Source: an uncultured Verrucomicrobiae bacterium (GTDB taxonomy: Bacteria; Verrucomicrobiota; Verrucomicrobiia; Limisphaerales; JAFGQR01). Taken from it: DNA of 64,000 nt. Shown here one piece after another: positions 1 to 64,000 of the stretch; the stretch's first letter is position 1; each line of letters begins with the position of its first letter. The notes beneath the pieces were generated by a model that saw nothing but the letters and a program-made list of their open reading frames with translations, was not told the DNA's origin and made no database searches. Where the stretch lies: assembly GCA_963788655.1 (NCBI GenBank), contig CAWBHS010000060.1, positions 320,001-384,000 on the forward strand. The letters are read 5' to 3'. A program made the position numbers and the translations under genes.

Positions 1-829
<829 letters not shown>

Positions 830-908
830 AAACTTGCTTTCCCGGAGATGAAACATGGAAGACCTGCCAATGTCCAAATGCTTTTGTGGATAATGAATCG
901 TGGAGGAC

Positions 909-1110
909 CGCCAGGTCTTGGAGTGCGACCGCCCGCCGCCGCTTTCTATGCATCGGGAGCCAAACAAGCTGAGTAGCCTCAAGTCTCATGGGGCATCCTC
1001 CTGTCTCCGAAAGCGCCGGCAAGCCGGGCGCACTCCAGACGCTGGCGCGAACTTGAGGGGGCATCGAACCTCGCGAAGCGCATGGAGTGCGTGGAGCTTG
1101 CGCCCGCTTT
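909..1110. repeat. Three REP-like palindromes of family A (TGGAGTGCG...GCTTGC...CGCTTT), in alternating orientation
   Basis: Copies at 909-945, 1010-1050 (reverse) and 1071-1110; same family at 45261-45407, 49551-49697 and 52140-52286. Confidence 0.85.
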
Positions 1111-1199
1111 CGCAGGCCGACAGCAGACCTATGGCCACCAGATCCTGTTTCAGCGATTCAGCCCTTCGGCTTTCGGATTTCGGATTTCCGCCGCCGTTC

Positions 1200-4100
1200 T
1201 TACCTCGGAAACGCCTTGTCCGGATATTTCGGCGGTGGCGGCACCGGGCGTGGATCCTTGGCGATTTGTTCCTGGAGAAGTTTGATGGCGGCTTTGAGTT
1301 GCGCGTCATCCCCGTTGAATGTGGCATGCGGCAGGTTGTCCACCACAATGTCCGGATCGACGCCATGGCCTTCAATCAGCCACTCGCCTTCGGGACCATA
1401 GACGCCGGTTTCCGCGGCGGTGGCCATCCCGCCGTCCACGAGCCAGCGGCGGGCAGACAGCCAAATCTCGCCGCCCCACGTGCGGGTGCCGATGACCTTG
1501 CCCAAGCCCAGGCGCTGGAAGCCTTCCGTGAATGCTTCGCCATCCGACGCGGTGCGCTCGTTGCACAGGACGACCGCGTGCCCGCGAAACGCATACTGCA
1601 TGTTCCAGGTCGGTAAACCGACACGCGGTTGCCAATAAAACCACGCCTTGCGCAGCAGCCGGCCGAGAATCCAGCTATCGATGTTCCCGCCACGATTGTG
1701 CCGCACGTCAATGATGAGCCCCTGGCGCTGGAACACCGGGTAGAAGTCGCGGGCCCACTCGGCGATGTTGCCGCTGCTCATGGCACGCAAGTGAACGTAA
1801 CCAATCTGGCCCTGCCCCAGTTCTTCCACCAGTCGCCGGCGCGTCCACTCCCATTCGTTGTAGCGCAACTCGGTTTCCTGGTCGGTACTGATGGGCCGCG
1901 CGATCACTTGGCGGGTCGGGTTCTTCGGCGGCGACTTCACTTCGAGCAGCACTTGCTGGCCGGCTTGCCCGCGCAAGAGCTGGATCGGATCAACGACATC
2001 CAGGGTCGGACGACCATTGAGACGCACCAGCACGTCACCTTCCTTGACGTTCACTTCCGGCCGGTTCAACGGTGAACGTTCGTCAGGATAATCGGGATCG
2101 GTTTGGTAAACGTGCGTGATCCGCCAGCCGCCAGCCGCCGCGTCGCGTTGGAGTTCCGCTCCCAGCGAGGCAAGTTTGATGTGGTCCGGCCCTTCGCGTT
2201 CGTCGCCGTAGCGCACAAAAATGTGCAGCGCGGATAACTCGCCCACCATCTCGGAAATCAAATCGCTGAGTTCACTGCGGTCCGCAACCCGGTCCACCAG
2301 CGGGAGGTATTTTTCGAGCACACCCCGCCAATCGACGCCGTTCATGTTCCGGTCGTAAAAGTAGTCGCGCATCATACGCCAAGACTCGCGGAAGATTTGC
2401 CGCCATTCTTCGCGCGGTTCGAGCGAGAGCATCCAACTGCCCAAGTTCACCCGAGCATCGTCGAGCTTGGCGGGAGCGGAACTGCCGGCGCCAATGACGT
2501 AGAAGCTGTCACCTTTGCGAACGAGTATATGCTTACCATCGATTGACAGTTCGTAGCTTTTGATGTCCGGCACCAGGGTTTTGGGTTTGGGCTTGTCATT
2601 GGTCTTTTCGAGCATCTGCAATTCGGTCTTGGCGTCGAAACCAGTGGGGCGCGAGGTCCAGAACAGACGTTTCCCCGCGGCGGTCAGCGAAGAATAATTG
2701 CCGGCGGGAACCGGTAGTTCTTCCAGGCGATCCTTAAGGCCGTCCAGTTCAATGGTCACTTTGACCGCACGCTCTTCTTTCGATTTTTCGGTGGCTTCGT
2801 CTTTGTCCTTTTTACCGGTCGCTGGTTTCTTGTCCTCGTCCACAGGCTGCAACTCATCATCCGGCCGGAAGGGCGAACGCAGCCCTTTGACCAGCGCCAA
2901 TTGGTAAATCTTGGTGGTTTCGGTGAAATACGGTTCCGGTTGCCGCGCACCCCAGGGACTGCTCACCAGCGAACGGAGTCGCCGATCCGACAGAAAATAT
3001 AGCCACTTGCCATCCGGCGACCACGCGGGATTCGAACTGTTCACGCGGTCGCTGGTCAGGATTGCGTGCCGCCCGTCGGACACATGATATACATGAATTT
3101 GTTCGTAGGTATTGGCAGCGGTTTGTACATAAGCCAACCATTGGCTGTCGGGCGACCAAGTCAGATCGGAAAAGTTCTCATTCCGCGACGTGGCAATTCG
3201 CCGCGTTTCTTTGTGTTGAAGATCAAACACCCAAAGTTGCTGGTTCTTGTCGTAATAACTGAGCCACTTGCCATCGGGCGAAGACACGCCATGAAACCGA
3301 AACACATGTCCATCGCTCGTCAATTCCTTGAGTTCCCCGATACCATTGGCCGGCAGCGTCCAGAACTCATACTCTCCGGTTTCATCGGACAACAGCAGCA
3401 GGTTCTTCCCATCCGGCAGGAAGCAACCGTCCCGGTAACGCACCCCGGTGTGACGCGGCGCGACAACAAAGCGGCCTTGCTTGACCGGCGCCACGAAGAT
3501 TTGGCCGCGCGCCGTGAGCACCAGGCGGTCGCCCGCCGGCGAAAGGTGCGCGGAGGTCAGGTAGTCCATCGGTTTCGTTACCCATTTCTCGCGCTCTTGA
3601 TCGTAATCGGTTTCCAGCGTGATCGGGATCACCACATCAGAGCCGCGTGCGAGGTCCAGCAACCGCAAATCCGCCCGCTGCTGATAGACGATCCGCCCGG
3701 CATCGAGCGCGGCGGATTTTACGTCGAACCGTTTGTGGTGCGTGTGCTGTTGCCCGTCGGTGCCGTCCGGTTTCATCGACCAGATATTCATGATGCCGTC
3801 GCGGTCGCTCACGAAATAGACTCGCCCGTTCCAAAACATGGGATGCTTGCTCGTGCCCGGAAAATCTGCCGTCAACGGCGTCGCTTCCGCCGCGCCATCG
3901 GCATACCGCCACAAGTTCTGGGCGGTGCCGCCTTGATAACGTTTGGTGCTGCTGCCCTGAAACGGCAAACGGGTGAAGAACAGAACTTTCGCGGCCGGGT
4001 CAAACGCGCCTTCACTGGCCTGGCTCAACGGCACCAAGCGTCCTGCTTCCGTTTGGAGATCGAGCCGCACCAGTTGGACATTGGGCAAGGTGGAAAAAGC

Positions 4101-4556
4101 GCGCGTCGAATAAAGGATTTGTCCATCCGGCGTCCACCCGACAACCGTGGCGCCGCCTTCGAATGTGTGCCGCGTCGGCCGGCCACCGGCTACCGGCATG
4201 GAATAGACTTCAGTCAGCCCTTCGTATTCGGCGGAAAAGGCCACCGTCCGGCCATCGGGCGAAATGGCTGCGTGTGCTTCCATGCCCGGATGACTGGTCA
4301 ACCGATGGGCGGCACCACCTTGCACGCCTGCCGTCCATAGATCGCCTTCCGCGGTAAAAATCACGAGGTCACCGTGGATGGCGGGAAAACGATAGTAACC
4401 CAGCAAGGACGCGATGCCGACGGCGCGGGGACCATCCTTTGCCTTCGGTGCGGCAGCAACCTGCTGGTCCGAACCGGCGGCCAGCGCAGGTAGATTCCAT
4501 CCCACCGAAACGGCAAACAAAAGGACACCGAAGATTGATTGAAACGTGCTTTTCAC
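1200..4556 (-). CDS. Tricorn-type S41 protease (beta-propellers, PDZ, S41 domain), secreted; start uncertain (GTG 4556)
   Basis: GYYRFPAIHGDLVIFTAEGDLW N-terminus; WSPDG repeats; IGYVHL, LIIDVRHNRGG, catalytic TASDGE, IGTRTWGG, IEGHGVDPDI; hydrophobic signal peptide. Confidence 0.95.
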   Translation of the reverse strand: MKSTFQSIFGVLLFAVSVGWNLPALAAGSDQQVAAAPKAKDGPRAVGIASLLGYYRFPAIHGDLVIFTAEGDLWTAGVQGGAAHRLTSHPGMEAHAAISPDGRTVAFSAEYEGLTEVYSMPVAGGRPTRHTFEGGATVVGWTPDGQILYSTRAFSTLPNVQLVRLDLQTEAGRLVPLSQASEGAFDPAAKVLFFTRLPFQGSSTKRYQGGTAQNLWRYADGAAEATPLTADFPGTSKHPMFWNGRVYFVSDRDGIMNIWSMKPDGTDGQQHTHHKRFDVKSAALDAGRIVYQQRADLRLLDLARGSDVVIPITLETDYDQEREKWVTKPMDYLTSAHLSPAGDRLVLTARGQIFVAPVKQGRFVVAPRHTGVRYRDGCFLPDGKNLLLLSDETGEYEFWTLPANGIGELKELTSDGHVFRFHGVSSPDGKWLSYYDKNQQLWVFDLQHKETRRIATSRNENFSDLTWSPDSQWLAYVQTAANTYEQIHVYHVSDGRHAILTSDRVNSSNPAWSPDGKWLYFLSDRRLRSLVSSPWGARQPEPYFTETTKIYQLALVKGLRSPFRPDDELQPVDEDKKPATGKKDKDEATEKSKEERAVKVTIELDGLKDRLEELPVPAGNYSSLTAAGKRLFWTSRPTGFDAKTELQMLEKTNDKPKPKTLVPDIKSYELSIDGKHILVRKGDSFYVIGAGSSAPAKLDDARVNLGSWMLSLEPREEWRQIFRESWRMMRDYFYDRNMNGVDWRGVLEKYLPLVDRVADRSELSDLISEMVGELSALHIFVRYGDEREGPDHIKLASLGAELQRDAAAGGWRITHVYQTDPDYPDERSPLNRPEVNVKEGDVLVRLNGRPTLDVVDPIQLLRGQAGQQVLLEVKSPPKNPTRQVIARPISTDQETELRYNEWEWTRRRLVEELGQGQIGYVHLRAMSSGNIAEWARDFYPVFQRQGLIIDVRHNRGGNIDSWILGRLLRKAWFYWQPRVGLPTWNMQYAFRGHAVVLCNERTASDGEAFTEGFQRLGLGKVIGTRTWGGEIWLSARRWLVDGGMATAAETGVYGPEGEWLIEGHGVDPDIVVDNLPHATFNGDDAQLKAAIKLLQEQIAKDPRPVPPPPKYPDKAFPR

Positions 4557-4984
4557 GGAACAAAGAAATACGGGATTCGCCACTGGCTGCCAATCGGGAA
4601 AAGAGCTCAAACATTGGTGCCCCCCTTCGAACCTCAGTCGGTTTTGGAACGTCCGAATCCGCGGCGGCTATTGCCGGGTCAGTAACTTTCGTAAACCACA
4701 AACACACGAAGACACTGCCTAATCGCAACCCAAAATGCTTGAACAAACAGTTCAGACTCGGCAACGAACCGCTCACCGTGCCTTGGGCATCCGGTATCCG
4801 GTATCCAGCATCGGGCATCCAGATCGACCTTCCATCCTGACGACCGCGCCAGCCGACTTGACACCTGATTTCGCACTACCTACCGCCAATCATTTCCGTC
4901 CACGGCCACGGCTTCCCGCGCGGAACAGTTTCTTCCAGAACGGTTTTGACTTCTGAACCAAAAGAAGCTCCTATTGCTAATAAC

Positions 4985-6785
4985 ATGCAGTTGCACAAAT
5001 CATTTAGGATCCATTGCGTACGGGCAAAAATCGGGTGGCATGGGCTATGCCTGCTGTTGACCATTGGTCCGGCCATGGCCGATCTGGCCGAACCCCAGCG
5101 GGTCACCACCGATTTGACCCTGGCGAGCCTGATCCAGCGGGTATTGACCCACAACGAAACCGTCCAAACCAAGCTGCTGGAAATTGAAATCACCCGCCGC
5201 AAATACCGCGCGGAAAAAGGCATCTTCGAGCCGGAACTGGTACTGGATTACGAGCACCAGGACAACCAGCGGGAAACGACCTCGTTGGACTTCTTTCAAA
5301 ACCTCTCGCAAGTCCTGAATGAGCAAAACAACATCTACACCAGTGGCTTGGAATCGTTGGTGCCCACGGGTGCCAAGCTTCACCTGGGCTACACCTTGCG
5401 GGACTTGCGGAATAACTATCAAGGCCGCCTCAATCCGATGTTCGGCAATGGCGAGTTCGTCACGTTTGCCGGGGCCAGCCTGACTCAGCCATTGTTGAAA
5501 AACGCCGGCACCGCCGCGACGATGGCCAACATCCGCTTGGCAGCGGTGACGTCCGAAATCGCCTTCGAGGAGTACCGGCGCCAACTGATGCTCACCCTGT
5601 CCACGGCGGAAGCGGCCTATTGGAATTTGTATCTGGCGCAGGAACAAATGCTCTCCCTCAAACAATCCGTGGCCCTGGCGGAGAGCATCCTGAATGATAC
5701 CCAAGCGTCACTCAAAGTAGGCCGGGGCGCGGAATTGGACGTGCTGGAAGCGCAAGCGGGCTTGGCGTTGCGCCGTTCCAAGCAGGCGGAGGCGCGGCAA
5801 TTGTTTTTCGAAGCCGTCAATCGTCTGAATGCTCTTGTACTCCGAATCGATCCTCTCCGGCAACCGCACCGTGATTGCCGTCGATGAACCGCAAGTCACC
5901 AAAATACCGCTGACCTTTTTCGAAGGTTGGCAATCGGCCTTTGACTGGAACCCGGATTACCTGATCCGGCGCAAGCAGATTATCTCGGAGGACATCCGCC
6001 TGGCCTACGCGAAGAACCAACGGCTGCCGCAATTGGATCTCAAAGCCAGCTACGGACTCAACGGTCTGGGCGTGAGCCCGGCTGATTCCAACGACGATCT
6101 GTCCCGACAAGATTTCCCCTCCTGGTCCATCGGCTTGGAAATGCGGATTCCGTTGGGGGGCGGGATCAAAAGCCGAAATGAATTGGCGGCCTCCCTGCTG
6201 CGCAAGAAGCAAGCCCTGATCTCGCTCAAGGAATTGGAGAACCAGATTGCCAACGCATTGGACACTTCGTTGCACAAAGCGCGCAGCGCCCGGGACGACG
6301 TGCAGAACTACCGCACCGTGGTGGCGTTCAATGAGGATTTGCTCCAAACCCGCCTGGCCCAACTCAAAGCCGGCAAAGTCGAAAGCCGCAAAGTGCTCGA
6401 AGTGGAGGCGGCCTTGCTGGAAGCCAAAACGTCGCTGGCTGAAGCGAAAGTGAAATACAAACGCGCGCTGCTCGAACTGGAATTGATGCAAGGCTCGTTG
6501 TTACGCTCGCTGCACCTCGAATTGACCCAACGCGACTTGGAACAGCGCACCTCCCAACTGCTCAAGCGTGGTGAAGTCACCGACCAGCAATACCAGCATT
6601 TCCTGAAAGAAGTGCAGGCGGCTTATTGGGAAAAGCAGCCGCCCATGGACACCGTAACCGAAGACAAGGCGCGCCAGATGTTGCGCGATACCGAACTCAA
6701 ATCCGCCCCCGAAACCCAACCGGTCCAGCCAATAAACCCAGATCAATACCAGCGCGCTTTGGAACTCTTGCGCCAGGAAAAGTGA
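4985..6785 (+). CDS. TolC-family outer membrane efflux protein, frameshifted at ~5835
   Basis: Signal peptide; SLTQPLLKNAG, AYWNLYLAQE and AKNQRLPQLDLKASYG motifs split over ORFs 4946-5887 and 5829-6785. Confidence 0.88.
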
Positions 6786-6799
6786 AGGCGGGAGGTAAA

Positions 6800-7016
6800 T
6801 CCGAAGACCGAAATCCGCAATCCGAACGAAGCCCACAGTCCATCGTCCGAAACGAAATTTCAAGTTGTATGCACTCCAGAACTCACAACGTTTCTTCGCA
6901 CTCGTTGCGCCACCCGAGCAGTGGGCGTAACCGTTGGTTTCCATCCCGTGGTCAGGTCCTTCGCTTCTTCGGATTTCGGCCTTCTTCTGGATTTCGGATT
7001 TCGGCCTTCGGATTTC
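6800..7016. repeat. TTCGGAT-type heptamer repeats in inverted arrangement
   Basis: CCGAAGACCGAAATCCGCAATCCGAA (~6801-6826) and TTCGGATTTCGGCCTTC...TTCGGATTTCGGCCTTCGGATTTC (6968-7016); same family at ~1165-1188 and ~37271-37318. Confidence 0.7.
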
Positions 7017-7744
7017 CCCTCCCCTTGTTGCTCGTCCTGGTGCTTGGCGCTGGCACGGTCAATTCCTTCTCCGCTTCGGAACCGGCGGCCTTCTCGGGTA
7101 TCACCGAACCGTTCTGGGATGTCATTTTGAGCGCGTCAGTGCCCGGCATCGTTAGCGCCAAAAAAATTCACGAGGGCGATTCCATCAAGGAGGGCGAGCC
7201 AATCCTGGAACTCGACAAACGCATGGAAGCATTCGAAGTCCACCGGCGCCAGTTGGTCATGGACGCCAAAAAGCGGGAGTTCGACAACACCCGGACGTTG
7301 TACGAAAACTCGAAAGGCGTTAGCAAAGATGAGTTGGACAAGGCGGAGCTGGAGTACCAAGTCGCCGCGGTCGAACACGACATGGCGGACGAACAACTGC
7401 GCAAACGCATCATTACCGCACCCTTTTCCGGAACCGTGGCGGAATTCTATCTCGACGAAGGCGAGGCCACGCAGGCTTACCAACCGCTGGCGCATTTGGT
7501 GGATACCAAACGTTGCTATTTCATCTGTAACATCGAAGCCAAAGCGGCCGCGGGCTTGAAGTTGAACCAAACCGTGAAATTGGAAATCGACACCGGCGCC
7601 GCTCCGGCAACTGTCCCGGCCAAAATTAGCTTCCTCTCACCGGTCGTGGACCCGGCCAGCGGTTTGCTAAAAATCAAGGCCCTGTTCGACAACACTGATG
7701 GCAAGCTCCGCCCCGGTCTGGCCGGTCGCATGATCCTCAACTAA
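6869..7744 (+). CDS. Membrane fusion protein (RND/HlyD periplasmic adaptor); start uncertain
   Basis: VPGIV...EGDSIKEGEPILELD lipoyl half, IITAPFSGTV, ISFLSPVVDPASG, LRPGLAG. Confidence 0.88.
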   Translation: MHSRTHNVSSHSLRHPSSGRNRWFPSRGQVLRFFGFRPSSGFRISAFGFPLPLLLVLVLGAGTVNSFSASEPAAFSGITEPFWDVILSASVPGIVSAKKIHEGDSIKEGEPILELDKRMEAFEVHRRQLVMDAKKREFDNTRTLYENSKGVSKDELDKAELEYQVAAVEHDMADEQLRKRIITAPFSGTVAEFYLDEGEATQAYQPLAHLVDTKRCYFICNIEAKAAAGLKLNQTVKLEIDTGAAPATVPAKISFLSPVVDPASGLLKIKALFDNTDGKLRPGLAGRMILN

Positions 7745-7753
7745 CGCAACACC

Positions 7754-9622
7754 ATGGCGAGCCCGAATCCAATCCAAAACGGCGAGCATGACGGCACGCT
7801 GCAGTCGCTTAATGAATTGCGCCGGTTTGCCGGTCCGCCGCGCGATTTCTGGCCGCGTTACCTGGCGTGTCTGGGCCAACTTTGCGCGGCCAGCCGGGTG
7901 GTCCTCTTGGTCCGCAATGCCGCGGGTACCGAAGGCTGGAAAAAACTGGTCGAATGGTCGGCCGAAGGCGGGGCCGCAAAACACGGCGCGGTATTCGCCA
8001 GCCAACTGGAGACGGTGGCGGAACGTTGCGCGCAGGACACCCATTTCGTCAGCCCGCTGGCCACCGCGGCGGGCCGCGGCAATGGCGCTTTCATTCTCGC
8101 TGACAAAATCCGGCTTCTGCGCGCCGAAGAGCAATGCGTCGCGGTCTGCCTGTTGCCCGAAGCCAGCGAAGCCTCCGCCCGCGAAACCCTTTTACGCCTG
8201 AACCTCGCCGCGGACACGCCATCCTCGTACCAGGAAAACCTCGCCGCCCAGCAAGCCAAAGCGGACGTCGAAAAATTGGCGGGTGCCCTGGACCTGATGA
8301 TCCAAGTGAATGCCGAGAAGAAGTTCGTCGCCGCCGCCCTGGCGTTTTGCAACGGCCTGGCCACCCGGTTCGGTTGCGACCGCGTCAGTCTCGGTTGGCT
8401 GCAACGCGGCTACATTCGGCTGCGCGCGATCAGCCGCACGGAGAACTTCAACCGCCAGATGGCCGCCGCGCAAGCCCTCGAAACGGCCATGGAAGAAGCC
8501 CTCGATCAGGACGATGAAGTCGTTTGGCCGGCGCCGGAAGAAGCCACGGTGGTTGCCCGCGACCATGAAGCGTTTGCCCGCGAACAAAAAGTCGATTACC
8601 TCTGCTCGCTGCCACTGCGCGTCGATGACAAGGTGGTGGCGGTCCTGACGTGCGAACGCCAAAGCGCCGCCTTTTCCGCGGCTGAACTCCAGCAACTGCG
8701 GCTCTGTGCGGACACGGCCGCGCGGCGCCTGGCCGACTTGCGGCACTACGATCGCTGGTTTGGGGCGCGGTGGGCCACCACCGCCCGCGAACAGTTGGGC
8801 AAAGTCGTCGGCCCGGAGCATACCTGGATCAAAGTGCTGACCCTGGTGATTGTGGCGCTGTTGGCGGTCCTGTTCTTTCTGCGCGTGCCCTACCGGGTGG
8901 AAGGCAACTTCGTTTTGCGCAGCGATGAGGTGGCTTATCTGACCGCGCCATTCGACGGCTACATTGACAGCGTACCGGTTCGTCCCGGCATGGCCGTCAA
9001 GGCTGGCGATCCGCTGCTGCGTTTTAAAACCAGCGAACTCGAGTTGGAGGAATCCGCAGCGCTGGCCGACTGGAACCGTTACCAGCGCGAAGCCGAAAAG
9101 TCCCGCGCCGCTAATTCGCTGGCCGAAATGCGGATTGCCGAGGCCATGGCCAACCAGGCCAAAGCCCGGCTGGACTTGACGCGATACCGGATCAACCAAG
9201 CGGTCATCAAATCACCGTTTGCCGGTGTGATTGTGGAAGGCGACCTGCGCGAGCGTCTCGGGTCGCCCGTGAAACAGGCCGACGTGCTGTTTAAAGTGGC
9301 GCGCGTGGATACGCTGTATATTGAAGCTGAAATCAACGAACGCGACATCCATGAAATTATCGGCAAGCACACCGGCGAAATGGCGTTCGTGAGCCAGCCC
9401 CAGCTCAAGTTTCCCATCCGCATCGTGAACATCGAACAAGCGGCGTTTCCCAAGAACGAGAAGAACGTGTTCCAGGTCCGTTGCGCGGTCGAAGGCGGTC
9501 CGCAGCCCTGGTGGCGTCCCGGCATGAGCGGCCTCTGCAAATTCAACGTCGAAAAACGGACTCTCATCTGGATCGTCAGCCACCGCACCGTCGATTTCTT
9601 GCGGATGTTGTTTTGGTGGTGA
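7754..9622 (+). CDS. GAF domain + HlyD-family secretion adaptor
   Basis: GAF-like CDRVSLG...AMEEALDQ...LCSLPLR...VAVLTCER; one TM helix; APFDGYI...VKAGDPL; SPFAGVIVEGDL; WRPGMSG. Confidence 0.85.
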   Translation: MASPNPIQNGEHDGTLQSLNELRRFAGPPRDFWPRYLACLGQLCAASRVVLLVRNAAGTEGWKKLVEWSAEGGAAKHGAVFASQLETVAERCAQDTHFVSPLATAAGRGNGAFILADKIRLLRAEEQCVAVCLLPEASEASARETLLRLNLAADTPSSYQENLAAQQAKADVEKLAGALDLMIQVNAEKKFVAAALAFCNGLATRFGCDRVSLGWLQRGYIRLRAISRTENFNRQMAAAQALETAMEEALDQDDEVVWPAPEEATVVARDHEAFAREQKVDYLCSLPLRVDDKVVAVLTCERQSAAFSAAELQQLRLCADTAARRLADLRHYDRWFGARWATTAREQLGKVVGPEHTWIKVLTLVIVALLAVLFFLRVPYRVEGNFVLRSDEVAYLTAPFDGYIDSVPVRPGMAVKAGDPLLRFKTSELELEESAALADWNRYQREAEKSRAANSLAEMRIAEAMANQAKARLDLTRYRINQAVIKSPFAGVIVEGDLRERLGSPVKQADVLFKVARVDTLYIEAEINERDIHEIIGKHTGEMAFVSQPQLKFPIRIVNIEQAAFPKNEKNVFQVRCAVEGGPQPWWRPGMSGLCKFNVEKRTLIWIVSHRTVDFLRMLFWW

Positions 9623-9993
9623 TGCTCGTCCGATTTGTTCCCTCGTTGGGAACCACTTCCTTTTGCCCACCGGCCCAAGGCCAAGGCAATGAGGCATCAA
9701 GTCAGGAGGTGTTTCTCGACGAATTACAGCGGGCTGGGGCCTCGCACAGTTTCACAACCTGGCCCGGCTACGAGGTTGCGGGTCGGCCCATTGATCTTTT
9801 GGTGGAGAAACGTGGCCACTCGTTGGGTTTTGATCTGGTCGGCTATCCTGGCCAGTTCGCCAAGGCTTTTGACCTCGAAAAATACCGCTTGTTTCAACGG
9901 GCCGGCCGGCCTTTGTTTCCACTGTCATTCTCAGCGTGGCGCCGGACACGCACGAAACCGAACGCCGACTCACCGGGCAATTGCAGGCCATGA
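9622..9993 (+). pseudogene. Isolated PD-(D/E)xK-like domain resembling the C-terminus of SF1 helicase-nuclease proteins
   Basis: FLDEL...TWPGYEVAGRPIDLLVEKRGHSLGFDLVGYPGQF...YRLFQRAG..LFPLSFSAW; no helicase part present. Confidence 0.5.
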
Positions 9994-10430
9994 TGGCTGA
10001 TCCGCAGAACCGCGGCCGGGTCGTCGCGCATCACTCGGTGGATTTGATTATTCCCATCCTCGATCCCGAAGGAAATGACCGCGAGGATTTCCTGCGTTGG
10101 ACCGTCAAGCCGGTCATGGCCCATCCGACGACGCCCCAACAGTTGAAAACCCTCGAGGCTGAAACGCGCGATTATTTGGCGGCGAGTTTTTCCTCGCTGC
10201 GTTCCGAGCTAAAAGCCAAAGCCAAGACCAAGGGGACCTACGGCCAATTGGATTTCATACAGATTTGGCCATCGTGCGGGACCAACTGCCTCCAGCCATC
10301 GAAGAAACCCGGCGTTACCAAACGTTGCAAGTGCTCGTCAATTGCACCCGCCGCAATCTGCTGCCCGATCCCGACGCCACCGAAGCCCAGCGGGAAGAAT
10401 GGAGCGCTGAACTGCAAGGTGCGGTAGGGC
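9945..10430 (+). pseudogene. C-terminal remnant of an AAA+ ATPase (no Walker A/B), frameshifted at ~10262
   Basis: HETERRLTGQLQAMMADPQNRGRV...DLIIPILDPEG...[shift] IVRDQLPPAIEETRRYQTLQVLVNCTRRNLLP; ends at a GTAG-type REP (10424). Confidence 0.5.
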
Positions 10431-11067
10431 GAGACTCCGTCGAGCCCAAATTTCCCCGCATCGCTGGCGCCGATCCAGAAGCGGTGTCGGTGGGAAGGCT
10501 TGGGCGCTCGATCGTTAGAGATTTCTCGTTGGTTATATCAGGGTTCGCGAACACGCTCGCGCTCCAATGGACGACTCAGCGGCGGCCGTCAATGAACCTT
10601 CGTCTCCCCCACTACTCTGGGATTTGGTCCTTGGTCATTGTTCCTCGGTTATGCCGTAATTCAGCTAAGCCGGATGGAGAAGCTTTCCACATAGTCAAAG
10701 TCACTGCCGCTAAAAACATCCTACCGCAGTCGTTTTCATGAAAGAACGCGCAGTTTTCTCCGTAGATAACGGGCATACAGGAGAATTGTTATGGGTAGTC
10801 AGGTGGAATGGATTGAGGATGGGGCAGGTGCCGGGAGGGAAACGGGCGATTGTGGCGCTGCTTTGGCCGCGAAATGCCACGCCCCGCCCGGCCAGCTTCC
10901 CCGAGCTTTATTGCCGACAGGGGCGCTGGCGCCAAGCGATGGATTCCCAAGCTGAGCAGGAACCACGCGGCCCGGCGTTTGCCCATCCAATGGGTGACCG
11001 TCGCTGCTGAGAGCTGGACAATTGCTATCGGTGCCAAGGCCGAACGTCGGGCGATGACGGGCACCTT

Positions 11068-11733
11068 TTGAAGCTGCACGCGCAGCTCCTGGCCGGAGAC
11101 ACCCATGCCGCCAATTTGATCGCCGAGTTTCTTCTGGCAAAGTTGATACGAAAAGTTCACGCCTATTTCCGAAGTCGGGACACCCAGTTAGTTTCCGACG
11201 CCGTTACCGATGCCCTGTTGGATTATATCAATAAGCCCCATAATTTTGATGCGAGCCACGGAAAAGGTTTGGGGTCGTTCCTTTTGCAAGAAGCCCAATG
11301 GCGCCTGGAGACACTTCAACGTTCCGAAAGACGCCGGGTCCGCCGCCAACAGGAGTTCAGCGCCGCGTGCCAATTCGAGATGGAATCGGTCTTGTCGGCG
11401 GAAAACAGTCAATGCGATCGCCTTCTGAACACGGATGCGCCGCTTGAAGAGCTACTTGCGCAGTGCGCGCAAGCCTTTTTAAGCCCGACTGATCACGCCA
11501 TCATCGAGTTGATGGCCAGGGGCACGCGGAAGACGGAGGACTTTGCCTCAGTCATGGGCTTGCGGCACCTGGAGTCCGACGCAAGGCGCAAGGAAGTAAA
11601 ACGCGCCAAGGACCGCATTTCGAAGAGGCTTCAACGTCAGATGCGGAACCTTGCCCGGAAGTATTTTGAGATTTCCAAAGAAAGTTTGTCGAACTTCGCC
11701 TTTGGCGGCGCATTAACAAGTAGAAGGCCATGA
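11068..11733 (+). CDS. ECF-like sigma-70 factor
   Basis: Region 2-like DAVTDALLDY...FDASHGKGLGSFL; region 4-like LSPTDHAIIELMARG...FASVMGL...VKRAKDRISKRL. Confidence 0.7.
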   Translation: MKLHAQLLAGDTHAANLIAEFLLAKLIRKVHAYFRSRDTQLVSDAVTDALLDYINKPHNFDASHGKGLGSFLLQEAQWRLETLQRSERRRVRRQQEFSAACQFEMESVLSAENSQCDRLLNTDAPLEELLAQCAQAFLSPTDHAIIELMARGTRKTEDFASVMGLRHLESDARRKEVKRAKDRISKRLQRQMRNLARKYFEISKESLSNFAFGGALTSRRP

Positions 11734-12018
11734 AGTCGCAAGATGCAAACGAATGATGTCACGAAAACGCGGAACACTGCGCGGATGGATCGGCCGGTTA
11801 TTATCACCGCCGCGAGTTGCGACCTGCCCGTTGGGGCCGAGCGAATGAGTTTGGAGTTTAAACTCCAAATCCCAAGCCCGCGCCTGCGGCTTGAAAGACG
11901 GCGTACAGGCGGCCAGAGGCGGGTCCGGCACGGGCGCAACGGCTTTGGCCTTCTGAAGGAAAAAGGTAACGCATTCAAACTCAGCATGATCTCGGCATGA
12001 ACCATGGAAAGTGAGCTT

Positions 12019-15000
12019 ATGAAATCAAACATACGAACCAGCCTATATGCGGCGTTGGCAGTATTAAGTGGCGGCGCCTTCGCGGCCACCCCCTTGGCCG
12101 CCTCTGCGCCAGTGGTGGTTGAGCGAGGCCCGAGCCACCGTGTTTGGCAGCGGACCACCTACGTGCAAACCCCCTCGGGGAAACGACTCCCGCGGGTGTC
12201 CCGCTACGTTGAACTGGCCACTGGCATGCATTACTGGGAGGATGGTCAGTGGAAAGAGAGCCGGGCAGAAATCGAGCTCGCCCCCGACGGAGCCGTCGCC
12301 CGCCGAGGATCGCACAAAGTGAGCTTCGCCCCGAACATCAACACCCGAGGGTCGATTGCCCTGGAAACCGAGGACGGCAAACATTTTCGCAGTCATATAT
12401 TGGGTTTGGCGTACACGGACGAAGCCTGCGGCCAGAGCCGCATGATCGCCACGATCAAGGATTCGATTGGGGAATTGACTCCGCCCAACCAGGTCCTCTA
12501 TCCCGACGCCTTCACCGATTACAGAGCCGATGTCCGGTACACCTATACGAAAGCCGGATTCGAGCAGGACATCATCCTGCGGGAGCAATTGGATTCTCCC
12601 GCCACCTATGGGATGAATCCAGAAACAACCCGCTTGGAAGTGTACACCGAGTTTGTGGAGGCGCCCACACCAATCGCAGTGCAGACCGTCGTGGTCGCCG
12701 AGGGAACAGACCCGCGAATTGCGCAGACTCTGCAGGAGCCGGACTTGGTGGATGAGCAATTGGACTTTGGCGCGATGCGGATGGGGCCGGGCCACGCATT
12801 CCCGCTGGAGGCGCGACCACAGATGCGCGATGAGGCGACGCCTACCGGCAAGCGTGGGAGCAGGCGCGAGGGGCGGCAGTTGCTCATTGAAAAAGTCGAG
12901 TATTTCCAGATTGCGCCGCAGTTGGACCAGTTGCCAAAGTCGGCGGCCGTGGCGGCTCCAAACGCAAGACGATGTTAGCCAGTCAGGGTAACACCAGCAG
13001 CACAATTGGCAGAAGCTTTCTGCCTGCCTCCCCGCCCGTTCGCATCGAAAAGCCCCAGATGCAACTGGCCCAGGCAGGACGCGCGGAAAGCGGGCTGGTC
13101 CTGGACTATCAGACCATGAGCAGTTCAAGCAATTATACCTTCCAGAGCCGGACTCACCTATTACGCCAGCGGCAGCGTGAATTTAAGCGGCACCACCACA
13201 ATACAAGGCGGAACGGTCGTGAAGTTCGGGCAATTGCACGCATCACCTTCCGGGGCCGATTGACTGCAGCACCAGCGCGTATCTGCCGGCAATCTTCACG
13301 GCCAAGGATGATGACACCGTCGGCGAAACAATTAGCGGGTCCAGTGGTTCACCAGCCAACTGGTATGGCTACCCTTTCTACCTGACGGGCGCTTCGGATT
13401 ACAAGCTGCACGATCTCCAATGCCGGTATATGACGAGGGCGTTCAGGTGATTAGCGCGGTTAGCGAGCTTTGAGCTGTCGGCATGCGCAAGCCGCAGCAG
13501 GGTTACATCGGCGTTCTGACTGAAAAAGCCCCGTTACCCTGCGCAACGTGTTGATTCGACAACGATCTCACCGTCGGCAATTCAATTGCGACGTCACTCG
13601 GCTGACGCATCGAGGTAGAGCAGGTGAACTTTTCATCAGTATCCGAACTTAAATACCATGGGGCTCCGGCACCTTGAACCTGACCAACACCCTGCTGATT
13701 GCAGTGACCAACGTCTGGTTTACTCGGGAAGCAACGTGGAAACCAACCTGGACGACACGGGCATCTTCCAAACCGTGGGCGCGGGCGCGCACTATTTGGC
13801 GGCAGACAGTGAGTATCGGGATGCCGGCACCACCAACATCAACGCTGATCTGTTGGCCGACCTCAAAAAGATGACGACCTATCCGCCGACGGAATTCACC
13901 AACAGCCTCATCTCCGAATCGGTAACTTGGAGCCCCCAAGCGCTCCGCGATACCGACACACCGGATTTGGGTTACCATTACCCACCGCTGGATTACCTGC
14001 TGGCAGATGTCACGGTGACCAATGCCACCGTGCTGGTAACCAACGGAGCCGTCATCGGCGTTGACGCTGCGGCGACCAATTGGGGCCTGTGCTTGGACAA
14101 CGGAGCGCTGGTGCTCAGTGAAGGGACACCATCGGCCCTCAACGTATTTGTGCGGACCCACTGCGTCCAGGAATTGCCCTGGGGCAACAGGACCAACGGC
14201 GCCCCCATGTTTGCCGATGTTTACCCGGCTCCCGACGTTTCCCCCATTACCAAGTTCCGGTTTACCGATTTTCCCATGCTCAATGGGACCTACCTGTTCA
14301 ATCAAAATCCTGATGAAGGATTTGTCGATCCGATGATCTTCCGGGATTCGCAAATCCGCGGTGGCTACTTCCAGACCTCGCCCGGCGTATCGAACGTCAC
14401 GATGGCGGTAACGAATACCCTGCTGGAACGGGTCAACACCACGCAAAACTCCAGTTTTCCAACCGTGTTGGAGTTGCGCAACTGTTTGTTCGAGGAAGGC
14501 TTGCTGGTGCTCACCAACGCTGCCGGCAGTTCGTGGAAGGCGACTGACAACCTGTTCGACAAGACCAGCGTAACGAACGGCGGCGGGGCCACCTTGTCCA
14601 GTAGCTACAATGGTTACGTGACCAACTACAGCCAACTGTATCCCTCCAGCGCCAACGACGTCATTTTGACCAACAGCACGTTGGATTTCGTGGTTGGTCC
14701 CTTGGGCGATTATTACTACCCAACCAATGGCGGGCTGCTGAGCACGTTGATCGACGCGGGCAGCATGAACGCCACCAACGCGGGCTTTTACCACTACACG
14801 ACGACGACCAACCAAGTCATGGAAACCAACTCGGTGGTGGACATTGGCTACCACTACCTGGCCGTGACGAACGTGGACGGAGTGTGGTTGCCCATCGACA
14901 GCGATGGGGACGGGCTCTCTGACGGCGACGAATTCTATAGCTATGGGACCGATCCTAATGATCCCGACAGCGACGACGATGGCATGATCGATCAACCCTT

Positions 15001-15046
15001 TGCGGTTTGGATCACCCGACCCGATCCCACGCACGACCTGCCTTAA
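12019..15046 (+). CDS. Large secreted protein (~1000 aa): N-terminal domain of unknown function, beta-helix-like region, C-terminal DxDxDG Ca-binding repeats; several frameshifts between ~12960 and ~13720
   Basis: Signal peptide MKSNIRTSLYAALAVLSGGAFA; consecutive ORF pieces 12004-12978, 12972-13385, 13658-15046; LVLDY..NYTFQS, GGTVVKF, IFTAKDDDTVGETI, DLGYHY, DSDGDGLSDGDE..GTDPNDPDSDDDG. Confidence 0.7.
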
Positions 15047-15099
15047 CCCCCGCCAAGTTAATGACCAACGCGAACAATGTTAGAAGGAGACTACTTGCT

Positions 15100-18000
15100 A
15101 TGAAAAATACGATTCAAACATCTTGGCGGCGCTTGGTTTGCCTCACCAGCTTAATGGCCGGTGTGCTTGGCTGCGGAGGGTCGCTGGTGGCCGCGCCTGC
15201 CGAACCGACCCTGCACGAACAGATTGCGCACGCCACCGACATGGGCGTGCCGTTGGTGTGGGTTGGAAGCGGAACCGGCGCTGAGGTGGCCGACCAGGCC
15301 CTGTGGCAGGCCTTCGGGCAATTGCGGACCGCAGGTGTCGAGGCCGGCGCCCAGGCCTTTGAGCAATTCACGGCGATGTTTCCTGAGTCGGGCTGGACAC
15401 CCGCCTTGCGGCTGAAGCTCGCCCAATACTATCGGCGGGGCGGTCGCTTGAGCCAGTCGTTGGCCCAGTGTCAGGCTGCCTGGATGGCCACAGCGGGTGA
15501 AAAAGCGCCGACGGCCAAGGCTTTGGCCGACGAGGTGTTATTGCTCTGGGGCCAAACGATGGGGGACTTGGGCCAGACCGCCGCCTTGGACGACTTGTTG
15601 GGCACGGTCGGGGACCGGGCGATGGCCAATATCCATTCGCAGCGCAAGTTCATCCTGCTGCGCAAGAACCTGGATGGCATGAAGTCGCGGTTGGCCGGGT
15701 TGAACCACTTCAAATGCGGCGTCGATGCGGTGGCGCAAATGGCCTTCAATACTCGGTTATTGATCGATCCATGTGAGGTGCTTAACGTGGCGGCATCGCC
15801 GGACGGTTTTTCGCTGGCGGACCTGGTGCGGCTGGGCCGGCGGTTGCGAATGGAACTGGTGGCGGTGCAACGGCTGGGCGGCAACGAACTGATCGTGCCC
15901 AGCGTCTTTCATTGGAAGCTCAACCACTACAGCGCCATCGTCGGCCGGACCAATGGCCTCTACAAAGTGGTCGATCCGATTCTGGGCGGCGTCCGGTGGT
16001 TGAGCGCCGACGTCATCAACGACGAAGCCAGCGGGTACTTTTTGGTGGGCCCAACGGCTGCCCTGCCGGCGGACTGGCGCCGGCTGGAACCGCAAGAAGC
16101 CAAGGGAGTCTGGGGCAAGGGGGGCAATGAAGTTGCGCCCCTGTCCAGTCCACCCCCGTGCGGAGTGCTGGGTTTAAGCTGTCCTTCCTGCAAGCTGGGC
16201 GGTCCCAGCTTTATCGCCAGCAACATTGGAGGCTGCGGGGGCTGCGGGGCCAGCGGAGCGATGACGAGTTTTTGGAGAGGCTATGAACCGATCGGCGGAA
16301 GCCCCAGCCCGGTCTTTGAGGAATCCTATGTTCCTCAAGCCCTGCTCAACACCGGGCCTTCAGGCATGCCCTCGTGGACGGTCGAGGAACCTTATATGTC
16401 AGTTTGGTTGGTGGACGAACCGATGCGCTACCACCCCAGCCGCGGACGGGACGTCAGCCTGAAGCTGACCTATCATGAACACGAAAGCCGGCCGGAGTCC
16501 TCCTCCATTTTCAGCTTTGGAACGGGTTGGAATGCGAACATTCTCAGTTACTTGCTCCTTGATGGATATAACGTCACCGCGTATGCGCCGGGCGGCGGGG
16601 AGTGGCGCTATTACGGTTCGGAGCATGTTTCCCCGGGGCCGGATTATTGGAGTTACAGCACCGTGAGCACCATCGGGACTTCTTACCAAATCGCTTTTCC
16701 CGACGGGACGGCGTTGAAATACGAGTTGCTTGTTCCCGACGGCCTCGGGTCCACCAACGCCTTTCTGACCCAGACCGCCGATCCGGCCGGATACGGCCTG
16801 AGCTTCTACTACAGCACCAACAACAACGTTGTCCTGCTGACCGAATTCGTCGATCGCAATAGCCAAACCAACACCGTCCGGTACGATGACACCCTTACCA
16901 CTCAGGTTTCGGAGGTGGAGAACCCGTTCGGCCAGACCGTTCAATTCGAGTATGACGAGGACGGATTACTAACCAACCTGACCGACGTGGTGGGGCTGAG
17001 CAGTTCGTTCACGTATTCGAATTACGACAGCGTGCCGCTGCTGGCAAAACTGACCACCCCGTACGGGGACACTCATTTTGACTACGTGGAGCCAGATGCT
17101 TGTCTTTGCTTTGGCGGTGACACCAGCGCCATCCACGTCGTCGAGCCCAATGGGGCGAACCATCTTTATGTCTATAAAGACAGTTCGACATTCGTGCCCA
17201 ATAGTTACGACGATGCGCCTGAGGGCGTGCCAGTAGCAACGAGCACTACTACTGCACTTGACGGTGGGCTGTGCAATTACAACATGATGTATCGTAATAG
17301 CTTTTACTGGGGGCCCAATCATTACGGCCTGCTGAGCACCACCAATGTGTCGGAGTTGAGCAGCAACGATTTGCGTATCGCCCGCCTGCGCAACTGGTTG
17401 CACGACCAGGAAAACGGCTCATTCGATCTCAGGGTTTCGGGCACCATTAACTTGGAACGGGAGGCAAGCCCAGATGGGGTTATCGAAGGCCAGAAGACTT
17501 GGTATGGGTAGACGCGCGACCCCGATCATCCGGCGCCGAATTGGGAAGGGGACAATTCCCGCCCGTCGTGGGTGGCGAGGGTGCTGCCCGACGGCCAGAC
17601 CCGCTATGCGTACCAGGAATTCAACGCGCGCGGCAATCCCACCCTGGTGGTGACCACCAATCTTTTGGGCAGTACCTCCCAGTGCGTCACCAATTGGTAT
17701 GCGTACGACGAGGACGGCATCGACCTGCTGTCCGTCACCAACCAGGCCGGGGTGCGGGTGGCGGCCTTTAACTACAACAGCAGCCACCAGGTGCTGAACG
17801 TCACCAACGCCTTGGGCGAGGTCACCACTTATACTCACAACGAGGACGTTCCGTTTACCAGCGTCAAACGCCCCAGCGGCCTGACCACCACCAACCTCTA
17901 CGATAACCATTACTGGCTCACCACGACCATCGACCTGGAGATCAACCGCACCAATACCTATGCTTGGACCAATGGCCTGGTGCATACCCACACCGACGAG

Positions 18001-20961
18001 CGGGGACTGACCACCACCAACACTTGGGACGCCCTGGGCCGGCTGACCCAGGTGGATTACCCGGATGGCACGTCCACCAAGTATCGTTACGACAAGCTTG
18101 ATCTGGCCGAACTCATTGACCGGCTGGGCCATACCAACAGCTTCACCTACAACGCCGTCCGTCAGAAGACTTCCGCCACCGACGCCGAAGGACGCACCAC
18201 CACGTACATGTACTGCGACTGCGGCTCGCTGGAATACATCACCAACGCCCTCAACGAAGTGACCGCCTTCGCCTACGACTACCTGGGCCGGCGCACCATG
18301 ACCTTCCACCCCGGCGATTACAGCGTGACCAACACCTACGACCTGGCCGGCCAATTGACCGCTGTGTCCGACGCGCAGGGCGGCACCACCAATTATTACA
18401 ACCTCCAGGGCTTGCTGACGGTGGTCAGCAACGCCTACGGCCGCGTTCAGCAGATTCTTTACGACGAAGACAGCCGGGCCACCAACATCGTCGATGCCAA
18501 CGGTGTGGCCCTCCAGCAGACCTTCGACGCCCTGGGCCGGTTGCGCACCCGCACCTACCCGGACAGCGGGGTGGAGAGCTTTGGCTATTCGGAGCGCGGG
18601 TTGGTGGCCTACACCAACCAATTGAGCAAAGTGACGCGCTACGGCTACGACGAAGCCCAGCGCAAGACCGCCGAAACCAACGCAAACAACGAAGTACTTG
18701 AGTTCACCTACAACGCCGCGGGCGATTTGCTGACGCTCACCGACGGCAAGGACCAGGCGACCACCTGGGCCCACGACGCGTATGGCCGGGTGACCAACAA
18801 GGTTGATGCCCTGGACAACACCGTGCTGGCTTACAGTTACGATCCGGCCGGCCGGCTGACCAACCGCTGGAGCATTGCCAAAGGCCACACCTACTACGCC
18901 CACGACTGGGCGGGCAACCTGACCAACGTGGATTACGCCGCCAGCGCGGATCTCCGGCTGTCGTACGACGCCTTGAACCGCCTGCAAAATCTGGTGGACG
19001 GCGTGGGGACGACCAGCTACACTTATACGGATTTGGGGCAGTTGCTGACCGAGAACGGCCCCTGGGACGATGACACGGTGACTTACGCGTACACCAACCG
19101 AATGCGGCAAAGTCTGAGCCTGGCGCAGGCCGGCGCCAGCGCCTGGGAACAGACCTACGCCTACGACGCCATGCGGCGGCTGACCACCACCACCTCGCCC
19201 GCGGGAGCTTTCGGCTACGCCTACACGGGAGTATCGAGTGGCACTTGGCCGGCGACGCTGGTAAAGAAACTCACCCTGCCCACCGGCGGCTACATCACCA
19301 ACGCGTTTGACTCGGTGGGCCGCTGGAACAACACCCGGCTTGTCAGCTCGCAAGGCGCGAGGATCAGCAAGACGCGGTGCGAATACAATGGAAATCAAGT
19401 CAACGCGATTTACCGTGACGAAAACACCCCGGACGAAGGTTGGATCAATTACGAGTACGATAACATCGGCCAGTTGCGGAAGACAGAAGACGATGGCCTG
19501 GACCGCCTGCATGAGCAATTTGGTTACGCGTACGATGCCGCGCACAACCTGCAACACTGGACCAACAACGCCCTGGTGAGGACGTTCAACGTCAACGCCG
19601 TGAACGAAGTGACGAACGTCACCCGCACAGGAGGGATCACCGTGGCCGGGTTCACCACCAGCACGGCGACAAACATAATGGTCGCCGAGGAACCGGCGGT
19701 GATTTTCTCGGACAAAACGTACTTGCGGACCAACGTTGGCGTGGGAGATGGCTGGGGCACGGTGACAGCGATTGCCCAGTCCGCCACGGGCCAGACCGCG
19801 AGCAATTCGATCACCGTCTATTTGCCCTTTTCGGTGGCCTTCGGCTACGACCTGAACGGGAACCTGCTCTCCGACGGGTATCGGGCGTTCGACTACGACG
19901 ACGAAAACCAACTGGTTCAGGTGCTGGTCACCAACGCCTGGAAGAGCGAGTTTGCCTACGACGGCAAGCTGCGGCGGCGGGTGCGCAAGGAATACGCCTG
20001 GCAAGGCGGCGGGTGGGTGCAGACCAACGAAGTGCATTACGTGTACGACGGCAACCTGGTCATCCAGGAACGGGACGGCAACAACGCGCCCGTGACCACC
20101 TACACGCGCGGCCTGGACTTGAGCGGTTCGCTGCAAGGGGCCGGCGGCATCGGCGGGCTGTTGGCGATGACGCATCCGCTGCCCGGCCTACCTCCGAACT
20201 ATTATTACCGGGCCGACCTCAATGGGAACATCGTGACGATGGTCAACACCAACGAGTTAATCGTGGCCAAGTACCTCTACGAGCCGTTCGGGAAAGTGAT
20301 CGCAATGAACGGCGCCATGGCGGGGCTGAACCGGTATCGCTTCTCCAGCAAGGAGGCGCACGAACCGTCGGGGCTGGTGTATTACGGCTATCGGTATTAC
20401 GAGCCGTGGTTGCAACGGTGGGTGAATCGGGATCCAGTTGAGGAGCAGGGTAACCTGTTCGAATTTGTACGCAACGATCCATGTGATCTACTCGATTCCA
20501 TGGGCTTAACGGTTTGGATTTGCGCCAGAAAATCGGAAAAACCGTCGTCGTTTCCTTTGGGAAACCACGTTTACTTCTACAACGATATGGCTTCGGCGGA
20601 GGAAAACAGGTCCTGCGGTATGAGCGCATCCTTGGGTAAGGGAAAACCTGGAAGCTCTTCAGATACGGGTCCACACACATTCGGGCAGGACTGCAAGCCT
20701 GTCACCGACGATACGGAACTCGGAGAGTCCATCATGCAATGCTGTTTTGAAACTGCCAATAAGGGCGTGTGGTTTCCGTTCGTGAACGACTGCCACAACA
20801 AGGTAAATAATTGTCTTAAGCACTTTCATATTAAGCCACCTCGCCATCCGCGCTTTGGCCCGCCCGTAATTATTGAGCACCCTCCTTATCACCCGCCAGT
20901 CAGGCCGCCTAGATGGCCGTATGGATTCACCACTACGACATACCATCCGATGCAATGGTGA
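15100..20961 (+). CDS. RHS polymorphic toxin with signal peptide, helical region, C39-type peptidase, YD repeats, RHS core and variable C-terminus; in-frame TAG at 17509-17511
   Basis: AGGAG RBS before ATG 15100; ORFs 15007-17511 and 17572-20961 share a frame; C39-like CGVDAV / GFSLADL / VFHWKLNHYSAIV / VVDP; many YD repeats; core RFSSKEAHEPSGLVYYGYRYYEPWLQRWVNRDP...NDPCDLLDSMG. Confidence 0.92.
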
Positions 20962-23473
20962 CCGAGGGCAACTAACTCTTACCGAAAAAACGAGCTTAAA
21001 CTAACTATAGCAACTATGCATGTACCTGGCACTGCATCACAAACAGGGGTTCGCCGCTTTGTTGTCTTGATTGCTGCTGCAATGTTCTTTGCTTCTGAAC
21101 CTCACGCCTATTGCAGCGACTTTTTCTACCTTGATTCAAAGAGGATAGATAAGCTTTTATCGGCGGCTGGCCTACCACACTATCACCCTGGTGTATCGCG
21201 GAACCAAACAGGAAATGAGCTTTTCCTAACCGAAATTACCAATAGAGGTACGCTCGCCATAATAGTGTCGGCACAAGGAATACGAAAGCAAGTACTGCCG
21301 GAGGTGGCTGCAGCGGTTGCGGACGATGGCCGGCCGATCTGCTCCATCATGGATCACACTCTAGTTTTTGCTACGGGTGAGAAAGTCCCTCTCTTGGCTG
21401 GAAGCCGCTGGGGATTTTCCCACGACCGGAAGTTCTTCTTCTACTTGCGAGAACTCCCCGCTGCCGGTAGCGTGTTTCAGACTGTTGATCCTTTGAAGCC
21501 GTTTGTTAAATTGCCGGTAGACTTTCTGCCGCAGAGGATTTTCACCCGCACTAATGAGATTCTCGTATTTGGTCGGAAATACGATGGTGGCCGCGCGCCA
21601 GGCGCTCTTACAGGGCTTGTTTTTGTGACGGGCCAAACAGTTCCTAAGTTGGCGAAGGAAATCGAGCTTTCTCGTTTTGGCGGAGTGTCGGACATGGACA
21701 GTGAGACTGGTCTGCTCTTGGTGGAGGGCAAGCGCGAGATGTTTAATACATGGGGAATTTTCGACCCGCACACGGGTAAGTATAAGCCGCTTGGCGTAAA
21801 GAAGGGTTACGGTTTCTTTTTGGAACCTGGATTTCGAAAGGATTTGGAAAAGCTGTGTGAGCCGAGCACTCAGTAAACGTTACGACGCGGCCGGCCGGTT
21901 GACTAACCGCTGGAGCATTGCCAAAGGCCACACCTATTACGCCTACGACTGGGCGGGCAACCTGACCAACGTGGATTACGCCGCGAGCACCGACCTCCGG
22001 CTGGCCTACGACGGCTTGAACCGCCTGACAAATCTGGTGGACGGCGTGGGGACGACCAGCTACACTTACACCGATTTGGGCCAGTTGCTGACCGAGAATG
22101 GCCCCTGGGACGATGACACGGTGACTTACGCGTACACCAACCGTTTGCGCACGAGCCTGAGCCTGGCGCAGCCCGGCGCCAGCGCCTGGGAACAGACCTA
22201 CGCCTACGACGCCATGCGGCGGCTGACCACCACCACCTCGCCCGCGGGAGCTTTCGGCTACGCCTACACGGGAGTATCGAGTGGCACTTGGCCGGCGACG
22301 CTGGTAAAGAAACTCACCCTGCCCACCGGCGGCTACATCACCAACGCGTTTGACTCGGTGGGCCGCTGGAACAACACCCGGCTTGTCAGCTCGCAAGGCG
22401 CGACGATCAGCAAGACGCGGTGCGAATACAATGGAAATCAAGTCAACGCGATTTACCGTGACGAAAACACCCCGGACGAAGGTTGGATCAATTACGAGTA
22501 CGATAACATCGGCCAGTTGCGGAAGACAGCGGACGATGGCCTGGACCGCCTGCATGAGCAATTTGGTTACGCGTACGATGCCGCGCACAACCTGCAACAC
22601 TGGACCAACAACGCCCTGGTGAGGACGTTCAACGTCAACGCCGTGAACGAAGTGACCAACGTCACCCGCACAGGAGGGATAATCGTGGCCGGGTTCACCA
22701 CCAGCACGGCGACAAACATAATGGTCGCCGAGGAACCGGCGGTGATTTTCTCGGACAAAACGTACTTGCGGACCAACGTTGGCGTGGGAGATGGCTGGGG
22801 CACGGTGACAGCGATTGCCCAGTCCGCCACGGGCCAGACCGCGAGCAATTCGATCACCGTCTATCTGCCCTATTCGGTGAGCTTTAGCTACGATCTGAAC
22901 GGGAACCTGCTCTCCGACGGGTATCGGGCGTTCGCTTACGACGACGAAAACCAACTGATCGAGGTGCTGGTGACCAACGCCTGGAAAAGCGAGTTTGCCT
23001 ACGACGGCAAGCTACGCCGGCGGGTGCGGAAGGAGTATGCCTGGCAAAAAGGCGCGTGGGTGCAGACCAACGAAGTGCGCTACGTGTACGACGGCAACCT
23101 GGTCATCCAGGAACGGGACGGCAACAACGCGCCCGTGACGACCTACACGCGCGGTCTGGACCTGAGCGGCACGCTGCAAGGGGCCGGCGGCATCGGCGGC
23201 CTCTTGGCGATGACGCATCCGCTGCCGGGTCTGCCGCCGAACTATTACTACCGGGCGGACCTCAACGGGAACATCGTGACGATGATCAACACCAACGAGT
23301 TGATCGTGGCCAAGTACCTCTACGAGCCGTTCGGAAAAGTGATCGCGATGAACGGACCCATGGCGAGCGTGAACCGGTACCGTTTCTCCAGCAAGGAAGC
23401 GCACGAGCCGTCGGGATTGGTGTATTACGGCTACCGGTATTACGAGCCGTGGTTGCAACGGTGGCCAAACAGA
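18837..23473 (+). repeat. ~1.6 kb direct repeat of the RHS 3' region (18837-20430 vs 21880-23473, offset 3043)
   Basis: Near-identical DNA and protein; divergence begins right after QRW.NRDP. Confidence 0.95.
21016..21876 (+). CDS. Putative immunity protein of RHS CT1, exported, beta-rich
   Basis: Directly downstream of the toxin; visibly lower GC; signal peptide VRRFVVLIAAAMFFASEPHAYC. Confidence 0.65.
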   Translation: MHVPGTASQTGVRRFVVLIAAAMFFASEPHAYCSDFFYLDSKRIDKLLSAAGLPHYHPGVSRNQTGNELFLTEITNRGTLAIIVSAQGIRKQVLPEVAAAVADDGRPICSIMDHTLVFATGEKVPLLAGSRWGFSHDRKFFFYLRELPAAGSVFQTVDPLKPFVKLPVDFLPQRIFTRTNEILVFGRKYDGGRAPGALTGLVFVTGQTVPKLAKEIELSRFGGVSDMDSETGLLLVEGKREMFNTWGIFDPHTGKYKPLGVKKGYGFFLEPGFRKDLEKLCEPSTQ

Positions 23474-23923
23474 GACCCCATCAACGAACCGGGGTTCAAA
23501 CTGCTCACTCGTAGCGGTGGAACAATCAACTGGGATGAGGAGAGGAATCTTTACGCCTTTCTTCGGAACAATTCCGTAAACAACGTTGATCCCTTGGGGC
23601 AATCTGTTCTCGCACCAGTGGCAGGTTGGATTGGGACTGACTGTGCAGTTCCTGATCCAACCGATGCTGCGTGGCCGAAGTGGGCCGTGTATGGCATCGC
23701 CATCTGTGCCGCAGCCGCAATCGACGCTTGTTTCACAACGCGCACCTATACCTGTCGGGTTTTTTGCCCCTTATTGCGACAGGTGGAAACAACAACGCTG
23801 AAGTGGGAACAGTGCAGGCCACCGGAACAGGAAAACCTATGCTGAAGCTTGTCGAAACGCTGAAAGGGCTGCGCGGAACGCAGCTCCTCAGGAACACGAA
23901 CGAAGCATTGTCAATGGAGGTAA
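21880..23923 (+). pseudogene. Orphan RHS module (5'-truncated) with alternative toxin CT2; three apparent 1-bp deletions in CT2
   Basis: Starts mid-YD repeat immediately after the immunity stop; NSVNNVDPLG cleavage motif; repaired end reads TCRVFCP..GTGKTYAEACRNAERAARNAAP.GTRTKHCQWR* (TAA 23921-23923). Confidence 0.85.
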
Positions 23924-23926
23924 TAG

Positions 23927-24300
23927 ATGTCTAATGCATCCGTCGGCAGCAGCTTTGTTCGCACGAGAATATCGCGTGTGTGAAACTGTGTTTCTTGCAC
24001 CGCTAAGAGTTGGGGAGTCGCACGCCCATTTTGAATTGAAGATTGAGGTCTATCGAGACGGTTTCCGGGTTGTTCTCGGCAGCAGTGTTCGCTCTGGAGT
24101 TTTTCAATTTAGAGAATACGCCAGTGCCGCCCGTCAGCAACCAAGCCTCGATCAAGGGCGTTGTTCCGCTCTATGTCCTCGATGAGTTCTATGACACAAC
24201 GACGATCAGTGCTCGCTCGCAAGCGGAAGCATTACAAGCAGCCTTCCAGGTCATTCACGAAAAATTAACCCAGGCTGGCTGCGAGATTGAAGTGCTCTAG
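23927..24300 (+). CDS. Putative immunity protein of CT2 (two apparent frameshifts)
   Basis: ATG 3 nt after the repaired CT2 stop; MSNASVGSSFVRTRISRV / ETVFLAPLRVGESHAHFELKIEVYRDG / SGLFSAAVFALEFFNL...EIEVL*. Confidence 0.55.
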
Positions 24301-24872
24301 CCGCAGGGGCTTTGCCAATTCTGTTACAAAACCGATAAGTGAGCGGGCTGTCCCGCACAAACGGTGAGAAGGAATCTAGCGCGCCTCAGGCCGGCGCGAT
24401 AGAAGGTCGGCCACCCGCGCCTGCCGCACAGCCCTCGCGCTCCCTCCTGCCGCTGCGGGTGCGGCATCCGGGCCACACCCTGCGCCCCCTTGCCCCCGCA
24501 GCGTGTGTCCCGGCTGCCGCTCCGCTACGTCGGTCGGCCAGGGCTGCTAGCGGCCCGCCGCCCCGAAAGACACCCCCGGCGGGCGCTCCGTGTCACGCTG
24601 GCTGCTAAAGGCAAAGGCAGCCTTCGCGCCACTCCGCGCAGGTGGCTGCACCAACGGCGGGCCAACCGGAATAGTGGCGCTCGCCGACTCGCGCCAGAGC
24701 TTCGCCAGTTCGGGCGTCGCGGTTGCAATCGTGGCGTCCTGGGTGTTCTGCGCGTTCCGGCCCTGCGTTCGCGAGTGAGCGCTCGCAACAGAATCGAATG
24801 CGCTGTCGATAAAGTGACAGGTTCAAAGTTGTTGACATGTTTTGCACCCTGATGCCAACCTCCCGCCACTCT

Positions 24873-25841
24873 ATGAGAATGGCACGGATCAAGATTCAAG
24901 GGCGCAGTGCGGTGTATCACTGCATGTCGCGGATTGTCGGGGGACAGGCTTTGTTGGATGACGTGGGGAAGGAGAAGTTGGTGGCCATCCTCGGGCAATT
25001 GGCTGCGTTTTGCGGCCTTGAAGTCATCACCTACTGCATGATGTCCAATCACTTTCATGTTCTCGTTCGCGTTCCGGAACAACAGAATCCCTCCGACCAG
25101 CAACTGATCGAGCGCATGGAAGCCTTGTACAGCAAGAAAAGCGCCCTGGTGCAATTAGCCCGCAACACTTTGGTGCAGCACGGCCGGATCGATCACGATA
25201 TTCGGCAATCCATGGTGGAGCGAATGGGGGATGTTTCCGCGTTCATGAAGGAACTCAAGCAGCGGTTCAGCCGTTGGTACAACCGACAATCGGGGCGCTT
25301 TGGCACGCTCTGGGCCGAGCGGTTCAAGAGTGTATTGGTGGAGGATCAACCGGGAGCGGTTGAAACCCTCGCCGCGTACATTGATCTGAATCCAGTGCGC
25401 GCCGGTTTGGTGGACGATCCCAAAGAGTATCGTTTCTGTGGCTACGCTGCGGCGTTGGCCGGCAACAAAGCGGCCCGAGCGGGATTGCTAAGCTTCCAAA
25501 AGAGCATCGACTGGAAGACCGGCGCTGCTGAATATCGAAAACGCTTGTTCGTGGGAGCGGGAGTCGCCGGAAGAAGCGATAAATTGGTTCTGGATCGCGA
25601 GCAGATCAAACGCGTGTTGTCTCAAGGCGGTGAGCTGAGCCAGGCACAAATCCTGCGTTTGCGCCTCCGACATTTAACCGATGGAATTGTGCTGGGTTCG
25701 AAGGCCTTCGTGAACGAAATCTTTGCGTTGCACCGCGACAAATTCGGCGCCAAGCGACAATCGGGAGCCCGGCCGATTCGCGGCGTGCCGTTGCGGGAGC
25801 TGAGCGTTTTGCGGGATTTGCGCGTCTCCGCCGTTAGCTAA
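24873..25841 (+). mobile_element. REP-associated tyrosine transposase (RAYT, IS200-like Y1 HUH family)
   Basis: VYHCMSRI, YCMMSNHFHVLV (HUH), MKELKQRFSRWYN...GTLWAERFKSVLV, YIDLNPVRAGLVDDPKEYRFCGY. Confidence 0.92.
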
Positions 25842-25889
25842 GAGTTTACTGGGACCTTCCGTTTGAATCTTCGTTGCCTTTTTGAACCA

Positions 25890-27867
25890 GTAGAGTAGAG
25901 AGGAAAGCACGGAATGAAAGGCCCGAAAACCAATGACCGCCGCTTCCCTCTCCCTCGTCGAACCGGACATGGAGATTTCCCCCATCCGGCTCTCGCCAGT
26001 GTCGGCTCTTCCACAAAGCATTCACAACGCAACCAGTCCCAGATGGTCCAAGTGAGCATACAGGCTGACGCCCTCACGGGCTCGCCAACCCCGTTGGCTG
26101 CGACGTTGCAGATGCCGTCCCAACCGATACCGCACGAAGTGATTGAGCTGACGAAATGCCTTCCGCGGATAGCCCAACTTGAAGTAGTTGGACCAACCCC
26201 GCAGGTGACGGTTCACCCGTCCAATCAACTCCGGCATGGGCGTATGACTCTGATGCGGGTTGATCAACCCTCGCAACGCTTTCCGTTCCCGATCCATCGT
26301 TTTGCGCGACGGTTCCAGGTTCCAGTAACGCTGCGGCCGACCGTATTGATCGCGGTCATACCGAAAGGTGTAGCCCAGGAAATCCAGGCTCTGGCCCGAT
26401 TGCTTCAAATCCACGATCCGAGTTTTATCCCGGTTGATTTGCAGGTCCAGCCAGCCTTCCAGTTTGCCCTCGATCCATTCCCGCAACTTCGGACTGATGT
26501 AGCGAGCCATGACCACGAAGTCGTCCGCGTAACGGATCAGCTTCGCTTTGGCCCATTGCGCCGGTCCATCTCCTCGTTGGAAGAGGTGGTCGAACCAGTG
26601 CAAATAGACATTGGCCAGCAAAGGCGAAAGCACTCCACCTTGGGGGGTGCCCCGGTCGTTGCGTCGCACCGTGGGTGGTTGTCCCCCTGGGGGCGGTTCC
26701 ACCACCGGCGCCTTGAGCCATTGTCGGATCAGTCCCAGGACCGAACCGTCCACCACGCGCATCCGCACGCAAGCGATCAGCTTATCGTGGGGAATGCTGT
26801 CGAAGTAGCCAGCCAAATCCGCATCATACACCGCCGTTTGACCCTCCTTCAGGTGCTGTTGGATGGCGCGCAAGGCATCGTGCGCCGATCGTCCGGGCCG
26901 AAACCCGTGGGAGCAGTCTTCAAAGTCGGCTTCGAAGATCGGCTCCAGGATCAGCAACACCGCCGCTTGCACCACCCGGTCCCGCACCGTCGGAATGCCC
27001 AACGGCCGCAACTTGCCGTTGGCCTTCGAGATATACACCCGCCGCACCGCTTGGGCACGATAGGTTTTGTCCCTCAGGCTCCGTTCGATCTCGGACAGAA
27101 ATGCCGCTTCGCTTTCCGGCGTCGTGGTGATCTGTTCGATGCTCACTCCGTCCACGCCCGGCGCACCGTCGTTGCGCCGCACCGCGGCCCAAGCCGCTTG
27201 CAGCACGTCGGTTCGATACACCAAAGCGTAGAGACTGTAGAAGCGAAACCGCTTCTGTTGTTTGGCTTTCTGGCCCAGCTTCTGTCTCAGTTCCCGCAGG
27301 CTCGGCGGCAGGATCGCTTCCCGGAAGGAAAGTTCCTCCACCGCTTCTTCTGTTGTAGGAATGAACTCCATCCCAATCAGCTCCGGATTCCTCTGACTCG
27401 GCTTGACTCTGGCCAGGGCTCCTTGGCTCCCTGCCAACTTGATCGGCAGATCGACGCTACTATGAGCCCATCCGACGCCGCGATTCGGCCCCACCAGCGG
27501 TTATGGCTTCCCGCCAGGGGTTGTCCTGCGTTACAGGCCAGGACTCCGAACCGGGCCTCCCAAGTTCCCAGTGGTTCTTTCTGCGCGCGCTGTCTCCTCT
27601 CACCCCGGGGAGTCCGGTCGGTGCATGGGATCGAATCTTCCCGACCGATGCGGGCTTCACCACATCCGGCAGGCTGGCCACTCCCAGTTTTGTGTAACGA
27701 GGCCGAACCGAGTTCGCGGAACGCTACGGCTCGCGCATTGGCCTTCCCCAGCTTCAACGGGCAGGATCGCTCCCACCCGCTTAAGGGTCGGCTACATGAC
27801 TCTCGACCATTTATCATGGTTAACACGTTGCAGTTAACAAGAACCACCAAGCTTGCTTGGCGCTTTC
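25890..27867 (-). mobile_element. Group II intron, full length (~1978 nt)
   Basis: Domain V GAGCCGGATGGGGGAAATCTCCATGTCCGGTTC (~25960-25993); domain VI ending CTCTACTCTAC at 25890; ~500 nt structured 5' region; removing 25890-27867 restores a REP-like motif. Confidence 0.92.
26022..27371 (-). CDS. ltrA: Group II intron reverse transcriptase/maturase (RT + domain X, no endonuclease)
   Basis: [69 protein letters not shown]. Confidence 0.97.
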
Positions 27868-27956
27868 CGAATTGACACTAATTAATGGGATTTCCCAACC
27901 GGTGTCAAAACGCTACTCGGTACCTTGAATTCGTGGTAATTCGTGTAATTAGTGTC
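27868..27956. repeat. REP-like inverted repeat (ACACTAATT/ACACGAATT family) flanking the intron
   Basis: GACACTAATT (27874-27883) pairs with AATTAGTGTC (27947-27956); AATTCGTGGTAATTCGTGT lies between them. Confidence 0.75.
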
Positions 27957-28016
27957 TTCACCTTCGTGTCTCAACTCTGCCTTTGCTTCCTGGCGGGAGC
28001 CTGCTAGACATTTCCC

Positions 28017-29384
28017 ATGCAAGCCGTCCTTGATTACCTGAAACAAAACGAGGCCCGATTCGTCCAGGAACTTTGCGAGTATGTGCGGTTTCCCAGCGTG
28101 TCCGCGCAACCGCAGCATCAGAAAGACATGGCCGCCTGCGCCCGCTGGCTGGTACAGCACTGCACTCGGATAGGATTGAAAGCCCGCCTGCAGCCGACTG
28201 CGGGACATCCCATCGTGATTGCCAAAACGCCCCGCGCCCGTTCGGCATCGCGTCCGCATTTCCTCGTTTATGGGCATTACGACGTGCAACCGCCGGAGCC
28301 GTTTGAGTTGTGGAAGACTCCGCCATTCGAACCGACCGTGGTGGGCCGCTCGCTTTTCGGCCGTGGCGCCAGCGACAACAAAGGCCAGCACCTGGCCCAC
28401 TTGAACGCCGTCGAAGCGCATCTGCAAACTGGCACTGAGCTGCCCTGCGATCTGACGTTTGTCATCGAGGGCGAAGAAGAAGTCGGCAGCAGTCACCTGG
28501 CGGATTTCTTGCGCCACAATCGAAAGGAGCTGAGTTGCGAAGCCGTGATCATCTCCGACAACGGCATTCCCAGCCGGAAATATCCGGCGTTGACCTACGG
28601 GCTGCGTGGGATCGCTGCCCTGGAAATCGAACTGCGCGGTCCGTCGCGTGATCTGCACTCCGGTATTTTCGGCGGCACGGTGGACAATCCGGCGATGGCG
28701 TTGTGTCAATTGCTGGCCCAGTTGCGCGACCAGAACGGGCGCATAGCCGTCCCCGGCTTTTATGACGACGTCAATCCGCTGGTGGCTTACGAGCGCAAAC
28801 AGTTCGCCCGCCTGCCCCATAACGATGCGGCCTACCGCAAGTTCCTCGGCGTGCCGAAGTTGTTCGGCGAACGTGGCTACACCGCCATCGAGCAACGTTC
28901 GGCCCGACCCACCATTGAGATCAATGGTTTGACGAGCGGCTACCAGGGCGAGGGCAGCAAGACCATCGTGCCCGCGTGGGCCCGGGCCAAACTGACGTTC
29001 CGCCTTGTCCCGAACCAGAAGCCGGACAAAATCCTCCGGTTGGTGCGCCAGCACTTGAAGCGGATTTGTCCCCCAACGGTGCGGATGTCGCTGCAATCAG
29101 GCCACGGCGGCGATCCGTATTTGGTGTCACCGACCAGTCCACATTCGCAGGCGGCGCTGCGGGCGTTGAAGTTTGCTTTCGGCTGCGAGCCAGTGCTGAT
29201 GCGCGAAGGCGGTTCCATTCCCATCGTCAACGATTTCAAGCGCATCCTGGGCGCCGACACCTTGTTGCTCGGAATGGCCTTGCCCGATGACAATGCCCAC
29301 TCGCCCAATGAAAAATTCGACCTCGATTGCTTCGCGTGTGGGATGCGGTTGGGGGCATGTTTGTGGGAGGAAATGGGGCGGTGA
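28017..29384 (+). CDS. M20-family dipeptidase (ArgE/DapE-like)
   Basis: LVYGHYDVQP, GRGASDNKGQ, IEGEEEVGS, DLHSG, GGSIP, NAHSPNEKF. Confidence 0.95.
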   Translation: MQAVLDYLKQNEARFVQELCEYVRFPSVSAQPQHQKDMAACARWLVQHCTRIGLKARLQPTAGHPIVIAKTPRARSASRPHFLVYGHYDVQPPEPFELWKTPPFEPTVVGRSLFGRGASDNKGQHLAHLNAVEAHLQTGTELPCDLTFVIEGEEEVGSSHLADFLRHNRKELSCEAVIISDNGIPSRKYPALTYGLRGIAALEIELRGPSRDLHSGIFGGTVDNPAMALCQLLAQLRDQNGRIAVPGFYDDVNPLVAYERKQFARLPHNDAAYRKFLGVPKLFGERGYTAIEQRSARPTIEINGLTSGYQGEGSKTIVPAWARAKLTFRLVPNQKPDKILRLVRQHLKRICPPTVRMSLQSGHGGDPYLVSPTSPHSQAALRALKFAFGCEPVLMREGGSIPIVNDFKRILGADTLLLGMALPDDNAHSPNEKFDLDCFACGMRLGACLWEEMGR

Positions 29385-29602
29385 AGGGTTGAAGCGTTGA
29401 AGAGTTTAAGTGGGTGGACCGCCTGGTGTTAATCGCGAGGCATGGGGAGGACAGGCGCCTCGCCTGTCAACCGGTGCGCCTCGCACCGGCAGTGTTTGGA
29501 GGACGGCTCTCGATTCATTTAGCGCCCGGCGACATTCGAGTCAACGGCGGGGCGCCGTTGACAGCGCCCGGGGCGGGCGCGCTCCCCGGAAGCGACGAAC
29601 CT

Positions 29603-30178
29603 TCACCGCAATTCCCAGTTGGCGAGTTCTTCTTTGAGCCGTTCCATCGGCAAGCCGACCACGTTGGTGTAAGAGCCGTGAATGTTTTTCACGATTTCAT
29701 CGCCTTCTTCCTGGATGCCATACGCCCCGGCTTTGTCGAGCGGGTTTACTTTGGCGAGATACCGGCGGATTTGATCCAGGTGCAAATGGCGGAAGGTGAC
29801 CGTGGTGCTGACGGCGAACAGTTGCTGGCGATGTTTCCGCAAGTAAATGAGGCAAACGCCGGTGACAACTTCATGGGTGCGCCCCTGGAGTTTGGTTAGC
29901 ATCTGCTGCGCCTCGTCCAGGTTTTTTGGTTTACCGAAGATCGTGCGGCCCAGGCAAACAATCGTGTCCGCGGCCAGCACCAGGGCATCCGGATGCTTTT
30001 TGGCGACGGCCCGGCCTTTCCGGTAGGCGTTGATTTGAGCGGTTTCGTGCGGGGTGAGGTGCTCGGGTTGGACCTCTGTGACGCGCGTGGACAGCGTGGC
30101 AAACTCGAAGCCTGCCTCCCGCAACAAGTCCACCCTCCGGGGCGAAGCCGAAGCCAGCATTAATGGAGGCAAGTTCAT
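29603..30178 (-). CDS. maf: Maf-family nucleoside triphosphate pyrophosphatase
   Basis: LASASPRR, AADTIV, GKP, HEVVTGV, DKAGAYGIQ, GSYTNVVGLP. Confidence 0.95.
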   Translation of the reverse strand: MNLPPLMLASASPRRVDLLREAGFEFATLSTRVTEVQPEHLTPHETAQINAYRKGRAVAKKHPDALVLAADTIVCLGRTIFGKPKNLDEAQQMLTKLQGRTHEVVTGVCLIYLRKHRQQLFAVSTTVTFRHLHLDQIRRYLAKVNPLDKAGAYGIQEEGDEIVKNIHGSYTNVVGLPMERLKEELANWELR

Positions 30179-30464
30179 AACTGATTCCTTTTGGCCGGTG
30201 CCGCTGGTTTCATTTCGAGTCCGTTCGTTTGCATCCGTCATCAATTGTCAGTTCACGACTCCGCTGCCACCACCGTCACTTGCTGAATCAAAGGCTACCA
30301 GAAAGCGGGCGGGAAGTCGAGCCGCGCCCGCGGTTGCGCTCAAAGCTTGCCAGTGGGAGCCGCTTTGTTTAATTTCCGCGGCATTAATCATGTGGCGTGA
30401 TGCAACACCAGAACTCTTTTGTCCGTTTTCCGGTTAAATCCTGAACCTCAATACCCTTCTTACC

Positions 30465-32009
30465 ATGAATACCGAAATGCGCGTGCGGTTGTCCCTGATG
30501 ATGTTTCTGGAATACTTCATTTGGAGTGCCTGGTACGTCACCATGGGCCCTTACCTTGGCGGCACTCTCAATTTCAGCGGCACAGAAATCGGCTATGCCT
30601 ACAGCGCCACCGCGCTGGCGGCGATGATCTCCCCGTTCTTTGTGGGCATGATTGCCGACCGGTTCTTTGCCACCGAAAAAGTGCTGGCGGTGCTGCACAT
30701 TCTGGGCGGACTGCTGATCTTCGGGGCCGCCCAGGCCAAGACCTTTGGCGTCTTTTTCCCGTTCCTGATCGCCCATACCCTTTGTTACATGCCCACGCTG
30801 GCGTTGACCAATTCGATCTCGTTCAACCAGATGACCAATACCGGCAAGGAGTTTCCCAGCATTCGCGTCCTGGGCACGATCAGTTGGATTTGCGCCGGCT
30901 TGACAGTTGGCCTGTTGGGCAACAAGGCCATCACTACGCCGATGCCATTCGTGATCGCCGCCGGGGTGTCCATTCTGATGGGCCTATACTGTTTAACCCT
31001 GCCCCACACGCCGCCAAAAGCCACGGGCCGGGTCACCGCCCGCGATGTGCTCGGATTGGATACGTTGCAGTTGATGCGGGAACGCTCGTTCGCCATCTTC
31101 ATCGTCAGCGCGTTTTTGATCTGCATTCCGCTCACGTTTTACTTCAGTTTCACACCGTCCTTCCTTGGCGACCAGAACGTGAGTAACATTCCCGGCAAGA
31201 TGACCCTGGGGCAGGCTTCGGAAATCTTCTTCATGCTGGTGATGCCGTTCTTCTTTGCGCGCCTCGGCGTCAAATGGATGCTGATCGTCGGCATGCTCTC
31301 CTGGAGCGTGCGGTACACCCTGTTCATTCTGGGTTATAACGGCGCGCTGGTCTGGCCGTTGTATTTGGGCATCGTCCTGCACGGCGTGTGTTACGACTTC
31401 TTCTTTGTCACGGCCTATATTTATGTCGATCAGAAAGCCAGCGAAGCCATGCGCGCCAAGGCGCAGGGATTTATCGCGTTTGTCACGCTGGGCGCCGGCA
31501 TGTTCGTGGGCGCCACGCTTTCCGGGTGGGTGGTGAATGCCTACAGCTTTCCGAACGTCACGCCAGACAAATACAAGACCGTGACCGACTCTGCCGAATG
31601 GACCGCCGGCAATTTCGCGAAATGGGAGGCCGCGAACCAACCGGTTTTGGGTCAGGTGGTCTATCTGGTGGCCCCGACCAACACGGCGAACACGGTTTGG
31701 GTGGCCCGGTCAAACGGCAAGCTCGAAGTAACCCTCGAAAAACCCGATACCACCCAGGCGGCGGAAGTGGACCTGAAGAAACTACTGTCCTTCCCCGAGC
31801 GACCCGCGGCTATTGTGGAGGCTTACCAGCAAGAAGGAGGAGTGTTTAAGCCGGCCGAGCAATTCGCGGGCAAACCCCTGACCGCCTTGAGCAAGCCCAT
31901 GCCTTGGTGGAACTCCATTTGGATGATCCCGGCGATTGGCGCTTTTATCATCATGGTGTTGTTTGGCCTCTTCTTCCAATACCAGCATGTAAAACCAAAT
32001 GCAGCTTAA
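30465..32009 (+). CDS. Nucleoside:H+ symporter (NupG/XapB-like MFS) with an enlarged last loop
   Basis: RLSLMMFLEYFIWSAW, GMIADRFF, CYMPTLALTNS, IRVLGT, MTLGQASEI, LHGVCYDFFFV. Confidence 0.9.
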   Translation: MNTEMRVRLSLMMFLEYFIWSAWYVTMGPYLGGTLNFSGTEIGYAYSATALAAMISPFFVGMIADRFFATEKVLAVLHILGGLLIFGAAQAKTFGVFFPFLIAHTLCYMPTLALTNSISFNQMTNTGKEFPSIRVLGTISWICAGLTVGLLGNKAITTPMPFVIAAGVSILMGLYCLTLPHTPPKATGRVTARDVLGLDTLQLMRERSFAIFIVSAFLICIPLTFYFSFTPSFLGDQNVSNIPGKMTLGQASEIFFMLVMPFFFARLGVKWMLIVGMLSWSVRYTLFILGYNGALVWPLYLGIVLHGVCYDFFFVTAYIYVDQKASEAMRAKAQGFIAFVTLGAGMFVGATLSGWVVNAYSFPNVTPDKYKTVTDSAEWTAGNFAKWEAANQPVLGQVVYLVAPTNTANTVWVARSNGKLEVTLEKPDTTQAAEVDLKKLLSFPERPAAIVEAYQQEGGVFKPAEQFAGKPLTALSKPMPWWNSIWMIPAIGAFIIMVLFGLFFQYQHVKPNAA

Positions 32010-32068
32010 CTGTTCCGCCCGCAGCCCCGGATTGTCCCGGCGCTCGTTCTTGTCCGGGGGCTGATGGC

Positions 32069-32569
32069 TCAATTTGATCGCCGAAATTTCAGCCACAACC
32101 AACCAGTCAACAGTAGCATCAGCAGCGTATAGCCGCCGATGGCCACCCAAGACCACCCAGCCAGCCGGGGTTGTGCGTGCAGGTTCGCTTGCAGGGTCAT
32201 CTGCATGATCACGAACATCAAGGCGGTCGTCAGATGGCCGAGAACCAACAGGAACTCCCGGATGACTTCGTCGGTGTACGGGCGCATGGCGGGCGACAGC
32301 CAATAATCCTTGTGCGGCAAATTGATCAACGACGTGGGCATGACAGGCACCAGCAGGTACAGACCGGGAAACAGGGCGGTCGGAAGCAAAACCGCAAGCG
32401 CATAAACCCACAGGAACGCGCCTTTGGACGACCAACCATCCGCATTGCCCTGGGCGTTGAAGTGAGTAGCCACACGTTCGGGTAATTGCGGATAGCACAC
32501 GGCGATTTGGACAATAAAGGCGATCATCCAAAGCCCAAATGCCGCCAGAATCCAGTTGGAACGTTTCAT
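32069..32569 (-). CDS. DUF1648 (SdpI N-terminal-like) membrane protein
   Basis: YPQLPERVATHFNAQGNADGWSSK; four TM helices. Confidence 0.85.
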   Translation of the reverse strand: MKRSNWILAAFGLWMIAFIVQIAVCYPQLPERVATHFNAQGNADGWSSKGAFLWVYALAVLLPTALFPGLYLLVPVMPTSLINLPHKDYWLSPAMRPYTDEVIREFLLVLGHLTTALMFVIMQMTLQANLHAQPRLAGWSWVAIGGYTLLMLLLTGWLWLKFRRSN

Positions 32570-32578
32570 TGCGACCGC

Positions 32579-32782
32579 TCAGGAGTTCGTGTTGTCTGAA
32601 TCTATCGCAGAATTGGCGGAATCATCATTCAAATTGGCATTCCGTTTCCGTTTCAAGACCGCCTGCTTGAGCACATACTCAATCTGGCCATTGACACTGC
32701 GGAGTTCGTCCTGCGCCCAGGCCTCGAGTTCGGCCCAGAGCGCCGGATCCATCCGCAACAGAAACGATTTGCGCTCCGCCAT
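32579..32782 (-). CDS. Arc-like ribbon-helix-helix DNA-binding protein
   Basis: [38 protein letters not shown]. Confidence 0.88.
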
Positions 32783-32790
32783 GAGCTGCT

Positions 32791-33810
32791 TCAGTTGTAG
32801 AGCGTGCCGGCATTGACAATCGGATGCACTTCGGCTTCGCCGCACAACACCACCATCAGGTTGCTCACCATGGCGGCTTTGCGGTCTTCGTCCAATTGCA
32901 CCACGTTCTTCTCCGCCATTTCGGTCAACGCCATGTCCACCATGCTCACCGCGCCATGGACGATCTTTTGCCGGGCCGCGATGATGGCTTCCGCCTGCTG
33001 CCGGCGCAACATGGCCTGGGCAATCTCCGGCGCATAAGCCAGGTGCGTCAGCCGGGCCTCTTCCACCACCACGCCCGCCTTGGCCAGTCGTTCGTGCAAC
33101 TCTACGCTCAAGGCCTGGGAAACCTCCGTGACATGGCTGCGCAGCGTGTTTTCGTTGTCCTCGCCATGGTCGTAGGCATAGCAACTGGCCAAATGGCGCA
33201 AGGCCGATTCGCTCTGGGTGTTGACGTATTCTTCAAAATCGTCCACGTCGAAAACCGCTTGGGCGGTGTCCTGCACGCGCCAGATGACGACCGCCGCAAT
33301 CTCGATGGGATTGCCGCGTTTGTCGTTCACTTTGAGCTTGTCCCCATTCATCGTCCGCGCCCGGAGTGAGACTTTGAACCGTGGCAGAGATTTTCGTTGC
33401 GACAATACCGCACCCGCTTTGGCCGCGGCAATCTGCCCCTGCATCTCGGCCATGCGCGCGGCGGGATTGCCTGATCGCGGGCCATTCGAGTAAAAGGGAT
33501 TGCCCCAATGAAAACCGCTTTCGCGGACGGTGCCCTTGTACGCGCCGAACAGCACCAGCACTCGCGCCTCGTTCGGTTGGAGCGTGAATAAACCGGCGAG
33601 CATGATGATGCCGGTGGTTTCCGTGAGGATGGACAACACAAACAACGGCCAGATCGGCGGTTCTCCGCGACTCACTCCTGCCGCGATGGAGTAAATGAAC
33701 ACCGCAATACTGCCCAGCAACAAACCGAGCACCAGGGGCAACATCACCCAGCCGTTATGGACCTTTACGTCGTTCTCCCGATTCACGCTCATCAGTGGTG
33801 TCGCATTCAT
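32791..33810 (-). CDS. SPFH (band 7) domain membrane protein
   Basis: [71 protein letters not shown]. Confidence 0.93.
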
Positions 33811-33848
33811 AGTTCAAGGATTTAGATGGTTTCAAACTGTTATCGTGG

Positions 33849-33880
33849 TGATATCATACTGAAATCAAATGACAACGCAA
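33849..33880 (-). promoter_or_regulatory. Putative sigma-70 promoter of the SPFH operon, overlapped by a TGATATCA-N3-TGAAATCA operator
   Basis: Minus strand TTGCGT (33880-33875) N16 TATGAT (33858-33853); octamer pair at 33849-33867. Confidence 0.5.
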
Positions 33881-34168
33881 GTTATTTCCACAATTGGCTG
33901 CATAACGGAGCACGGCTTCCTTCATCCACGTTAAGAAAACTGATCTTGTTTGTCGCGGATAATGCAGTAAATAAAAAGATGCAAGATACACGCTACAAAC
34001 AACTTCACAACTATCTAAAGCCGCAGTGAACATGGTCGCGCGTGATCGACTTCATTTAATTGCTTGTTCTTTGCTGAGCCTAGTAGTATGTATGGCTAGG
34101 TATAGCAAATATAGTTTTGCAGATGCGGGCAAACCAACATCCTACCGTCCGCCGGTCTGCCGGCAACC

Positions 34169-34507
34169 ATGACTGATTTTTTCGACAACTGGACCGTGCA
34201 AGTGCGCAAAGGACTGCTGGAATATTGCGTCCTGAACGCGTTGGCCGAGAAAGAACGCTACGGTTACGACCTGGTCAAAACGCTGATGGCCGTCCCGGGA
34301 CTTGGCGTGACGGAAGGCACGCTGTATCCCCTGCTGTCGCGGTTGCGCGTCCAGGGAATGGTGAGCGCGCGTTTGGAAGAATCCACGGAGGGTCCGGCGC
34401 GGAAATATTACACTCTGACCAAAGAAGGCCGGCGCATCCTGTTGACGATGGACGACTACCTGGAAACCCTGAACCAAGGCTCCCGCATGTTGCGGCAACG
34501 CTCCTGA
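34169..34507 (+). CDS. PadR-family transcriptional regulator
   Basis: QVRKGLLEYCVL, YGYDL, EGTLYPLLSRL, GPARKYYTLTKEG. Confidence 0.95.
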   Translation: MTDFFDNWTVQVRKGLLEYCVLNALAEKERYGYDLVKTLMAVPGLGVTEGTLYPLLSRLRVQGMVSARLEESTEGPARKYYTLTKEGRRILLTMDDYLETLNQGSRMLRQRS

Positions 34508-34508
34508 C

Positions 34509-37190
34509 ATGACTACCTGGACCGACCCAGCTCGACAACGGCTCGACCGTTACTTTGAACAAACTCGCGCCGCGCTCCAAGCATCCGGCGCCGATCCGGA
34601 GGAAGTGTGTGAAGATCTCCGGCGGCACATCCAGGAAGAGGTCGCGCTGCGTAAATTAGCAGTGGTGACCGAAGAGGACATTCGCCAAATCCTCACGCGC
34701 ATCGGCGCGCCGGAAGTGCCTGCTCCCAAGGCCAACCCGCCCCCTCCGGTTGCCGATGCCTCGGCACCTAAAAAAGCCGCCGGGGCCGGGAAAACGACCG
34801 GGCATTGGTGGTTGCTCATTTTCAGCGTCATTTTGCCCCTGGTCACGCTGGGGATTGAGTTGACCACTCGTATGTGTGCCGGCGTTTTCTTTGATCCCAT
34901 CCCTTCGATTTGGCACGTGTTCATGGTTGCCGCGGTGCCGCTGAGCAACCTGTGGGCGTGGCGAGTGGTGCGCACAGGCGAATCCACGCTCAGTGCGGCG
35001 CTGAAGGTTGCGAACGGATATGCGATTGGTATTGCGGCTTTTTACACCCTCTTGTTCTTGCCAATCCTCCCGTTTGCGGTCATCGGCGTTTTTTATATAG
35101 GCTGGGGATTGCTGCCCATGGCGCCTTTGTTTGCCTTGATCGGGGCGCTGGTGCTACGCGGATATTTGAAGCGAATCTCCATGCCCGCAAAACCGTTTCC
35201 GGGGATCTGGACCGGGCTCGGACTGGCGGCGTTGGCACTGGCATTGACGGTCCTGCCCATCACGGCCACCCGGTATTGGACCAGCCAGGCCGGGTCCGGT
35301 TCGCCCGCGCAAGCCACCCGCGCCGTGAAGTGGTTGCGCTGGCTCGGCAGTGACACCACCCTGCTCGGCGATTGTTATGGCTCCAGCAGTTGGATGCGGC
35401 AGTCACCCATTGATCTGCATTTGTTCGGCGTGCCTGTCAGTCCTGAACGGGCCCGGGCTGTCTATTTCCGCGTCACTGGTCGTTCGTTCAACACCGTGCC
35501 GCCCCCGCAATTGAACTTCGCGCGCGGCGGTTGGAATCTGTTGGATGATTTCACCTGGGACCTCGACCAAGGTGGGAGCGCCGTGGGCAGCCGGGTGAAA
35601 GGTTTGTTCCTGACGACGTCGCGTTTCGATGGCTTGGTCGAATCGGACGCGGCCATTGGTTATTTGGAATGGACGCTGGAGTTTCGCAACGAATCGCGTC
35701 AAGCACGGGAAGCCCGCGCCCAAATTGCCCTGCCATCGGGCGGAGTCGTCTCGCGGGTGACGCTGTGGATCGATGGTGAAGAACGGGAAGCGGCGTTTGC
35801 GGGCCGCGCCCAAGTGCGCGAGGCCTACAAGGAAGTAGCGGTTCGTCAGCGGCGCGATCCCGTGCTGGTCACCAGTGCCGGACCCGACCGGGTGCTGGTG
35901 CAGTGCTTCCCCGTTCCAGCGGCGGGCGGCACGATGAAGATTCGCCTCGGCATCACAGCCCCATTGACGATGGCTTCGCTGGAAACCGGGCGTCTGCAAT
36001 GGCCGTGTTTCCTGGAACGTAATTTCAGTCTGCCGGAAGGTTTTTCGCACTCACTTTGGGTGGAGTCCAAAGCGGAACTAACCAGCCAAGTTCCCGAGTT
36101 GAAATCAGAGCCTTCCCCCAAAACAAAGTATGCCTTGCGCGGCCAACTGCCCGACTCGTTGCTCGATGCGCCTGGTTCGGCGTTGCAAGCGTTGCGCCCG
36201 AATGGGCCCAAAGTGGTTTGGACGGTGGACACGGCGAGCGAAAGCGGCAGCACAATTCGGCAAACCATGGGCGAAACTTCCATTCCCCCACCAACCCGCA
36301 TCGTGCTGGTAGTGGATGGTTCCTATTCGATGCATGATTATTTGCCGGCGCTCGCCAAAGCGGTCGCTCAGTTGCCGGACGGAATCGAAGTCGCCGCGCT
36401 GGTTGCTTCCGACAGCACGGTGCCATTGCTCGACCAACCTCGAAAAACAGATTCAGCCCTCCGTGAAGAACTGGCCAACCGGTTATTGCACACCAAGGCA
36501 GCGGGCGGCCAGGACAACGTGCCAGCTTTGCTGCAAGGCTGGGATCTGGCCGGGGAAAGCCCGGCCGTGGTGGTCTGGATTCATGGACCCCAACCGGTCC
36601 TGTTGTCCGGGGCAGAGAAACTGGAGCAACGGTTGCTTTGGCGTGCCGGGCACACGCAACTCTACGATGTCCAAACCGTTGCTGGCCCCAATCGTATCCT
36701 GGAACAATTGGATGGCATCATGACCATCAAACCCTTGCCACGTCAGGGCAAATTGCAGGCCGACTTGGAGCGGCTGTTCACCTCGTGGAACGGCAAAGGG
36801 CGGGCGGTCGAATTTGTTCGCGAACGAATGCCCCCGAGTTCTTTCTCGCCTTCTGCTTCTTCCGATCCGTTGCCGGCGGCTCATGAAGGCAAGGAAGTGT
36901 CCCAACATCTGGCTCGTCTCTGGGCGCTGGGAGAAGTCAAACGACTGGTGACGATGCGGCTGCGGGATGCCGCGGTGAAACTGGCCGGCAACTATCAGCT
37001 TGTTACGCCAGTCAGCGGTGCGGTGGTGCTGGAAACCCGCCAGCAATACGAGCGGCACGGATTACAACCGGTGTCAGCCGAATCGGTGCCTTCCGTCCCG
37101 GAACCCGTCGGATTGTGGTGGCTGGCGGCCGGACTGTGCTTGGCGGTGGCTGGGTGGCGGAAACAGTGGGGGAGGAGTTTGAAGGGTTGA
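34509..37190 (+). CDS. HAAS-like domain + ~5 TM + VIT + vWA-like + PEP-CTERM protein
   Basis: N-terminal LDRYFEQTRAAL...EDLRRHIQE...ILTRIGAPE; EARAQIALPSGGVVSRVTLWIDGEEREAAF (VIT); IVLVVDGSYSM (vWA); LVTPVSGAVVLE; C-terminal VPEP + hydrophobic + basic tail. Confidence 0.85.
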   Translation: MTTWTDPARQRLDRYFEQTRAALQASGADPEEVCEDLRRHIQEEVALRKLAVVTEEDIRQILTRIGAPEVPAPKANPPPPVADASAPKKAAGAGKTTGHWWLLIFSVILPLVTLGIELTTRMCAGVFFDPIPSIWHVFMVAAVPLSNLWAWRVVRTGESTLSAALKVANGYAIGIAAFYTLLFLPILPFAVIGVFYIGWGLLPMAPLFALIGALVLRGYLKRISMPAKPFPGIWTGLGLAALALALTVLPITATRYWTSQAGSGSPAQATRAVKWLRWLGSDTTLLGDCYGSSSWMRQSPIDLHLFGVPVSPERARAVYFRVTGRSFNTVPPPQLNFARGGWNLLDDFTWDLDQGGSAVGSRVKGLFLTTSRFDGLVESDAAIGYLEWTLEFRNESRQAREARAQIALPSGGVVSRVTLWIDGEEREAAFAGRAQVREAYKEVAVRQRRDPVLVTSAGPDRVLVQCFPVPAAGGTMKIRLGITAPLTMASLETGRLQWPCFLERNFSLPEGFSHSLWVESKAELTSQVPELKSEPSPKTKYALRGQLPDSLLDAPGSALQALRPNGPKVVWTVDTASESGSTIRQTMGETSIPPPTRIVLVVDGSYSMHDYLPALAKAVAQLPDGIEVAALVASDSTVPLLDQPRKTDSALREELANRLLHTKAAGGQDNVPALLQGWDLAGESPAVVVWIHGPQPVLLSGAEKLEQRLLWRAGHTQLYDVQTVAGPNRILEQLDGIMTIKPLPRQGKLQADLERLFTSWNGKGRAVEFVRERMPPSSFSPSASSDPLPAAHEGKEVSQHLARLWALGEVKRLVTMRLRDAAVKLAGNYQLVTPVSGAVVLETRQQYERHGLQPVSAESVPSVPEPVGLWWLAAGLCLAVAGWRKQWGRSLKG

Positions 37191-37707
37191 AGCGTTGAGG
37201 CGGCGGATCTATTGTGCGATTAGCGAGCAGGTTGAGGGAATCATTCCGAGCGCGAATTGTGCGAGTTAAATCGGATTTCGGGTTTCTTTCGGAATTCGGC
37301 CTTTGGGCTTCGGACTTCAACCTCGCCTGTCTTTTCAACTCGTTGAAAATGAACTCGCACCCCGGTGGATTTGTGCTTAGGATTCTGCTGGTTTGATGCG
37401 TGACTCTTTGAATATTTCGTTGACTGTAAAACCAACCCCGACCACTGGGTTCACCGGGTGGCAGCGCAGTCCTTTGCCGGCTTTAGGATTGCTCCGGCAT
37501 CTTTCTTGCGTCATTTTGCTCGAATATGTCTTGGGCTGACCTGAGAACAATTTGGCAACGCTTTAGCGCCGGGGCGATCCAGCAGGGTCGCCGGGCGGGC
37601 GCTATTGCCGGGCAGCTTGGCCGGCGGGCGGGTGCCGGAATTGTCACGGGCTGCTCAAAATCGGCCGAGGCTTTAAACACCGGCTTGCAAGCCATCCGGT
37701 CCCGGAT

Positions 37708-38792
37708 GCAAGGCGGCGCCGGTCACGACGAACGTCATATTGGACAGCCCCGGCGTAATTTGTTGTCCGGCTTCACGCCCGCCCATATTTCCGGCTCGTC
37801 AGCCGCCACGGCGGCGCTACCACAGCCCGGCTTCACCCGACACGTCTTGGACCGTCCCTTGGCCGTCGCCTTCATCCTCTCGATCCTGATACATTTGACG
37901 ATCTATGGCGGCTGGCGCTGGGGAAAGAACATGGGTTGGTGGGAACACCAAGCCACGTGGCTGCTGGAGTTGACCGCCAAGGCCAAAGAGCGGGCTTCGC
38001 TGACCCGGCTCAACCAAATGACTCCCCCCAAGCCCAGAGAAATCCCCCTCGACGTTTGTCGAGGTGGATCCGGCGCTGACGACTCAGGCTCCCAAAGATG
38101 CCAAGTATTACGGCGCGCACAACAGCATTGCCGCCAATCCGAAGCCGTTGGAACAGGACCAACCGAAAGTTGCCGGCGAACAAACGAAGATTGTCCGGGT
38201 GGAGGACAACCCCAAGCCCGGGCCTCAGCCCCTGCAACCCACCCTCACTCAACCCAAGCCCGAAGTTGTGGCGCCGCAGCCGAAACCGGCCGAAACGCAG
38301 CCCAAGGGCGACACCGTCCAAACCAAACCCGATGCCGCCACGGTCAGTGTGACCATGCCGGAACCCAAGGTGGAGGAACGTCCCCGAACCTTGCAAGAAG
38401 CACGGTTGCGGAAGGGAATGCTGGCCGGTGAAAAAATGCGGCAAAACGGCGGCGTGCGGCAGCGAGGACGGGTGTCGCTGAACGTGAAAGCCACCCCGTT
38501 CGGCGCCTACGATGCCGCGTTCATTGCGGCGGTGCAGCAGCGTTGGTATGAACTCATTGACAACACCCAGGTGCCCCAACGTTCGGGAAAAGTTGCGCTG
38601 GAATTTCGCTTGAATATTGACGGCAGCATTACGGATATGAAGGTGCGTGAAACGGAAGTGGGCGAAATGCTGGCCCTGCTGTGTCAACGGGCGGTCAAAG
38701 ATCCGGCCCCCTATCTCCCGTGGCCGAGTGACATGCAACGCATGGTGGGCAAAACCTACCGGGAAGTACTGTTCACTTTCTATTACAATTGA
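37708..38792 (+). CDS. tonB: TonB-family energy transducer; frameshift at ~38051; start uncertain
   Basis: TM with SxxxH (ILSILIH); Pro/Lys-rich linker; C-terminal AVQQRW...GKVALEFRLNIDGSI...AVKDPAPYLPWP; lies upstream of exbBD. Confidence 0.8.
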
Positions 38793-38833
38793 GATGCAAC
38801 TCTGACAGTCGGAAAAAAGTTTAATCGGTTTGT

Positions 38834-39467
38834 ATGGATATTTTTCTTTATTCTCGCCCTGCTGGTCACCTCAGTGATCGCGTTGACGTTCATCGTGGAA
38901 CGCGGCTTCGCGCTGCGCTGGCAAAAAGTGGTGCCGTCGGCCGTGGAAAGCGCGATCAGCCATTACCATTCGCCCCGTGATTTGGCGCGCCTGCGCAACA
39001 TCTGCGAACATCATCCCACCCCCATCGCCCGGTTGCTGCTGTTGGCGGCTGACCACGTGGACTGGTCCAAGAGCGAGAATATCAATCTGCTGGAAAAGCG
39101 CGCGCGCCACGAAGTCCTGAAACTCGAACGCGGCCTGGTGGTCTTGGAAATCATCGTCGGCATTTCGCCGCTCCTGGGCCTGGTGGGCACCATCTACGGT
39201 TTGATCATTCTGTTCGGCAGCATGCATGAAGGCAACGCCGCCGACACCGCCCGGTTTGCCCAGGGCATCAGCCTGGCCTTGAACGCGACGCTGATGGGCT
39301 TGCTCATCGCCATTCCCACGCTGGTCTTCTGGAGTTACTACAGCAAAAAGGTCGAAACCCTGACCATCGAAATGGAAACGCTCTGCGATGAATTCCTCCG
39401 CAAGCACTACGGAAATCAGGAAGCAGTGGATCTGACGGACAAGGTCGTGCCCCATTCCTTCAAATAG
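38834..39467 (+). CDS. exbB: MotA/TolQ/ExbB proton channel protein; start uncertain
   Basis: LERGLVVLEIIVGISPLLGLVGTIYG, GISLALNATLMGLLIAIP. Confidence 0.9.
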
Positions 39468-39470
39468 CGT

Positions 39471-39893
39471 ATGCACTTCACCTCGCACAAACGGGCCCGG
39501 GCGCCTTCGGTAATCATCGTCTCGCTCATCGACGTGCTGCTGGTGGTGCTGATTTTCTTGATGGTGTCCACGACCTTCAAGAAAGCCCAGGCCGTGCTGA
39601 AATTAACCCTGCCGCAATCCAAGATCGCCCAGCCTGGCTCGCAGGACGCCAAACCGCTGATCATCACCATCGCCTCGAATACGCCCTATTTCTTTATGGC
39701 GGAACGTCCGGTCACCTACGACCGTTTGCAGGAGCAATTGACGGCCGCCGTCAAAAGTAATCCCCAACTCAAAGTCGCCATCCGCGCCGACCGCAATGCG
39801 CCGTTTGGCGAAGTAACCAAGGTTATTGATGCGGCCAAGTTGGCCCAGGTCGGGGCCTTGGATTTTTGGACCGACAAAGAACCGGCCCATTGA
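39471..39893 (+). CDS. exbD: ExbD/TolR biopolymer transport protein
   Basis: IVSLIDVLLVVLIFLMVSTTF, IRADRNAPFGEVTKVID. Confidence 0.93.
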   Translation: MHFTSHKRARAPSVIIVSLIDVLLVVLIFLMVSTTFKKAQAVLKLTLPQSKIAQPGSQDAKPLIITIASNTPYFFMAERPVTYDRLQEQLTAAVKSNPQLKVAIRADRNAPFGEVTKVIDAAKLAQVGALDFWTDKEPAH

Positions 39894-39920
39894 CGCCCGG
39901 GCTGGCCCACGAGCTTTAGC

Positions 39921-40474
39921 ATGAAAATCGAATCCTTGCACATCGGCATGAAAGTGCGGCACCCGCAGTACCGGGGCGGGGACCGTGATCAGCCTCAACG
40001 AACAAACCGCCGACGTCCGTTTCGAGGTCGGGGAAACCCGCACCCTGGCCCCGGAAGCGAGTGGCCTCGAACGCGCCGAGCCGCAATTGGCCGTCACCGG
40101 GCTAACTCAGCCGCTCCATGCAATTCGTCGAAGAAACCGTGGAAACCGTGGTGGACAAGCTCGGGCTGAGCAAGTCCGACACGCTGGTGGAGAACCTGGC
40201 CGCCAAATGGCACCGCGGCAAATTGGTGCTCCATCCGTCCGACCCCACCCTGCAAACCAAAGAAGTCCCGCTGGAGGTGTTCTTTCACAAAATCGTCATG
40301 ATGCGCAACAACCTCCGCGTGCTCGAACAAAAGATCAACGCCTACGCGAGCTTGAGCGAAGCCGATAAGATCGAGCTCCAGCAATACATCACGCGCAGCT
40401 ACGGCTCGATGACGACGTTCAATGTGTTATTCAAGAGCAAGGAAGACCAGTTCAACAGCAGCCCGTCGAGTTAG
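39921..40474 (+). CDS. Hypothetical protein (SH3-like N-terminus), two apparent frameshifts (~39975, ~40117)
   Basis: [17 protein letters not shown] / [15 protein letters not shown] / QFVEETV...[28 protein letters not shown]...[18 protein letters not shown]. Confidence 0.65.
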
Positions 40475-40560
40475 GGCGGGGCGGGACGCAAATCCGGCTT
40501 CCCCGGCGCCGCCAAAAACATCTGCCACGCGCCCGAGCCATTGAAACGAAGTGCAGCACT

Positions 40561-40893
40561 ATGATCCGCGACACCATTACCCAAATCGAAGCCCGGTTGA
40601 ACAACTCGCGTTCGCTCAGCGAAACCGGCCGGCGCGAACTCCTGGAACTCCTGGACACGCTGCGAGGCGAGATTGCGGAGTTGTCCAAAACCGATGCCGA
40701 CCAGGCCCAAAGCATCGAATCGTTTGCCCTTTCGTTCGCCCATGAAGCCACCCGCGAGAAACGGCAACCCGAATTGCTGGAGCACTCGATGGGCGGCCTG
40801 TCCGCCTCGGTGGCAGGATTCGAAACCACGCATCCGTCGCTGGTGCAACTCGTGAACCGGATTTGCACCACGCTGTCCAATATTGGGATCTAA
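40561..40893 (+). CDS. DUF4404-family protein
   Basis: Helical 110 aa ending FETTHPSLVQLVNRICTTLSNIGI. Confidence 0.8.
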   Translation: MIRDTITQIEARLNNSRSLSETGRRELLELLDTLRGEIAELSKTDADQAQSIESFALSFAHEATREKRQPELLEHSMGGLSASVAGFETTHPSLVQLVNRICTTLSNIGI

Positions 40894-40997
40894 CGGAGAA
40901 CCAGCCCAAACCAACGGTAGGTGCGTCCATCCAAGTGCAAGCCGTGAGGACCGCGACGATCACCAGCCTCAGGGTGCGCCGACTATGGCGGCCGTAT

Positions 40998-43900
40998 TCA
41001 AGGCGCCAGCAGGACGCGATAATAGCGGTGGGCTTCGGCGCCCGCGGTTAGATCCGTCGCGCTGCCGGTGGTGCTGGTGGCTGTCACGATGCCGGGCAGA
41101 TCGGTCCATTCCGGATCGGTGACCGAGTTCTTGTATTGGACCCGATAGGCCCTTCCTGGCACGGCATACCACAGGATGGTCATGTGATCGCTGCCGGGCG
41201 AAGTAATCGTTAACACCTGAAGCACCGAATCCCCATTGGTCGGGTCCGTGCCGGCGCGGAATTCCTCGGCATCGGTTTGTCCGTCGTGGTCGGAATCGGC
41301 GGTGCCGTCATGATCGAGATTATCGAAATAGGCCATCTCCCAATCATCATCCAGTCCGTCGCCATCGGTATCCATGCTTCCCAGGTGCAGTACGAACAAA
41401 TCGGCATGATCGTTGTAGTCGCCGGCCACCAGATCGCTGGCGGAGCTTTGGAAGACCAACGTTTTACCGTCGGCGGAGAACAGGGGGCGCTGCGAGCGGC
41501 TGTTGCCGATTTCGCCGCTCAAGTTGGCGCTCAAGAGCAGCGTGCGGTTGCGCAGGCGATCATACAGGTAAAGGTCCTGGGCCCATCGACGCAAGGACGT
41601 GGTAGCGCCCGCGGCCGGATAGTTCGTGAACGAATGCTGGGTGACGTAGTGCGCGCCCAGGAACGCCACAAACCGTCCCTCCGGGCTTACCCAGGGACTG
41701 GCAAAGCGCCAATCGGCGGATGGGTCGTTGGTCGGCAGGAGACTGGTGGCGATCATATTGGTCCAACCAGTTTGCAAATCCATCAGCAGGATGTTGGTGG
41801 CCCACGGGGCGTAGCACTTCAGTTTTTCGCAGGCGAGCCAGCGTCCATCAAAACTGAGCGACGGCGCCTGGCAGGCGACGGCCACGGCGCGATTGGTGAC
41901 GGTTTCAAAATCATAGACAAAAATGCTCTCAGCATGATCGCATTGATACGCGGTGGACCAAGCCACATAGGCGACGTAACGTGAATCACCGCTCCAGGTG
42001 GCGTTCCCGGTGTAACGCTGGGAACTCATGCTCCAGGGGAACAAAGTGACCAAGCAGGTCCGCCCTGTCGGCAGGTCGCGGGCGAATAATGAAACCTCCC
42101 CGTAAAGGTGATTGGTCACTTCCTCGCTGTCTCCGCTGGCAAACAGCAGCCAGCGTCCGTCCGGGCTGAAGCCCTCGAACGACGAGCTCGAATGGGCTGT
42201 GTAGGGGGTCGTTCGCCATCGTGATATATTGAGCGCTTGGTTGGTGCCGGCCATCATGTCGCGCAGAAAGACGTCTGATCCCGTGTTGTCATCAGTAATG
42301 CCCGGCACGAAGGTTTCCGCTGGCAACGAGCTTTGGAACGCGACGTATTGGCCGTTCGGGCTAAGGGCGAACACATCGATCGAACCAGTCATTATCCCAT
42401 TCGTATCGACATCGACCGGATGCCGTAACCCGCTTGCCCGGTCCACCCAGAAAACGTGGTTGCTGGAGTCCACGAAATCAGGACCCGGTCGCCGGGCAAA
42501 GACCGCGTATTGCCCGTTGCTGCTGAGCACCGCCTGGCTGGCCGCCGAATCGGATTCGAACATGCCGCTGGCGTCGGTGCTCAATGGGGCAATGGCTCCG
42601 GTGCTCAAATCCTGCACAAACACGTCGCTCCAGCCGTTGGTGTCGCCCGGCACCAGCAGGCTGTCATCGCTGGCAAACGCCACATACCGGCCATCGCTGC
42701 TGAGACCATGTTCATCGGCTCGCGTGGCGGCAATGCCGGTTTGTTGCGGCCGAGTTGCGGTGCGTTCGGAAATCAACGTGGTTAAACCGGCCGCAACGTC
42801 GCGCACGAAAACATCCGTCGCCCGGTTCAAATCATCCGCCACCAGATCATCGGCCCTGCTGGTGAACGCGACTTTCTTTGCGTCCGCGCAGAAGGCCAAC
42901 ATGGCCGCGCCATTGTCCGCGGCGCTGACGGTGCCGTCGGGTTGCACGGTGATCAGTTGGGTGGTCTGGGCCGTCAGGTCGCGGAGAAAGACTTGACCGG
43001 ACCCACCAGTTGCCGCGGCGCAGAGATCCGTTGCGGCGCTGATGAACACGACTTTGCTCCCATCGGGCGAAAGCACCGCGTCGTAAGCCGGGGCATTGCC
43101 CGGACCGGTGCCGGTCAGGTTAATGTTGACCAAAGTGGTGGTTGCGGTTTCGGCGTCCCACACATAGACATTCGTGCCGTCTTCGTAAGCCAGCCAGCGC
43201 CCGTCGCCGCTCAGCGAGGGCGAGATCTGATTAGGGAGGTTCGTGGCAACGAGAAACGTCGTCGGCAAATCGTTGGTCACGACATTGTAAAACAGCGAGA
43301 AAGGTCCCGTAAACCGTTGCAAATCGCCCCAGCCATCAAACCGCGCCTGGCCGACGAGAAAGACGATCCGTTCGCCATTGGTGCTCATCACCGGGTTCAA
43401 GCATCCCATGTCGGTTTGATTGGTCGGATAGTACGAGGGGAGCCAATAACTGACCCGGACATCCCGGCCATGCGGTGGAACGCGGCAATAAATTTCCATC
43501 AGGAAGCTGTTCCGGAATCATTCTCCAACAGGCGACTGGCCGCGCTGGCGAACAAAACAAAATGCCCGTCCGGGGTCATGCTGGCCTGCCGGGAACGACC
43601 ATCACCCGGTTCGGCCGTGTTCGAGCCGTACCATCGGTCGTTGCTCACCAGCGTGGTCTGACCGGATGACACGTCGTACAGATAAACCTGGTTGGTGGCG
43701 ACACCGGCGGAAGGTCTCGTTGGTTCACCACTTTCAAACAGCACCCAGCGACCGTCAGCGGAGAGTTGAGGATTCGATGCGGGACCGCGCACCGAAGGCA
43801 AAGGCGGAATGCCCTTGCCGGAAACACCCGCGCTCACCAACCGCGTCGTCCCGGCCACCAGGTCGCGTAGGAATATGTCGGCGCCGTTGTTCGTGTCGCC

Positions 43901-44296
43901 GGACGCCAGATTGTTCGCCGCACTGGCAAACGCCACGAATTGGCCATTGGCCGAAATCGAAGGGTAGCCCGCGTCCCCATTGCCGCCGCCGATGCCGTTG
44001 GTATTGACGCTGACCAGGATAGTTTGTCCCGATTCCAGGTTGCGCACAAACACATCCAGGTAGGGCGCCAAGTCATCGTTGGTCACCAGGTTGGGCGCGT
44101 GGCTGAGAAACACGAGGAATCGGCCATCGGCGCTGAACTGCGGCATGAGCGAATTCCCGGACGCAGTTCGGCTCGAGGCCAGGATGCCGTTGGGAGCGAT
44201 GACCTGGGGGGAATTCTGGGCCGCGCTGCACAAGCAGGTCGGACAACAGGCCAACGGGACTACTCCGAAAGCAAGGCATAGGAAAATCGTCCTCAT
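40998..44296 (-). CDS. Secreted TolB/PD40-like beta-propeller protein with DxDGDG repeats and C-terminal RYYRV domain; apparent frameshift at ~43500
   Basis: Signal peptide MRTIFLCLAFGVV; many SADGR.VAF.S.A.NLV..DTN...DVFVRDL repeats; DTDGDGLDDDWE...GTDPTN; W.AVPGRAYRVQY...W...RYYRV. Confidence 0.85.
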
Positions 44297-44310
44297 GGGA
44301 ACTCGCTCTT

Positions 44311-45165
44311 TCAGTACAACGTTTTCAGAAAATGCAGCCCAGTCGCCTCCCGCCAACTGTGCGTCAGCACTTGCCGCAGTCCGGCGCTGGAAGTTGATTG
44401 CACCTCGCCGTCTTTAAGCAGGACGTTACCCACGGTGCCGTGGATGGCGGGAAGCCATTCGGTGTCGTACTCGGTGCCCGTCCAATCGACGCCGACTGCG
44501 GTCGTAACGCCTGAGGCGCAATTGACATTGTAGCTGCCGAATTTCATGTTGCGGTCGCCCGCGAGCACGGCGCGCGGATATTCAGCGCGCGCGTGCAGGC
44601 CGAGGAAGTAACTGACGGAGTTACCACGATGGGTGCCATCCAAGAAGCCAATATCAGGCGAACGGCTGAAATCAACGGCCGGCTTTGCCGCCGGATCGGC
44701 CGGACAGGCCAGGGCGGATGCGTGGACCAGTTCGTTGGAGATCCACCCATATTGGAACCAGAGGTTATTCTGGTATCCCAGCCAGGGCGGAATCGGAACG
44801 GGGCTCGGGCAAAGTCGAATCCGCGTCCCCCCTTCGTTCACGCAAGTCCAGAAGGGCAATTCGCCCCCGTGATCGCTAGCCCACAATTGAAACGCCAGGC
44901 CGATCTGTCGCAGATTGTTCAAACACGCCGCCCGGTCGCCCTGCGATCTGGTGTTCCCCAGTGCTGAGATGGCGATACACCCCAACAGCGCCAGCGCGGC
45001 CAGCACCGCTGCCAATTCGATGCGGGTGAAGGCGGATTGGCTGGGGGATGGCCGTGGATGCTGCGATGGGCTGTAGGCAACGGTCGGGAGCTTGGGAATA
45101 CGGTTCTCTGGCGCGATGAGATAGCGCCGGGCCCGAGGCAAAGGAATTAACTTTCCAAACGGCAT
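44311..45165 (-). CDS. Prepilin-type N-terminal cleavage/methylation protein with H-X9-DG motif
   Basis: SAFTRIELAAVLAALALL; ACLNNLRQIGLAFQLWASDH; HGTVGNVLLKDG. Confidence 0.88.
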   Translation of the reverse strand: MPFGKLIPLPRARRYLIAPENRIPKLPTVAYSPSQHPRPSPSQSAFTRIELAAVLAALALLGCIAISALGNTRSQGDRAACLNNLRQIGLAFQLWASDHGGELPFWTCVNEGGTRIRLCPSPVPIPPWLGYQNNLWFQYGWISNELVHASALACPADPAAKPAVDFSRSPDIGFLDGTHRGNSVSYFLGLHARAEYPRAVLAGDRNMKFGSYNVNCASGVTTAVGVDWTGTEYDTEWLPAIHGTVGNVLLKDGEVQSTSSAGLRQVLTHSWREATGLHFLKTLY

Positions 45166-45260
45166 GGGTATCTTCGTATCACAAACCCTTGGCTTCGGCA
45201 AGCGCGAATTCAGACTTCCGGTACGTGATTAGCGCCCAGATGGGAACGGGACGTGATCGG

Positions 45261-45490
45261 TCGCGCCAGCGTTTGGAGTGCGCCCGGCTTGCCGGGGCTG
45301 TCGGGTGGGCAGCGACCGTCGAATCGTTTTGCGTGCTGCTTTGGTCTGGGCGCGTCCGGCTGGAACCAAAGCGGGAGCAAGCGCCACGCACTCCCGACGC
45401 TTCGCGAATCACGGAAACCTTCAGTTGGAAAGGGGAGCGCGCCCGCCCCGGGCGCGGTGGTTGGCGCCTCGCCAACCACTCCGGAGAACG
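45261..45490. repeat. BIME-like REP cluster (two inverted family A copies + family B GGGGAGCGCGCCCGCCCCGGGCGC)
   Basis: 45261-45299, 45368-45407, 45432-45479; duplicated at 49551-49770; reverse family B copy at 29551-29587. Confidence 0.85.
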
Positions 45491-45926
45491 CGAATCCCAC
45501 TCATCAGTGACAGCTCGGTCGCCGGGGTAATGCCGCACGCCCAGCCGATTTCGCAGAATTTCATGGATTTTCGACCTTCCGCACGTCTACCGAAGGCAAA
45601 CAGAACAACCCGACACACCACGCGCAAAACCGAGCGAGCGGGCGAAGGGGCCGGCAATCGGTTCTGCTGGCCAAGAACCAGCCCAAGCCAGCGGTAGCAC
45701 TACAGCGACACTTCCGAAGAACGGAGCGCCGCCCTTAGGCCGCTTCAAGCAGCAATGACCTGCCAGCGGCTTATCGAATAGGACGGTGAAGCGGCATAAA
45801 CGCCGCGCTCCATCCGCGATTTGCGGAAAGTGTTGCTGTAGTGGTAGTTGGCGTCCATCCAAGAGTAGGCCGTGAGGACCCGCGACGATCGCCAGCCTCA
45901 GGGTGCGCCGACTATGGCGGCCGGAT

Positions 45927-46478
45927 TCAAGGCGCCAGCAGGACGCGATAATAACGGTGGGCTTCGGCGCCCGCGGTTAGATCTGTCGCGCTGCCGGTAG
46001 TGCTGGTGGCTGTCACGATGCTGGGCAGATCGGTCCATTCCGGATCGGTGACGGAGTTCTTGTATTGCACCCGATAGGCCCTTCCTGGCACGGCATACCA
46101 CAGGATTGTCGTTTGATCGCTGCGGGGCGAAGTAATCGTTAACACCTGAAGCACCGAATCCCCATTGGTCGGGTCCGTACCGGCGCGGAATTCCTCGGCA
46201 TCGGTTTGGGTGTCGTAGTCGGTGTCGGCGGTGCCGTCATGATCGAGATTATCGAAATAGGCCATCTCCCAATCATCATCCAGTCCGTCGCCATCGGTAT
46301 CCATGCTTCCCAGGTGCAGTACGAACAAATCGGCACGATCGTTGTAGTCGCCGGCCACCAGATCGCTGGCGGAGCTTTGGAAGACCAACGTTTTACCGTC
46401 GGCGGAGAACAGGGGGCGCTGCGAGCGGCTGTTGCCGATTTCGCCGCTCAAGCTGGCGCTTGCGAGCAGCGTGCGGTT
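45927..46478 (-). pseudogene. Duplicated 3' tail of the beta-propeller gene
   Basis: Near-identical to 40998-41549 (offset 4929); similarity stops abruptly at ~46478. Confidence 0.9.
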
Positions 46479-46524
46479 CAGGCTTCCACGGTGGCGACCA
46501 CTCGAGCGTTACGACTCCTGAGAA

Positions 46525-47841
46525 TTATTTCATGAACTTAACTGGCCTACGTTGGCCTCTCATCGTCGCGTCGTTTGTTCGGTTGCCGTTGGGGTACGTA
46601 TTGTCCAGTGTTCTTCTCGGTGATTGATCTGGCAGCGTTAGCGGGATGTTTATCGGTGGAGGATGGTTCCAAAGCGCCTTGTTGTCGAAATACAGCGATT
46701 TCACTTGGCCCGCAGCCAAGTCAACCTCGGCTTCCACTTTGAACACGAGGTCCGTTTTGTCCACGTTCTCCTTGTGCCATGCGAGGAACAGCCGCGGTAT
46801 GTTCGTCGCTGCTGGTCTTAACACCTGTGGGGCGAAGTCCATTTGCAGCAGATTGGTTGGGTAGTTCAGCCGTTCCAGGGTTTTCTTGACCAGATTTATT
46901 GCGTCGGCTTCCGTCAGCTTTGGCTGGCCTGCGAAATCCTTTATTCGGATTGCTCGGTTATCGCTGTTGAAGAAGTTGTCCGGTGCGTAGTAGCCGTTGA
47001 CGCCGCTGTTCCTGTAAATGAACCGCCAGCCATTGGTTAGCTCTAGCTCAGCGTGGGGCCAGCCGCCGTTGTCAGCTAGCGACAGCACGGCGACATTGTT
47101 TGTTGTGAGGGGGGCGGGCAGTGGCAGCCCCAGTTTTTTCCCGTAATCGTTAATGGCTTTGAGTGCCAACGGTGCCAGCCGCACGGCATATTCTGGGTTG
47201 CAGGGCAGCCAGCTTGGTGGGCCGGGAATGGCGGGCGGCGCCACCGCCACTTTTGGCGACGGCTTCTCCAAGCTCCGATTGACCAGCTTTATACGCGTGA
47301 CGGTTTTGTTTTCCGCGTCAACATGCACCGAGGTATTGGCAAAGCCGGAGCGAGGGTCCGGCCATTCGATTCGGTATTGGGGCACGGTGTTCGTGCCAAT
47401 GCGTTCCGGCCCGGTAATGCGAGGCTCTTGCTCGGCGAACACGTCCTCAAGCGGGATTCCTAATTTGCGGATAGAATCCCGCGCCAGTTTCACTGCGTCT
47501 GCCCGGGTCATCCGGAGTTGGCCGAAGTATTTTGGAATCCGCTCCGGGTCTTGCTCCGCGTAGTAGTCGTGCGGGCCTTGCACGATGTTTACGTAGCCCT
47601 GGTTGAACGCGAAGTGCCAGTTGCCGTTCGTTCCATGCAAACCCACTTCCACCGCCATAACGCGTTTTGGGACGATGTTGCAGGATGCCACCGTCGGCGG
47701 TTGTGGCAAGGGCAAGTCGAGCTTGTGTGCCACATCGCTGACATATGGCATGACAGCTACCAGCACTGCGTTGGAGTATTCCGCCGTTACGCGAATCCAC
47801 TCCGACGATGCTGATAGCGTTTGGCCCAATTGCAATATCAT
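46525..47841 (-). CDS. Hypothetical, probably exported protein with two ~200-aa internal repeats (PepSY-like motifs)
   Basis: KLDLPLPQPPT..NGNWHFAF..MTRADAVKLARDSIRKLG..VHVDAENKTV vs KLGLPLPAPLT..NGWRFIY..LTEADAINLVKKTLERLN..AEVDLAAGQV. Confidence 0.7.
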   Translation of the reverse strand: MILQLGQTLSASSEWIRVTAEYSNAVLVAVMPYVSDVAHKLDLPLPQPPTVASCNIVPKRVMAVEVGLHGTNGNWHFAFNQGYVNIVQGPHDYYAEQDPERIPKYFGQLRMTRADAVKLARDSIRKLGIPLEDVFAEQEPRITGPERIGTNTVPQYRIEWPDPRSGFANTSVHVDAENKTVTRIKLVNRSLEKPSPKVAVAPPAIPGPPSWLPCNPEYAVRLAPLALKAINDYGKKLGLPLPAPLTTNNVAVLSLADNGGWPHAELELTNGWRFIYRNSGVNGYYAPDNFFNSDNRAIRIKDFAGQPKLTEADAINLVKKTLERLNYPTNLLQMDFAPQVLRPAATNIPRLFLAWHKENVDKTDLVFKVEAEVDLAAGQVKSLYFDNKALWNHPPPINIPLTLPDQSPRRTLDNTYPNGNRTNDATMRGQRRPVKFMK

Positions 47842-47844
47842 GGG

Positions 47845-48795
47845 TCACGGCCCCGGCCAGTTTTTCTGTTGGTTGGACCGATTCATGCGAAGGTCATTGT
47901 ATCCATAGACCCGAATGGCTGCCCAGAATTGACCGGACGGTATCCAGTTCGAATTGTTGCGCCCGGTTTCCAGCGCGTCCAACAGCGTCATTGTACCTCA
48001 ATTGGTACTGCCATTGGAACATCCATTCCGTGCGGCAGTTCATGAAGCCCTGCAACGTCCCCCAGCCCAGCCCTCCGATGTTCTGATTCCACCCAATAAA
48101 TGCTGACGGTCGTTTGTGGCTGGGGTTGTTTACGCTATTCGTGTAATACGCGAGACTGTTCGTGGCCTTGTTGATTCCGAATGCATCGGGCCAGTCACTA
48201 TTTGCAGTCGAGCAACCGTCCAGCCAGACAAGTCGATAAGGCCGTGCACCGGCGTATTTGTTGTACGTGATTTGGTCCCTGACTTCTTTTGCAGTCAGTA
48301 GGGCTTTTGAGGGGCGGTAGTTCATGCCTCCTGTTACCGCTCCATTCGTTCCGTACGTATGGCGGTCGCCTCCAATGCCAGTGGCCCAGCCGTGTCCGTA
48401 GTAGTAGAGATTTCGGGAAGCCGGTGAGAACATGTAGGCTTTGAGCGTAGCCCAGCTAACATCCCGTTGCGCTTGAGTGTAAGAGTTCGTCCCGAACTTG
48501 AGCGGGATTGTCAAAGCGGGAATCCCTCGGAGCGCAGGGCCGCCAGCGAGCGATGACATCGCGTTGGTGTAGATGGTCCCCGCTTGTGTGCCCGGCTCGT
48601 AGAAAGTGTCGAGGAACGTGAATATCCAGCGCCCTACCGACGGGTATGAGTGCATCGCGATTGGAGTCGCACGCTGGGTCTAGGCAGTCAGTGGCTGCGG
48701 CCCATTGCCGACCTTGGCCGATGCCTCATCAAATGTGATGTATGGGTCGAAGTAAGGATCGTCTTCAAGCGTATCGCGCAGATACCCCTGCCAGT
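47845..48795 (-). pseudogene. C-terminal fragment of a protein with a clan CD (caspase/gingipain-like) His-Cys motif; TAG at 48680, frameshift/TGA near 48000
   Basis: NLYYYGHG and RLVWLDGCST; shifted frame continues TMTLLDALETGR...IRVYGYNDLR...WPGP* ending 3 nt before the next ATG. Confidence 0.6.
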
Positions 48796-49483
48796 CGTCC
48801 AGTTGATGCCACACGCAGTGGTGACCACCCTGGGAGCAATGAACGTTGCTTTCATTGCATTTCAGATTGCGGTCGCCCGAAAGTACAGCCTGCGGATAGC
48901 CAGGGTGCGCGTGCAGGCCGAGAAAATAGCTCACGGCGTTTCCGCGGTGGGCGCCACTGAGGAAGCCGATGTCCGGTGAGCGACTGAAGTCAAGAGCCAG
49001 ATTTGCTGCCGGATCGGCAGGACACGTCAGAACGGATGCGTGGACGAGTTCATTGGAGATCCAATCATATTGAAACCAGAGGTTATTCTGCATCCCAAAC
49101 CAAGTCGGTGGCGGATTAGGGGTAGGGCAAGGATAAAAACGCGTTCCCCCTTCGCTTGCGCAGGTCCAGAACGGCAATTCACCGCCGTGATCGCTGGCCC
49201 ACAATTGAAACGACAGGCCGATCTGCCGGAGGTTGTTGAGGCACGCTGCCCGGTCGCCCAGCGATTTGGTATTTGCCAGCGCCGAGATGGCGACACACCC
49301 CAACAGTGCTAGCGCGGCCAGCACCGCCACCAGTTCGACACGGGTGAAGGCGGATTGTCTGTGGGGTGGCCGTGAATGCTGCGATTGGCTGAAGGCAATG
49401 GTCTGGAGCTTGGGAACACGGTTCTCCGGCGCGATGAGACAGCGCCGGGTCCAAGGCAATGGAATTAACTTTCCAAACGGCAT
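48796..49483 (-). pseudogene. Second, diverged prepilin-type gene, truncated before the H-X9-DG motif
   Basis: SAFTRVEL...ACLNNLRQIG...SYFLGLHA; paralog of 44311-45165 (offset ~4318); homology ends at VTTACGINWT. Confidence 0.85.
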
Positions 49484-49861
49484 GGGTATTTTCGTATCAC
49501 AAACCCTTGGCTTCGGCAAGCGCGAATTCAGACTTCCGGTACGTGATTGGTCGCGCCAGCGTTTGGAGTGCGCCCGGCTTGCCGGCGCTGTCGGGTGGGC
49601 AGCGACCGTCGAATCGTTTTGCGTGCTGCTTTGGTCTTGGCGCATCGGGCTGGAACCAAAGCGGGAGCAAGCTCCACGCACTCCAGACGCTTCGCGAATC
49701 ACGGAAGCCTTCAGTTGGAAAGGGGAGCGCGCCCGCCCCGGGCGCTGGGGTTGGCGCCTCGCCAACCACTCCGGAGAACGCGAATCGCTCACCAATCAGT
49801 GACTGCTCAGTCGCCGGGTCAACCGGCGAGGGCGCCGGTTGGTTGGTGCTTCTCAGCCACT

Positions 49862-49952
49862 TCGTAGCAGCCGACGTGAGGAGGCTCATTACTTTTGGGG
49901 AGCAGTGCGGTTGTTCGCGAAAGAATGAGCCTCCTCACGTCGGCTGCTACGA
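49862..49952. repeat. Perfect 29-bp inverted repeat (GTAG-type REP doublet), possible terminator of nadE
   Basis: TCGTAGCAGCCGACGTGAGGAGGCTCATT (49862-49890) and its exact reverse complement (49924-49952). Confidence 0.9.
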
Positions 49953-49990
49953 TTCGTTAAACCACATCCACCGGCGCAAACGAAAGCCGA

Positions 49991-51988
49991 TCAGCCCTGC
50001 CCTTTGGCGACGTATTCGCGCAGCTCGGCCAGTTCCATTTCGAAGCCACCGGAGAGAATCGGCCAGCGGCACCAGGTTTTCGGGTCCAGATTTTCGTCGT
50101 CCAAATGAAACGAGGGCGCATAGCGCTCCCGTTTCCATTGGTTGCGGCACCATAGCCGGAAGAACCGTTCCACCCACGCGCCCAATTGCGGTGGCGTGTA
50201 ATCCGGGAATTGCACGCGCATGAGTTGGTACACCTCGAGCGGAGCATGCTTGTCGCGAATGGCCGCCCGCTCGATGGCGTCCAGCAACGGATACGGCATC
50301 AAGTCGTCTTCGTCGGTTTGCTTGTGCTCCGCCGGACGCAACTCAGCGGTCGGGGCTTGCCGGGTCACCGCCGCTAAAGCGGGCAGCGGATACAATCCCA
50401 TCGGTCCGGTGGTCTCCAACCAACGTAGCCAATGCCGCAGCCAGGCCTTGTCGATGCCCGCCAACGGACTGAGTCCGCCACTGGTGTCGCCGTCCATGGT
50501 GGCGTAGCCGACGGCGGCTTCGGAGCGATTGCTGGTCGAGAGCAGCAACGCGCTTTTCAAGTTGGCTAGCATCCAGACACTCGGTGATCGCACGCGCGCT
50601 TGAATGTTTTGCAGCGCCAGATCGTGATCCTGCCAATTCAGTTGATAGCCCACCGCCTGCTCGATGGTGGCCGCGTAATCGCGCACCAACTTGCCGATGG
50701 CAAATTCGTAATGCTGCGAACCCACCGCGTCGGCTACCGCCCGGGCCGCCTCGCGCGTGACCGAGCCGCTGTTGTCGCTGGCCTGATAAACCGTCGTCAG
50801 CAATCGGCTGGTGATTCTTTTGACATCGGTCTCGCCCGCCAGTTCCGAGATGTAGCCGAGTTTGGCAGCGAAATCCTTCGCGCCCAAATCCTGAACCGCA
50901 AAGGCGACCATGAGATGCACCAGGCATGAAATCGCCGACGAATCCGCGCCGCCGCTTAGCGACACGACAAATCCGCGCGACCGGCTGCGGCGCAGGTAAT
51001 CGAACAATCCCAATGCCTCGGCCCGCGCGAATTCTTCTTCCTTGTGATGCGGACTATTCTCCCATTCGCACGTCTCCGACTTGGGGGCCTTCAACGTGAC
51101 CGGCGGGAAATCAAAGGCAACGCGAACCTTGTTTTTGTCGTCATTGGCGAAGTCGGGATTGTAACCGGAGGTGCGGGACTGGCTCAGGCGTGTGGCTTCC
51201 ACGTCGATCACCGCGCTGGTTACGTGAAACTCGTGAAACCCAAAGCGGGGGCCTTCTTCCAGGAGTTTGCCGGCGGAGGCAATGAGCGCACCGCCGTCGT
51301 AAATCGCCCGGCCGGCCTCGTTGCCCAGCAGGTTGGCATAAACGTAATTGGTGTTGAATGCCCGCGAACCTTCCAACACGAAGCGTTTGCGGACCTCGAT
51401 TTTCCCGAACGCAAAATGACTGGCGCTGGGATTCAAAATCAGGTCCACCCCATTGCGCGCGAGCGCGGTGCCTGGACGATTGGCCACCCACGCATCCTCG
51501 CAAATCTCGAATCCGATCTGCACCCCGCCGCAGTCAAAGTGCAAGTCACCTATGGGAAAAGTCCCACCCGCCAGCGTGACTTCGCTGCGCAATCCCGCCG
51601 GCCAGGCCTTGAACCACCGGGGCTCATAATGGATTCCTTCGCCGGCCAAAAAACGTTTCGCCACAAAACCCGCAATCCGGCCATCCACCGCCAGGCAAGC
51701 GCAATCAAACAAGCCGTTCCGGTACAGCACGGGCAAGCCGAACGAGACAATCATGCCGCGCGTAACTGGCACCAACTCCTGGAGAATGCGCTCGGTCATG
51801 CGCATCGTGTTCGGTGACTGAAAGGCGTCTTCGCACCCATAGCCGGTGAGACACAGTTCCGGCAGGCACAGAATGCTGGCGTGTTGCGCCCGCGCCTGTT
51901 CGATGGCGGCGGCGATGCGCGCCTGATTGCCGGCCCAATCGAGAGGCGTTTGATTCAAAACTGCTGCGGCGACTTTAATGAGTTTCAT
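49991..51988 (-). CDS. nadE: Glutamine-dependent NAD+ synthetase
   Basis: Nitrilase domain LPELCLTGY, EICEDAW, NPSASHF; SLSGGADS, QNIQARVR, SNRSEAAVGYAT, PTAEL, QWKRER. Confidence 0.97.
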   Translation of the reverse strand: MKLIKVAAAVLNQTPLDWAGNQARIAAAIEQARAQHASILCLPELCLTGYGCEDAFQSPNTMRMTERILQELVPVTRGMIVSFGLPVLYRNGLFDCACLAVDGRIAGFVAKRFLAGEGIHYEPRWFKAWPAGLRSEVTLAGGTFPIGDLHFDCGGVQIGFEICEDAWVANRPGTALARNGVDLILNPSASHFAFGKIEVRKRFVLEGSRAFNTNYVYANLLGNEAGRAIYDGGALIASAGKLLEEGPRFGFHEFHVTSAVIDVEATRLSQSRTSGYNPDFANDDKNKVRVAFDFPPVTLKAPKSETCEWENSPHHKEEEFARAEALGLFDYLRRSRSRGFVVSLSGGADSSAISCLVHLMVAFAVQDLGAKDFAAKLGYISELAGETDVKRITSRLLTTVYQASDNSGSVTREAARAVADAVGSQHYEFAIGKLVRDYAATIEQAVGYQLNWQDHDLALQNIQARVRSPSVWMLANLKSALLLSTSNRSEAAVGYATMDGDTSGGLSPLAGIDKAWLRHWLRWLETTGPMGLYPLPALAAVTRQAPTAELRPAEHKQTDEDDLMPYPLLDAIERAAIRDKHAPLEVYQLMRVQFPDYTPPQLGAWVERFFRLWCRNQWKRERYAPSFHLDDENLDPKTWCRWPILSGGFEMELAELREYVAKGQG

Positions 51989-52054
51989 GTTGATTCAGCG
52001 TTGACGCTACCGACATCACGGAGCATGGCCGGAATTCGCCAGTTCTGCAATTAC

Positions 52055-52470
52055 GTAGGACAGGCGTCCCGCCGGTCCCGGATGCATAGAAACCGTTCGC
52101 ATTTATGTCTGCGTCCAACGGCCAGTGCCCCTTCCGATGTCGCGCCAGCGTTTGGAGTGCGTGGAGCTTGCTCCCGCTTTGGATCAAAAGCGCACGCCCA
52201 AAGTCATCACAGCACAACGAGAAACAGGCTGTTGCGATCCAGCCGAAAGCGCCGGCAAGCCGGACGCACTCCAAACGCTGGCGCGACTTATTATGTTCCA
52301 TTTGAGAACGGTCGTCGTCTCCCTCTACCGGGATGGTTGGCTCGTGTACACTCGTAGGACAGGCGTCCCGCCTGTTCCCAAGTTACCAAAGCACGCCGGC
52401 GTTTCGCTAAACTGACTTCGACGTTTCGCGTTTCACTGGTTATTCGGGACAGCCGGGACGGCTGTCCTAC
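52055..52470. repeat. Mixed REP cluster: GTAGGACAGGCGTCCCGCC family plus a family A doublet
   Basis: GTAG copies at 52055, 52354 and reverse 52446-52470; family A at 52140-52180 and 52246-52286. Confidence 0.85.
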
Positions 52471-52538
52471 AGCAGTAACACCGTGCGAATTGGATCCGGC
52501 CTTGATTTTCGGCTCGGAAAAGCGGTTCACTCTAATAC

Positions 52539-52988
52539 ATGCAATTCACGATTCAACGAGCCTGGCTTCTTTGCTTGATCACGTTCACAGCCAGTCTGGG
52601 CAGCGCGTTGCCTAGCCCGATCCGGGCGCGCGGCGAAGAATCCATTCCGCATTTGCGCCGTCAGGGCCAGTTGACCCAACTCATCGTGGATGGCCAGCCG
52701 TTCATCATGCTGGCCGGCGAGGTTCACAATTCCAGTTCCTCGGGCTTGGATTACCTGGCCCGCATCTGGCCCAAGTTGAAACAGTTGAACCTGAACACCG
52801 TGCTCGCGCCGTTCGGCATTGAAAGCGTCGAAGCCGATTATCCGTTGGCGGAGAGTTACGCCCTCTTGCAACAACTCATTCCCCAAATCAGCGCCGCCGC
52901 GGTCAGCAATCGGTTGGCGGCGGTGTATCAGCAGGACGAAGCGGAGGACCAAACCGCGCATCCTGCGAGTGCGTGTGTACCGGCATGA
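52539..52988 (+). pseudogene. Internally deleted remnant of a GH35/GH42-like (DUF5597-type) glycosidase
   Basis: Signal peptide, then QLIVDGQPFIMLAGEVHNSSSS...LKQLNLNTVLAP joined directly to FGIES...LAESYALLQQLIPQI; only 149 aa. Confidence 0.65.
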
Positions 52989-52996
52989 CTAAATTT

Positions 52997-54902
52997 ATGA
53001 AAACCTCATTTCCCGTTGCGATTCCGTCCGCACTATTGCTCCTCTTCGGCCTTTGCGGACCTGCTCCAGCGGCCGAGCCCGCCCGCCGGCCCAACATCCT
53101 TTGGATTACCACCGAGGACATGAGTCCGAACCTGGGCTGTTACGGCGATCCATACGCGCGCACTCCACACCTGGACGCCTTCGCCCGCGAAAGCGTCCGC
53201 TACACACGCGCCTTTGCCACGGCGCCGGTGTGTTCGCCGGCGCGCTCGTGTCTCATCACCGGCATGTATGCGACGTCCCTCGGCACGCAACGGCTGCGGT
53301 CGCAGTTCCCGGTGCCCAAGAACGTGCGGGGCTTCGCCGCGTTGCTGCGCGCGGCCGGTTATTACACGTCCAATAACGTAAAGACGGATTACAACCTGCG
53401 GAACGAACCAGCCTTCATACGCGATTGCTGGAACGATTGTTCGACTAAAGCACATTGGCGCGGTCACCGTCCGGGGCAGCCCTTTTTTGCGGTGTTCAAC
53501 TTCATGACCACGCACCAATCGCGCGCCAGCGTGTGGTCGCGAGAACAATTCGAAAAGGAAGTCGGCAGCCAGCTTGCGCCCGCAGAACGTCATGATCCCG
53601 CCAAGGCTCCGTTGCCGCCCTATTATCCGGACACGCTCGAAGCGCACCAGGCCTGGGCACGTTACTACGACTGCATTACGGTCATGGACAAGCAGGTGGG
53701 TGAACTGCTTGGTCAACTGGCGGCGGATGGGCTGGCCAACGATACGATCGTCTTCTTTTACGGCGACGGCGGGATGGGAATGCCGCGCGGAAAACGTTGT
53801 CTGTGGGACACGGGTCTGCAGGTGCCGTTGTTGGTGCGCTTCCCGAAGGCGTTTCAGGAATTCGCTCCAAAGGCACCGGGAACCACCACGGACCGGTTGG
53901 TGAGCTTCGTCGATTTCGCGCCCACGGGTACCTAGTTTGTGTGGCATCCAGGCGCCCACCTACATGCAAGGAACTGCGTTCCTAGGGCCAGCCGCCGGCC
54001 AACCGCGTGAATTTGTGTTTGGCGCCCGCGACCGGGTGGATGAAGTCTTCGATTTGTCGCGCTCCGTCCGCGATCAGCGTTTCCTATACATTCGCAACTT
54101 CATGCCACACCTCTCGTGGATGCCGCCGGAATGCTTCTCGGATGGGTCGCCGTTCCGACGCGAATTCAAACGCCTGGCGGCCGAAAACAAACTCACCGCC
54201 GGGCCGCTGACTTACGCCGCTCCGCGCAAAGCGCTCGAAGAGCTGTACGACACCGATGCCGATCCACAGCAAATGCACAACCTCGCTGCTTCGCCCACGC
54301 ACCAAGCCACGCTCGAGAAAATGCGGAGCGCATTGCGCGCTTGGATGATGGAAACGCGCGACGCCGGCTTGCTCACGGAGCCGCAGGTTTGGGATCGGAT
54401 TGGCGCGACGGGCACGCCGTTCGAACTGGCGCACGACGACGCAAAATACCCGCTGGCTCGATTGTTGGCGGCGGCGGACTTGGTGGGGCGCAGCGAAGCG
54501 GTACCGAAGCAGACCAAGCTTTTGCGCGACGCCGACGATGGCGTGCGTTACTGGGCCGCCGTGGGTTTGCACGCCGCCGGCCCCAATGCCGAATCCGCGC
54601 GTCCGGCGTTGCGCGAGGCGTTGAAGGATGCGTCGGCAGTGGTGCGGATCGAAGCTGCCGCCGCGCTGGTCGAGTTGGGCGAAACCGCCGAACCGCTCCG
54701 CGTTCTCGAACAGGAATTGCGCTCCAAGCGCCGTGACGCTGCGCTGCACGCGGCCCGCGCCTTGCAATTGCTGGGCAACCGCGCCCGACCAGCATGGCCG
54801 GTTATGCGGCAAGTGCGCGCGCAAGCGCGCCGAGACGAAAAAACGGTCGGTGATCCAGCGATGTTCCTCCGGTTCAGCCTCGAATCCGCGTTGGCCCAAT
54901 GA
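52997..54902 (+). CDS. Sulfatase with C-terminal HEAT-like repeats; frameshift at ~53927
   Basis: RPNILWITTED, CSPAR (CxPxR), LVSFVDFAPT, GARDRVDE, EELYD..DP....NLA; DDGVRYWAA, SAVVRIEAA. Confidence 0.93.
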
Positions 54903-54923
54903 TCCGTTTCAGCGGCCCGAGTT

Positions 54924-55310
54924 TTATACCGGTTGTCGTCGCCGTGCCCGGCACTGCCGCCGCCGAGGGTGCCCACCGCAGCAGCCCGGCAAACAAAAGC
55001 GATGATCATTCAGTTTGCCCTCGAAGAAGGCCCGCAAGACTTCTTCGACGTTACCGCAGCGTCGGGCCAAGACGGAGATCCCCGAAGCGATCAGCAGCTT
55101 TTCCAGCGACCGCGTTACGGCGCCGCATATCAGGATTTCAATGTCGAATTGCGCCAACTGCTCCACGCGATGTGCTGGCAGGAGTTCGGTGAACCTAACC
55201 AGTTGCCGGTTTAACTCGTGGGTACGGTCGCCGTCCACCAGGAGCACATTTGCCGCGCAGTCAAAGACCGGGGAAATGTGCTGGTTCCAGATGGAAATAG
55301 CCAGGCGCAT
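54924..55310 (-). CDS. NifB/NifX (FeMo-cofactor-binding-like) family protein
   Basis: MRLAISIWNQHISPVFDCA...IEILICGAV...GNVEEVLRAF; tail FCLPGCC plus Arg-rich end. Confidence 0.85.
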   Translation of the reverse strand: MRLAISIWNQHISPVFDCAANVLLVDGDRTHELNRQLVRFTELLPAHRVEQLAQFDIEILICGAVTRSLEKLLIASGISVLARRCGNVEEVLRAFFEGKLNDHRFCLPGCCGGHPRRRQCRARRRQPV

Positions 55311-55315
55311 GGGGA

Positions 55316-55735
55316 TCACAAGCCCTTGAGCAGGCGCCGCAGTTCCCGGGCATGACCGGCTTCGTCGGCGGCCATTTCTTCGAGTTTCATTTTGAGTTCG
55401 GGCAGCTTCAACGTCTCGGCAAGTTGCGCGTGGGCCAGGTAATGTTCAACGTCCTGCTCCTCCATTGCCATGTTCAAGGCCAACATGCCTTCGAGGTCGT
55501 CGGGCTTGTCGAATGGTTTGGGCGTGGTGGTCGGTTCGCCGCCCAGATCAAGAATCACATCGGTGAGGAAGGCAGCGTGCCCCAATTCGTCCTGGGCGTC
55601 TTTGCGCAATAGTCCGCGCACCTCCACGCCGAGCGGCCCGTAGCACTTGCCCGCCTGGTAGGTGTACCGGATGACGGTACCCAATTCGGCGCTGAGATCG
55701 TCATTGAGTCCTTTAATCAAGTCGTTGGTGTTCAT
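55316..55735 (-). CDS. Ferritin-like (bacterioferritin-type) di-iron protein
   Basis: LNDDLSAELG..IRY, DELGHA, LGGEPT, EE..V..Y, DEAGHA. Confidence 0.88.
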   Translation of the reverse strand: MNTNDLIKGLNDDLSAELGTVIRYTYQAGKCYGPLGVEVRGLLRKDAQDELGHAAFLTDVILDLGGEPTTTPKPFDKPDDLEGMLALNMAMEEQDVEHYLAHAQLAETLKLPELKMKLEEMAADEAGHARELRRLLKGL

Positions 55736-55813
55736 GTGAGTTGTCAGTTTTGGTTTCTGTCCTTGCGAGCGGGAGCGGATTCCGCCCACCGGCGCAACTG
55801 CCTCCAATATCCC

Positions 55814-55828
55814 GCAAGTGGCATGCCA
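55814..55828 (-). promoter_or_regulatory. Sigma-54 -24/-12 promoter of the ferritin-like/NifX operon
   Basis: Minus strand TGGCATGCCACTTGC: GG-N10-GC. Confidence 0.85.
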
Positions 55829-55916
55829 GATCTGCCATTGAGCTTTATCGGTTGAAACGCCAGCCAATGCGCACCGGTGGGCAGACCTTTGGAAGGCGAA
55901 TGGTCATTGGCTTATG

Positions 55917-55957
55917 GCAAAATGAAACGGCGCGCGAGCCTGACTATCGCGAAATGG
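55917..55957. promoter_or_regulatory. Putative enhancer (UAS), copy 1
   Basis: GCAAAATGAAACGG-N13-CTATCGCGAAATG; matches 58392-58431. Confidence 0.65.
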
Positions 55958-55994
55958 AAGAGCAAACCGCCGAATCCCCATCGAACTCAACGTT

Positions 55995-56648
55995 TCAACG
56001 CTGGCGGCGGGCGACGATCAATTCCTGATGGCAGCCGACCCGGTGCCGCAGCTCGAATCCCGAGGCTCGCAAACGAACGCGCCAATGCGCGAAAAGGCTG
56101 GGTGGGTAGGGATGGCGTTTGCCTTCGTTGCGATGGATGGCGTCCATTAACCGGAAGCCACTGGGGGCAAAGTCCGCCAGCACCAGCTTGCCACCGGGCT
56201 TCAAGACGCGCAGCATTTCAGCGAACACTCGTTCCGGATTATCCAGATGGTGAAACACATTCCATGAAGTCACCGCGTCAAAATGCGCCGCGGGCCAAGG
56301 CAGGAATCGCGCGTCCTGAATTCGAAATTCAAGGCGGTCCGCCACCCCGGCATAATCCGCTTCCAACCGGGCACAGCGTTGCTCCGCCGGATTGACATCG
56401 ATCGTGGTCACCCGGGAAACATGCCGGGCCAGCGGTATCACAAAACGTCCTTTGCCGGTGCCCACGTCGAGCACGTGTCCCGGCAATGGCAGCGCATTTG
56501 CCAACACAAAATTCACCCCGGCCTCCGGATCGTATCCGAAACGTCGGTGCTGCGCGTTACGGTCGGTCAATTGCCGATGGTTCTCCAGCATTTCGGCTTG
56601 GCTGGATTGCGAGATCAATTTTGGTTTCGGATTCGTCTTCATTTTCAT
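55995..56648 (-). CDS. Class I SAM-dependent methyltransferase
   Basis: VLDVGTGKG, DARFLPW...FDAV, FHHL, EMLRVLKPGGKLVLADF. Confidence 0.92.
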   Translation of the reverse strand: MKMKTNPKPKLISQSSQAEMLENHRQLTDRNAQHRRFGYDPEAGVNFVLANALPLPGHVLDVGTGKGRFVIPLARHVSRVTTIDVNPAEQRCARLEADYAGVADRLEFRIQDARFLPWPAAHFDAVTSWNVFHHLDNPERVFAEMLRVLKPGGKLVLADFAPSGFRLMDAIHRNEGKRHPYPPSLFAHWRVRLRASGFELRHRVGCHQELIVARRQR

Positions 56649-56776
56649 CAGGTTCAATAAATACGATGGCCAATCGCGTTGGCTTGAGTCTCTCACTTTC
56701 GGGACGCGGCTGTAGTGACGAATGGAGGTGCTGCGGCTGGCCGGCGATTCAACCGCGCTCCGGCGAGAAACGAGCG

Positions 56777-56999
56777 TTAGAGTTCGGACGGGGCGCGCGG
56801 CGCGGAGAACGGTTCGTTGTGATTTGCGTCCATACACTCGCGCATACGCACGGCAGAATGGGCAAGCGTTGCTCTCGACACGATTCACCAGCCAATAGGC
56901 GAGTCCCGCTTGCCGTTTTCGAGCGTGCCGGCAAACGGGACAATTCCGACAAACACTGGCCAGGGCCAGGTCCGATTTGGAAGGAGGATTGGTTTTCAC
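56777..56999 (-). CDS. Small Cys-rich protein (CxxCxxC...CxxC); an apparent extra base at ~56818 fuses it to the methyltransferase frame
   Basis: VCRNCPVCRHARKRQ...ACPFCRAYARVYGRKS; removing one A gives ...RKSHEPFSAPRAPSEL*. Confidence 0.6.
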
Positions 57000-57011
57000 C
57001 GTTCGTGACTT

Positions 57012-58313
57012 TCAAGGGAGCGTTTTCAATTTGCGGAACAACGTACTGGCGCTGATGCCCAATTCACGAGCGGCCCGCGTGCGATTGCCATCGTGACGGC
57101 GCAAGGCGTCGGTAAGCAACAGCTTTTCCATCGCCTGTAAGGTCATGCCCGGCCGCCAGGCCAACCGTGCGGAACCCGGCCCACACAACAAATGCGGCGG
57201 CAGGTGCGAGCGTTCGATCAAGCCGCCCCGGCACAAAACAAAAGCGTGTTCGATGATGTTTTCCAATTCGCGCACGTTGCCGGGATAGTCATGATTCATC
57301 AGGCAGGCCAGCACTTCGTCGGACACGCCGGCAATGTCTTTGCCCTTGAGCCGATTGAACCGCGCGATAAAAAAATCGAGCAACAACGGAATGTCCTCGC
57401 GCCGGTCGCACAACGCGGGCAATTCCAACCGCACGACATGAATCCGGTAAAACAAATCCTCGCGAAACGCGCCCTTCTCGACTTGCTGGCGCAAAGGCTT
57501 GTTGGTCGCCGCGAGGAGACGCACGTCCGTTTTCACCGGTTCAACACTGCCGAGCGGTTCATACACCCGCTCTTGGAGCACGCGCAACAACCGCGACTGC
57601 ATGGCGGGCGAAATGTCCGCAATCTCATCTAAAAACAGTGTTCCTCGATGCGCGAGGGCAAAGCGTCCGGGCTTGTCCCGCCGGGCATCCGTAAAGGCGC
57701 CGGCTTTGTAACCAAACAGCTCGGATTCCAACAGCGTGTCGGGTAGCGCCCCGCAGTTCACCGCCACAAACCGTCTTTCCCGCCGGTGCGACAGCGTATG
57801 AATGGCGCGGGCGAACAATTCCTTGCCCGTGCCGCTGGCGCCTTCGATGAGCACCGTCCTGTCACTTTCGGCAATGGGCGGCAGGAGATCAAAGATTGCC
57901 CGCATGCCCGCACTGCGCCCGATGATGTCGGCAAAGGAATCCTGTTGCTGCACCGCTCGCTGTAATTCGTCCACCAACCGCAAATCGCGAAAGCTTTCCA
58001 CGCCGCCCAACACCCGTCCGCGCGGACCTTTCAGAACTGCGGTGGAGATGCTGATAGGTATCTTCTGGCCCCGCGCATTAACGATGTACACCACTTGGTT
58101 CATGACGGGCCGGCCAGTCGCGAGCGTTTGCTTCAACGCGCAGGCATGCTCACAGATGCTGGCGCGAAACACCTCACAACATCGGTGGCCGATCGCTTCC
58201 CCGCGCTGAATGCCGGTGATTTGTTCGGCCGCGCGATTGAAAGCGGTAATGCGCCAGTCGGAGTCCACCGTAAAGACTCCGTCCGGCACATAATCCAGCA
58301 GGTTATCGAACAT
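57012..58313 (-). CDS. PAS-AAA+-Fis sigma-54 enhancer-binding protein (OrpR-like)
   Basis: PAS with C-X8-C-X3-C (CCEVFRASICEHAC); GASGTGKE, ESELFG, GAFTDA, LFLDEI, FREDLFYR, PGNVRELEN; HTH AARELGIS. Confidence 0.93.
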   Translation of the reverse strand: MFDNLLDYVPDGVFTVDSDWRITAFNRAAEQITGIQRGEAIGHRCCEVFRASICEHACALKQTLATGRPVMNQVVYIVNARGQKIPISISTAVLKGPRGRVLGGVESFRDLRLVDELQRAVQQQDSFADIIGRSAGMRAIFDLLPPIAESDRTVLIEGASGTGKELFARAIHTLSHRRERRFVAVNCGALPDTLLESELFGYKAGAFTDARRDKPGRFALAHRGTLFLDEIADISPAMQSRLLRVLQERVYEPLGSVEPVKTDVRLLAATNKPLRQQVEKGAFREDLFYRIHVVRLELPALCDRREDIPLLLDFFIARFNRLKGKDIAGVSDEVLACLMNHDYPGNVRELENIIEHAFVLCRGGLIERSHLPPHLLCGPGSARLAWRPGMTLQAMEKLLLTDALRRHDGNRTRAARELGISASTLFRKLKTLP

Positions 58314-58391
58314 AGCTGGCAACCTAGCAAAATCCGATTCGGCGAACCAGCGAGATTCCGGTGCGATTGCCCAGACTCCCGATTCGGTAGC

Positions 58392-58432
58392 GCAAATTGA
58401 AACGGTTCGCCCGGCCAGCTATCGCAAGATGC
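58392..58432. promoter_or_regulatory. Putative enhancer (UAS), copy 2
   Basis: GCAAATTGAAACGG-N13-CTATCGCAAGATG. Confidence 0.65.
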
Positions 58433-58558
58433 CATGGTGAACTGGTTCCGGCATCGTTTCCCAAAAGAGGGCGACAGAGAATTCAGAAACCAATTACCGA
58501 GCGCACGCCAACACTTCTGCGGCGTGCGACGAGGCTTGAGCCGCAGGCGTTCCGTCAC

Positions 58559-58574
58559 TGGCGTGCGTCTTGCT
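58559..58574 (+). promoter_or_regulatory. Sigma-54 -24/-12 promoter of the NifB/NifX gene
   Basis: TGGCGTGCGTCTTGCT: GG-N10-GC. Confidence 0.85.
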
Positions 58575-58683
58575 CAAGACCAAGCGTGGTCCATGAAATT
58601 AAGCTGCAACGACTCAAAGCGTGACAGCGTGGAAAGACGTTTTCACTGCGCGCACGTTGGCGGGCAGGGATCAGATTAACACG

Positions 58684-59094
58684 ATGAGAATTTGCATACC
58701 AACCATTGAAGACAACGGGCTGAACAGCCTTCCCTACGACCATTTTGGTTCGGCCCGATGTTTTATCCTGCACGACACCGAAACCGACAAGACGCAAGTC
58801 CTACAAAACCAAAACGAACATCACGAACACGGCGCATGTCATCCGTTGTCAGCTTTGGAAGGACAACAGGTGGACGCCATTTTGGTGGGGGGAATTGGCG
58901 CGCGAGCTCTTGCCAAGCTGCGCGCCGCGGGCATACGAATCTTCCAGGCCACCGCGGGAACCGTGCGGGAAAATGTCGAAGCCTTCCAACGAGGCCAATT
59001 GAATGAGTTCACCCCTGAAACCGCTTGTCGCGGACATGCGCACGGGCATGGGCATGGGCACGGACATGAGCACGGGCACGAGCAGGGATTTTGA
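58684..59094 (+). CDS. NifB/NifX-family protein with His-rich tail
   Basis: DHFGSARCF, HGAC, VDAILVGGIGARA, AGIRIF, GTVRE; tail CRGHAHGHGHGHGHEHGHE. Confidence 0.9.
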   Translation: MRICIPTIEDNGLNSLPYDHFGSARCFILHDTETDKTQVLQNQNEHHEHGACHPLSALEGQQVDAILVGGIGARALAKLRAAGIRIFQATAGTVRENVEAFQRGQLNEFTPETACRGHAHGHGHGHGHEHGHEQGF

Positions 59095-59263
59095 ACCTGG
59101 TGTCCGGCAATCCAAGCAACCATACGAGCAGCCCGCCAGGTTTGGCAGTGCGGCAGCCCAGCCGCAGACCGATTGCTAATGCGTCGCGAACACCGGAATA
59201 ACGATCATAAAATTCTTTGACCTGGCTTTCCAATTGGCGCCAAATCAGAAGGTGAAACTCGAT

Positions 59264-60538
59264 ATGATTACGACCTCTTCCCAAGCTGATCTCCGTCCCG
59301 GCTGGCCCTGGCGCCACCCTGGGGCAACCCTCACCCTGACACTGGCCGCCTTGCTCCTCCTCGCTCCTCCTTCCGCCACTCGTGCGGCAGAAAGCCGCGG
59401 ACGTTCCGGGCAACGAACGGAGGCGGTAAAACATTTGTGCGAACGGCTCGGTATTGGCAAAGGCAAGGTCGTCGCCGACATCGGCTGTGGTCGCGGCGGG
59501 GACACCATGACCTTCGCGGAGATCGTCGGACCACAAGGGACCGTGCTGGCCGAAGAAATCAGCAAGGACAATCTGGAGACGGTGTTGAATGTTTCCCAGG
59601 AGCGCCATCTCGGCCAGGTGGTGCCGATCCTGGGGCACACTGAAGATCCGCGGCTGCCCAATGGATTGGCCGACTTGGAATACATGCACTTCGTCTTTCA
59701 TCATTTCGCCGAACCTCGCCAGATGCTCGAACACCTATGGTACGACCTGAAACCCGGCGGCGCCATGGTGATCATTGACCAGAAGAAAGGTCCGCTGCGC
59801 GATTGGGTCGAAACTGAGGAACGGGAAAGTCATCATCATTGGACCGGTGAGACGACCGTGGTGCGCCTGGCCCGCGAAGCCGGTTTCCGGTTTGACGGCG
59901 TGGCGGAGGACGGGTGGTTTGAAACAGATCCGTTTGTGCTGGTTTTCCGCAAACCCAACGACCTGGCCCAACCGGCCGGCGATCCTGATTTGCCGTTGCC
60001 GTTGGACGCTGCCGCGTGCGTGGACGCTTTGCCGCTGCCGGCGGTGGACCCGGCGCGCATTGCGTTCATCGGCCTGGATCGTGGCCGGGCTTTGCTGCCG
60101 GTTTTGCAGAACCGCCAAAAGCCTGCGGTCCGGATCACCGAGGTCGTCCTGGAAGAATGGGCGATCACGAAAGAGGAAATCCTCCAAGCCGATGCGGGCG
60201 CAGTCCAGCAAGTGTTGCGCACCGTCAACGGGGATCTGCCCACGCTCACCAACCGGACCTTCAATGCGGTGATCTTTGCCGATGCCTACGATCGGCTCTG
60301 GGAACCAGACAAACTCCTCGCACGGCTGCGTCAGGCACTGGTGCCGGATGGTTTCGTAGCGGTGATTGACCGCACCGGACCAGCGGATGAGTCGCGCCGT
60401 TTGGCCGGACACCATCGGCGGATTTCACCGAAGCAGGTCCGGGACGACATGAAGGAAGCGGGCTTCAAGGAAGTGCAGGAATTGAAACCGCCGGCCAAGG
60501 ATCGCTGCTTCCTGATCTTCCGTGACCGTGACACCTGA
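59264..60538 (+). CDS. Tandem class I methyltransferase-fold protein with signal peptide
   Basis: LTLTLAALLLLAPPSATRA; VADIGCGRG...FHHF...LKPGGAMVIID; second copy ...YDRL..P..LL..L..ALVPDGFVAVID with degenerate motif I. Confidence 0.8.
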   Translation: MITTSSQADLRPGWPWRHPGATLTLTLAALLLLAPPSATRAAESRGRSGQRTEAVKHLCERLGIGKGKVVADIGCGRGGDTMTFAEIVGPQGTVLAEEISKDNLETVLNVSQERHLGQVVPILGHTEDPRLPNGLADLEYMHFVFHHFAEPRQMLEHLWYDLKPGGAMVIIDQKKGPLRDWVETEERESHHHWTGETTVVRLAREAGFRFDGVAEDGWFETDPFVLVFRKPNDLAQPAGDPDLPLPLDAAACVDALPLPAVDPARIAFIGLDRGRALLPVLQNRQKPAVRITEVVLEEWAITKEEILQADAGAVQQVLRTVNGDLPTLTNRTFNAVIFADAYDRLWEPDKLLARLRQALVPDGFVAVIDRTGPADESRRLAGHHRRISPKQVRDDMKEAGFKEVQELKPPAKDRCFLIFRDRDT

Positions 60539-60558
60539 TCTGGTTTTTGAACGATTCA

Positions 60559-61005
60559 ATGAGCGCTTTCCTCAACCCAAGCAGCAGTGAACGGCAACTG
60601 CAATCCCTACGATCCGAAGCGCATCCCTTCTGCCTCGTGTGCAGTCAGGCGAATCCGCTGGGATTGGGCTTGGAATTCGATTTGAATGAAGACGGCAGCG
60701 TCAGCAGCACCTTCCATGGGCATAGCGCCCTCGAAGGCTTTTCCGGATTGCTGCACGGTGGCGTCATTGCCTCGTTGCTGGATGGAGCCATGACCAACTG
60801 CTTGTTCGCCCATGGTCACGCAGCAGTCACGGCAGAGTTGAATGTGCGCTATCATCATCCGGTGGTCATTGGTAATCCAATCACGGTGCGGGCCTGGATT
60901 CAAAAGTCGCACGCCCGCCTCCGGCTCCATCTGCTGGAAGCCGAATTGTCGCAGGACGATCAGGTCAAAGCCCAGGCGCGCGCGAAGTTTATGGACCGCT
61001 CATGA
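60559..61005 (+). CDS. PaaI-family hot-dog thioesterase
   Basis: HPFCLVCSQANPLGLGL, EGFSGLLHGGVIASLLDGAM, VTAELNVRY. Confidence 0.9.
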   Translation: MSAFLNPSSSERQLQSLRSEAHPFCLVCSQANPLGLGLEFDLNEDGSVSSTFHGHSALEGFSGLLHGGVIASLLDGAMTNCLFAHGHAAVTAELNVRYHHPVVIGNPITVRAWIQKSHARLRLHLLEAELSQDDQVKAQARAKFMDRS

Positions 61006-61068
61006 GCGCCGCCATTTCGGTAACGGTACTGATCGAGGACACGGCCAATCAACGTGGCCTCCAAGCGG
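61002..61068 (+). pseudogene. 5' stub of an MBL-fold hydrolase
   Basis: ATGA overlap with the thioesterase; MSAAISVTVLIEDTANQRGLQA resembles the ITVLVEN..GL.AEHGLS start, then similarity stops. Confidence 0.45.
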
Positions 61069-61115
61069 GGCAGGTGGGAAACCTGATTCACGAAGCGCCG
61101 CGTGAACTGTCGATC

Positions 61116-63449
61116 TCAACTGAACGGAAGGACGAAGTAGAATTCGCTTCCCTTGCCGGGGTCGCTCTTGAGGTTCATCACGCCTCGGTGCGCGCGAACG
61201 AATTCCCGCGCAATGGATAATCCCAGCCCGGCGCCGCGTTGGGGACTGTCGGGCACGCGAAAGAATTTATCAAAGATCCGCGAGTGATATTCCTGGGGCA
61301 CGCCCGGACCCTGATCCACCACGCTGATCCGAATATTGTGCTCATCTTCCAAGCCGGTCCGCACTTTGACCTCCGCTCCCGGCGGAGAATATTTGATCGC
61401 ATTGGTCAAGAGATTGGTCAGCACGTGAATCATCCGCTCGCGGTCCACTTTGAGCGGCGGCAACTCTGATTGCATATCCGTGTGAATCTTCACCCCGGCG
61501 ACTTCGGCCTGGGCCTGAACTTCTGCCAACGCTGCATGCACCAATTGTTCAACGGGCGTTATTTCCGGAGCGATGCCGACCGCGTCATTCTCAAAACGCG
61601 TCAGGTCGAGCAAGGTATTCAAGGTGCGCAATAATCGCTCCGTTTCATCGCGGGCAATCATCATCATCTCCAGTTGCGAGCTGTTCAGCGAGCCAATCCG
61701 TTGTTCCAGTAATAGCAACAAGGCCGTGCGCAGACTGGTAATCGGCGTTTTGAGCTCATGGCTGACCGTCGAGATCAAGTTGGTCTTCACTTCGTCCAGC
61801 AGCCGAAACTCGGTCACGTCCTGCAATGTTACGACCGCCCCAAAAACCTGTTGCTCCGGCGTACGCATAGCGACAATTCGGCTGAGGTAAAAGCGGTCTT
61901 CCTGGCCGATCTCAAATCGATGCACCGTTTTGAAACCGGTCGGCAGATGATGCTCGCCGGTCTGCAACACCTGGTTCAACTCCCGTTGAATGGGTGCCGG
62001 CAAAGTATGCTCGAATTCCACGACTCGGGCAAACCGTCGGGCGGCTGGATTTTGGAAATCAATCTGACCGTCGATGCGCGTGACAAAGACCACGTCGGGG
62101 ATGGCCTCCAGAATGGAATACAAGGTATCGTTAATCTGCACATGCCGCGCTTCGGCCCGTTTCTGATCCGCGATGTTGGTGCTGGTGCCATACCAACGGA
62201 CCACGCGTCCTTGCGCATTGCGCACCGGCACGGCGCGCGATAAAAACCACTGGTAGGCGCCGGTCTTGGCTTCGCGAAACCGACGTTCCATTTGAAAGAC
62301 GCGGCCGGACTTGACCGCTTTGCGCCAGCGATTCAGGCACCGGCGATAATCGTCGGGATGCACCACCGCTTTCCAGGCTTTGATGCCCACCTGTCCCGGC
62401 GGCAAACCCGTGAATTTATACCAGCGTTCATTGAAATAATCGATCTCGCCATCGGGCAGTGCCGTCCAGGCGATCTGGGGCATGGCCTCAGCGAGCCGGC
62501 GGTAGCGGGCTTCGCTTTCCCGTAATGCCGCTTCGGCTTGCTGGCGCCCGGTAATGTCAATGATGGACGCCAGCACGTGAGGACGATTGCCAACCTGCAA
62601 CGGGTTCAATCCGATTTCCAACGGCACTTCGACCCCGTCCTTGCGCCGACCAAACAGCTCGCGGCCCGCGCGCATCGGCCGCACAGACGGTTCCTTGAGA
62701 AAATCGGCGCGCAGCCCTGGATATTTGGCGCCGTAGCGCTCCGGCAGGAGCATTTCCACCGGCTGGCCCATCAATTCCTCACGACCGTAACCGAAAAGTT
62801 TTTCCACCTCCTCATTGACCAAGGTGATCTTTCCGGCATCGTCCACCATCAGCAGGGCGCTGGGCGCCGCGTCCACCACCAGGCGGAACCGCGCTTCACT
62901 TTCGCGTAGTTGCTTCTCCGCGCGGCATCGCACGATAAATTGCCCGATTTGATGACCGATCGTTTCTCCCACGCGCATCAGTTCCGGTTCCGGCTCGCGG
63001 ATTTCCCGGCTGAAGAACTCCATCACGCCCAAAACCTGCTCGGCCAATCGAATGGGGAAAGCGACGGCAGCGTGCAATCCAGCCTGGGCCGCTTCCGAAC
63101 TCCGGACAAAGCCGCGATCCAGTGTCACATCCGCAATCCACTCGGGGTGTCCCCTGGCCCAAACGCGTCCGGGCAGGCCGATGCCGGGTTGGAAACGTCG
63201 TTCCTGCGTTGCGATTTCGAATGCCGGCAGCCGGAACTCGGGCGATTGCCAGCTCACCAGCGAATACAACTCGCCGCGTTCCGCATCCACTGCCCAAAGA
63301 CCTCCGATTAGCCAGCCGGTGTGGCGGCAGATGGCTTCCAGGATTTGGGGCGCGGCCTCTCGCAAGGTGGCTGACTCCGCCAACAACCGGCTGACCGCGT
63401 AGTGCGCCTCCCGACGCCGGGACGAATGGGTTGAATGGGACGTATCCAT
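61116..63449 (-). CDS. Soluble GAF-PAS-PAS-PAS histidine kinase (KinB-like core)
   Basis: GLPGRVW (GAF); PAS/PAC motifs; TVSHELKTPITS (H box), NLLTNAIKYS, DQGPG, IFDKFFRV, GAGLGLSI. Confidence 0.93.
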   Translation of the reverse strand: MDTSHSTHSSRRREAHYAVSRLLAESATLREAAPQILEAICRHTGWLIGGLWAVDAERGELYSLVSWQSPEFRLPAFEIATQERRFQPGIGLPGRVWARGHPEWIADVTLDRGFVRSSEAAQAGLHAAVAFPIRLAEQVLGVMEFFSREIREPEPELMRVGETIGHQIGQFIVRCRAEKQLRESEARFRLVVDAAPSALLMVDDAGKITLVNEEVEKLFGYGREELMGQPVEMLLPERYGAKYPGLRADFLKEPSVRPMRAGRELFGRRKDGVEVPLEIGLNPLQVGNRPHVLASIIDITGRQQAEAALRESEARYRRLAEAMPQIAWTALPDGEIDYFNERWYKFTGLPPGQVGIKAWKAVVHPDDYRRCLNRWRKAVKSGRVFQMERRFREAKTGAYQWFLSRAVPVRNAQGRVVRWYGTSTNIADQKRAEARHVQINDTLYSILEAIPDVVFVTRIDGQIDFQNPAARRFARVVEFEHTLPAPIQRELNQVLQTGEHHLPTGFKTVHRFEIGQEDRFYLSRIVAMRTPEQQVFGAVVTLQDVTEFRLLDEVKTNLISTVSHELKTPITSLRTALLLLLEQRIGSLNSSQLEMMMIARDETERLLRTLNTLLDLTRFENDAVGIAPEITPVEQLVHAALAEVQAQAEVAGVKIHTDMQSELPPLKVDRERMIHVLTNLLTNAIKYSPPGAEVKVRTGLEDEHNIRISVVDQGPGVPQEYHSRIFDKFFRVPDSPQRGAGLGLSIAREFVRAHRGVMNLKSDPGKGSEFYFVLPFS

Positions 63450-63532
63450 AAAATCGTCGGGTTACATACAGGTCTGCCCTCCCATTGCATCTCGCATACC
63501 GAGCGGGAAACGGAGCGATGGCCGGGAGCGGA

Positions 63533-64000
63533 CTACAATCCAAGCTTCTTGCGCTTGCGGTATAGTGTCGCCGGGTCGATGCCCAGCGTCTTGGCCGCGT
63601 CCTCCATCGAGGTGGATCGCGTCAAGACGCGCCGGATATGTTCGACCTCCAATTCCTCGAGGCTCACTTCGGCCCCGACCTGGATTCCCGGGGTGGCTTC
63701 AGCCCCATCCCGCTGGCACAGCTTGTCCGGCAGGTCGCAAGTTTCGATGCTTTCGCCGCCCGCCAAAATCACGGCCCGTTCCACCACATTGCGCAATTCG
63801 CGCAAGTTGCCGGGCCAGCCATAACGTCGCATTGCCTGCTCCGCCGCCGGCGCAAATCCGCGCAGCGGCTTGCCGGATTGGCTGGTGAAAAACTGGAGAT
63901 ACGCGGACGCGATGGCCATCAAGTCCGCCATCCGTTCCCGCAAGGGGGGCAAGGAGACGGCAATGACGTTCAAGCGGTAAAATAGATCCTCGCGGAACCG
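63533..64000 (-). CDS. Sigma-54-dependent regulator (AlgB/NtrC-like), 3' part
   Basis: FREDLFYRLNVI, LPPLRER, WPGNLRELRNVVER, AAKTLGIDPATLYRKRK. Confidence 0.92.
   Translation of the reverse strand, partial: RFREDLFYRLNVIAVSLPPLRERMADLMAIASAYLQFFTSQSGKPLRGFAPAAEQAMRRYGWPGNLRELRNVVERAVILAGGESIETCDLPDKLCQRDGAEATPGIQVGAEVSLEELEVEHIRRVLTRSTSMEDAAKTLGIDPATLYRKRKKLGL

Follow-up and report, generated by a model that had tools for sequence, protein, structure and literature searches.

A recently mobile group II intron of IIE/IIF type that probably lands in multi-copy repeat units through EBS1 and EBS2 pairing

The window analysed here, a stretch of 64,000 nt from an uncultured Verrucomicrobiae bacterium, contains a group II intron of 1978 nt on the minus strand, running from 27867 to 25890. 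Upstream of it, in the sense of the intron, lies a hairpin repeat element made of ~10-nt units (27868..27957, minus strand). Downstream, the 3′ exon begins with TGGTTCAAAAAGG and corresponds to the 48-nt spacer (25842..25889, minus strand) between the intron and a RAYT-like Y1 (HUH) transposase gene of 334 aa (24837..25841, plus strand; Pfam Y1_Tnp, 45.3 bits). The start previously given for this gene, 24873, is an internal ATG, while the distance of 48 nt to the intron was correct, the stop codon ending at 25841. A gene for an M20 peptidase (28017..29384, plus strand; Pfam Peptidase_M20 and M20_dimer), antisense to the intron, is a mere neighbour outside the element.

The genome harbours five full-length copies of the intron, all exactly 1978 nt long and differing by 0 to 3 nt, which share the ends GAAAGCGCC...CTCTAC. 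Both ends are fixed unambiguously, because the five copies agree with two empty sites, AATCCG|TGGTTCAAAAAGG on contig C113 and CAATTCG|TGCAATTCG on contig C23. The 3′ exon is also 94% identical to the intron-free flank of a paralogue of the Y1 gene (C113:33472-33519). The 5′ end, GAAAG, is unusual in that it departs from the canonical GUGYG; among the aligned relatives, taken from the best 80 of 341 related loci, 5′ ends vary from GUGCG to GAAUA. The very small differences among the five copies imply recent mobility, and we infer from these copies that the intron splices and is currently or very recently mobile. Production of the copies by segmental duplication was also considered, and the unrelated outer flanks argue against it. 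The only other genome of the host's family (G005) has no strict array of the repeat unit described below, just pieces of 28 to 53 nt of the intron 5′ end.

The intron RNA is recognised by two covariance models, RF00029 (47.2 bits, gathering threshold 40) and RF02005 (59.8 bits, gathering threshold 49). Domain V (25960..25992, minus strand; GAGCCGGAUGGGGGAAAUCUCCAUGUCCGGUUC), as placed by the Rfam alignment, has the AGC triad that the earlier note had read, and a 5-nt terminal loop, GAAAU, closed by a GGGG/CUCC helix. Domain VI and the 3′ end (25890..25955, minus strand) were paired by hand, with a bulged A at ~25896, 7 nt from the 3′ splice site, and the 3′-end motif CUACUCUAC is kept in 51 relatives. 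The open reading frame (26022..27494, minus strand), situated in domain IV, encodes an RT/maturase of 490 aa from its first GTG, with RVT_1 and GIIM domains, YADD in the translation and a score of 381.6 bits against TIGR04416 (cut-off 300). It had been described as devoid of an endonuclease domain, and this was borne out: the domain search reported no nuclease family, and the protein stops ~20 residues past GIIM. Its nearest solved structure is the GsI-IIC RT (198 bits). Once the ORF is subtracted, the ribozyme measures 505 nt (1978 − 1473).

A 5-nt domain V loop is given as a peculiarity of IIE/IIF introns in the Introduction of PMC3753933. The present intron combines such a loop with a ribozyme that falls, without its ORF, within 450-700 nt, and with an RT without D/En region. 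The RNA is of the IIE/IIF structural type and probably a member of core class F, judging from these structural hallmarks and from the taxonomy of the relatives. Relatives of the RT come from Bryobacterales, Brocadiaceae, Desulfobacterales and Acidobacteria, which we take to be the groups of the named class F members. Introns of the IIC type carry a CGC triad; here the triad is AGC and not CGC, a candidate EBS2 covaries with its target, and the IBS1 is a 5-nt motif inside a repeat.

The search in domain I for an EBS1 able to match the ...AATTCG end of the 5′ exon, as the earlier note had proposed, was successful: a hairpin loop of domain I in the Rfam alignment displays 5′-CGGAU (intron nt 200-204; 27664..27668, minus strand), which pairs with ATTCG. 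EBS2, 5′-ACAC (intron nt 173-176; 27692..27695, minus strand), sits in unpaired RNA on the 5′ side of the EBS1 stem. The 5′-exon target (27868..27878, minus strand) consists of IBS2, GTGT (27878-27875), the spacer CA, and IBS1, ATTCG (27872-27868). More generally, EBS1 pairs with ATYCG and EBS2 with GTGY, the two motifs being located in two adjacent ~10-nt units, and all five sites of this genome fit GTGY-N(1-3)-(A/C)TYYG|TGG. One of them (C60:18463) has a degenerate unit context only, and 4 of 5 pairs with IBS1.

Pairing was scored over 49 sites, namely the five copies of this genome and 44 related introns; the relatives were sampled as the best 80 of 341 related loci, 46 of which aligned well enough to be used. 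Within this sample, all five EBS1-IBS1 pairs form at 41 of the 49 sites, compared to 11% for non-cognate pairings, a count somewhat flattered for the distant relatives, whose 5′ boundary was chosen among up to six positions for maximal pairing. The aligned relatives from these best 80 loci display 14 different EBS1 sequences. For EBS2-IBS2, all four pairs form at 21 of the 49 sites, against 13% for non-cognate pairings in the same sample. EBS2 covaries with exon positions −11/−10 to −8/−7 (CAC/GUG, CUC/GAG, CGC/GCG, AAC/GUU), a covariation that is moderate; GTG being a piece of the repeat unit, its conservation is due in part to the array and not to a need of the intron. In IIE/IIF introns, splicing in vitro could do without the EBS2-IBS2 interaction. 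At 32 of 47 sites, again from the best 80 of 341 loci, the IBS1 unit recurs 8-11 nt upstream, as opposed to 36 of 437 control windows, and the repeat period equals the IBS2-IBS1 spacing. As far as sequences allow to judge, the site appears to be chosen by base pairing between RNA and DNA.

The repeat element itself comprises a left arm, GACACTAATT-ACACGAATT-ACCACGAATT, and a right arm, AATTAGTGTC-AATTCG, cut by the intron, and all 90 nt of it recur unchanged at C23:3938-4027. The 10-bp stem initially noticed (27956-27947 with 27883-27874; on the plus strand, AATTAGTGTC at 27947-27956 and GACACTAATT at 27874-27883) is indeed present, and it does close 6 nt before the insertion site (AATTCG, 27873-27868), its pairing being that of a longer palindrome of three units in a shifted register. 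Folded as single-stranded DNA, the 93-nt 5′ flank reaches −12.2 kcal/mol (z −2.35, 4 of 200 shuffles as good), which is modestly above chance, and the uninterrupted paralogue on C23 reaches −19.7 kcal/mol (z −4.24, 0 of 200 shuffles).

Arrays of the CACGAAT unit are numerous in this genome: 40 with at least two units, compared to 2 in a reversed-genome control, and 19 with at least three units, compared to 0, so that the motif is multi-copy, and not single-copy. Spaced arrays were counted against this control in place of over-representation of the 8-mer CACGAATT, whose 421 occurrences, for 160 expected from base composition, say little because AT-rich words generally reach a six-fold excess in this genome. 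A whole-genome TRF run gave 11217 hits, mostly trivial, which were left out of the counts. Empty sites matching GTGY-N1-2-ATYCGTGGT number 17, against 2 in the control, and that on C59 has the same sequence as the filled site on C39. For at least three of the five intron copies, a unit array is no more than 62 nt away, and for a fourth an empty duplicate of the site exists elsewhere in the genome. When arrays occur as inverted pairs, the CACGAAT arm comes first in 6 cases and second in none. In this genome, the elements showed no consistent flanking target-site duplication.

The picture extends to the relatives. The target was multi-copy in all 9 genomes tested, with 17 to 71 copies compared to 0 to 2 in controls, these genomes having been selected for a repeat apparent in the flank. 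In G001, 21 arrays were found, 4 filled and 17 empty, all followed by YGGT; in the acidobacterial genome G002, 26 REP hairpins, 6 filled and 20 empty. G003 has 28 copies of the target, G004 has 70 (among 19 inspected, 1 was filled and 18 were empty), and G125, G126, G127 and G128 have 33, 24, 71 and 17, respectively. Landing of a non-IIC intron in a multi-copy intergenic repeat, as the earlier note had supposed, is supported both by the copies near arrays in this genome and by the relatives in the nine genomes. In verrucomicrobial relatives, the targets are terminal arrays of MITE-like elements; those of G004 are surrounded, in most of 12 copies examined by eye, by a 5-bp duplication, exact or one base off. 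In acidobacterial relatives, they are REPs headed by GTAG, once in a classical REP-RAYT-REP locus. The insertion point varies with the lineage, being in the outermost unit here, after the 3′ arm, or at its base, in G002, and in the loop at loci L038, L044 and L082. In the order as a whole, arrays are present in 52 of 121 genomes, 43 of which have no match to the intron DNA.

Given the observed boundaries, copies, covariation and multi-copy targets, we consider it likely that a recently mobile IIE/IIF-type intron, with an RT devoid of endonuclease, lands in multi-copy repeat units by EBS1 and EBS2 pairing. After splicing, the particle made of lariat and RT would reverse-splice into DNA, at a site chosen by pairing of EBS1 CGGAU with ATYCG at positions −5 to −1 and of EBS2 ACAC with GTGY ~10 nt upstream, with a pyrimidine at +1. 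The intron would in this way read two adjacent units of a short tandem array, since the two exon motifs stand one repeat period apart, and it would insert into small palindromic repeat elements dispersed over intergenic DNA, at their outermost unit (...ATTCG|TGGTT), so that many harmless sites would be available to it. Synthesis of the cDNA would presumably be primed by strands of the replication fork, as is known for other introns whose RT lacks an endonuclease. Relatives may have retuned EBS1 and EBS2 to the small repeat of their own host, either MITE terminal arrays or REPs. A wider reading, to which we incline with a little more belief than doubt, is that a core class-F lineage is specialised for the high-copy palindromic repeats of its hosts, reading two units and retuning EBS2 along with EBS1 in each host, its niches being MITE-like terminal arrays in Verrucomicrobia and GTAG-headed REPs/REPINs, including those flanking RAYT genes, in Acidobacteria. 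The intron may also ride along when a repeat element is mobilised.

Could the intron instead recognise structure, as IIC introns do, so that it needs the DNA hairpin formed by inverted arrays and sequence motifs are secondary? In the window and on C39, the site is at the outer extremity of clear inverted arrays. The G002 targets form hairpins of 10 bp, whose loops vary and which include a compensatory change, and among solved structures those of IIC RTs are closest to the present RT. Classes F and g1 were moreover used as the outgroup to class C in PMC4748821. When flanks were surveyed, as suggested in the earlier note, tandem IBS units were clearly enriched (the 32 of 47 sites mentioned above) and inverted 9-mers only weakly (16 of 47 sites, compared to 94 of 437 control windows). 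The 120-nt 5′ flanks do not differ from controls in mean folding energy (−18.1 and −18.5 kcal/mol, respectively), most G001 arrays are solitary and direct, and the insertion point has no fixed position relative to the stem. The stem would even have to melt before pairing, because IBS1 and IBS2 both lie inside it. EBS2 is present and covaries here, whereas IIC introns have none (PMC3753933). The hairpin as the recognised feature was therefore not upheld, the comparison with control windows rules it out as a general requirement, and recognition of structure appears improbable for this intron. Another proposal is that the arrays are produced by the intron, which would splice at an upstream 5′ site and then reinsert with one more unit per round, so that the repeats would be its footprints. 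It starts from the excision of Ge.ur.I1-1, in vitro, at positions 9 and 19 nt upstream, which would yield introns with extra units, and from the match between repeat period and IBS2-IBS1 spacing. It is largely refuted by the empty arrays (17 of 21 in G001, with 20 of 26 REPs empty in G002) and by the 43 array-bearing genomes without an intron match. In addition, the units of the filled array on C39 are those of the empty one on C59, the G004 arrays belong to MITE-like elements that have 5-bp duplications, and footprints would not give the single order, 6 to 0, of paired arrays; we give this proposal hardly any credence.

The proximity of the Y1 gene raises the question whether the arrays are REPs or REPINs spread by a neighbouring RAYT, in which case the intron would exploit a RAYT-REP system in this genome. 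Apart from the 48 nt between gene and target, the paralogue on C113 is accompanied by a related hairpin in the equivalent position, and Y1 copies on C50 are preceded by the CACGAAT arm plus ~15 nt (GACTCTGATCG), a combination also present in short elements on C50 and C8. A strict array is found within 2.1 kb at 2 of 6 Y1 loci, compared to 325 of 20000 random loci. The protein has the HUH motif (HFH) and the tyrosine motif (YIDLNP), read from the translation, but it scores 59.4 against the NCBIfam model REP_Tyr_transpos (NF047646), below the RAYT cut-off of 80, when acidobacterial genes at L078 and L082 reach 79.6 and 96.4. A Pfam search with E up to 10 showed no DnaA-like C-terminal domain in the Y1 protein. 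The gene is not single-copy with inverted REPs on both sides: an array accompanies it on just one side, its paralogues number 4-5 in this genome, with 17 copies in each of G096 and G106, and the flanks of paralogues are not consistently arrays, with none at those of C62 and C49. Across the order, the family occurs in 17 of 121 genomes, 6 of these 17 having arrays, compared to 52 of 121 overall, and it is absent from the 10 array-richest genomes. Y1 loci near an array were 0 of 10 in G001 and 0 of 7 in G004, and a Y1 gene was within the fetched flanks at only 2 of the best 80 of the 341 related intron loci. Transposition by Y1 enzymes of the IS200/IS605 family makes no direct duplications, whereas the G004 array elements are flanked by 5-bp ones. 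For the window, the idea that the repeats were spread by a RAYT did not survive the sub-threshold score, the several paralogues and the lack of co-occurrence across the 121 genomes, and we hold it to be unlikely. It does better in Acidobacteria, where a related intron of G002 resides in a REP of a REP-RAYT-REP locus: at L078, a REP headed by GTAG contains the intron, a RAYT gene present in single copy follows 22 nt downstream, and an inverted REP lies beyond that gene.

Pairing with multi-copy repeat units, the reading that we prefer, would add to the known habits of bacterial group II introns. These habits, as listed in PMC4424553, are ordinary homing sites, terminator hairpins and attC sites; the start and stop codons of housekeeping genes were added to them in 2025 (PMC12584367). 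In a full-text literature search, no report was found of class E or F introns homing into repeats, nor of repeat homing as the strategy of a lineage; the work of Simon et al. 2008, which reportedly defined class F, is outside that search. If true, the wider reading of a specialised lineage would add a third niche strategy, beside that of IIC introns at terminators and attC sites and that of IIB1 introns at start and stop codons. A lineage that reads host repeats could explain how an endonuclease-less intron retains many neutral landing sites. It could also explain why a covarying EBS2 persists in IIE/IIF introns despite its dispensability in vitro, a point left unexplained by Nagy et al., and why Ge.ur.I1-1 has multiple 5′ splice sites. 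Such introns would be naturally retargeted ones, whose specificity can be read from genomes, and might serve as markers of small repeat families in little-studied phyla.

Among known systems, the closest is Ge.ur.I1-1 of Geobacter uraniireducens, a IIF intron which, with So.us.I2, Pe.th.I2 and c-Ku.st.I1, forms the core of class F. The present intron resembles it, and class F, by its RT without endonuclease domain, its small IIB-like ribozyme (~505 nt without ORF), its 5-nt domain V loop and the presence of EBS1 and EBS2 in domain I, and differs by its GAAAG 5′ end, which is not GUGYG. The exon motifs are also alike: EBS1 faces AUUCG and EBS2 faces (C)GUGU, and in the 5′ exon of Ge.ur.I1-1 both recur at intervals of 9-10 nt. 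In PMC3753933, these repeated AUUCG/CGUGU motifs, which provide additional 5′ splice sites at 9 and 19 nt upstream, are considered as alternative splice sites only, and not as a target made of repeat elements. Class C introns, at terminators and attC sites, have in common with the present intron an RT without endonuclease, an intergenic location at or inside palindromic DNA, many sites per genome, and RTs that are the nearest to it among solved structures. The present intron differs from them by its AGC triad, by the presence of EBS2, by a 5-nt, covarying IBS1 and by a target apparently set by sequence rather than by a stem. Insertion sequences such as ISPpu9, ISPpu10, IS1397 and ISPa11 target REPs, and, of 9 copies of group II introns in P. 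putida KT2440, 2 are listed as associated with REPs (Tobes and Pareja 2006, PMC1525189). There too, a mobile element uses multi-copy extragenic palindromes of its host as safe sites, but these insertion sequences are DNA transposons relying on protein recognition, whereas here the repeat is apparently read by RNA base pairing, in a habit common to a whole intron lineage across phyla. Finally, RmInt1, a class D intron also devoid of endonuclease, homes by EBS1, EBS2 and EBS3 pairing into a multi-copy mobile element, ISRm2011-2; it belongs to another class, and its target is an IS gene, that of the present intron being a short non-coding repeat.

On its minus strand, the window holds an entire group II intron: domains V-VI at 25890-25994 (Rfam, 47.2 bits), the domain I-IV model RF02005 at 27593-27829 (Rfam, 59.8 bits), and an ORF for a 490 aa RT/maturase at 27494-26022 (RVT_1 and GIIM domains, YADD, TIGR04416 at 381.6 bits). 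No nuclease domain was reported in this protein by the domain search, and domain V, GAGCCGGAUGGGGGAAAUCUCCAUGUCCGGUUC, has in the Rfam alignment a terminal loop of 5 nt and the triad AGC; the earlier note had seen both the missing endonuclease and the triad. It had also placed the element correctly, including the 6 nt between its stem and the insertion site and the 48 nt separating the intron from a Y1 (HUH) transposase gene (334 aa, plus strand, ending at 25841). On the other side, the plus strand has the start of an M20 peptidase gene at 28017.

Five copies were found in the genome of the window (115 contigs, 86% complete), all exactly 1978 nt long. Three of them have the same sequence, one has a 1-nt difference, and that of the window is 2 nt off the main type. 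The block common to all five is GAAAGCGCC...CUCUAC. Two intron-free sites are available on other contigs of this genome, one (C113) next to a 97% identical Y1 paralogue, where the flank reads ...TAATCCG|TGGTTCAAAAAGGCAACG, and one (C23) where the 90-nt hairpin element of the window is followed by ...CAATTCG|TGCAATTCGTGTCT. Moving either boundary is incompatible with these sites, and the intron's 5′ end is therefore GAAAG (27863-27867), not GUGYG. The 5′ termini are relaxed in the clade, non-canonical ends occurring beside the canonical GUGCG in the junctions of related loci L011-L090; the alignment of these relatives gives GUGCG, GUACG, GUACA, GAACA, GAAUA, GAGCG, GUAGCG and GAAAGCG. In the sole other genome of the genus (G005), only 28-53-nt pieces of the intron 5′ end are present (C94:35229-35282 and C84:4880-4908), which may be what remains of lost copies.

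The two flanks of the window intron have different relatives. The 5′ flank (27868-27957) is identical over 90 nt to the C23:3938-4041 region, and identity ends exactly at the junction, while the 3′ flank (25842-25889) matches that of the C113 Y1 paralogue (C113:33390-33519). The latter has a hairpin of its own at the same place as in the window, belonging to a different element. This suggests recombination between intron copies, which would yield such chimeric flanks; the reciprocal product was not found among the five copies.

All five target sites fit the consensus GTGY-N(1-3)-(A/C)TYYG|TGG, and their 5′ flanks are composed of ~10-nt units with the core CACGAAT/ATTCGTG. Arrays of at least two spaced units were counted 40 times in this genome, compared to 2 in the reversed genome, and arrays of at least three units 19 times, compared to 0, so that the motif is not single-copy. 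Arrays usually end in ...ATTCGTGGTT, which is the ligated-exon sequence of the intron. Empty sites of the form GTGY-N1-2-ATYCGTGGT amounted to 17 (2 in the reversed genome), nearly all located at an array's outer end. These counts uphold the proposal that a non-IIC intron uses multi-copy repeats as safe targets. The empty site on C59 has exactly the sequence of the filled one on C39, and the C107 site has an empty duplicate on C97. A strict array lies at most 62 nt away for 3 of the 5 introns, and six inverted array pairs have the CACGAAT arm first, none the other order. Judging from crude ORF lists, the sites resolved best (window, C39 and C60:18463) lie between genes, and the intron is antisense to both adjoining genes in the window and at C39. 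At L064, a related locus, a second intron (GTGCGCCAGG...) starts 10 nt past the 3′ end of the first, and the two therefore occupy adjacent units of one array.

Base pairing with the target was analysed in relatives from Verrucomicrobia, Acidobacteria, Desulfobacterales and others. Among the best 80 of 341 related loci, which were fetched (RT identity 56-95%), the 5′ 330 nt aligned well enough in 46. The EBS1 expected in domain I was found as a hairpin loop, placed by Rfam at intron nt 197-207, which contains CGGAU in the window intron and pairs with the final five bases of the exon; 13 other pentamers occupy it in relatives. With the 5′ boundary of distant relatives picked from up to six positions to maximise pairing, all five pairs form in 38 of 45 testable relatives, and at 41 of 49 sites when the five copies of this genome are included, against 11% for non-cognate combinations. 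An unpaired stretch upstream of this loop (UUACAC in the window intron) covaries with the exon around position −10 (CAC/GUG, CUC/GAG, CGC/GCG, AAC/GUU), and all four EBS2 pairs are present at 21/49 sites versus 13% in non-cognate combinations. A pyrimidine opens the 3′ exon at 50 of 51 junctions, and the one that departs from this is an assembly artefact. From these alignments, it is pairing, not the hairpin, that appears to explain targeting.

The earlier note had put its emphasis on the hairpin as a possible target. Folded as DNA, the window 5′ flank gives −12.2 kcal/mol (z −2.35) and the intact C23 element −19.7 kcal/mol (z −4.24); the 10-bp stem described previously belongs to a three-unit palindrome, read in a shifted register. 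We compared the 120-nt 5′ flanks of 47 distinct sites with 437 control windows taken from the loci of these sites. The IBS1 pentamer was repeated 8-11 nt upstream, with at most one mismatch, at 32/47 sites versus 36/437 control windows, which supports enrichment of a tandem unit beside homologous introns. An inverted 9-mer, found at 16/47 sites versus 94/437, was weakly enriched, and mean folding energies were −18.1 (sites) and −18.5 kcal/mol (controls). The common signature of the target sites is tandem units, not hairpins. Where the insertion falls with respect to local palindromes differs as well: in the window's genome, G001 and G004 it is in the outermost array unit, in G002 it is at a 10-bp hairpin, at the base of its 3′ arm, and at L038, L044 and L082 it is in the hairpin loop.

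Repeat copies were counted in other genomes chosen for a visible repeat in the flank, a sample that is not blind. G001, a Pedosphaerales MAG, has 21 ATCCGYR x3 arrays (control 0), 4 filled and 17 empty, each empty one followed by YGGT. G002 (Terriglobia) has 26 GTRGGA-CAGACCATCGC-NNN-GCGTGGTCTG hairpins (control 0), 6 filled and 20 empty; their loops vary, and one pair is compensatory. ATCCTGT arrays number 28 in G003 (Desulfobacterales; control 0) and ATCTGCG arrays 70 in G004 (Verrucomicrobiales; control 0), where 1 was filled and 18 empty among 19 inspected. In four Acidobacteria (G125-G128), GTAGCGCSRRHCTG occurs 33, 24, 71 and 17 times (control 1-2), often as inverted doublets ~72 nt apart. 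The intron targets are the host's own repeats. Many G004 arrays form both ends of a ~150-nt palindromic element with many near-identical copies (L178-L196); most of the 12 copies examined by eye are surrounded by a 5-bp direct duplication, exact or one base off, and no autonomous partner was identified.

That the arrays are footprints of the intron was considered in 121 genomes sampled from the order. Strict ATTCGTG x3 arrays were present in 52 of them, up to 56 per genome (controls 0), and DNA of the window intron in 18. Only 9 genomes have both, and the footprint explanation is therefore largely ruled out.

Could the arrays be tied instead to the Y1 gene of the window, as proposed earlier? 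Its protein has the HUH and Y motifs and scores 59.4 with the RAYT model, below the cut-off of 80. An array lies within 2.1 kb of 2 of 6 Y1 loci, versus 1.6% of random loci, the C50 Y1 copies have an upstream CACGAAT arm with a short stretch common to small elements, and beside the C113 paralogue there is a hairpin at the position it has in the window; locally, then, the two are associated to some degree. Arrays are not consistently present beside the 4-5 paralogues of this genome (78-97% identity), nor was any Y1 locus near one in G001 (0/10) or G004 (0/7). The family occurs in 17 of the 121 genomes, 6 of which have arrays, and is absent from all 10 array-richest genomes; no link of the arrays to the Y1 gene of the window was found. 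We interpret the proximity of target and Y1 gene in the window as mobile elements being co-located, and the Y1 element itself may prefer these repeats. The multi-copy, non-IIC core of the earlier interpretation stands, and its emphasis on the hairpin and on this Y1 gene does not. The RAYT idea does hold in G002: a RAYT-like gene (79.6 bits) has, 22 nt upstream, the REP in which the intron of L078 lies and, directly downstream, an inverted REP, and it has no paralogue above 42% identity in that genome; at L082, a RAYT (96.4 bits) lies ~470 nt from the intron.

Other observations concern the Y1 family. G096 and G106, two genomes of the same order, contain 17 copies each, which is IS-like behaviour, not that of a single-copy RAYT. 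At C50:3800-6200 is a cluster of degraded, truncated copies, in each of which the HUH codons are the point of truncation and a CACGAAT arm comes next; the Y1 promoter-like box GATAAAGTGACAGGTTCAAAG reappears beyond the arm. In G045 (C14:137590-145188, same order), a Y1 homologue (55% identity) and an intron fragment (94% identical) are 5.5 kb apart. Upstream of the Y1 gene, the window encodes an RHS-repeat protein (21857-23845), then small ORFs and, at 24300-24800, a stretch very rich in G+C.

We take the relatives of the window intron to come from taxa matching those of the named class F core members. According to Toro and Martinez-Abarca, this core is Ge.ur.I1, So.us.I2, Pe.th.I2 and c-Ku.st.I1. 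Target habits listed for bacterial group II introns are homing sites, terminators and attC sites (PMC4424553) and start/stop codons (PMC12584367); Tobes and Pareja (PMC1525189) report REP-targeting IS elements, and 2 of 9 P. putida introns associated with REPs. None of the literature searches made turned up an intron lineage described as homing into repeats. The window intron resembles IIE/IIF introns in its 5-nt domain V loop, small IIB-like ribozyme, EBS1 and EBS2 in domain I and RT without endonuclease domain, features given in PMC3753933, and it probably belongs to class F. The same paper presents as a splicing oddity the additional splice sites of the IIF intron Ge.ur.I1-1, located 9 and 19 nt upstream and used via repeated AUUCG and CGUGU motifs; these repeats are the same unit as the target of the window intron.
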